Source: the human T2T-CHM13v2.0 reference genome, Homo sapiens
DNA length: 64,000 nt
Reading direction: 5' to 3' (one strand)
NCBI RefSeq assembly: GCF_009914755.1
Contig: NC_060925.1
Shown piece by piece: positions 1 through 64,000 of this stretch. The position numbers and the translations under genes were made by a program. The notes beneath the pieces were generated by a model, which searched no databases, had not been told where the DNA came from, and was given only the letters and a program-made list of their open reading frames with translations. The first letter of the stretch is position 1. Each line of letters begins with the position of its first letter.

Positions 1-1222
<1,222 letters not shown>

Positions 1223-2177
1223 TTATCAATACAGTTGATGCCCCCTTGGGCATCTTTCCTTGATCACATACCCTTTCTCTCCCACTCCCCCAGCCCCCCA
1301 CCCCATTACCAGCACTGCCAAGGTATAAGCACTATCCTGAGGTTAGTGTTTAATCTTCCCATCTCTTTGCAATGAGCATTTGACTGCCTTCTCTGCCTAC
1401 GTCTGCTTCCACCTCTCACCCAGTATTGCTTCCCTTTAGTCTAAAGCTAGTGTGAGAATGAGAAAAGCGTTTATAGCAGAAAGAGAGAAAACCCATGGAA
1501 AAGTCTTCCCTACCCTCACAGATTAGCTCACATGAGTATCTGCTCTTCCATTTGCCCCCTTTCCATCTCTAATCACATAGCTTATTGACTAGGAATAAAA
1601 GGGCTGGTCATTTGAGCTACATGTTGGTTTGGTGCCTGAAGAAAAATATTTTTTTTTTTCTCACGTCCAAAACACCCATTCCTTCCCATGGAGGCTCCAT
1701 ATCCCAAATAAGAGTATAAACAAAGCTTTGGAAACGCAGGCAGGCCAAACTCTGTGCAGGAGGAAGTGGCCAGAGAGGGAAATCAGTTGCCAATGGATAA
1801 ACAGCCGGGGCCCAGGGACCAAAGTTCTTATTTACACAGCCTCCCAGTGTTTACCCAGGAAGTGAGGAAGAGACCCACCCGCTGCACACTCCCTCATGCA
1901 GCCATGCTTCTTCCTCAGAGCACCGGATCTTGGCACCCTCCAAGTTTAGTGCAGAACCAGAGCTGGTAACTCTTGTGGTTATTGTAGATCTTGAGCTTCA
2001 ACTGTGTCTTGAGATTTTACCAGCACAATCCAAACTGAGCTCTTCTGCTCTCACCCCAGGGCTGCTCCTTCCTCTACTTTTGGAAATCTTGATAACAGTG
2101 GGTACAGTAGAAGGCTGGGCAAGAGAATAAGTATGCAGCCCCACACCTCCTGCCTCTGACTTCCTGTAGCTCATTGA

Positions 2178-2486
<309 letters not shown>

Positions 2487-2679
2487 AGTAGTTACCTTTT
2501 CTGTAAGAGGAGATTTGGAGCTATAAAGTTCCTCTAGGTCTGTGAGTCTACAGCCTCCAGGTGTGCTTTCCTTCCTGTTTTCATTTCATTTGCCTTATTG
2601 TTTGCATATGTTTCCACATTATGTACTACTTGGTACTTTTACCCCATTAGGCCCGAAATAACTTTACTCCACTTGTCAC

Positions 2680-2897
2680 TGTGAATGTAGCAGTAAGACA
2701 CTGGGCTACGGGAGTCAAGACACCGGGACCCTGATTCTGGTTCTGCTACTGCCTGGTTTTATAACCTTGGGCAAATCACTTAACTTCTCGGTATCTGTTT
2801 GTTCCTCCGCACAGTGGGGTTGATATCTGGCTTGTCCAGCTCATAGAGTTGTTGTGAGGATCAAATGAGGTTGTATATGTGAAAGGACTTGGAAAAG
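2680..2897 (+). mobile_element. MIR
   Basis: MIR core: accttgggcaaatcacttaac...gttgttgtgaggatcaaatgag. Confidence 0.8.
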
Positions 2898-2938
2898 GGC
2901 CGGGATATATTTTCACAGGCTTTTAAGACAGACAGGCT

Positions 2939-3859
<921 letters not shown>

Positions 3860-3932
3860 TAGATTTTTGTTAATTTTCTGACCAGTGGGTGAGGTGGGAT
3901 ATCAGTTTTGCTTGTTATAGATAATGGGCTAA

Positions 3933-4894
3933 GACCAGGTGTGATGGCACATGCCTATTGGGAGGCCAAGGCAAGAAGACTGCATGAGGCCTAGGGAACA
4001 TAGTGAGGCTCTGTCTCTAAAAAAAAAAAAAAGAAAAAAAAATTAGCTGGGTATAGTGGCATGCACCTGTAGTCCAAAGTACTTGGGAGACTGAGGTGGA
4101 AGGATTGCTTGAGCCCAGGAGGTGAGGGTCAAAGCTGCTGCACATGAGCCATGTTTGTGCCACTGCACTCCAGCATGGGCAACAGAGCAAGCCCCTGGCT
4201 CTAAAAAATAAAAAAATAATAATGGGCTAAAGCTCAAAGATGTTAAACAACTTGATGCAGTCATACAGCCAGGAAGTAGAGCCTGGACTAGAACCCACAC
4301 CTCCTGAATTTAAATTCTGTGTTTTTTTCCATCAGCTCATAAATATGTAAACTAAAGGAAATTGTGGAAACTAACCTTTTGCTTATTTCTTTCAAGTCAA
4401 CGTTGGTGAGGACTGTCCAGTATTCGATGGCCTGTTTGAGTTCTGTCAGTTGTCTACTGGTGGTTCTGTGGGTAAGGAATATTCATCTTCTCCCCAGGGG
4501 TAGACTGGGTTGTTCTAGTGAGGTCTGCCTTTTAGGCTGCTATCCTAGTTGGCTGATCTGAAACCATGTAGAATGGTCCTGTGGTTTTTACTGAAGTCTC
4601 TAAAATGGCTGGTGTAGTGTCTCACACCTGTAATCCCAGCACTTTGAGAGGCTGAGGAGGAGGATTGCTTGAGGTCAGGAGTTCAAGACCAGCCCAGGCA
4701 ACATAGACCCTCCTGTCTATAAAAAAATAAAATAAGTAAAAACAATTAGCCGGGCATGGTGACTCGTGCCTGTAGTCCCAGCTACTCAGGAGGCTGAGGC
4801 TTAAACCCAGTAGGTTGAGGCTGCAGTGAGTCGTGGTCACACCACTACACTCTAGCCTGGGCAACAAAGCAAGACCCTGCCTCCAAAAAAAAAA
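3933..4894 (+). mobile_element. Two AluJ-like copies (3933-4216, 4607-4894) flanking HDAC1 exon 4
   Basis: Diverged Alu consensus. Confidence 0.85.
4397..4471 (+). CDS. HDAC1: Histone deacetylase 1, exon 4
   Basis: aag|...|gtaagg, 75 nt; encodes [24 protein letters not shown]. Confidence 0.97.
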
Positions 4895-5662
4895 TTTAAA
4901 AAGCCTCTAAAATGTCCCTCTGGTTCAGTCCCAGCCCAGGTTCAATCTCTGACATGGTACTGACAGGTGTCCTTGACTGTCCTTTCCTACTAAGAGATCT
5001 TATGTACAGGCGTTCCCCGCAGACCTCCTGGGGTTGTTAAGATGCTGTACGTAAAAGCAATTTGTGAACTGCAAAGTGCTATAAAAATGGAAGTGTCATC
5101 ATCTGTGAATCTGTCCTATGAAAAAGTATGGTAATTACCTTTAGAGGTCAGAAATACTCCTCATGTATCTCCCACTTCCATTTGCAACTTTTGGGTTATC
5201 TCCAGGATTACTCTAAACGCTTTCTTAACAAATATTTATTTTCCTGTGATCCCCCACCAATATAATCATTGTGTCCATCCCCGCTGCCCCACCAATATAA
5301 TCACAGAAAACAAAGAAGTGCACAGAAAAAAACACAATCACCCACAGTCACAGGGTTGGTGGATAACCTCTGTTACCATGTTGGTGTTTGTATGGCCATT
5401 CTTTTGTGTGTGTGTTTATATCTGTGTCACACATATACAACATCTATATTTTACAAAAGTGGGTTATATACATATCACATATATATGGTTTTATGCCTGC
5501 ATTTCCTACTTAACGAAATTGTCTGTAGTTTTCTACAGCTTGCTTTCTTGTGGCTCTATGATTATTCCATGTTGTGGATTTACTTGAGTTGATATAATCT
5601 GTCCCTCTTCTTGATAATTTGGATCAATCTATGCTTTTATTGCTGTTAAAATCAACACTGCA

Positions 5663-6382
<720 letters not shown>

Positions 6383-6856
6383 TATCTTTGGTATTTTTTC
6401 AAAGTTCCTTGACCATGAGCCATAGTAAGAAATAAATTTACACATGCAATCCAGGATACATATAACATATGCATGCATGCACACACTCACTCACTCTGAA
6501 GCCAGAGTTTTACAAAAGAGCAGTTACCCTTACTGTTACTCTGATATTTTTTTCTATGCTATTTCATTAAAAAAATATATATATATATACACACACACAC
6601 TAATCATGATGTACTAAATCAATTTTAAGGCCTGCTAATGGGTTACTACCCTCAGTTTGGAAAATCGTTTTTTACGAGTAGACAGTATCATGTATTCCCT
6701 GCTGAAGTAGGGTGGGAGGGAGGGGACTGGTCTATGAATTGCACAATACAGCTGTTGAATAGGCAGGTCTTAACCTTTCACTAGGTTCCCTGGGCTTCTT
6801 GGAGGAAGGGGAGAGTGGCTTAGTAACAGGCTTATGTTCTCTTTTCTCATGCCCAG

Positions 6857-6995
6857 CAAGTGCTGTGAAACTTAATAAGCAGCAGACGGACATCGCTGTG
6901 AATTGGGCTGGGGGCCTGCACCATGCAAAGAAGTCCGAGGCATCTGGCTTCTGTTACGTCAATGATATCGTCTTGGCCATCCTGGAACTGCTAAA
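6857..6995 (+). CDS. HDAC1: HDAC1 exon 5
   Basis: cag|...|gtatg, 139 nt; [22 protein letters not shown] catalytic His pair. Confidence 0.98.
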
Positions 6996-7453
6996 GTATG
7001 CCTGCCTGGCCTTGTCTCTTGGAAGAGCACCTTAGGCCAGGTTCCCATTTCCCTCTTCCCCTGGGCTTGCCTCCCTAGTTTGCTTTTCCTACCGATGTGC
7101 TGGCTAGGATGTGCTCGGTGAGTGTCTCTGGCCATCATCTCCTTGATGGGGTCTTGGTTTGATCTGAGCCACGGCATGATCAGGGGCAGATGCTGCTCAG
7201 ATCCTGCCTCCAGAGTGTCCCTGTGTGGCTGGAGTTGACCCTGGCTGTAGAGTAGGAAGATCGGACTTGGTCGGCTTGGTCAGGCCTCTGGAGACACCCG
7301 GCCGCTCTTCCACCTTCCTTCAGCCAGTTTCCACGTCTCTGGTGCTTAGAGATACCTGAGGGAGGCAGCCAGCCCGGTAAGCTGGGAGCTAGCGCCCTTG
7401 GCACGTCCCATCCCCAAAGAGCCCCCAGACCCCTGACCCCCTTCTGATCCTAG

Positions 7454-7595
7454 GTATCACCAGAGGGTGCTGTACATTGACATTGATATTCACCATGGTG
7501 ACGGCGTGGAAGAGGCCTTCTACACCACGGACCGGGTCATGACTGTGTCCTTTCATAAGTATGGAGAGTACTTCCCAGGAACTGGGGACCTACGG
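7454..7595 (+). CDS. HDAC1: HDAC1 exon 6
   Basis: tag|...|gtgag, 142 nt; [16 protein letters not shown] zinc-binding motif. Confidence 0.98.
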
Positions 7596-8233
7596 GTGAG
7601 AACGCCCTTTAGGAGCCAACCGGCTTACCCTCAGCTGGCAGCTCTACTTCTCTCTCCTATCTCATGCCACTAAAAATTGCTTCTTGCCTCTTCTGCCAAT
7701 CAGAATACCACATCCCAATCTGAAGCACTTGCCCTGATCTCTTTCCCTTCCTTATTCTGGAGGAAGGGAATGATGGGACATAAAGGGCCAGAGAAAGAAG
7801 AGGGGTCTCCTGACTCACTGTACTTTCCTCCTGGCCACAGCTGGGTTGCATCACACTATTCTTATGTCTCATAAGCCTTGAGTTTGGGGGTAGGAATTGG
7901 GACTCTGAAGGACATCTCAAGTGTTCTTCATGTTTTTGGGTCACTTTCCCCTTTAGCCTTTTGACTGAAAACTATGGACTGTCTCTCCAGAAAAGTACAT
8001 GAGATTTTACATCTGATATAGAATAGTTAATAGACAAGTCCCCTTACTGAAGCCCATCCATGAACCTTAGGATAAGAATCCTTGGAAGCTACTTCGTTGA
8101 ACTGTTCCATCTGCTTCTATTAGCATGAATGTGGTGAAATCAGCTGCTTTGCCATGCCTGGTAGCCCTTGGGTAAAAAAGTGGCACTAATTCAGTTGTTT
8201 GCCATGGCAAGCGTTAGAATAAATGAGCATTCA

Positions 8234-8508
8234 CTTTTTTTTTTTTTTTGAGACAGTCTCTCTCTGTCACCCAGCCTGGAGTGCAGTGGCGTGATCTCGG
8301 TTCACTGCAGCCTCCGCCTCCCGCCTCCAGGCGATCTTGTGCCTCAGCCTCCGAATAGCCGGGATTTAGCTGGGATTATAAGTGCGTGCAACTATGCCCG
8401 GCTAATTTTTGTATTTTTAAAAGAGATGGGGTTTTGCCATGTTGGCCAGGCTGGTCTCGAACTCCTGACCTCAAGATTCACCCGCCTCAGCCTCCCAAAG
8501 TGCTGGAC
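8234..8508 (-). mobile_element. Alu
   Basis: Antisense Alu consensus. Confidence 0.9.
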
Positions 8509-8985
8509 TTAAATAGGCGCACTCACTATTTTGAGGTTACTGGGAAGGACTTTCTTACCTCTCTCCTTCCCTCCACAACACCCTAGAGAGGGAGCATGGG
8601 GGAAGAGGAGTGAGCATTAGAGCTCTCTGGAGTGGAAAGGGTTGTCAAGGGTGGCTGTCACTTCTGTGACTCACCTGCCAGCCAGCTCTAACCCAATCCC
8701 AAGGTAGAAATCTTGTGCTATAGGGTAGGCTATTCAATCTCTGGTCCCATCAAGAGCTCTCAGTCTGGGGGTAGGCTTAATGCTATGTCCAGAGATGATT
8801 TGCCAGTGAAGCTAGATTTGCCAGTGAAGAGAATGGTACTAACAAGGTACCTCTGTTCTGTCCTGGCCCACATCATGGGCCTAGCTTGTCTCTCTTGAAC
8901 CTCTTCCTTTATCCCTCCAGCCCCTATCCTTGACCTTCCTTCAAGCTTCATCCTTCAGTTTTACTTTAATGGCCTTTTTAATTAG

Positions 8986-9078
8986 GATATCGGGGCTGGC
9001 AAAGGCAAGTATTATGCTGTTAACTACCCGCTCCGAGACGGGATTGATGACGAGTCCTATGAGGCCATTTTCAAGCCG
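8986..9078 (+). CDS. HDAC1: HDAC1 exon 7
   Basis: tag|...|gtaag, 93 nt; [31 protein letters not shown]. Confidence 0.98.
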
Positions 9079-9374
9079 GTAAGTGGCTTTATCCACCCCT
9101 TGGGCTACAAACAGGGGATTGGTTGGCGGTGGAGGGGAGCAAAGCACCCCCACCATACCTCAGGAATCTCTCCTTACTAAAGCTGGTGGGGAGATAGAAG
9201 TGTTTGAACCCTGGATTGCTGTGTGGTCAGTTAGGGGAACAAACACCCATATTTATTGGTTCCTTCTATGGGTCAGGTCTTCTGCTGGATACAAAAATAT
9301 CTAAGACATGATCTTTGCCCTCACGGACTATGGTGGGGAAGGCAGGCACATACCCAGTAGTCTATGATTAGTAC

Positions 9375-9615
9375 TGTTTTTGTATCTCCATTTCTTTGGG
9401 CTGCTGGGAGATTATTGTGTTCTTTTGGTAGTGGTATGTCTCCTTGGTTTTTTGTGTTCCTCATTGCCTTACATTGATGTCTGCACATTAGAAGAAGTAG
9501 GGACTTACTCCAGTCTTTGCAGACTGGCTTTGTCTGGGAAAGCCCTTTGCCAGTCAGCCCATCCAGAGATTCTGGAAAGGCTGTGTGGCATGTTCCATGG
9601 GTAGGCTGGCCTAGT
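9375..9615 (-). mobile_element. Old L1 (L1M-type) 5'/ORF1-region fragment
   Basis: Resembles antisense L1M (ttgatgtctgcacatt...gactggctt). Confidence 0.55.
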
Positions 9616-10495
9616 GCCTGTGTTTTTGAGGGATGATCAGAGGAATGAGAGACAAACTACTGCCTGGGCTGGCAGGAGGGTAGCCAGGGATGATTTCACA
9701 GAGGTGCTGATGTTTAAGCTGGACTTTGGAAAATGAGGAGGTGCCCATGTGAAGAAGGAGGTGATGGCAGTAAGGGTGGCATTTAGTAGAAGGAATGGCA
9801 CTAGCAGAAGTGCAGAGGTGCCAGTGTGGCAGCATGTAGGCCAGTGTGGTGTATGGGAGGAGTGCTGAAGGAGGCGGTGGGAAGTGTATGCTGGGCTCAG
9901 TATTTCAAAGGGAGCCTTGAATGCCATGCCAAGGAGTTAAATCTTCACCTATAAACAGTAAGAAACTGCTTAACCTAATAAGGTCAGGTAGTCATTCAGC
10001 AAACACTGACTGCCCACTATGTGCCTAGTATTTAATAAGGGCTACAGAAGTGGGAGTTGTGGTCTCGGTCTCAGTAACGTTAGACTCTGCTTGTGAGAAT
10101 AAGATAAACTAAAAGTGCTTGCTCATAATGTAAGGCTTCAAGTCTGTAAGACCGAATGAGTAGAGTAGATGCAGCTAAAGGTCAGGAAGGCTTCCTGGAG
10201 GAAGTGGCACTAGAGCTTGGGCAACAGAAGAGACTTAGGGAGTTGAGAGGGAGGCCATTCTAGGTTCAGTGTTACTAGAGTGTTAGAAGGGTCTTAGAGA
10301 ACTTTTTAAATTGGAAAATTGAAATCCCAAGTGGGCAAGCAAGGGCTCCAGCCTAGCACTCCCTTTTCTCTCCCACATAGCATGAGGGAGAGTGGAAAGG
10401 TAGGAGTGGGTGGGAAAGTGTTGCACCCAGCCTTTCCACTCCAAACCTCGTATTGCTTTCTTGAGGTTGGTGGTGACCAGGATGTATCATTTTAG

Positions 10496-10604
10496 GTCAT
10501 GTCCAAAGTAATGGAGATGTTCCAGCCTAGTGCGGTGGTCTTACAGTGTGGCTCAGACTCCCTATCTGGGGATCGGTTAGGTTGCTTCAATCTAACTATC
10601 AAAG
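10496..10604 (+). CDS. HDAC1: HDAC1 exon 8
   Basis: tag|...|gtgag, 109 nt; [19 protein letters not shown]. Confidence 0.98.
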
Positions 10605-10685
10605 GTGAGACCAGGTAGCACAAGGATGGGTGGGCGGGGTCCTGCTTGGTGCTCCTGTAACTCAGCACCCCTTCTCCCACCAAAG

Positions 10686-10826
10686 GACACGCCAAGTGTG
10701 TGGAATTTGTCAAGAGCTTTAACCTGCCTATGCTGATGCTGGGAGGCGGTGGTTACACCATTCGTAACGTTGCCCGGTGCTGGACATATGAGACAGCTGT
10801 GGCCCTGGATACGGAGATCCCTAATG
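10686..10826 (+). CDS. HDAC1: HDAC1 exon 9
   Basis: aag|...|gtaat, 141 nt; [15 protein letters not shown] catalytic Tyr. Confidence 0.98.
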
Positions 10827-11391
10827 GTAATAGCTGCAGGGCCAGGTTCGGCTGGGCTGGGTGGGAGCTGGAGCTCATCTGTCCTTAAGTTTATAACCCC
10901 TTCCCCGTTGGTCATATGACCGCTCCTCTTCTGATACTAGTCACTGAGTCTCCTGCCTGTCCTCTTGTGATCAGCAGACCATAACCATCACTTTTTCCCT
11001 AGTCCTTTTTAGCTCTCTCCCCTCTCCCTCCTGCTTTTGGTCTGGACAAAGTTCTCATTGGTAATTTACAGCTTTGGAATTTCTACTCTGTAGAGTAACT
11101 GGAGTAGCGAGTGAAGGGAGCGCTCATAATGAGCATGGCCTCAAGTGTCCTAAACCAGGGACATGGGCCTTCTCCTAGCGACATATACACCACTGGTACA
11201 GACATAGGAGAGTGATGTTAAAAAGATGGAAATCCCATAGGTACCCGTGTCTCACAGTGTCTTGGAGGCATTCTCCTCTGTTTGGATAAATAGGCCCAGA
11301 GAAACCTACAAATGCTTTAGGGTGCTTACGTGCAAATGGTTAGGGTGCGGTGGCCAGGTCTCTTGACGGTCTTCTCTCCTGCCCCAATCAG

Positions 11392-11500
11392 AGCTTCCAT
11401 ACAATGACTACTTTGAATACTTTGGACCAGATTTCAAGCTCCACATCAGTCCTTCCAATATGACTAACCAGAACACGAATGAGTACCTGGAGAAGATCAA
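11392..11500 (+). CDS. HDAC1: HDAC1 exon 10
   Basis: cag|...|gtgagt, 109 nt; [23 protein letters not shown]. Confidence 0.98.
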
Positions 11501-11593
11501 GTGAGTATATCCTCCAGCCACCCCTTGGTTGAACATTCCTGACTTTGGTTTGTCCCTGACCAGAGCCCTGCTACTCTCTCCCATTGGCCACAG

Positions 11594-11724
11594 ACAGCGA
11601 CTGTTTGAGAACCTTAGAATGCTGCCGCACGCACCTGGGGTCCAAATGCAGGCGATTCCTGAGGACGCCATCCCTGAGGAGAGTGGCGATGAGGACGAAG
11701 ACGACCCTGACAAGCGCATCTCGA
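11594..11724 (+). CDS. HDAC1: HDAC1 exon 11
   Basis: cag|...|gtgaga, 131 nt; [24 protein letters not shown]. Confidence 0.98.
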
Positions 11725-12007
11725 GTGAGACCCAGACCTAGAGCCCTATGCCTTCCATTCAATAGGCAGCTCACACTTCCACCACCATTCCTGGCTGCAC
11801 ACTCCCTCCAAGCTCCCCACCTGTAGAGAAATCTGTTTTCGAGTTCCAGTGCCTGTAGGAACAGGTTAGGGAGCCCGAGTTCCTCCCTCTTCTGGTTCCC
11901 TTTCCCTTGGTGTCTCTTGGAGGACACGCAGGGAAGCACTGGGCATAGATGCTGAGCTAAATCAGCACCCGCCTGCCCTCTCACCCATGCTTCCCACTCC
12001 CTCCCAG

Positions 12008-12160
12008 TCTGCTCCTCTGACAAACGAATTGCCTGTGAGGAAGAGTTCTCCGATTCTGAAGAGGAGGGAGAGGGGGGCCGCAAGAACTCTTCCAACTTCA
12101 AAAAAGCCAAGAGAGTCAAAACAGAGGATGAAAAAGAGAAAGACCCAGAGGAGAAGAAAG
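12008..12160 (+). CDS. HDAC1: HDAC1 exon 12
   Basis: cag|...|gtggg, 153 nt; [13 protein letters not shown] and KKAKRVK. Confidence 0.98.
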
Positions 12161-12618
12161 GTGGGTTTGGGTTCAGCTGGGACTTGGGTCTCGAGCCTGA
12201 GAGGATGAATCTATGTAGGGCAGTGGGAGGAGGGAGTGACTCAGGCCCTGCCAGCTCCTGTGGGGCTCTTCCTCAGTTCCTTGAGCCTTTCAGTGGCTCC
12301 CAGAAGTGGCAGAGCCCACAAAACAATGAACCTCTACTGCCTGAGCACGGCTCTCACATACCACCCCAGCCCTTTTCCCAGCACTGCACCCCAGTTTCCC
12401 AGGGGGCTGCCTCCGCCCACCAGGTTCTGGCTGTAGCAGGCTGGGAAACCAGTCCAACCTGTTCTCAACAGGGCTCACTGGGAGGACCAGGGATGGGCTT
12501 TTCTCTCTTTATGTCCAGTGAGCTGTAGTGTTGGGGAAGGGGTCTCAGGGTAAATGAAGACCTCATGGGTCTTCCCAGAGGTGCTGCCCTTGGCCATCCC
12601 TGTACTCTTGTGTTCTAG

Positions 12619-12667
12619 AAGTCACCGAAGAGGAGAAAACCAAGGAGGAGAAGCCAGAAGCCAAAGG
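12619..12667 (+). CDS. HDAC1: HDAC1 exon 13
   Basis: tag|...|gtgagg, 49 nt; EVTEEEKTKEEKPEAK. Confidence 0.96.
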
Positions 12668-12934
12668 GTGAGGAAGGAGCTGCCTGTGGCCATCTCCCTG
12701 GCATTGGAGCACCAGCCCCTTTGTCCCACCACTCTGAGGAAAGGCACAGGGACAGCTGGTCCAGCTTACAAAGGCCTCTTTCAGGGACCAGTCTGTCCAG
12801 CTCTGCAGTTCTAGGCAGAGCTAGGAGCCCCAGCCCCCAGTAGTCACCTAGGATCCTGTGGAAGTCACTGTCTGCACTTTTGCCCTGAGGCTCTGGGCTG
12901 GGTCATCTCATGCCAGTCTCTGCTCTCTCCACAG

Positions 12935-12962
12935 GGTCAAGGAGGAGGTCAAGTTGGCCTGA
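12935..12962 (+). CDS. HDAC1: HDAC1 last coding exon (VKEEVKLA-stop)
   Basis: cag| acceptor, TGA at 12960-12962; exon lengths are consistent with the 482-aa protein. Confidence 0.97.
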
Positions 12963-13420
12963 ATGGACCTCTCCAGCTCTGGCTTCCTGCTGAGTCCCTC
13001 ACGTTTCTTCCCCAACCCCTCAGATTTTATATTTTCTATTTCTCTGTGTATTTATATAAAAATTTATTAAATATAAATATCCCCAGGGACAGAAACCAAG
13101 GCCCCGAGCTCAGGGCAGCTGTGCTGGGTGAGCTCTTCCAGGAGCCACCTTGCCACCCATTCTTCCCGTTCTTAACTTTGAACCATAAAGGGTGCCAGGT
13201 CTGGGTGAAAGGGATACTTTTATGCAACCATAAGACAAACTCCTGAAATGCCAAGTGCCTGCTTAGTAGCTTTGGAAAGGTGCCCTTATTGAACATTCTA
13301 GAAGGGGTGGCTGGGTCTTCAAGGATCTCCTGTTTTTTTCAGGCTCCTAAAGTAACATCAGCCATTTTTAGATTGGTTCTGTTTTCGTACCTTCCCACTG
13401 GCCTCAAGTGAGCCAAGAAA

Positions 13421-13427
13421 CACTGCC
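13421..13427 (+). promoter_or_regulatory. miR-34/449 seed match in HDAC1 3'UTR
   Basis: CACTGCC is the complement of the GGCAGUG seed. Confidence 0.6.
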
Positions 13428-13522
13428 TGCCCTCTGTCTGTCTTCTCCTAATTCTGCAGGTGGAGGTTGCTAGTCTAGTTTCCTTTTTGAGATACTATTT
13501 TCATTTTTGTGAGCCTCTTTGT

Positions 13523-13528
13523 AATAAA
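13523..13528 (+). terminator. HDAC1: HDAC1 poly(A) signal
   Basis: AATAAA about 560 nt after the stop; U/GU-rich sequence downstream. Confidence 0.9.
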
Positions 13529-13769
13529 ATGGTACATTTCTATATCCTCCTGAGCTTGTTTCCTATGTGTCCCTGGGTTGGTTTCAACTCTACTTCCCTG
13601 CCGTTCTGGTGTCCATGAGTATTGGGGCAACCCCCTGAACAAGAAAACCCCATAAACTTACCTGCCTGCCTTAACTCCTCCCTTGAGGTTTGAGGTAAAC
13701 TACTTTCCACCAATCTTCTCACCCTACCCCCAGAAGACCACTCATTAAAGCACCACTAAAGGGACGACA

Positions 13770-13775
13770 TTTATT
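13770..13775 (-). terminator. MARCKSL1: MARCKSL1 poly(A) signal
   Basis: TTTATT on + (AATAAA on -), about 740 nt past the stop. Confidence 0.88.
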
Positions 13776-14514
13776 CCTTTTCCAAATGTTACAGTAAAAC
13801 CAGGTGGAAGAGAATGGTTTTAGCAGTTAGAAAAAAAAAAAAAGTACAAATCTGGGGTTTGGCCATTAAAAGTTATTTACAACAGTGGGAGAAAAAAAGA
13901 CAAGAAGTTGTTTCACATTACAGACCTCCCCCCACCCCAAAGCCTAATACTTGCTTACCAAGTCAAAAAAGAGACACAGTTGATTCACAGGCTGGAGGTT
14001 TGAACTTGAGTAAGACATTTATAAAAACCTAGACGGGGCAGTGTCCTCCCCAGCCCAGGTGCCACTAGGCACAGCACAAGAGACTAAAAACAACAGGGGA
14101 AGGCTGGACACTCAAGGTTTGGGAGTATAAGCACCCCACTTCTGGCTCAGGGATTTGGGGAGTAGGGTAAACAAAACCTACTTGGAAAAGAATTGGGGAA
14201 GAAAACCAACAACTGCCTTATGCAGGGGTGGGGACAGGGAAGGAGGTAGGGCCAGGGACAGGAGCATTTCACATCACTAACCTAACTTGGGAAGCTGTAA
14301 GGGACCATCTTCAACTGGCCTTAAGAGGAGAACCAGATGGCTGATGGGAGAATCCACAGGAGGGAGAGGAGGAAAGGGAACGTGGCTGGGAGGAGGCAAT
14401 AGCCCCTTCCTTTCTGGGCACAGGAAGGCAGCCAGGGCACCAGGTCCAGGCAGTGACCTCACAAGGACAGCACAGTTTTTGCAGCTTAGAGATCACCCAC
14501 CTGCCCCTACCTAG

Positions 14515-15015
14515 CTACTCATTCTGCTCAGCGCTGGCTGGTGTAGGGCCACTCTCCGGCCCCGAGGGAGTGGATGGCTCTGTAGCCTGGGGCCCTGCCT
14601 CTTCTTCTGAGGCTGCACTAGCCTCTGCCCCCTTGGCCTGGGGTTCCTGGCTCTCAGGGGTGGCTGCGGCCTTCCCTTCCTGAGCAGTGCCCTCGTCGCT
14701 GCAGGCACCGATCTCCCCCTGCTCCTGCTCTTCCTCTGTGGGTGAGGAGGCAGAAGAATCACCCCCACCCTCCTTCCGATTTCTCTTGAAGGACAGGCCG
14801 CTCAATTTGAAAGGCTTCTTGAAAGAGAATTTCTTCTTCTTCTTGGGGGTCTCCTTGGGGGGGACCTCCCCCTTGGCCTCAGCACCCTGGCTAGGGGGTG
14901 CTGGCTCGATGGCATCGCCAGTGGCCCCGGCTGCCTCATCTGTTCCGTTCACAGGGGGCGACTCCCCTTCACCCTTGGGGGATAAGTCTCCATTGCTTTT
15001 CACGTGGCCATTCTC
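14515..15015 (-). CDS. MARCKSL1: MARCKS-like protein 1, exon 2
   Basis: cag|GAGAATGGC; effector domain KKKKKFSFKKPFKLSGLSFKRNRK; TAG stop; 87+501 nt gives 195 aa. Confidence 0.98.
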   Translation of the reverse strand, partial: ENGHVKSNGDLSPKGEGESPPVNGTDEAAGATGDAIEPAPPSQGAEAKGEVPPKETPKKKKKFSFKKPFKLSGLSFKRNRKEGGGDSSASSPTEEEQEQGEIGACSDEGTAQEGKAAATPESQEPQAKGAEASAASEEEAGPQATEPSTPSGPESGPTPASAEQNE

Positions 15016-15864
15016 CTGCAGGGCAGAGGGAATAGCAATGAGGGCAGGGGCTCCCCCTCCCCCAGCCCGCTTCTGATCCCTTCTAGAGGAAGGGGTCCTC
15101 GATTCGATTCTACTGCAACCCGAAAGTCTGGCTTCAGCCTCACCCACACCCAGGATCCCGTCAAACACCTCCCTCTCGCCCCTCACGGGCGCGCGGGGAG
15201 CGAGCGCGCAGAGGGCGCGACCGGCAGGAGGCGCTGGGGTCCCGTGGCCCCCACCCCCGTCCCCCGGGGCGCGCTCTCTATTCCGCGCGGAACCGCTCCG
15301 GATCTGCTGTGCGGATCCCGGGCAGGCGGGCGAGCCGCTCTAGGCGACATTGGGCGGGAAGCCGCCCCGGGGCGCTGTCTCTCTGCACCTGGACGGCCTA
15401 TTTTCCCAGCCTCCCGCTTTGTGTAAGTGGCCCCCACCCACCCCAGGCTCTCCCGCATCTCGGCTCCCCCTTAAAAAAAAAAAGACCGTGGGCCACCGAG
15501 GTCGGGTCGGCGGGTGGAGTGCGCTCCCCGCCGGGCCCCAGCTCCGCGGCCCCTGGGCGCCCCCTTGGCGTGGCCCAGCAGCGCCTTTGTTCCCCGCGCG
15601 GCACTCGGGGCGGCCGGGGGGCAGCGCCGGGGACCGGGGCCGCGAACAAAGAAGGCGGCAGGGCCCGGCCGGCGCCCCCTCCCCGCCCCTCCCCTCGCTT
15701 CGCCCGCGGGGGCTGCGGCGCCGAGAACAAAGGGACCGGGCGGGGGAGGGGGCGCCGCGTGTCCCGGGCCGGACAAAGCGCGCGGCCCCGGCCCCGGCCC
15801 CGGGCCCTAGAAGGGGCGAGGTGCGAGAGGAGGGGCTGGGGCCGGCCGGGCCAAGCGTACCCAC

Positions 15865-15951
15865 CTGGCCGTTGGCCTTCGCGGGGGAAGCGCCTGCTGC
15901 CTCCTCGGCGGTCACGTCGCCCCGGGGAGCCTTGGAGCTCTGGCTGCCCAT
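15865..15951 (-). CDS. MARCKSL1: MARCKS-like protein 1, exon 1 coding part
   Basis: ATG at 15951; MGSQSSK myristoylation motif; ...KANGQ|gtggg. Confidence 0.98.
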
Positions 15952-16172
15952 GATGGGGGTCTGCTGGGGGGCGCTTGGAGCCGCCCCGGGCTCGCGCCGC
16001 AGGGGATAGTACGGCGGGGTCGGCCCGGCCGGCGGAGGGGTGGGGCTGGCGCCCGAGGGGGAGGGGTGCCGGGGGAAGCCGAGCTGCACCTCCGCTCCGC
16101 GGCCGACCCGCTAGCTGCGCCCGCCGCCGCTCCGCTCCGCGCCAGAATGCCGCCCGCCGCCCGCCGAGCTGC

Positions 16173-16245
16173 CTATATATAAGCGCCCGGAGCTCGGGGC
16201 GGGGCCGGACATTTAAATGCGCGCCCAATCGAGGGGCGGAGGCGG
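16173..16245 (-). promoter_or_regulatory. MARCKSL1: MARCKSL1 core promoter (TATA, CCAAT, GC boxes)
   Basis: TATATATAA 16174-16182, CCAAT 16225-16229, GGGGCGG 16233-16239; implies TSS near 16145. Confidence 0.8.
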
Positions 16246-18429
16246 GGTTGGCTCGCAGGCCCCACTTGCGCAGCAGGCGACGCTGGCGGTCGGGTACCCC
16301 CCACCCCACCCGAATCCCAGGGGCAGGTAGAGTCCGGTGTGGGCAGGAGCGAGGCCAGTCCTCCCGCGAGCTGGGCGGGGCGGGGCGGGGGGCCTGGAGG
16401 AAGGAGACGGGCAGTCATTCCATCCTCTCCGCTCCACCTCTCCGGTGGGCGCCCCCGCAGCCTGGAGCGGCCCCCAACGCCTTGGTCCTGCAGCCGCTGG
16501 CAGTCTCCCGCTTGAACCCTTCGAAGGGCTCACACGACCAGGCTCGTCAGATGGCTGGTCCTGAATTATACTCTAGAAATGTGGTCATAGAAGCTGCAGG
16601 GCCCCTGCGCTGGGCTCGGCACCCGCTCCGGCCTGGAGAGCGGTCAGAGGTCCCACCCACGTCCCTGCCTGCCTGCCATGGCCAGCCGGGGAGCGGAGGG
16701 CTCTGCCTTGCCTCGGGGTCACTCTGGTCGGACTAGTGAGGCCTTTCCCTCATTCCTCCTTTCAGTCCCTTGGTGGCCAGTCATTCTGAGTGGGGACAGA
16801 CAGATTCGCCTTGAGCCCCTCCTGCCCTCAGCCTGGACCCACTGCAAAGTCCCACGTGGGGGACTTTGTGACCTTGAAGGGCATCTCCATCCCCATTGAA
16901 AGGCCAAGGCTCAGAGGCATTGACAACCTGTCTGACTTGGCTCTGGTCCTTCCTCTTTACCTCCACACACAACTCTGCTCCCCTACATCAGGGTGCCCCA
17001 GGCCGGCAGAGGAACCCCAGCTGGGGACTCAACAAACCTCAAAACACCCCAGTTTCTGAAGGGGAGGGATAGGATGCTACCAAGGGTCCCTTCAAGGGAC
17101 AGCCCCTTGAGGACAGCCCTCAAAGCTGCCCAGCCCAGCTTCCCACCCTGCCTGAGAGCAAGGGAGCCCGGAGGTGCTCCGGGCTGGAGACTCCCTAGCT
17201 TTGGTCCTCTGCCACCTCTCCTTCTGCTGGCCTGGATAGGCTGGTGGGAACCCCAGAATCCTGGCCGGCCCCGGATGTCTGTGTCCGGCTGCCAGCCCTC
17301 AGCCCCCAGGAGGAAAGGGATGGGGGCTGGAAGGAAGCAAAGTGTTGCAAATGCAAGGCTGTGTCCCAGCCAGCTCAGCAAGTCCCTCCCCTCCCTCCTA
17401 CGGTGAAGCCTCCTGGGAGGCCTGAGGCTGTGAAGTGTGGAGACACCCCAGGGCCTGAGAAATTGGGAACTCCCCAGAGATCTGACCACAGAGGGGCGGG
17501 GAGGGCTGAGGTGGCTTCTGCATTCTGCACTCACTCCTGTATCCTCCATCCCCACCCCCACCCTGAGACTACAGAATACCCTCAGCTATCTCAGCTTCAC
17601 TTGCCCCCCACCCCCGCCCCATTTCACAGACTGGGACCCTGAGGTTCAGGAAGAGAAAGTGACATGCCCAAGGGCACACAGCAGCTACCAGTAGCTGAGG
17701 GTGAGAAAAGGCTTGGAGAGGTTTGATAACATGGGCCAAGGGCTGTAAGGAATCCCCTGGCAGAATTTTCTGTTGAGATCTGGGGCTGCCTGGTCAGAGT
17801 GGGAGGCAAGGGCTAGCTTTGGGACGGGGAGAGGCACTGTGCCCCCACTGCAGCTCACTGAAAGTACCGTGACTTCTCCACAGCTTGCCACTAAGGGAAG
17901 GATGTCATGACCTGCTCTCTGTCTCAGCCACAATAGGGAACCCACAATGCTGCCAGGCGCTGCCCGCACCAGCTGGCTGGGCTCAGAGGGACGGAGGGTG
18001 TGTGAGTCTTGCACGGGTTGGGGTCAGAGGTTAAGAGCAGAACCTAAGGCTTCTGATCCCCAGGCACTGCCTGGCGGGGATGAGAGGCAAATCTTCCCAA
18101 GGATCCCAGGAGGGGCATCGAAGAGCATCAGGGTAAAAGACCCCAAGTCCCCAGAGCCCCAGAGGGAGCCTGGTCCCCAGGGGATGCCCTGTATCCCCAC
18201 CAGACATCCCAGGAGGCTGGGGAGGGGGCGCCTGGGAGCCTGATCCCTCAGCAAATCCAGGTCCCAGCAGAATCTGACTTCTGGAAGAGGCAAGAGGTTT
18301 AGGATGCTTCAGGGTGGGGGTGGGAGGTTACAGCAGCCCCATGGCCTCCTCGGTCCACACTGCAGCTCCTTCCTCCCCAGCTGCTGCCAACCCAGACAAT
18401 GCGCCCATTGTTCTGCGTCTCCGGGAGCC

Positions 18430-18720
18430 AGTGTGCAACTGCGTGTATCTGTTTCTCTCTGTGTGTGACTGTGTGTATTGCTCTGTGTCTGTGTGTGTGA
18501 GACTTTCTGGCTGTGTGTGTGTGTGCGCGTGTGCCCAGGTGTGCACATTTGTGGTTGCGTGCGTCTGGATCTTTGTTTGGCCCTGTATATTCAAGGGTGA
18601 AGGAGAGAGCCTGGTGATCCTGGTAACTGAGACTTGCTGGGTTTGTGCCTGCCCTTCCTTGAGACTGTTGGTGACTGTGTCTGACTGGGTGTGAAACTGA
18701 GTGTGTGGCTGTATGAGAGA
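18430..18720. repeat. Degenerate (TG)n-rich region
   Basis: Many interrupted TG runs. Confidence 0.75.
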
Positions 18721-20447
18721 ATATCGATGGGCCGGGCGTGGTGGCTTCTCGCCTGTCATCCCGGTGCTTTGGGAGGCTGGGGCGGGAAGACTGCTTAAGC
18801 CCAGAGTTCGGGAATATCTGAATGTGTGGAGCAAAGAGCGGCTCCTTTATGTCTGGGTGAGTGTTCCTGTGGCGGTGGGGAGCTGTGTGTGCCTCAGTGT
18901 GTCACTGAGGCTGTGGCTGTGGTGGTTAGAACCTTTGAGATGTGGGCGTTTGCCAGGATGGAGTGACAGGGAAAGGAGGAATGAGGACAGGGTGACGCTG
19001 GGATGGATGGGGGAATGGAAGGTGCAGAGACCAGAGACCCCACGTTCATACAACTCCTCATCTGTCCCAGTTCTCCTAGTAAGGGCTCTGGCCCTGGCCC
19101 TGGCCTGAGATGCTCCCGGCCCCACCATGAATCAGGCACGGACAGCAGGGGATGAATTTCCCTGGCAGGCAACCTGGGGCCTCTGGAGAGACGCAGGGCA
19201 GGGGTGAAGATGGGAGGGGGCAGCAGAAACCAATGCCCCATGAAGGAGGTTGGGGGATACTTTAAGGTCTGTCAGGCCCCGGAGCCTTGTGTTGAGGACT
19301 GGATTAGATGCCAGGGGAGGTGTGAATGGGCAATATGTAGTCAGAGATGGAGGCATGGGCCTTCCTAGCGGAGGGACTGGCATATGTAAAGGCCTTGAGA
19401 TGGGAAGACACATCATCAGAGGTCCCAACGGAGGCCCTAGGGAACAGCTACTTGGCACAGCCCCAGTCCCCATCTCCTTCTGGGGAGCATCAGCTGGACC
19501 TGGAGACCTCGGTTCTTGCCCCAGGTTGGGCACTTCTTGCTGTCACCATCAGCCAGTCCTCTCTCCTCTTTGGCCTCAGTTGGCTCATCTGTACAGTGAG
19601 AGGTTGGGCTCTGTGATTCATAGTTGCAGATACTGACTGGAGTTCCTCTTTCTGCTCACACTTAGACGTCTAAGAGTAAGTAGTGAGTCAGGCAGGGTCC
19701 CAGCCCTCAGGGGTTTCCCATGACGGGAGGGAGAAAAGAGACAGGCCATATCTTAGGGAGAAGAAAGCCAGACCTAGCATTAGATGAAGGAACTGTGGGC
19801 TGCCTGGAGGAAGAAGAACATGGAGAAGAGCTCAGAGCAAGACAAAGTGGGAACAGGAATGGTAGGTGTGAGGGTGCAGAGGGAGGCAGAGGCCTTTGCT
19901 GGAGCAAGGTTTGGGAGGTGGGATCTCTAGGATTTGGTAACTGGCTGCGTGCAGGGACCAGATACTGATGCTGCCCACCTTTCTGTTTGGGGTGACAGTG
20001 GGTGAAGTGGACCTGTCAACTGAGATAGGCCATCAAAGGGAAAAAGAACATGGGAGGGAGTTGCTGAATCTAGCCCTGTTGCGTTTGCGATGTCCAAGGA
20101 AGATTCAGGGGGATGCGCAGAAGGCAGCCTGAAGTCTGTATACTTCACATAGACATGTGATCACATTTCCTGAGCCAAAGGCTGTTCCTAAAGGCTGGCT
20201 AGTGACTTTACAGGGACAACAGACAGAAGGTTTTTAAGTCAGGACTGACCCCTGGAAATCTAGGCCTCTGATTGTTGCCAATAAGAGGGTAACGGCAGCC
20301 AAGTCGTGCATCAGACGCCCAGGAGATGCCTGGGTGGCAGGAGCACTGCATTGGTGGGCAGCAGCAGGAGAGGGCTCTGGGAAGAAGCCAGCAGCTGACT
20401 AGGGGCAGGAGAAAGCACAGAGTGCAGACCAATGGGAAGAATCTTTA

Positions 20448-21198
<751 letters not shown>

Positions 21199-22054
21199 GT
21201 TTTTAAAGGCAGGAAGAACAGAGAGTAATCACCGTCATTGCTGCCGGCGTTGGTTGCGTGCCTGTTGTATGGCAAGCCTTGTGCCGCCTGCTTTCCATAT
21301 GTTCCCTCTGGCCCTGTGAGATGTGTACCACCATTGTCCCCATTTCCAGAGGAGGAAACAAGGCCAGGACTGGGGGAAGGTGGCTTTCAAGAGCTCTGAG
21401 GCGTGTGTGGTGCTAGGGTCAGCTGGAGGCATCCAGAGAGGGTTGTGAGCTCAGGATGAGAGGAGCTGCCAGAGGTGCTGGCAAGGAGAGCTGAGGCAGC
21501 TGCAGGGCCTGCCCCAGGGGCTGGACACTGCAGAACCAGAGCTATTCTCATTCGCCTGGGCTCTCTGGCTCCCGGCTTGGTTGTCAGCAAGACCCAGGTG
21601 TGCTGCGTCCCTGCCAGTGACAGGCCTTGAGCCCTGCTCTGGATACGGGGGCACCTCAGGGGCCCTTCACTGGGACCTGCCATCCAGACAGTGACCAAAT
21701 CATAAGGACAGGGGTTCGAAAGTTCCCTTTCAGAATTCTAGGCCACCCAGACCTTTCATTTCTCCCTTCCCCTCCCCCTTCCCCTGGTTGTGTGTGTGTA
21801 TGCACTTGTGCACAGGTGCACACGCATGTGTATGTGTGGTGGTTGCATAGACTGGATGAGGCCCAGCCACTATCTGATAGAGCTGTCTCTCTGGGGCTCA
21901 GTTTCCCCAATAGCAAAGAAGCCTGTAATTCCAGCTCACCTGCTGACCTCCCCCAGGCTTGATGAGGTCACCAGAAATTCAACCCAGTTTATCTGGGCTG
22001 CCCGGAGCTTACCCTCTCCCACTTCTCACCTCTTCCTGACTTTCAGTTTCTTTA

Positions 22055-22486
<432 letters not shown>

Positions 22487-22841
22487 CTAGCTAGTCCCCA
22501 ATCCCACCCCTTTCTACATCACTCCAACCCCACCCCACCACCTCTCCTATTCCGCCTCTTCCCCCAGATGATCCGAGCCCACGCTACTGCTGCCTTCCAG
22601 CTTTGCAGCCCTAGACAGGTCCCTTCCCCTTGCTAGCCCCACTCGCCCACTCTAAAATGAAGACACTGGGAACCCCTTCAGGTGGTTGTGAGGATTGGGT
22701 GAGGTGTCGTTGTGTTGAGGTGGTGTTCGTGGTGAAGAGGTGGCTCCATCACCACTGTGTGACTTCAGGGCCTCTCTGAGTGAGCCTCAGTATCCTCATC
22801 TATAAAATGGGAATGATAATAGTACTCATTCTGTGGGGTTA

Positions 22842-23348
<507 letters not shown>

Positions 23349-23569
23349 TCAACAGTTTCCCATTCTTGTCCTCTCTCTCTCTCCTCTCTTTCTGCCCTGG
23401 GGAGGGGAGCTGGGAGCCTAGGATTGCCCTGAGTCAGCCCTGTGGCCCCTTCATCATCTTTCGTCTGGGGCAGGTAGTGAAGGCACTGACTGGGCTGTTC
23501 CAAGGATGGGAATTGTTCAGGGGGGAATTTATTTGGCTTCAATAAATTTCCTTATTTCCTTCCTTCTCT

Positions 23570-25171
<1,602 letters not shown>

Positions 25172-25639
25172 TGATCTCAGCTCATTGCTCCTCTCCATGC
25201 CTCGCCCTGTGGAAGACCCTTCATTCACCTGGGCTGGGTTACGTCATCAGCTTCTCACTGACCTCTCTGCCAACCAGTTCTGCCCCTCCAGACATTCTCC
25301 ACTGTCTCAGGGTCACTTTCTAATAGAGGGTGCTCAGCAGCTATTTGTTGACAGACAAAGTAAACGAGGGGAGGAATGAACAAAGGCGTGACAGAAGTGT
25401 AAAAACAAATGTGCTCCCCTTGGATTTTAACCTTTCAGTGGCTCCCTATTGCTCTCAGGACCAAGCCCGAGCCTTACATTTAAGGTATTTGCTATCGGAG
25501 CCCCACAACACACTCTGGGCTTCTGGCCAAGCCATAACCTTGCTCTCCTTCCTGCCTTTGCACAGGCAGTCCCCTCTGCCTGGCTGTCTTTCCCTGCTGT
25601 TGCAGTAATCGAGGTCAGAGATGATGGGGCCTGAACTCA

Positions 25640-26300
<661 letters not shown>

Positions 26301-26955
26301 GAAAATGGGCAGAAGGGCGTGTCAAGCACCACGGAGGAAGCTGGGGAAGAGCAGCGGTGTGTGCATAGAAAAAGAGGGGTCGGTTTGGTCCAGGCTAAAC
26401 CAAGGTGGCTTTGGGATGTCATTAGATCTATGGCCTGGAGAGAAATCTGTGTTGGAGAGAAAAAATGAGACCATCGACCACCCCTCTGTCTGTCTTTTCT
26501 CTCTCCTATATCTATGAGCTCAGCTATATGCTACTCTGAAGTCTCTATCTCCAGCCTAGATCTTTGTCCAGAACTCCCGGTGACCTTGGAGGTCACCCTG
26601 GATGTCCCATAGGGACCTGTAAAACAGACAAACAGGCCCCAGTGGACACAGATCAGAGAGGACAGAGTTGGAGGCAGGAAACCCAGGGAAAAGTCAATGG
26701 ACTCGTCCAGACAAAGGCAATGGTGGCCTGAACTAGGCGAGGGAACAGGGTAGAGGAGGAGAGGATGAAGTCTAGAGACATTCCTGGATCAGAGAGCCCC
26801 AGAGATGGGGACTAGGTTCTGCGCGAAGGGAGAGGGGCTGGAGGAGGGAGGGACATGGCTGCTGCTCCGGAGAGCTGGGTATGGGGCTGCCCTGAGCTGG
26901 CCTCATTTGAGGTGGAGCCCACCTGGCTGCCAGTCTCACCTGTTTCTTTGACTGA

Positions 26956-27901
<946 letters not shown>

Positions 27902-28649
27902 TAACCCCTTGTACTGGCTTTCAAGGTCTTTGAAGCTATGCCCTGGCTGGCCTCATTTTAGGGAGAGCCCGCTTGGCTGCCAGTCTCACAAATCCCCAAA
28001 CCTTTCTCCACGCTGTGCCCTCTGCCTGGAATATAGCTCCCTGGGCATGTGCACCCCAGTGCCCGCCCACCTGTCAAGAACCAGCTCCAGGGACCCCTCC
28101 AGAAGACTTTCCTGACCCACCAGATGACCCACTGTGCTCCAAACTAATGTCACCTTCCTGTGACACTGTACTCAGCTGGTGCATGTCTCCTCTTTCTGTG
28201 GCACTTTGAGAGTCAGGAGAGGAGGAACCAGGCCTTTTTCATCCATTATCCCCCCAAGGAGCTCATGGGTGGGGTGGGCATGGTGGGAAGGTCAAGAGGT
28301 GATGGCAGAATCTCTTCCAGCCCTGTAGGTTTGGTCAACTCAGTGTGTGTCAATGGGAAAAACCGAGATCATCCCCTCAAAGTAGAGATAGCCAGAGTGA
28401 GGCCACAGCGATTTTATTTGGAGAATGAAGGGCAGAACCACAGAGATCTCAGGAGGGAGGGCAAAGGTAACTCATCGTCATCCACAGAGAGGGGACTCAG
28501 GATTACGCTGTGCGTCCAGGCCATCTTCCCTCCCAGCCCAGCCTTGGCACAAGTCGGCCCCAGGATCATCATGTGATAGAGCCTGAAGCCTGTCTCCCCA
28601 AGTCCCTGGAAAGTAGACATCTGTGACAATCCTCCCGAATCCCAGGGCA

Positions 28650-28900
28650 CAGGGAGCATGGCTGAGCACGCCAGACTGCCTGGGCTCAAATTCTGTCCTG
28701 CCATGAACTGCCTGGGTGTCTTTGGACAAGTCATTTGACAGCTCTGAGCCTCCGCCTTCTCATCTGAGGACAACAGGAATAATGAGGGTACCCACCTCAT
28801 GGGGATGTGATGAGGCTTAAAGAAGAAAATGCATGCAAAGTTTTAGCACAGTACCTGGCAGTGAGTATATGTGCAATAATATTAATTATTACTATTTTAT
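28650..28900 (+). mobile_element. MIR
   Basis: MIR core and 3' end. Confidence 0.8.
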
Positions 28901-29714
28901 CAAGAGGCCTGGATTCTGGTCCCAGTTCTGCCACTGTTTTCCCTCCCTGGGCCTGCTTGAGTTTCTGTCTATAAAGTAGGTGTTAATTGATTAAATGAGA
29001 TAATGGATGCCAAAGAAGCTTCTGAGATGAGTGATTATTTCTGCCCTTTGAAGTTCACTTCCCCGAGGCTGCAGGGTGTTGTCACCCCCACTCTGTCAGG
29101 TCTTTACTGGGCTCTCCGTCTAGGCCAGGACCCGTTGCTGAAGGGTCAGCCCATCTCCTCCCTTCTGCCCACAAGGCAGAATAAGAGGAAAAGGCTGGGG
29201 TTGCCTCAGCGGGGTCTGTGGTTAGACAGGACGAAGAACTTCCTTCCGGACTGCAGGATGCTGCCCTGGGAAGGAGCCAGAGGTCGTGGGACTGATGCTG
29301 TTGTGGGGAGGAGTTGCTTCCAGGGGAATGGCCAGGCCCAGCCAGTTAAGCCAGAGTTAGCCAGTGGGGTGAATCTGTTGGGCAGTGACCTCACTTCCAG
29401 AGACCCTGATGGGGCCCTGTTTAAACTGGCCCCAGGGCTCCCAGGATCACAGACTACAAACAAAAAAGACACAGAAACACTATTCTCCAGGCACAGAGAG
29501 CCAGAGGCAAGTGGTTACCAACAAGACTACACTGTTCCGTCCACCAAGAACACTCTTCCCAAGCTCTGGAAGCGGCTGACCATCCTTGCTAGCCTCGTTT
29601 AAGACTTGCCTCCTCAGAAGTGACCTCCCGACAACACATGCATTCTCTCAGCATTTACTGTGCCCCAGCTATGTGTTAGGCACTGTTCTAGACCTGTGAA
29701 CAAGACCAAGTCCC

Positions 29715-29966
29715 GGCATGGCGTGGTGGCTCACGCCTGTAATCCCAGCACTTTGGGAGGCCAAGGCGGGCAGATCACAAGGTCAGGAGATCGAGACCAT
29801 CCTGGCTAACATGGTGAAACCCCATCTCTACTAAAAATACAAAAAATTAGCCGGGCGTGGTGGCAGACTGAGGCAGGAGAATGGCGTGAACCCAGGAGGC
29901 GGAGCTTGCAGTGAGCCGAGATTGCGCCACTGCACTCCAGCCTGGGCGACAGAGCGAGACTCCGTC
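29715..29966 (+). mobile_element. AluY-like with internal deletion and atypical tail
   Basis: AluY diagnostics; 13-bp TSD aagaccaagtccc. Confidence 0.9.
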
Positions 29967-30206
29967 CCCCTGCCCCCTCAAGAAAAGACCAAGTCCCTGC
30001 CCATCCCATATCAAGTAGCACCTGACCCAGCCCTGTTCTTCTCAAACATAACACACTGTTTCTCTCTCCAGTTTATGGCCTGTCTCCCCACCAGAATGTA
30101 TGTTCCATGAGGGCAGGGACCTCAACTGTTTGCTTCACCAGTGTAAACCCAGTGATTAACTCAGTGTATAAACCTGTCACAAATCACTAAAACATGCCCT
30201 TGATAA

Positions 30207-30515
<309 letters not shown>

Positions 30516-30969
30516 AAGCCCTTGATAAATATTCGTTGACTAAATAGACACATAGATCAGAGATAGAACACACAGAAACAGAACCACACTCAGAGGTGGT
30601 ACAGACTTTCAGAGATGCACCGAAATGTGAACACAGACACACAGGATGATCACCACGACAGGGCCCTTCAAACTGACCCCGAGCTTCCCTTCCCTTGGTC
30701 ATTCAGCTTCGCCTCTAGGCCCAGGGCTGGAGTCACCTTTGCTCTGACCCAGTTGGTGCCCACCCGAGTGCACCACTTTCCTGGTCCCCGACTCCCTGCA
30801 CTGGGCACAGAGCTGGTATTATGTTTGAGGAGTCCTATTTGGGGCTCCTCTACTTTTTTGGGGATGTCTCCTGACAAACAGAAATTTCAACATAGTCAAA
30901 TTTGTCAATCTTTTTAAAAGTATGTTTGTGTCAGCCCAAGAAGAGCGGGGAAAAATAACCCTGCAAAGA

Positions 30970-32200
30970 CCACGCCCTGCACTCGGGGCCCCTCTGACTG
31001 CGGCTCATCTGCACAGGGTCCTGGAGCCTCGCAGGCCGCGACTGCAGCAGGCCAACCTCGTGCTCGGGCCTCGCCCCTCCCCCACGCCTCTAGCTAGGCC
31101 CCGCCCAAGACCTGCCCCTCCGCGAGCCCCCGCCCACCTACAGCGCCCCCTGTGGCCACGCCCCTCACCGGCTCTCACGGGCGCAAGGGAACTAGATGTC
31201 GCTTCCTTTTGCCCAGAAAATAGTAGTTAATATTCTGCCACCGGTGCTTCCACCTGGAGGGAAGGGAAATCGGGAAGACGGGATTGGGGCAAGTGTCCCT
31301 TCCCTCCGGGTCTGCGCCCACTCCGCCTAGCCCCGCCCCTTCCTTCCGCTCCCGGTCGCCCTCAGACCCCGCCCTTCCCACCCAGTTCCGCCCCCTCCCC
31401 TCGCCCCCAGGCCCGGATCCTCGGCTCTGGATCCGCCCCTTCCTTAGACCTCGCCCCTTCGCATAGGCCCCGGTCACCCCGTCTACTCCCCGGGCCCTCG
31501 CCCCGCCCCTCCCGGCGCACTCACGTGAGTCTCGGGCGCGCGCCGTAGCAGCTGGGCCAGCGCGCCGAGGGTACGTCGGCCAGGCCGGTGGCCGGGGGCA
31601 GCAGTAACAGGTTGCGTGCGGGCCAGTGCCAGGCGGCACCCGGAGGGTGGCGGCGCTGCGGGCTCAGCCAGTAGTCGCCCAGGCTGCGGCGGGCGGCGGG
31701 CGCCGGCAAGACCGGGCCCCGGCTGCCCCAGAAACACAACTCCTGGTCCAGGCGGTGCGGGGCCGTGGCCTGGGGCCGCCTGCGGGGGAGATGGGACAGC
31801 GGTCACCCCAGGAGAACACGACAGGCGGGGAGGAGGAAGTTGCCTCCGATCGGACGAGGCAGGGCACGGGCCGGGGTCACTCCTGGTCGATTTAGAGGGA
31901 CGTGGAAAGGGACTGGAGGCCCCCACTGGCGCCTTCCCAAGGACCTGAGTGCCTCCTCCCCCAGCTGCCAGACCAGGGCGCTTTATCCAGCTGGCGCCCT
32001 CCCTCGGGCCCCCTCACTGGGACAGAAGAAAATTCACCACGAAGTGAGCAGTCTCGGTGAATAGCATGGTGTCCAGCCGGTCTGGCCCGACTTCGGCCTC
32101 TCTTTAATACCTGCCTGGGCGAGGAGGGGGAGGCCTGAAAACCCATATTCCCCCCGGGCCCGGCTGTTTTTAGCAGAAGGCCAGGAGGCGTCAGCTGGCA
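30970..32200. promoter_or_regulatory. Orphan CpG island with GC-box arrays and E-box
   Basis: CpG-dense; many CCCGCCCC; TCACGTGA at 31521-31528. Confidence 0.85.
31175..32114 (-). pseudogene. Candidate cryptic multi-exon gene or unitary pseudogene (exons 32114/32067-32018, 31779-31525, 31253-31175)
   Basis: Polypyrimidine+CAG acceptors and GTGAG donors; phase-2 introns join into a 127-codon ORF from ATG 32067; no homology verified. Confidence 0.45.
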
Positions 32201-32260
32201 GAGGGGTTGGGGGCAGAGCTGGTCTCTCTCGTGAGGTCTAGTCTAGTCTGCCCCCACTAG

Positions 32261-33095
<835 letters not shown>

Positions 33096-33779
33096 GGCCT
33101 CCCACACTCCTGATGGTGTGCTCAGGCACAAATCACGCCTCAAAGGGCCTCCTCTTCTCCCAGGCTTAGGCACACCCTGACCTGCTCCCCATGGCTTTCA
33201 TGGGAGCCTTTTCCCTAATTCTATGCATGCTTAAATGGCAGCTCCTCAGCCAACTCTAGTTCAGGAGGCTGCTGGGGCTCCAGGACTCCCTAAACTGTCA
33301 GCAAAGTCCTGACACTTTCCTTCCCCAAAACTGAAAAGCCCTTGATCTGTTTAACCCTCTCTTTTTGCAGAAGAGGAAACTGAGGTTCACAATCGGGCAG
33401 TGAAAAGCCAAAAGTAAAACCTAGGCTTTCTACAACTCTGCCTGCTCCTACAAAAGGTGAGACAACCCTTCTGTGTGTCCTTGTCCAGCTCAGCATGGGG
33501 TTCAGGGCTCAGAGCCCAGGCTGGGCCCTGCTCCTCCCTGACCCCTGGGGATCCTAAGGAACATGCTGGCCCAGCTCCCCTTCCCACACTGCCAGTTTGG
33601 GCTATTTCCCCCCCAGTGACTCACACTGGCTGCCGGAGAGAGTGGGCAGCTGTTCTGAGCCCCCAGAGCCCAGTACAGGCCCTGACTTGCCCCCCAAGTT
33701 CTGCAGCCATATTTGGGAATTTAATGTTTTTCCTCCTTGGGGACTCTCCTTCCCTTAATCCCTTCCTTTTTTCCCTGTC

Positions 33780-34817
<1,038 letters not shown>

Positions 34818-35859
34818 TTCTCTCACCCTTTTCATCCTCAAGCAGCTATGAAAACCTGTCCTTTCAGGACGTACCTAAAATCCCATAGCTTCTCTCCACT
34901 TCCGCCACCAACACTTGAGCCAAGGGCCCATCACCTTTCACCTCCTGCAGCAGCCTCCTGACCTGTCTCCCTGCTGCCACTCTCAATCCCCTGTGTGGTC
35001 TGTTCCTATAGGGCAGCTGGGTGTGTCTTTCCAACATAGGAATATGTCTCCCTGCACCATGTCTTTAGCATCAAGTTCACCCAACCCATGCCCCTGCCAA
35101 CCCCAGTATTGGGGCATTCCTCAGTCTTTGCCTGGGTAACAGCTTCTCATCCTTCAGTTCAAGCGTCCGTTCCTCATGAGAGCCATTTCCAAACTCCCAG
35201 CCAGGCAGGTGGCTCTGCTATTTCTTCTCCTCACAGCACCAAGGCCTCTCCTCTGTGGACATCGCAAGCAGTCATTCACAAACTAGTCTAATCTGCAGAT
35301 TCCTGAGCCCTCCTGTTCTAGATCCTGGGGATGTCAGGAGGAGGACAGTCCAGCCCCTGGCCCCTGTCATGTAATGGGGAAGACAGGCATTAAGCTGAGA
35401 TCAGGAATAGATACGGACACTGAAGGCAACACAGTGGCCATGCAGGCCCTAAGGATGGTGGTCAGGGGGACTGTCTTTGAGGGTGATCTGTGGGGTCAGG
35501 GGAAGCTATTCCAGGCAGAAGGGATGGTGTACTTAAGGTAGGAGGAATGTTTTGTGATGATTTGAAAGGTGTCCAGTGTGGCTGCACAAGTGATGTGAAG
35601 AAGCCATTGATGAGGTTTAAATAGGAGACTGACCCAGCTGCGTTTGTGGTCTTTATAAAATAATTCTGGATTGGAGGAATCAATTGAGGAAGGAAGGAGG
35701 GAAACCTGGCAGGGAGCTGCCGGGATAATTGGGTGAGTAGTAAGGGGGGCCTGACTCAGGGCAGTGGCAGTGGATTTGGGGCAGACTGAACTGTGGTTGC
35801 CTGTACTGGAGTCAGGGAAGAGGGAGGGAATGAGAATGATTCTGGTCTTCCTACCCTAA

Positions 35860-36997
<1,138 letters not shown>

Positions 36998-37589
36998 CAC
37001 CCATCCTTTTTCTTAGAAGAGCAGATGGAGGCCCCTAAGAGGTAGAAGGCTGCTAATAAGGCCTAGGACAAGGCAGAGGGGAGGAGAAGGGAAAGTTGGG
37101 TCCGAGTCCGGATGTGATGAGGTTTCAGGGAAAGTGGCATCTGGGGTTTCCTCAGAGCCTGGAAATTCCACTGTTTCCGGGACCACTCTGAGATCCCCAA
37201 ATCCTGAGATGCTCAAACCCTGAGGCCCAGTCCTTGTAAGTCCTGGGGGCCCTCTAGGGGGTGTGAGTCTGTATCTGGAGGTCCACAATCCCCTGACAAG
37301 TTTCAAGGTGGTGAGTAGGATTCTTGACCGTCCCTAATGCCAATGTACAGTTCGGGTGAGGCACACCCCACGCCTGTTACCTGCATGATCCCATGTCATC
37401 CTCATGTAATCCTTGGAGGCACATAGCTTATTTATTCCCATGGCACCTATGAGACTTCAAAGGGTTAAAGAACTTGCTCAAATTCACACGGCTAGGATGA
37501 GGCAGAGTGAGGATTTGAACCAAGGTTTGACTGACATCAGAGTCTGTGCTTTTAACTCCTGTGCTATATTAAGTCTGGCGACCCCCCTG

Positions 37590-37860
37590 GTTGATTGGCT
37601 CAGTAAGAGGAGGAGGATTTGTGGGGGATTTGCTTGTGGTTGGGGTGGCTGTCCCCCTCTCATATCAAGCGATGGGAAAGGGTAGCGCTGACGTCGATTA
37701 TTGCCATGGTGATACAGCAACCCTTTCCCTGCTGTCTCCATGGTAACCTGGGGGGTCCATCTGTACTTCGCCCCCTCCTTCTAAAAGGGGGTCCCTTAGG
37801 GAGGGGCTGGCTAATAAGGTGTCTGGGAAATAAGTCAGGGAAGGCAGTGATTGGAGCATC
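37590..37860. promoter_or_regulatory. RFX X-box / CRE / CCAAT motif cluster
   Basis: ATTGG 37594 and 37850, TGACGTCG 37689, ATTGCCATGGTGAT 37700, GTCTCCATGGTAAC 37734. Confidence 0.6.
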
Positions 37861-38901
37861 CCCCTTTGCCTGGCCCCTCCCCATTCCTCAGGCCCAGAGA
37901 GTAAGGCTGGGATCTGCATTGGGTCCTGCACTGGGGTCCGGGGACAGATGTAACCTTTAGGGTGAGGGAGGCAGCTCTGTCTTTTCCACCTGGGGATTCC
38001 CTTGGAAATTCCCCTGCCCCCAATCCCCCCACCAAGTTCTTAGGCTCCTGAACAGAACTGCTAGGAAGTTGGCAGAGAGAGGCAAGAGGGTTTCCTCAGC
38101 CCTCTTCAGGGCTGGACATCACCCAACCCCTGGGGACAGTGTCTTTGGCTGTCTGGCTGTCTGCTGTCCCTTGAAGCCAAAGGTAGGAGCAGCAGCCGTA
38201 GCAGTCTCTCTTGCTTATCAAGTGGTAGCTTTGGCAGTGATTCCTGCATGGTGCTATACATACAGGTCCTTACTGAAACTTTCTACCAGGTGTCAATTAG
38301 CCCTACTTAACAGATTTGAAGATGGAGGCTCAGAGGGGCTAAGTAACTAGCTCAAGACTGCACAGTTAGAGAAACAGCAGAGTTAGGACTTGAACTCAGC
38401 ACTAGTTTCGGCCAGTGGCTCTTCCAGTGGAAAGGAGTAAGAAGAAACAGAACAGGATGGAAGAGAAGAGAAATAGGAGAATGAAGTGACCCAGGTAGGA
38501 GCCTGTCGTGCTCTGCCTGCCTGCAGAACAAAGTTCAAACTCCTTCACCTGGTACGCAAAGGTCTCCTTGATCCAGCTTCTCTTCTGTTAACCCATTCCT
38601 GGATCCCCTGCATTCTATGCTCTGAAAGGGAAAATGATGTCAGATTCAGGGCTGGGTTCTCAGTACCAGGCATGGCCCAGGAAGGTGTTGATGAAAATTG
38701 ATGAACTGAGTTTCTTGAAATTGTCCTTCACTTTCCTGCCTCCAGGCCTTTACCCACAATGCTTCCTCCCCAAAGGGAATGCCCTTTCTCTTGCTCATGG
38801 ACATTCTAGAGCTAACTAGCCCCATTGGCAAGGACTGCGTCTAGAATCTTTGTATCCCTCACAAATCAGGTACGTGGGATGTGGCAGTAACTGGTTTCTA
38901 A

Positions 38902-39496
<595 letters not shown>

Positions 39497-40098
39497 ATTT
39501 TTTTTTTTTTTTTAAGGAAAGGAGGGTTGAGAAGAGAGGAGAAGGAAGTGGGAGAGATGGAAAAAAAGGAAGAATGAGAAGGATTCACTATTTGGGGGCT
39601 GGCAGAGTCCAAAGAGACCAGCTGATGCCTTTTTTTTTTAAACCAGTGAGGAAATAGGCCCTTTTAGTAAGCCTCCTACATGGGGACTGCCTGGGAGAGC
39701 ATTTTATGTGGAAACTGAGAAGGGTATCCCTTTTGGGTGACGTGGAATTTTAAGGTGCTCTAGGGAAAGCTTGGACTTCTCTACCCTATGAGGATTAGAG
39801 GAGGGTGTTGAATCAATTGTCCTTAGATCTCAGGGGACAGGAGACTGAACCTGACCTTTAGGTTACACTCCCCCCGTAACAAAATTGGAAAGTAGAATAT
39901 ACGGGCTCATTAAAGCCAAATTGGAAAGTAGGAAATAGTTGTTTAGCTTAAATACTAGCACCTCCAGGCAGGCTTCCTGTCATGGGCCCCTCCGAGGGCA
40001 GATCTTAGGTCATGTGGTCTCAGGATGCTGAGGAGTGTGCTAGACTCTCATTGGGGGACCTTGGGTAAGTCTCAAAGGCTCAGTTCACTCATCTGTAA

Positions 40099-40427
<329 letters not shown>

Positions 40428-40615
40428 CAAGCCACCATTTTTCAAATGGCCTCTTCCCCAATCTTTTTATGATCACTTCAGTCCTGGGAGAAACCAAGGC
40501 TCAGGATGGACTGGGGCAGCTCCAAACCCTTCCAATAAGGAAGGTCCCAGGCACCTAGGGCCACAAAGAGCAAGTCGCAGAACTTTGTCGCAGAACTTCT
40601 CGCTCGAGAGGATTA

Positions 40616-40864
<249 letters not shown>

Positions 40865-41208
40865 CTATGTTACTTGTCGGTCCACCTCTTCCTCCTGTTC
40901 CCCGCTTCTGTGGGTTGCCAGGGTCCAGCACAGTGATGTGAATTTCACCGGAGAATCACCAGAGGGTTAGAGAGATGGACCAGGGCAGGGCCCAAGGGAA
41001 AGGCTGCCCAGGAGGGGTCAGGACCAGCAAGATACGAGAGGAGTGAAGTGGCGTAGGTTGAAAGGCGGAAGGGCGGGCCCCTAAGGCTGGGTCCAAACGA
41101 GGAGGCTGCGGAAGGGAAAGTGTTATTGGACTGGGCAGAGCAGCTGGTGGGCCCGACGGATAGACATACACTGCCAGCCCGGAGTGGAAAGAACAGTTTG
41201 TGCTGTGC

Positions 41209-41237
41209 TTTATTAAAATGTGCATCATTCTTTTATT
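41209..41237 (-). terminator. FAM229A: FAM229A tandem poly(A) signals
   Basis: TTTATT at 41209-41214 and 41232-41237. Confidence 0.8.
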
Positions 41238-41347
41238 TTAAAATGTGCATCATTGTCTCGTGCTCGGCGCATGCGACCTCAGCGTGGTGGCCCGCTGGGG
41301 GCCTCGTTCCCGCCCAGCTCCCGCGGAGCCGCAGGGAGCAGGCGCAC

Positions 41348-41450
41348 TCACGTGGCGCGGGCCCGGGGGCTCCCGCCCATGGCGAGGTAGACGTCGATGG
41401 GCACGTGCAGCAGCGTCAGGCAGTGGCATCCAGGGCAGCGACGAAGCGGC
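41348..41450 (-). CDS. FAM229A: FAM229A exon 3
   Basis: cag|G; PLRRCPGCHCLTLLHVPIDVYLAMGGSPRARAT-stop (FAM229 family motif). Confidence 0.93.
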
Positions 41451-41644
41451 CTGGGGAAATTGACGCGCGACAGGGGCCGCTGAGGCAGGGGCTTGGCCCA
41501 TCCTGTGGGGCGCACCCAGGGAGTGCACCTGGGGTCCCCGGGGGTCCGGACGTGGATGCGGGGTCCTGACTGCTGGGGGCGCCAAGTGGGACGGAGGGCG
41601 GGGCCGCGGGACGGGCGGAGGCGGGGGTGGGGCGCGGGCCTTAC

Positions 41645-41791
41645 CTGACCGGGTTGTGCTCCGTCGCTACCGCCTCCGGGCTGTCCTGGGACTCGGGGGC
41701 GGCGGCAAGGCCACGGGAGTCTCCGGCCTCAATGGGGAATCTCCGACCCTGCGGGGGCTCCTGGGCGCTCATGTCCAAGCCCCGGGGCGCT
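41645..41791 (-). CDS. FAM229A: FAM229A exon 2
   Basis: cag|...|gtaag, 147 nt; QEPPQGRRFPIEAGDS. Confidence 0.93.
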
Positions 41792-41872
41792 CTGCGCGGG
41801 GAGTGGCGGTCAGGCCTCTCCCGGGTCGCCGGGCGCCGCCGCCTCGCGCCCGCCCCCTGGGCCGTCGCTCAC

Positions 41873-42006
41873 CTCCCGGCGGTTGAGACCGGTCCCAGGC
41901 TAGAAGCAGCTGCCGGAGCCCTGGCCGCGGGAGAACGCTCCGGTCCAGGCGGAGCCGGGCAGGTCTCTGTGGCGTGCCCGGGCCCGGGCGTCGAGGAGGG
42001 CAGCAT
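41873..42006 (-). CDS. FAM229A: FAM229A exon 1 coding part
   Basis: ATG at 42006; MLPSSTPGPGHATETCP...|gtgag; total 384 nt gives 127 aa. Confidence 0.9.
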
Positions 42007-42586
42007 TGTGACCCGGGCCGCGGCGCGCTGACCTCACAGAGCACGTTCCTCCCACTGGAGAACCCCCAACGGTGCCCCCTGCCGCCCCTGGCACTCAGCG
42101 CGGGCCAGAATCGGGGACTGGAGGCCTCTGGCCATGGCGCCTGGAGACGGGGTCGCGCAGACCCCGGACACCCGAGGGGGGCGCAGCAGGCCAGGGCAAC
42201 CCGCCGCGAGGCGGCGTCCACGCCGAGGAGCCGCGCATTCCCGGTCCACACAGACGCGGCGGAGCGCCCTCCCAGGCGGGACTACAACTCAATGCCTGGC
42301 ACGGGGGCGGGCTCGGCGGTGACTTAATCCGGGCTGAGTTTGGTGGTGGTAGTGAGGGCAGGTAGGGGCACTGCCCATTTTGGCCAAGGGTCACACAGCA
42401 TCTACATCACAATTGCACCGGAGTTTAAAAATGTCTGGCCCTGTCCCTCCCCACCACCCGCCGCTGTGTCCAGACAGAGAATGTTCTAACGCTGGGGGCG
42501 GCTGCGGATGAAGTCCTTGGGGAGAAAAGGAGCAGGCCAAGGGCGATGGTGGAGTAGAGCTGCCTCTCAGAGGCAGCATGAGCTGA

Positions 42587-42802
<216 letters not shown>

Positions 42803-43509
42803 TGAGGTGGGTGGGTGCTTCCTCCTGTTTGTTAGAACGATCATTCGATCATTCCCTGCTCCCGCTGGCCTGGAACCAAGCAAGCCCGATGGCAGCTCTG
42901 GAGTGGGTCAGTGGGGAACAGAGGGGTTCTGGGAGTCCAGGAACATTACACCCCCCCAGAATGCAAGATGAAAGTGGCATGAGGTGAAGGATCCTCAGAG
43001 GCAAAACCTGAGCCAGGCTTTCCTTTCCGGCAGGGGAACAGAGACTGGCAGAGGCCACAACCAGGGCTGGTAGAGAACAGGGGCTGGTGCCAAGGCCCGT
43101 GGAGATGGGAAAAAGGAAGACAGGGCTCATGGAAAGAATTGTGGGGTCAGGGGACAGTGGCGGGAGGAGCTGGCTCACCACCCTGTGGACAAATCAGGCC
43201 TTATAATTTGTGATTCTGTGGCTTTGTCTAAAAGTCCCTAAAGCACCTTGATATCCAGTCTCACAGACTGCTCACAACAGTCCACAAGGCTGGTGGGGAG
43301 TGCTTCTTTTGAATGATATACTAACGACAAAAATAATAGAAGTGAACATTCTTTGCAATGTCCAAGCAGCTAGACACACTTAAGACCATTAAGAAAGCCA
43401 AGAAATAAGACCCAGACAAGGTGGGCAGAAGTTGGAAGGCAGGAGACAGGTGTGAGGAGGTGGGCCTTTCTGATCTGCCAGCCCATCTCTCCTCCCCTTA
43501 CTTCCTCAG

Positions 43510-44171
43510 AGTTTATCCAGAGATTCCTCCCTCGGGAGCTCCAAATCGTCCGTACCCTGGACCACAAGAACATCATCCAGGTGTATGAGATGCTGGAGTC
43601 TGCCGACGGGAAAATCTGCCTGGTGATGGAGCTCGCTGAGGGAGGGGATGTCTTTGACTGCGTGCTGAATGGGGGGCCACTGCCTGAAAGCCGGGCCAAG
43701 GCCCTCTTCCGTCAGATGGTTGAGGCCATCCGCTACTGCCATGGCTGTGGTGTGGCCCACCGGGACCTCAAATGTGAGAACGCCTTGTTGCAGGGCTTCA
43801 ACCTGAAGCTGACTGACTTTGGCTTTGCCAAGGTGTTGCCCAAGTCACACCGGGAGCTGAGCCAGACCTTCTGCGGCAGTACAGCCTATGCTGCCCCCGA
43901 GGTGCTGCAGGGCATTCCCCACGATAGCAAAAAAGGTGATGTCTGGAGCATGGGTGTGGTCCTGTATGTCATGCTCTGTGCCAGCCTACCTTTTGACGAC
44001 ACAGACATCCCCAAGATGCTGTGGCAGCAGCAGAAGGGGGTGTCCTTCCCCACTCATCTGAGCATCTCGGCCGATTGCCAGGACCTGCTCAAGAGGCTCC
44101 TGGAACCCGATATGATCCTCCGGCCTTCAATTGAAGAAGTTAGTTGGCATCCATGGCTAGCAAGCACTTGA
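43510..44171 (+). CDS. TSSK3: TSSK3 exon 2
   Basis: cag|AG; HRDLKCEN, DFG, TFCGS, APE; 145+662 nt gives 268 aa. Confidence 0.98.
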
Positions 44172-44195
44172 TAAAAGCAATGGCAAGTGCTCTCC

Positions 44196-44201
44196 AATAA
44201 A
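44196..44201 (+). terminator. TSSK3: TSSK3 poly(A) signal
   Basis: AATAAA 25 nt after the stop. Confidence 0.85.
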
Positions 44202-44365
44202 GTAGGGGGAGAAAGCAAACCCAAAAACCCGCTTCTAAAATGGTGATATATATTTTACGCTTTAAGTTTACTTATCCTAAAACTTACCTACATCTACCCC
44301 AGCCTTACTACTACTCTTTCCTTTTAGAGATCTTCATGGAATCAAAGGGCCTCATTCAGACTTCC

Positions 44366-44650
44366 TTTTTTTTTTTTAAGAGTCTTGCTCTGTCGCCCAG
44401 GCTGGAATGCAGTGGCACGATTCCAGTTCACTGCAACTCTGCTTCCCAGGTTCAAGCGATTCTCCTGCCTCAGCCTCCCCAGTAGCTGGGATTACAGGCA
44501 CCTCCCACCACGCCTGGCTATTTCTGTATTTTTAGTAGAGATGGGGTTTCACCATGTTGGCCAGGCTGGTCTGGAACTCCTGACCTTAGTGATCCACCCA
44601 CCTTGGCCTCCCAAAATGTTGGGATTACAGGCATGAGCCACTGCGCCTGG
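44366..44650 (-). mobile_element. AluS between TSSK3 and BSDC1 3' ends
   Basis: Alu consensus. Confidence 0.92.
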
Positions 44651-45038
44651 CATGACAAGTGATTTTCATACTAAAGTTAATTAAAATAGACCCAAGAATC
44701 ATATACAAACAGGGGGAAGAGAGGATAAAAATGACCAAGAGCAACTGAAGCCATTCTTGTTGCAACTTCCTTTCCAAAGGAAAGCAGAGGCACTGGGAGT
44801 GCAGAGATGGCCTCCCGACTCCTTGTCCCAGTGAGAGGCCTGTTGCGAGCCCTGACCCTTTCTCATCCCAAAGGCAAAGCTGAATCTGGGATGAGGACAA
44901 GGTACGTCCTCTGGACCTAGGCTATCCCCCTACCCTGTCTCTGGCTCCAAGTGGGAAGCCAGTCCTGCCCTGGCCCAGTGCAGCTGCCAAGGGGACAAAA
45001 ACAGACCCCCAGACACCTTTCAGCTTCGGGTGAATCAC

Positions 45039-45044
45039 TTTAAT
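45039..45044 (-). terminator. BSDC1: BSDC1 poly(A) signal (ATTAAA)
   Basis: TTTAAT on +, at the end of an about 1.5 kb 3'UTR after an AT-rich block. Confidence 0.6.
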
Positions 45045-46536
45045 GCTGTTAACGGCAAGTCTGTAAAAGGTTCAGGACAAAGTTCTTTTTTCTTTCTTTT
45101 TTAATTATAAAACTAACAGCTGTTAGAATCTTTTTTTCTTTTTTTCCTTTTTTCTTTTCCCAGCTACAAAATACTCTGGGGAGATGCATTATAATTTAAA
45201 ATATATAATATTGCACAAACAACCAAAAGGTTAATTAAACTAAAGAAATAATTACAAAGAGAAAAACCCCATCCCGTCAAAAAAAAGATTCAGCATTCTC
45301 TCCATCCCACCCCCTCACTGAAGGTTTGAAGTGGAAGTGACCTCACTCTCTCGGTGTCCCTGACCCACGATCCCTTTCACTCATTGGTGAGCACACCAGA
45401 TTAGGTACAAGAATCACCAGAGCAGCATCGTGAAGCACCAGGCTCTCCAGAGATTCCTGCAGCCCCTCATTCCCCCAGAGGTGCAGCTTTACCAGAGTGG
45501 AGGGTGAGAGCACAAAGGCTGGGTCTGTCTTCAGGAAGAAGAGCTTTTGCAGAAGCCTGATGAGAGTTTCAAGTTCACCCCCAGGATAGCCCTTCCAGAA
45601 GCAGAAGGGCTGAGGCGGAGAAGCTAGGCTTACCAGAGTTGTAAGTACTCGGCTTTGATCACCGCTCTGTACCGCTGGTAGCTGTTTTGTGTCCTAAACT
45701 ACAGGGGAGTTGAGGTGGGTAGCTGGTTGGACAAGGTATCCTGCCAGGCAACACACAGAAGGGCCTGAAGTAGCCCCCTCCCTTCTTGGGGAGGGGAAGA
45801 AACGCAAGAGCGAACTCCTGCAGGTGGCACAGCTGGGCTAAGGACTTGGGTGCATCTGACATGAAGAAGCCCTGGGAAGGCATGGGGACAGACCAGCGTG
45901 GGCTGGAGGAAAGGAAGGAGGTGGGTCAGGGTTTGGTCTCTGGATTCTGAACCCCAAAGGAGCCTTTCCAGGAATGGAAAATGCCTGGGAGGGGGAGAGT
46001 CCCAAGAGAGGCAAATTTCCCAGAGATAAGTGCCTCTTACCCACTGGGATAGGAACCAAAATGTGTTCACTGTCCCTGTTTAGCCAAGGGTAGGTGGCAT
46101 GGCCCTCCCTGCCTGCTTATGTATGGACAGAGTATGTTGTCTCAGCTTCCTCCGAGAGAGACTGGTGGTTTAGCTTCTGTCTACACAGGCAGAAGGGCTA
46201 GAACTATCCCTTGGGACTTCCCAGCAGGAGTCCTCAGGAACAGTGGGTGTTCAGCAGAAAAACACAGGCTCTTCTGGTGAGGAGGATAGGTTTCCTCTCC
46301 CTTGGGTCATCCTATTGTTGGCACAAGTCAGAGTTTCTGGCCGGGATTTAGAGAGCCCCTTCCCAGGTGTGAGCAGAGGCCCAAGAGGGCCAGCAGGGAG
46401 CCACCAGAATCTGTGCCCAGAGCTCTGGTTGGCAGAGGAGATTTGGGGGAACATTCTCAGTCTTCCAGGGCTGGGCTGAGACGAGCGAGGGAGGCGAGAG
46501 ATGCCATGGGTGGGGGAGCTGCTCCCTCTGGCTCCC

Positions 46537-46569
46537 TCACTCCCAGTCCTCCCACTCTACATCTTCCAG
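46537..46569 (-). CDS. BSDC1: BSDC1 last coding exon (LEDVEWEDWE-stop)
   Basis: tgcag| acceptor; TGA at 46539-46537. Confidence 0.93.
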   Translation of the reverse strand: MEDVEWEDWE

Positions 46570-47928
46570 CTGCAAATGGGAGGGGGTAATGGAAATCACA
46601 AACACATAGTTACTCCTGAGTCAGGCCCAGACCTAACCTCCACTTGCTGAGCAGAGCCACCTCCCATCCCCTACCCCAGGCCATACTCTGAGGTCCCACT
46701 GAGAGTGAACCCCTAGTCTTAAGGAATGTGTCTGAGGGGCAGAGCTGCCCTCTGCCTGAGGGGTGGGCCTGATGCTCTGATTACCTCAGACCTAAAGGAA
46801 ACACTTCCCCCAACCAACACCAGACACCACAAGGTGATGGCTGCCTACAGGAACCAAGTCAGCCTCAGTCCTTTAAGGAGAACTTGCCTCCTGCTGAGCA
46901 GATAATGCCATGGCTCTGAGAAGCAGAGAACTCAGGAGGCCTGAGCAGATACTTGGCCCTGGACACAAAAGACCAGTGTAATCAAGGGCAAGTTACTTAG
47001 TCTTTGGGTGAATGGAGGCCACTGCCTGAGTGGCACTGTGGCCAAAAGCAGAGGTGGCAGTGGCCTACAGATGCCCACTAGGTCTTCACTAGGGGCACCA
47101 ACACCCTAATTCCCAGCTCAAGTCTCCCCACGGAACGTTTTCTTGCTTTGTTCCTACTCTTGGCCTGCTGTCGGCTAAGCCCTGGTATAGCAGGTTCTAG
47201 AATGCTCACGTGTACTGCACGTCAGGTTTTAAAGGGGGCTGCAAAGACACAAAAAGCCAGCAAGCCCCTGTGGCCTGACAGGGCACTATGGGCTTTCTCT
47301 GTCCTGGGTATAGTGAGGTAGTCACAAGTGCAAAATACTCCTGAGTAGGTAAAATACTCCCCCAAGGCTTCAGTTTCCCATCATGAAAAAGGAGGCCCTT
47401 CACATGTCTCTCTAATCTGTCCACCTCTTTCTAACAGGCTCATAAGTTACATGATGGAAGGACTCATGTGGTTCTTATGTGACAGTGGAACTAACGCTGA
47501 CATGAATCAGATGTCTGGGTTGCAGCCTCAGTCCTGTCACTTATTAGCTGGGAGAGCTTTGGACTGTTCCAGCCTCTCAATCTAAATGAGCCACTTTTGA
47601 TTCTGAGAGGTAGTGAAGAATAACAGTACTAAGGCCTCCTTGAGCTTAATAACTGGAATGGGTTTTGTGGGGTTTATCACTAATGTCTCCTGAGTGCTGG
47701 TCACCATGTCTCAGGCAATAGCCCTAAGGTGTCTACATGGATCACCTCATTACAGCTTATAGCCAGGTCTTATAATGATCAATTCCATGTTTTAGATGAG
47801 GAACCAGGGGCTCAGGTTAAGTAACTTGCCCTTGCCCTTGATCACACTGGTCTTTTGTCTCCAAGGCCAAGTATATACTCAGGCCTCATACCTGAGGACC
47901 ACAACTCAGAAGGTCAGGCAGGGTTTGA

Positions 47929-50191
<2,263 letters not shown>

Positions 50192-50392
50192 TCTGGATTG
50201 TTCTTTTTCCCATTGTAGTGATCACTTTCTAACATATTACATAATCAGACTTAATATGTTTATTGTATATTAATAGAGGAGTTAGAATATAAGCCCTGTG
50301 AGTGCCAGGATCTTTTGTTTTGTTCTCTTATGTATTTCAAGTTTTTAGAACACATAGTTGGCACTCAATAGTCACAGACCCTTTCTGTAAAC

Positions 50393-50894
<502 letters not shown>

Positions 50895-51217
50895 CTCTAG
50901 ATGATTCTGATGCCTGTCTGTACTATTTGATGATCATTGCTCTAAACATTCATATTTGGCTATGACTTCTTACAGGTAATATTAAAAAGATATATATAAA
51001 AGTTATTACTAAGAAGTAAACTACACAAATAGTTCCTTTCAATAAAGCATGTACAGTAAGATTCCAGCTTTAAAATGTGCCCATAGATGCATGCACACAT
51101 GCAGAAGAGATGAGCAAGATATCCAAATACACTAGCAAAGTTATCTCTAGGTGATGAGTTCATGAGGTGATTTTCCTTAATTTTTTTCCTAAAATGAACA
51201 CATACGACTTTGTAATC

Positions 51218-51523
51218 TTTTTTTTTTTTTTTTTTTTTTTATTTGAGATGGAGTCTCACTCTCGCCCAGGCTGGAGTGCAGTGGCACAATCTCGGCTCAC
51301 TGCAAGCTCTGCCTCCTGGGTTCACACCATTCTCCTGCCTCAGCCTCCTGAGTAGCTGGGACTACAGGCGCCCGCCACCACGCCCGGCTAATTTTTTATA
51401 TTTTTAGTAGAGATGGGGTTTCACCGTGTTAGCCAGGATGGTCTCGATCTCCTGACCTCGTGATCTGCCCGCCTCGGCTTCCCAAAGTGCTGAGATTACA
51501 AGCGTGAGCCACCGCACCCAGCC
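51218..51523 (-). mobile_element. AluY-like
   Basis: AluY diagnostics. Confidence 0.92.
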
Positions 51524-53427
51524 TGTAGTCTTTTTTTTTAAGTACCTTTAAAAAGAGTGGGTCCCTGATCCTCCAACGGCATGACCAGTAAACATCTCCG
51601 TTTCTTCTTCTCCGACCTACTCCTCACCAGATGCCTCCGCGCTGAGACCTACCCCTCAGCCCCGCTCCCACATTCCTTCTATGGTATCCTGCATCATCCT
51701 CTCTTCTAGCCAGAGCATGGTCTCTGGGGCCAGGCAGACCTGGGTTGAATACCTACTCCTTTACTGTGTAGTCTTGGGCAAATTATTGTTGGCTTCAGTC
51801 TATTTATAAAATATGGATAAAAGCAACCTCTGCAAAGAACCACTGGAGAAGCGTATTAAAATACAGACTCCTACCCTGCCCACCCCCAGTCCCAACTAAG
51901 ACTCAGCAGGTCTAGCTGGTGGCTGGGAAGGCTGCATTATAAGCAGGTACCTGTGTGTTCTGTGTAGACCTGGCCCTGCCGTTTGAGAAACAATGGTGTT
52001 AGAATTAGAGGTATGAATGTAAAGTGCCTATTACATACATACACATGGCTATGTAATGAATGGTGCTGCCTTTCTTCTAAGGGCCTTGTCTCAGAGTTAT
52101 GTCATTCTGTACACGGTACCTCAGGAAGTCAGGGCAGCCAAGACCCAGCTCTTCTGACTCTGCACCTACATCCCTCTGTGCCTTCAGGACACTTAGGTGA
52201 CATTCATCTGGCTGTCACCACAGGCTTCCTGTGGGTTAGCCAGACTCTTCGCTGCTTCCTCACTTCAGGGCTTTGGTTGTGGCCATGACAGCTTTCCCTA
52301 ACCTCAGGTTGCCCTCTAGGGACTTGAAACTGTCTCTTCAGGCTTAAATGCTATGGCAGAACCTTTCAGGGGTAGAGAACAGAGTATCCACTAACATTTC
52401 TGGAATATTCCACATCTAGCTCTTGGGTGGGTATTAACAGTCCCAGTATACGGATGAGGAAATGAAGGCTTCAGGTGGTGCAGGGAGCTGTGAAGCTGGG
52501 TTCTCTCTGCCATCTGCCTCCTTCCACCGTCCTACCCTGTCACACAAGGAGAGCACTAAGATCTCCATTACAATGTGCATGTGGCAGAGAGGTGGCCTAT
52601 GCTACAATTTAAGACTTCAGAATGGAGTTCTACTGGTTTGGTTTTGAAAATGGAAGTTTTCGGGTGATTGCTAACTTTGTAGTGCTGTCACTCACAGCTC
52701 ATTTTATTCTGTTTAATCGGCTCTCTGCTTCCCCAGTTAAGAAATAGAGGCAAAACTGCTCTTAGGTCACACGGTCATGAAGTGAGGTCTTAACCTCCAG
52801 GCTCCTTCCAGGCCACAGGCCTGCCCCAATCTCTCCTCCCCTTCTCTGCAGAAAGAAGTCCAGTCTCTCAGAACAGACGAATGCTGTGACAAAACATAGG
52901 TGGAAAGCAGCTCTGCGATGACAGGGATCACCCTGGGAACCAGTAAAACCCTTTGGCTAGGGTACCCCAAGAGACTCTGCTATACCCAGAGACCAAGCCT
53001 TATGTCACCCTAGGACTTGGGCCCAACAGGAAAAAGGAGTCACTTTGTCTCCAAGCCCCCATTCTTCTTTTTATTTCTTCTACTCTGTTCCCACTGTTCC
53101 AGCCTAGTCCAAGACTCTGGCTTCCTCCCACCTGACTACGGTTGTTTCTTGTGAGTCTTCTATAGCACATCCTCAGCCTCTCCTTTCACAGGCCCTGAGG
53201 GCAGCAGAGGCAGCATAGCAGAGTAGTTAAGAGCTTATGTTTACCTCTCCTGTAATTTCAATTCCATCCAGTCTCCAACCACTACTGATTTTTTCTGATC
53301 ACCCTTTGTAGCCCAATTCCAAATGAAACCTATAATTTGTAACCCTCCAACTGTTTCACTATCCCTCATTCTCTCCCGTACTCAGCTCAGATTCCATGAG
53401 GCATCATTCTTATCACTTCTTGCATAT

Positions 53428-53735
53428 ACTTTCTTTTCTTTCCTATTTTTTTGAGACAGGGTCTCAGCTCTGTCACCCAGGCTGGAGGGCAGTGCAGCAA
53501 TCTCAACTCACTGCAGCCTCAACCTCCCCACTCAGGTGATCCTCCCACCTCAGCCTCCCGAGTAGCTGGGACTACAGGCACGTGCCACCACATCTGGCTA
53601 ATTTTTTGTATTTTCTGTAGAGATGGGGTTTCATCACAATGCCAGGGCTGGTCTTAAACTCCTGGGCTCAAGCGATCCACCTGCCTCAGCCTCCCTTAAG
53701 TACTGCAATTATAGGTGTGAGCCACTGTGCCCAGC
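53428..53735 (-). mobile_element. AluJ-like within an L2 remnant
   Basis: Alu consensus. Confidence 0.88.
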
Positions 53736-54784
53736 GGACTTTCTTCTTTTCATCAACTGATTTTACCTGGCTAAACTTGAACCTAATTAGATCCAACTCC
53801 CCATCTGCTCTGTTCCTGCACCTGAGCAACTGAATATGGCTGAACAAAAATACAACATGTTGATGGTCTCACTTAAAACCTACAATCACAACCTCAGTGG
53901 GCCCTGGGACCATCCACCCAGCAACCCTATTACACCTGTCAGGCCCACCACCTACTCCTCCCTCTTCTACAGGACTATTTCACACTGAAATATTTACTGG
54001 GTGGGTCACTGATCTCAGGTTCCTACCACTAGAAATATGAGAAAAAGTACACAGATCTCACAGGGCTTTTGTAAGGATTGAGTAATATGCATATTACTGT
54101 GCATATGCATCTGTGCTTAGCACAGATCTAGACACAGAGAAAGTGCTCAGAGAATGTTACCTCTATTTTCATTTCCCCAAAGCAGGGCTCTACTTAATTC
54201 TGCTCTGACTGAGGATCTATCATGAAACAATTATCCCGTTTATGGAGGAGCAAACAAAGGCTTAGAGAAGATTAGTAATCTTTCTGAAGTCACATGACTT
54301 ATGAACAAAGTTGGGATTTGAACCCAGAACTGTCTGAACTCCAGAACCCACAGCCTTAGCATCCATGCTCTGCTGCTTTATGGCCCCAAGGCCAACCTTC
54401 TGAATCCAGCTTAAGGTTTTAAATTCTGAAGTTCTATTTCTGAGTCAACCCACTCACCCTTCTTGTACCTCCTTCTCCTGGGAGAGAATACAGAAGAGTG
54501 GGTTTAGGTCACCGCGCCTTAAACATGCCCCATGCCCTTTGCTAGCTAGTCTTTGTAGGCCTCCTCAGCTTAGACTACCACTCCCCTGCACCTGCCCCAA
54601 ACTCACCAACTCTCCTATACGAGGCTTGTCTCCTCAGTGAAGCACCGCAGATGTCCAGAGATTCCTTCTTTCTCTGAACTCCTCCAGTACCAGACTGGCC
54701 CACCCTGCTTTATGCTTCCTCACAAAGGCTGCGGCTTCTGCCCCTCTCCCACTCAGTGTCTCATAAAGAACAGGTAGGAGCTCA

Positions 54785-55114
<330 letters not shown>

Positions 55115-56175
55115 TCAAAGTCAGAAGGGAGACACTGGGTTGGAGACTGGAAACTCTATGGTTTCCATCAGGGAATAGGTTAGGGGTGGGGTGGGGTCCA
55201 TTTCCCATCCACTGTGGCAAACCAGTCCCTTACTACACCAGCAGGCCAGGCCTTACCTGCTGGGCAAGCTTTGTGGCTGTGGCTGGTGCTGAGTGTTAGC
55301 AAAGACAGGAGGATGTGTGTGTGAAGTGTACAGGTGGTGGGGGGACTGGAGGGGGGGTTCTTAGTGATAATCAGCCGTCCCTGAAGTGGTATTTTGGATG
55401 TGGCAAAAAGGCTGACTGACACCAAGGCTATCCTTGTCCTTTAATTCCTGCAGTTACAGAGGTTGCTCTTTGACATAAACTCAGAGTCTCCAGTCTAAAA
55501 TTCCATTACACAGATAAGAAACTGAAGCTCCATTACTCAAGCTGGGTCGCTGTAAATTCATGGGTGTTCATTATTTCTTCTTTAAACTGTAGGTATGAGT
55601 TTTGTTTATATATTTCATAATAACGAAGGCTTGGGGAAGCTGAATGACTTTCCTAAGGTTACACAGGAAGAAGACCCTTAACATCAATGTCACTGGGATT
55701 CCCAAGCCAGGGTAAGGTTAAATTGTCCAAAAAGATAGAAATTGGCACAGTGTGCTAGTTAAGGGCATGGGCTTGGAGTCAGACAGCCCTGGGTCTGAAT
55801 CTGGGCCTCCTGGCCATGTGAACTTGGGCAAGTTACCTAATATTTTTGGGCCTCACTTTTTTTCATTTGTAAAATGAGGACAATAATACTGAGAAATTAG
55901 GTGCCATATAACATATTTAGCATGGGATCTGGCATCAAACTTGTTTTGTTGACTCTTAAGATGCCAACAATTGAAGATGCATTCTTATTTCAGAGATGTT
56001 GTGCAACTTAGAATGAAATATGTTAGCAAATAGTCAATATATAGCAGCTGTCATCATTATCAGAAACGAAAAAAAATCTGCTCATAGTATCCTAACAAGG
56101 GACAAGGAGACAAATCTGCCTCAGGAGGTGGCCCTGACCGCACACAACCCTCTGGGCTTGGACCTCCAGACCTAC

Positions 56176-56655
56176 CTTTCTTTCCATTGTTGGAGGGTGT
56201 AGACTTCCCACTATCCGAGTTCAGCTCAAACACCCGTAAGTCTGTGGGCGCCTCCTCCCTCAGAGTCTCTACTCTGGCTGGAGGCCTGGGCTCTGGGCCG
56301 CCGGTGTGGCCAGCAGGCGTTAGGGGCTTGGAGTGAATAGGGGGTGAGGGTCCAGTCTCACCCACATCCACAGCCAGGCCCTGTTCCTCCAAGGATGCCT
56401 CTAGCAGCTTTTGGGACAGGTCCTTGGGTAGCACTCGTGCCTCAGGTGCAGTGGCCGGGTTGGCGATCTGTGTCACGAGGGAGATGCTCTCACTGCTCTC
56501 TGATGGAGTCACCTCTGCTGGGGGCTCAACTGAAGTCACCAGATTCTCTTCACAGGGGCTCTGGGGGCCAGGTTCTCCTTCAGGGAATGTAGAAATTTTG
56601 GCCACAGGAACCTTTGCCTCTTTTGGAGATATGGGTGAAATGCCCATGAGCTCCT
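56176..56655 (-). CDS. BSDC1: BSDC1 large 480-nt exon
   Basis: tacag|...|gtagg; ELMGISPISPKE...TDLRVFELNSDSGKSTPSNNGKK. Confidence 0.95.
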
Positions 56656-56755
56656 CTGTAGAGAGAGAAAGGGAGGGGCAAGAGGGAAATGTAACCTGGC
56701 CAGCCATAAGACAACCTTGGAGCTCTCAAGTTCCTGCCAAAGTGTACTCTGATCA

Positions 56756-57100
<345 letters not shown>

Positions 57101-57492
57101 TCACAACGCTTCTGCAGACAGTCCCTGCTAGTCAAAGTCCTGTTTAGCCCTGGGGCCTAATGCCTGGTGGGCTTCCAGCAATGCAGTCCAAGGGGCTGTT
57201 ATGGATTAGAAAGCCAAGGCTCAGAAGTGAGTCAGTTTTGGGTTCAGGTTGGACTCTGCTACATCCTAGGTGTATGATTGGGCAAGCCACCTAACTTTTA
57301 ACTTACTCTTAACTTACTTTTATCCTTAAGAGGGGTAATGGGGTTGTGGTAAGGACTCTGTGTAGAGCTCTTAGGGCAGCCTGGACATATGGTGTAAACA
57401 AGAAATGCGTTAATATTATATCATCCAGAAGGCTTCAACATGCTGTTCTAAGCTGAGCTACAGGTAGAAGATGCTCAGCTCCCTCCCTAACT

Positions 57493-57645
57493 CAGTGGTT
57501 CCCAAACCAGCCTGGGCATTAATATTACCAGGGAACTTGTTTAAAATACATGTCTGGCCGCATCTTTACAGTCTTCTTTAGAAGGTGGGGAAAGGAATCT
57601 GGATTTTCAAGAAGCTCCCCAGTGACTAAGCGGCAGCTGGTTCAT
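57493..57645. mobile_element. MER5-like DNA transposon
   Basis: cagtggttcccaaac...gaatctggattttcaagaagctcccc. Confidence 0.65.
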
Positions 57646-57883
57646 GGGCTGGCAGGGGAATCTACACCAACTGACACATGTGATTTCTGTAGCTAAATCG
57701 GAATTCCACTAGCCTTGTTCAATATCCCCTTGTTAGCTCCGCCTATCCTCACACATACAATGTGCTTGTTCCCTACTCTTCCCTGATGGGCACCAAGTCT
57801 CTCCAGGCTTCAGAGAGCATGGCCCAGCCCAGAGCGTCCCGCACAGATGTGACACTTGCCCCTCACCTCTCAACGCCTCTTAC

Positions 57884-57962
57884 CTTCCTCCTCCTCCCAG
57901 CCGGGCTCTTCAGAGATGCTCTGTTCCGCCCGCTGCTTCAGGGCGTCCCTCCGGGCCTGCTC
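57884..57962 (-). CDS. BSDC1: BSDC1 exon (79 nt)
   Basis: EQARRDALKQRAEQSISEEPGWEEEE|gtaag. Confidence 0.95.
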
Positions 57963-58128
57963 CTGAATGTGGGGGAGCAGAAGGCCACAGGCAGTCAGGG
58001 CACCCTCTTCCTAGACCCTGGTCCTGATCCCACAACTCTTGGCACCCTGTATCCCTTTCTTCTCTCAATAAATCCAGCCTGCTTCCCCCAGGGTTGAGTG
58101 GGGACCTCCCCATGCTAGACCAGCATAC

Positions 58129-58197
58129 CTGCTCTAACTGATGGACTTTATAGAAATACCGATGCCAGAATTCTGAATGGGAAACAGCTGCTGGAAC
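58129..58197 (-). CDS. BSDC1: BSDC1 exon (69 nt, BSD domain)
   Basis: VPAAVSHSEFWHRYFYKVHQLEQ; FWxRYF BSD signature. Confidence 0.96.
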
Positions 58198-58637
58198 CTG
58201 GAGGGAGGGGAAAATGGAGGTGAGACTTTGGGAGTGTTTGTGTGGGGTCTGTGTCCCCAGCCTTATCAGTCTATTCCCAGCCAGTCTGGATTTCAGACCC
58301 AGTAAGTGGCTTAGCAGTGACAGTCAGAGCACTTCCACCCCCACCAAAGTTTCAGCCAGACCCACCTTCCTAGTCCGGGTTGGCCAAGGAGTGAGAAAAG
58401 AACTCCCATCAGGCTTTGCTGGCCCTTCCATTTCTCACCATTCTCTGATTGCCAGAAGCCTGGCAAACCAGCTTCTCCCATGTGGGGTCTTGGCTCAGGA
58501 CACAGCTGGTCTGGCTCTATGGAGCCTCCCAGTGCTCTCCGGGCCAGATGACTCTGCAGTGACTCTGAACATGTCCCTCCCACCTCCCAACACCTCAAGC
58601 CTGGAGCTGGCTGAGGCCCTGCAGGCTGGGCCCTCAC

Positions 58638-58753
58638 CATCTTGGTGTAGAGGGCCCGGATGGAGGGGCTGCCTACAAGGAGCTCTGAGATCTCCCCCTT
58701 CTTCTCCTCCAAGCAGAACTGGGAAAGCCAGGCGTCAAACAATTCCGGGGGCC
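58638..58753 (-). CDS. BSDC1: BSDC1 exon (116 nt, BSD domain)
   Basis: PPELFDAWLSQFCLEEKKGEISELLVGSPSIRALYTKM|gtgag. Confidence 0.96.
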
Positions 58754-59509
58754 CTGCAGAGGGACAGATGCTGACGGTCAGTTGCCTTGGTCTGGGAAAA
58801 GAACACTGGGCTTACAGAACATATCTAAGGCTGGACATGGAAAATGAAGAAAGCTTGTGTATTCAAAGCCACTTAGCCAAGGGTAGGGGGTCAGGCAGGG
58901 TGAAGGGGCGGGTGCCGCACCTGAGTGATCTCCAGAAGGGGCTGCAGTCTCCATTTTCTCATATCCCTGCTGGCTTTTTAGCCCATGGCACCTGGCTGCT
59001 GAATCTCCTCATCTCTGAAACAGCTGTTCTCAGGTCTCATGACCCCAGCTGCCAAAGCCAACATCTATTTCTCTGTCTTCCCTCGTGTGACCATCTCTGA
59101 CTCTGGGGGCCATTGCCTTTCTCCTGAAGCCCTCGTCTCTCCTGGTTTCTCACTCCTTTGTTATTTTCCTCCACTTCTCTGGTTGGTCCATCTGAGTCTC
59201 TGTGGGCTTCTCGTTTTCCTTTCCTTTCCATATCTCTCTGGCTTTTTATTTTTTTTCCCAAAATAATTGCCACTAAACCACAAGTTTCAACCTCATCCTC
59301 CCACTGATAATTCCTGTGTCTCTTTGCAGCCCAGGCTACTCTCTTGGCCCCAGATCCAGAGGTCCAGGTACCCCCGATACTTCCACCTGCAAACACACCG
59401 TGTGCTCATTTTCCTTCCCATCTGGTTATCTGACAGGGTTATCCAACCTGGGGGCCATCCTATCTCCTCCCTTATCCAATCACTCTGGATCACACTTCCT
59501 CAGTGTCTC

Positions 59510-63384
<3,875 letters not shown>

Positions 63385-63743
63385 ATGATTAGGAAAGATG
63401 CTATGTTTGTTGATTTTTTAAAAGTAGGTTACAAAACTGCATGTATAAAATGTCTTTTTTGTTCAGAAGAAAAAACCAAACTATCTTTACCTATGTTTAT
63501 AAACAAAAACAAATGTAAGGTTATATACCAATAAGAAATCAGGGGTTCTCTTTGGGTGATGCAATTGTGAGTTTAAAAATAATTATCCTGTCCTTGCTTA
63601 CTGGTATTTTCTGATTTACTATTAATAATATACCCATATTTATTTTTTGGCCTGAACATGGGCTGCTTTTGTGAGTACAGGATGGAAGTTAAAGCCCAGG
63701 TTACAGATGTTAGGCATCTGCAGGGGAGACTGTCAGTGAATAC

Positions 63744-63911
63744 CTTGGTGCCATCATAGGGCTCAGCTGTGCCAGACGGTGTGCCCATCAGGGTGATGAC
63801 ATCGCAGTCGATGGTTTTGTCTGGCGAAGGGGCAAAGGTGTCTGAGATCACCCCTAGGAAGTCAGATAACCCTTTCTTCATCTTCTCTGTTGCTCCTGAG
63901 GAGCCTTCCGT
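63744..63911 (-). CDS. BSDC1: BSDC1 exon (168 nt; alternative acceptor extends to 63962)
   Basis: TEGSSGATEKMKKGLSDFLGVISDTFAPSPDKTIDCDV...DGTK|gtatt; upstream exons lie outside the window. Confidence 0.94.
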
Positions 63912-64000
63912 CTGTATAGAGAACGGGCAGAGGAAGCAAGCGCCCCGGGAACAGGCTGCAATCTGGGGTATGGGGGTAAAACATTGGGGCAAAGGTGTAC

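What the first reader, a model, noticed from the sequence alone, without database searches (positions are those of the whole stretch)
31175..32114. Hidden three-exon minus-strand ORF or gene relic inside the orphan CpG island
Seen: three minus-strand segments have proper splice sites. Segment A runs cctccccctcctcgcccag|32114..32018|gtgagg, B runs ctgtcccatctcccccgcag|31779..31525|gtgagt (255 nt), and C runs ttcccgatttcccttccctccag|31253.. to TGA 31177-31175. Both introns are phase 2. From ACCATGC (ATG 32067) they join without stops into 127 aa: MLFTETAHFVVNFLLSQRPQATAPHRLDQELCFWGSRGPVLPAPAARRSLGDYWLSPQRRHPPGAAWHWPARNLLLLPPATGLADVPSARWPSCYGARPRLTWKHRWQNINYYFLGKRKRHLVPLRP. Segments A and C are AT-richer patches encoding aromatic and hydrophobic residues inside a GC-rich island. 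The B-C intron is full of G-runs on the minus strand, as short GC-rich introns often are. The six-frame track misses this because it is spliced. Upstream of the ATG the same frame reads RY-stop-REAEVGPDRLDT, which looks like a disabled longer exon. Inference: an unannotated small-protein gene or the core of a unitary pseudogene between FAM229A and MARCKSL1. I do not recognise the protein.
Basis: partly seen in the sequence, partly recalled or inferred. Interest (0 to 1): 0.8.

Follow-up and report, generated by a model that had tools for sequence, protein, structure and literature searches.

The report
Conserved small-protein gene labelled lncRNA
The three-exon reading frame is real: it is the intact human copy of a small protein gene shared with reptiles and the coelacanth, although the human annotation lists the locus as non-coding RNA.

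Summary
Minus-strand segments 32114-32018, 31779-31525 and 31253-31175 have AG/GT borders, two phase-2 introns, and join from ATG 32067 into a 127-codon frame. An open frame alone proves nothing here: exon B is 78% GC and open in 2 of 3 minus frames.

Three other results decide it.
- Exon B has coding-type periodicity, with GC3 0.92 against 0.74 and 0.68. Five of 10,542 non-coding windows reach that level.
- The same frame is predicted as protein in gorilla (127 aa, 97% identical), marmoset, tiger and whale. Full-length colinear homologs exist in turtle (51%, E 2e-43), snake and lizards, and a two-domain form in coelacanth.
- A profile built only from non-mammal proteins picks exons B, C and A, in order, as the three best of 3,554 six-frame pieces. 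Inferred human-carnivore changes fall 5/5/20 on codon positions 1/2/3.

The family has no Pfam, PDB or literature record and no predicted fold. Exons B and C are already exons of lncRNA LOC105378629. Exon A, which holds the ATG, is unannotated, so translation in human remains unproven.

The parts
32018..32114 (-). Exon A, the first coding exon (97 nt), not in the RefSeq table. It has an AG acceptor before 32114 and a gtgagg donor after 32018. It encodes the first 16 residues plus 2 nt of a split codon.
   Evidence: It matches positions 1-15 of the non-mammal profile and is the third best of 3,554 pieces, E 0.038. The same N-terminus appears in the gorilla and whale models and in reptiles. It holds only one ATG.
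32065..32067 (-). Start codon, with A at -3 and C at +4.
   Evidence: The homologs start at the aligned methionine.
31780..32017 (-). Intron 1 (238 nt, phase 2, GT..AG).
31525..31779 (-). Exon B (255 nt, 85 codon steps), which holds the conserved core domain. It equals the first exon of the RefSeq lncRNA model XR_007070046.1.
   Evidence: Hub table. GC1/2/3 is 0.74/0.68/0.92, chi-square 15.2. The non-mammal profile scores it E 4.4e-22, positions 15-102. The viper protein's only credible human-genome match lies here, E 2.4e-10.
31254..31524 (-). Intron 2 (271 nt, phase 2), rich in G-runs: 24 runs of 3 or more G and 7 GGGCGG boxes. It also holds the start sites of an alternative minus-strand first exon (31310) and of the plus-strand lncRNA LOC124903933 (31491).
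   Evidence: hub table.
31169..31253 (-). Exon C (85 nt), holding the last 26 codons and the stop. It equals the second exon of LOC105378629. A gtgagg donor follows 31169.
   Evidence: hub table. The profile scores it E 2.6e-05, positions 104-123.
31175..31177 (-). TGA stop codon, with 6 nt between it and the exon C donor.
23054..23151 (-). Annotated last exon of LOC105378629. Under the coding reading it would be a 3' untranslated exon.
   Evidence: Hub table only; not examined here.
30900..32100 (.). CpG island (GC 0.60-0.79, CpG observed/expected 0.5-0.9) that covers the three coding exons. Alu-like sequence flanks it.
   Evidence: Alu-like sub-threshold SRP matches lie at 30232-30514 and 32456-32848.

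Best explanation
The three segments are the coding exons of a real, old protein-coding gene. It is the single-copy human ortholog of an unnamed vertebrate family of proteins of about 125 aa, found in eutherians, squamates and a turtle, with a two-domain form in the coelacanth.

Human RefSeq lists the locus as lncRNA LOC105378629 because its models begin at exon B and so lack the ATG exon. The mRNA would be spliced A-B-C and then on to a downstream untranslated exon. It would be translated from ATG 32067 to TGA 31175 into a 14.7-kDa, very basic protein (pI 11.4).

The protein has no predicted fold. Only two short helices are predicted, at the N- and C-termini. It most likely works as an extended, partner-bound protein through its conserved linear motifs: an invariant Trp-x-Ser-Pro-Gln-Arg stretch, a Pro-Gly-x-Thr-Gly stretch and a C-terminal Trp/Lys/Arg-rich helix.

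Shown: homology, the exon set, the frame, purifying selection in that frame among mammals, and an intact human frame. Inferred: that human transcripts include exon A, that the protein is made in human, and how it acts. The cell type is a guess. Testis or ciliated cells are suggested only by the testis-specific neighbours (TSSK3 by its RefSeq name, FAM229A from my recall) and by the gorilla model's label.
For: 1. Colinear homology.
- The gorilla 127-aa model is identical to the human frame at 123 of 127 positions.
- It aligns end to end with the 126-aa hawksbill turtle protein: 64 of 126 identical, E 2e-43.
- The human frame is 45-51% identical to four squamates and the turtle, and 32% to the coelacanth.
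- Exon B matches both tandem domains of the coelacanth protein, E 5e-10 and 5e-07.

2. Independent profile test. An HMM built from 8 non-mammal proteins was run on all 3,554 six-frame pieces of the window. It ranks exon B (E 4.4e-22, profile 15-102), exon C (2.6e-05, 104-123) and exon A (0.038, 1-15) first, second and third. The next piece has E 0.28.

3. Reciprocity. The viper protein's only credible match in the 3.1-Gb genome is exon B, E 2.4e-10. The second match has E 0.38 with 2 stops. The locus DNA is single copy.

4. Codon signatures.
- GC by codon position in exon B is 0.74/0.68/0.92, chi-square 15.2. That value is reached by 0.047% of 10,542 non-coding 255-nt windows, by 0 of 232 with GC of at least 0.68, and by 41% of 208 coding windows.
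- No triplet repeat explains it.
- The periodicity fades in the B-C intron and above about 31830.

5. Selection in this frame.
- The joint nucleotide reconstruction gives 30 differences, 5/5/20 at codon positions 1/2/3.
- In another mammal (P0015), over the end of B plus C, there are 12.0 changes at position 3 against 0.7 at position 2.

6. Gene-like architecture. The splice sites are canonical. The ATG is the only one in exon A. The stop lies 6 nt before the last annotated junction, which by the usual 50-55-nt rule (recalled) should not trigger nonsense-mediated decay.

7. Evolutionary rate. Crown-eutherian branches are short (0.05-0.14) and similar to squamate branches.
Against: - The RefSeq human models given by the hub start at 31779 or 31310. 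There is no in-frame ATG in exon B or in its unspliced upstream extension. As annotated, the human RNA therefore cannot start this frame.
- No expression, junction, Ribo-seq or peptide data could be consulted.
- If transcription started upstream of 32146, an earlier ATG in a stronger context would open the other frame.
- Human and gorilla differ at 4 of 127 residues. That is near my rough neutral expectation (inference from recalled divergence values). Hominids also carry Pro at a nearly invariant Gly, column G79.
- Several mammal models switch frame inside exon B: whale P0007, and P0009, P0014 and P0015. These could be real losses or assembly errors.
- In P0015, over exon A and the first part of B, the codon bias is absent: 13.3 changes at position 3 against 15.0 at position 1. 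In whale and P0009 it is weak (6 vs 4; 9 vs 4; 2 vs 3).
- The reconstruction mixes two species. Six residue constraints could not be met.
- The eutherian stem branch is long, 0.73.
- AlphaFold gives no confident fold: mean pLDDT 45 with 5 sequences and 48 with 19.
- The composition is rich in Arg, Pro, Leu, Ala and Trp, and resembles translated GC-rich DNA.
- The PhyloCSF paper's supplementary lists showed no entry here in the parts that could be searched.
Confidence: 0.65

Rival explanations
1. Orthologous relic. The locus descends from the conserved gene and is still coding in other vertebrates and some mammals. In human, or in apes, it is no longer translated or constrained. The RNA acts, if at all, as the annotated lncRNA from a bidirectional CpG-island promoter, and the frame stays open only because decay has not yet hit it in GC-rich DNA.
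For: - The RefSeq human models lack the ATG exon (hub table), and there is no in-frame ATG in exon B.
- There are 4 human-gorilla residue differences in 127.
- Hominids have a Gly-to-Pro change at a nearly invariant column.
- Three human changes are Arg to Gln or His, at positions 17, 61 and 68. That these are CpG-transition changes is inferred from the codon table.
- Frame-switching models exist in four other mammals.
- Stops are rare in 78% GC DNA, and exon B is open in 2 of 3 frames.
- A plus-strand lncRNA starts inside the B-C intron (hub table).
Against: - The human copy has no disabling change: the ATG, all four internal splice sites, the frame and the stop position are intact.
- By eye from alignment A1, not by a scripted count, the human B+C sequence departs from the eutherian consensus at about as many sites as tiger or marmoset.
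- The gorilla RefSeq model includes exon A.
- The ape counts are too small to distinguish relaxed from ordinary constraint.
Confidence: 0.3
2. Alternative 3' end of FAM229A. The exons belong to read-through transcripts from the FAM229A promoter and encode a FAM229A isoform, as the gorilla label 'FAM229A isoform X3' suggests.
For: - The name given to the gorilla model.
- Exon A has an acceptor, so some upstream exon is expected.
- FAM229A lies upstream on the same strand (hub table).
- A join of FAM229A coding exon 1 or 2 to exon A would also be open. It would use A offset 1, then B frame 0, and end 8 codons into C (frames, exon lengths from the hub table; my arithmetic).
Against: - The gorilla protein is fully accounted for by exons A+B+C. 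It is 127 aa, 123 identical to the human frame, and starts at exon A's methionine. It therefore contains no FAM229A residues.
- A FAM229A-initiated read-through would read exon B in the frame that is less conserved, 58 of 85 against 75 of 84.
- Reptile and coelacanth homologs are stand-alone proteins of 123-202 aa.
Confidence: 0.03
3. Chance open frame in a GC-rich lncRNA, with splice sites that belong to the non-coding transcript.
For: - Exon B is open in 2 of 3 minus frames.
- 79 alternative ATG-to-GT segments could be joined upstream.
- There is no Pfam match.
- The composition is typical of translated GC-rich DNA.
- No fold is predicted.
Against: - Full-length homology to reptile proteins, E 2e-43.
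- The non-mammal profile picks exactly these three exons, in order.
- Third-position substitution excess and GC3 periodicity.
Confidence: 0.02

Closest known systems
Unnamed vertebrate family. Members seen: 'uncharacterized protein' LOC144328441 (Podarcis muralis), LOC143837512 (Paroedura picta), M6D78_013453 (Vipera latastei), lerEdw1_007251 (Lerista edwardsae), an unnamed product of Eretmochelys imbricata, and LOC102356998 (Latimeria chalumnae).
   Same: - Same length class (123-132 aa in amniotes) and the same start methionine.
- Colinear over all three exons.
- Columns W54, S56, P57, Q58, R59, G64, P78, T81, G82, V86, S88 and L101 are invariant across the 11 rows of alignment A3. The human exon B piece carries the same residues at those columns in alignment A1.
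- Identity to the human frame is 45-51% in reptiles and 32% in the coelacanth.
   Different: - The eutherian sequences sit on a long stem branch (0.73) and are much more GC-rich.
- Hominids have Pro at the nearly invariant Gly.
- The coelacanth form carries the central domain twice.
- None of these proteins has a described function, a Pfam family or a solved structure.
Gorilla RefSeq model 'protein FAM229A isoform X3' (P0001; cluster of 21 member sequences).
   Same: The same three coding exons and the same 127 codons, with 123 of 127 residues identical to the human frame.
   Different: It is annotated as coding in gorilla, while the human locus is annotated as lncRNA LOC105378629 (hub table). 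The FAM229A label does not reflect shared protein sequence.
Conserved small proteins first filed as lncRNAs, such as myoregulin, DWORF, mitoregulin (LINC00116) and Toddler/APELA. These examples are recalled and were not checked here.
   Same: A short conserved frame hidden in a transcript annotated as non-coding, recognisable by cross-species codon conservation.
   Different: From recall, those examples are mostly under 100 aa and are membrane helices or secreted peptides. This one is 127 aa, is split over three coding exons in a CpG island, is strongly basic and has no predicted fold. Whether it has a signal peptide or membrane helix was not tested. Its N-terminal hydrophobic stretch looks too short and polar to me, which is only an inference.

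Membership tests
Unnamed vertebrate small-protein family (reptile and coelacanth 'uncharacterized proteins') | Significant full-length, colinear sequence similarity | tested here: met
   Gorilla model against turtle: 64 of 126 identical, E 2e-43. Human frame against turtle: 63 of 124. Against viper: 56 of 125.
Unnamed vertebrate small-protein family (reptile and coelacanth 'uncharacterized proteins') | Family-invariant residues kept (Trp-x-Ser-Pro-Gln-Arg, Gly64, Pro78, Thr81-Gly82, Val86, Ser88, Leu101) | tested here: met
   These columns are invariant across the 11 rows of A3, which include gorilla, marmoset and tiger. The human exon B piece carries the same residues in A1. One exception: the nearly invariant Gly79 is Pro in human and gorilla.
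Unnamed vertebrate small-protein family (reptile and coelacanth 'uncharacterized proteins') | All parts of the protein found at the locus, in order, by a profile that contains no mammal sequence | tested here: met
   Exons B, C and A are hits 1-3 of 3,554 pieces, covering profile positions 15-102, 104-123 and 1-15.
Unnamed vertebrate small-protein family (reptile and coelacanth 'uncharacterized proteins') | Reciprocal best match and single copy | tested here: met
   The viper protein hits only exon B in the human genome, E 2.4e-10. The other weak loci score 7 bits or less with the profile. The DNA is single copy.
Unnamed vertebrate small-protein family (reptile and coelacanth 'uncharacterized proteins') | Same intron positions, and conserved neighbours (synteny) | tested here: inconclusive
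   Several contig-derived homologs end exactly at the exon B/C boundary column: P0013 and P0025 in alignment A3, and P0019, P0022 and P0023 by their end residues. That fits a shared intron position. No genomic DNA of other vertebrates was available, so synteny was not tested.
Functional protein-coding gene, as opposed to lncRNA | Codon-structured substitution and composition in the proposed frame | tested here: met
   GC3 periodicity with chi-square 15.2, in the top 0.05% of non-coding windows. Inferred changes fall 5/5/20 on positions 1/2/3. Identity is 75 of 84 in this frame against 58 of 85 in the overlapping frame. The signal is weaker or absent in some frame-switched mammal models.
Functional protein-coding gene, as opposed to lncRNA | Human transcripts that contain the start codon, and evidence of translation | not testable with these tools
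   The RefSeq models in the hub table begin at 31779 or 31310 and lack exon A. No RNA-seq, Ribo-seq or proteomics data were available.
Unitary pseudogene | A disabling change in human (stop, frameshift, or lost start or splice site) relative to intact orthologs | tested here: not met
   The human frame is uninterrupted, with an ATG, a stop at the orthologous end, and GT..AG at both introns. The alignment to gorilla has no gaps.
FAM229 family (FAM229A isoform) | Shares protein sequence with FAM229A | tested here: not met
   The gorilla 'isoform X3' is explained residue for residue by exons A, B and C. No direct alignment to the FAM229A protein was run.
Any Pfam family or solved structure | A match at or near the curated threshold | tested here: not met
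   - Pfam: 0 families for the human exon pieces at E up to 10.
- Pfam: 0 families for 7 of 8 homologs. P0020 has only sub-threshold repeat matches.
- Pfam: 0 families for P0019, P0029 and P0026.
- PDB: the profile search gave one chance match, E 0.47.
- ESM Atlas: no usable hit.

The most novel reading that the evidence does not exclude
A vertebrate protein-coding gene old enough to be shared with the coelacanth, belonging to a family with no name, domain, structure or publication, is intact and still under protein-level selection in human. It has nevertheless escaped the human RefSeq protein catalogue, hidden as a GC-rich three-exon frame inside a 'lncRNA' at a CpG island. If it is translated, it adds a new, functionally unexplored, disordered basic protein to the human proteome.
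Probability: 0.6. Interest if true: 0.8.

Novelty: new member of a known kind. Interest (0 to 1): 0.7.

Why it matters
- Conserved protein-coding genes missing from the human catalogue are now rare. Each one changes how variants, expression signals and methylation hits at its locus are read. Here that is a CpG island between MARCKSL1 and FAM229A, currently read as an orphan promoter or lncRNA.
- The case shows how such a gene can be missed. Its exons are very GC-rich, the coding sequence is split three ways, and the first coding exon is absent from the transcript models.
- It also opens an uncharacterised vertebrate protein family to direct tests: tagging, knock-out and partner search.

Tried and rejected
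- **Chance ORF.** This was my first reading (80%) after finding exon B open in 2 of 3 frames and 79 joinable upstream ATG segments. The periodicity and homology results overturned it.
- **Triplet-repeat artefact as the cause of the periodicity.** TRF finds only a 21-nt period-7 array in exon B.
- **Human paralogs.**
  - The locus DNA matches only itself.
  - Exon B protein searched against the genome gave only E 0.009-0.88 matches with stops.
  - The P0011 and viper searches gave no second credible locus.
  - The profile scores those weak loci at 7 bits or less.
- **A relic of a second domain copy or further exons in the window.** The profile finds nothing else below E 0.28.
- **Known RNA families.** All 12 Rfam matches at E up to 1 in 30000-34000 fall below their gathering scores. 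Ten are Alu-type (SRP or Alu-derived miRNA families) and two are weak chance matches to bacterial sRNA families. All lie outside 30914-32455, which holds the three exons.
- **Pfam, PDB sequence profile, ESM Atlas.** Nothing was found.
- **Structure prediction.** Two runs gave mean pLDDT 45.0 and 48.1, so no fold search was attempted.
- **P0016 from the profile search.** It is a bacterial fibronectin-III repeat protein and a false positive, so it was dropped. P0020, P0021 and P0024 were left out of the tree and alignment A5 because they carry read-through or repetitive extensions.
- **Literature.**
  - 'LOC105378629' gave 0 papers.
  - Five ortholog LOC names gave 0 papers.
  - 'FAM229A' gave 21 papers. 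Judged from the listing and abstract starts only, none concerns this locus or reading frame.
  - 'MARCKSL1-2' is a MARCKSL1 transcript variant, not this locus (abstract start in the listing).
- **PhyloCSF paper PMC6886504.**
  - Its supplements were searched for the gene names and for hg38 numbers derived from a recalled coordinate offset. No relevant hit was found.
  - File 1 was unreadable, file 8 was cut when stored, and the PDF could not be read.
- The own genome cannot be searched with an alignment, so a local hmmsearch of the window was run instead.
- **Ideas not tested.** A signal-peptide or amidated-peptide reading of the N-terminal hydrophobic stretch and the C-terminal Gly-Lys-Arg was considered and set aside. 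By eye from the sequences, the N-terminal stretch is polar in several homologs and the Gly is present only in amniotes. This is inference only.
Full report
**What is in the sequence**

A script that joined the three segments by coordinate gave the following.
- A is 97 nt, B 255 nt, and C 79 nt up to the TGA at 31177-31175.
- An AG precedes each segment. The donors read gtgagg after A and gtgagt after B.
- The ATG lies at 32067, with A at -3.
- A holds 50 coding bases, so both introns are phase 2.
- The joined frame has 127 codons and no internal stop.
- By eye, the printed peptide is the one in the finding.

A and C are 54% and 52% GC, against 78% for B. The B-C intron carries 24 G-runs of 3 or more in 271 nt.

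The hub table adds two points. B (31525-31779) and C (31169-31253) are already exons of the predicted lncRNA LOC105378629. C is an internal exon with its own donor at 31169, 6 nt past the stop. Exon A is in no listed model.

**Why the open frame alone means little**

- Exon B is open in 2 of 3 minus-strand frames.
- Neither open frame has an ATG in exon B or in its unspliced upstream extension.
- In the 2,721 nt upstream, 79 ATG-to-GT segments could be joined to one of the open B frames.
- The peptide is rich in Leu, Pro, Arg, Ala and Trp and poor in Asp, Glu and Lys, as translated GC-rich DNA tends to be.

At this point I rated a chance ORF at about 80%.

**First surprise: codon-like periodicity**

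That is the order seen in real GC-rich coding sequence. The chi-square for three-base periodicity is 15.2. How often other 255-nt windows of the 64 kb reach that value is shown below.

| Window class | Windows examined | Reaching chi-square 15.2 |
|---|---|---|
| Non-coding | 10,542 | 0.047%, all in one cluster near 33126-33400 |
| Non-coding, GC at least 0.68 | 232 | 0 |
| Mostly coding | 208 | 41% |

The signal is exon-shaped. It fades in the B-C intron and above about 31830. Tandem Repeats Finder finds no triplet array that could cause it, only a 21-nt period-7 array. The plus-strand frame with the same third-position phase has 2 stops.

**Second surprise: homologs**

The exon B translation was searched against 5.8 billion proteins. 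Eight mammalian proteins were found at E up to 0.01, among 13 candidates.
- A gorilla RefSeq model of exactly 127 aa, named 'FAM229A isoform X3', in a cluster of 21 members.
- Tamarin and marmoset models.
- A tiger model with exons B and C but a different first exon.
- A humpback whale model with the same exon A peptide but a frame switch inside B.
- Three models from unnamed contigs.

A profile of five of these was run against 1.84 billion cluster representatives and gave 19 hits at E up to 0.001. One, P0016, is a bacterial fibronectin-III repeat protein and a false positive. The remaining hits include clearly diverged relatives.

Name look-ups identified five of them as 'uncharacterized' proteins of 123-132 aa from Vipera latastei, Podarcis muralis, Lerista edwardsae, Paroedura picta and Eretmochelys imbricata. 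A 202-aa protein comes from Latimeria chalumnae.

- The gorilla model aligns end to end with the turtle protein: 64 of 126 identical, 2 gaps, E 2e-43.
- The human frame, joined in a script, is identical to turtle at 63 of 124 aligned positions, to viper at 56 of 125 and to coelacanth at 38 of 119.
- Exon B matches both tandem copies of the central domain in the coelacanth protein.

**Independent check of the exon set**

I built an HMM from eight non-mammal proteins only (alignment A4). I ran it on all 3,554 stop-to-stop pieces of the six-frame translation of the window.

| Rank | Piece | E-value | Profile positions |
|---|---|---|---|
| 1 | Exon B | 4.4e-22 | 15-102 |
| 2 | Exon C | 2.6e-05 | 104-123 |
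| 3 | Exon A | 0.038 | 1-15 |
| 4 | Next best piece | 0.28 | - |

In the other direction, the viper protein's only credible match in the whole 3.1-Gb genome is exon B, at E 2.4e-10. Its second match has E 0.38 with two stops. The locus DNA is single copy. The weak matches elsewhere score 7 bits or less with the profile. So this is a single-copy ortholog, not a chance frame.

The homologs start at the same methionine.

**Selection in this frame among mammals**

No mammalian DNA was available. I used predicted proteins that happen to read the same DNA in other frames.

It is only 58 of 85 identical to a carnivore-type unspliced model (P0024) in the overlapping frame. Both alignments are gapless.

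I then sought the nucleotide sequence closest to human that satisfies both translations. It differs from human at 30 sites, 5, 5 and 20 at codon positions 1, 2 and 3, with 84 sites each. Six residue constraints were violated because the two models come from different species.

Single-frame versions of the test gave mixed strength.

| Model and region | Changes at position 3 | Changes at the other visible position |
|---|---|---|
| P0024 | 21.5 | 10.5 |
| P0015, end of B plus C | 12.0 | 0.7 |
| Whale P0007 | 6 | 4 |
| P0009, first block | 9 | 4 |
| P0009, second block | 2 | 3 |
| P0015, exon A plus start of B | 13.3 | 15.0 |

The weak cases come from models that switch frame, where the gene may be damaged or the assembly wrong. 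One search printed four further rows, which I left out. The P0014 and short P0007 alignments look spurious, and the P0003 alignment covers untranslated sequence.

A maximum-likelihood tree of 19 family members shows a long eutherian stem (0.73 changes per column). Its crown-eutherian branches are short (0.05-0.14), similar to those of squamates.

**What remains open for human**

- The frame, start, stop and splice sites are intact.
- The human RefSeq models begin at exon B or inside the B-C intron, so they lack the ATG (hub table).
- An ATG at 32146 lies just upstream of exon A's acceptor, in a strong context. It would open the other frame if transcription began upstream and the intron were retained. 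The marmoset model uses such a start.
- Human and gorilla differ at 4 of 127 residues, positions 17, 62, 68 and 127. By my rough estimate from recalled divergence figures, that is close to neutral. The counts are too small to decide.
- Hominids carry Pro at a nearly invariant Gly.

I therefore give 0.65 to an intact, still coding human gene. I give 0.30 to an orthologous relic that is no longer used as a protein in human. Very little remains for a FAM229A isoform or for chance.

**The protein**

It is 127 aa and 14.7 kDa, with pI 11.4, 18 Arg+Lys against 5 Asp+Glu, and 7 Trp.
- Pfam gives nothing for the human pieces or the homologs.
- A profile search of all PDB chain sequences gives one chance match, E 0.47.
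- The ESM Atlas gives no usable hit and holds a model of the turtle protein with pLDDT 0.29.
- AlphaFold2 gives mean pLDDT 45.0 with 5 sequences and 48.1 with 19. Only two short helices appear, at residues 4-15 and 103-115.

Conservation is concentrated in short linear motifs: an invariant Trp-x-Ser-Pro-Gln-Arg, a Pro-Gly-x-Thr-Gly stretch and the C-terminal helix. The most likely mode of action is an extended protein that is ordered only on a partner. This is inference. The Ser-Pro-x-Arg stretch fits the minimal proline-directed kinase site, which is a recalled consensus. The cell type is unknown.

**Literature and annotation**

- No paper in the searchable library mentions LOC105378629 or the ortholog LOC names.
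- The 21 FAM229A papers were judged from the listing and abstract starts only. None appears to concern this locus or reading frame.
- 'MARCKSL1-2' is a different RNA (abstract start).
- The whole-genome PhyloCSF paper's supplements showed no entry for the neighbouring gene names or the expected hg38 numbers in the parts that could be searched. One file was cut, one was unreadable and the PDF was not available. The hg38 numbers rest on a recalled offset.
- I could not consult GENCODE, UniProt or HGNC. The gene may already be recorded there.

**Verdict**

The 'hidden ORF' is the human member of an old, uncharacterised vertebrate protein family. It lies inside a locus that RefSeq labels lncRNA.

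Noticed in passing
window 33126-33400: This is the only other non-coding stretch of the window with three-base GC periodicity as strong as exon B (chi-square up to 17.8, GC about 0.52). It lies inside the RefSeq enhancer 33050-33564 and touches an exon of LOC124903933. The stop-to-stop frames there show nothing obviously protein-like. It remains unexplained.
   Followed up: partly
window 31254-31524, both strands: The B-C intron holds 7 GGGCGG boxes. It also holds the annotated start sites of a minus-strand alternative first exon (31310) and of the plus-strand lncRNA LOC124903933 (31491 and 31523), according to the hub table. The intron of the coding gene therefore doubles as a bidirectional GC-box promoter.
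   Followed up: no
window 32146 (minus strand): An upstream ATG with A at -3 and G at +4 lies 32 nt before exon A's acceptor. If it were retained in a transcript, it would open a 136-codon frame through exon A (offset 1) and exon B (frame 0), ending 8 codons into exon C. A FAM229A exon 1 or exon 2 to exon A read-through would enter the same frame, by my arithmetic from the hub coordinates.
   Followed up: partly
P0007 (humpback whale), P0009, P0014, P0015: These mammal models switch reading frame inside exon B relative to human. They could be lineage-specific losses of the gene or indel errors in a very GC-rich stretch of the assemblies.
   Followed up: partly
window 30232-30514, 32456-32848, 33010-33094: Alu-type sequence brackets the CpG island, seen as sub-threshold matches to SRP RNA and to Alu-derived miRNA families.
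   Followed up: no
P0011, P0012, P0017, P0019, P0020: These family members carry the central domain twice in tandem, as the coelacanth protein does, while amniote forms carry it once. On the midpoint-rooted tree they group apart from the amniotes. P0020 was not in that tree.
   Followed up: partly
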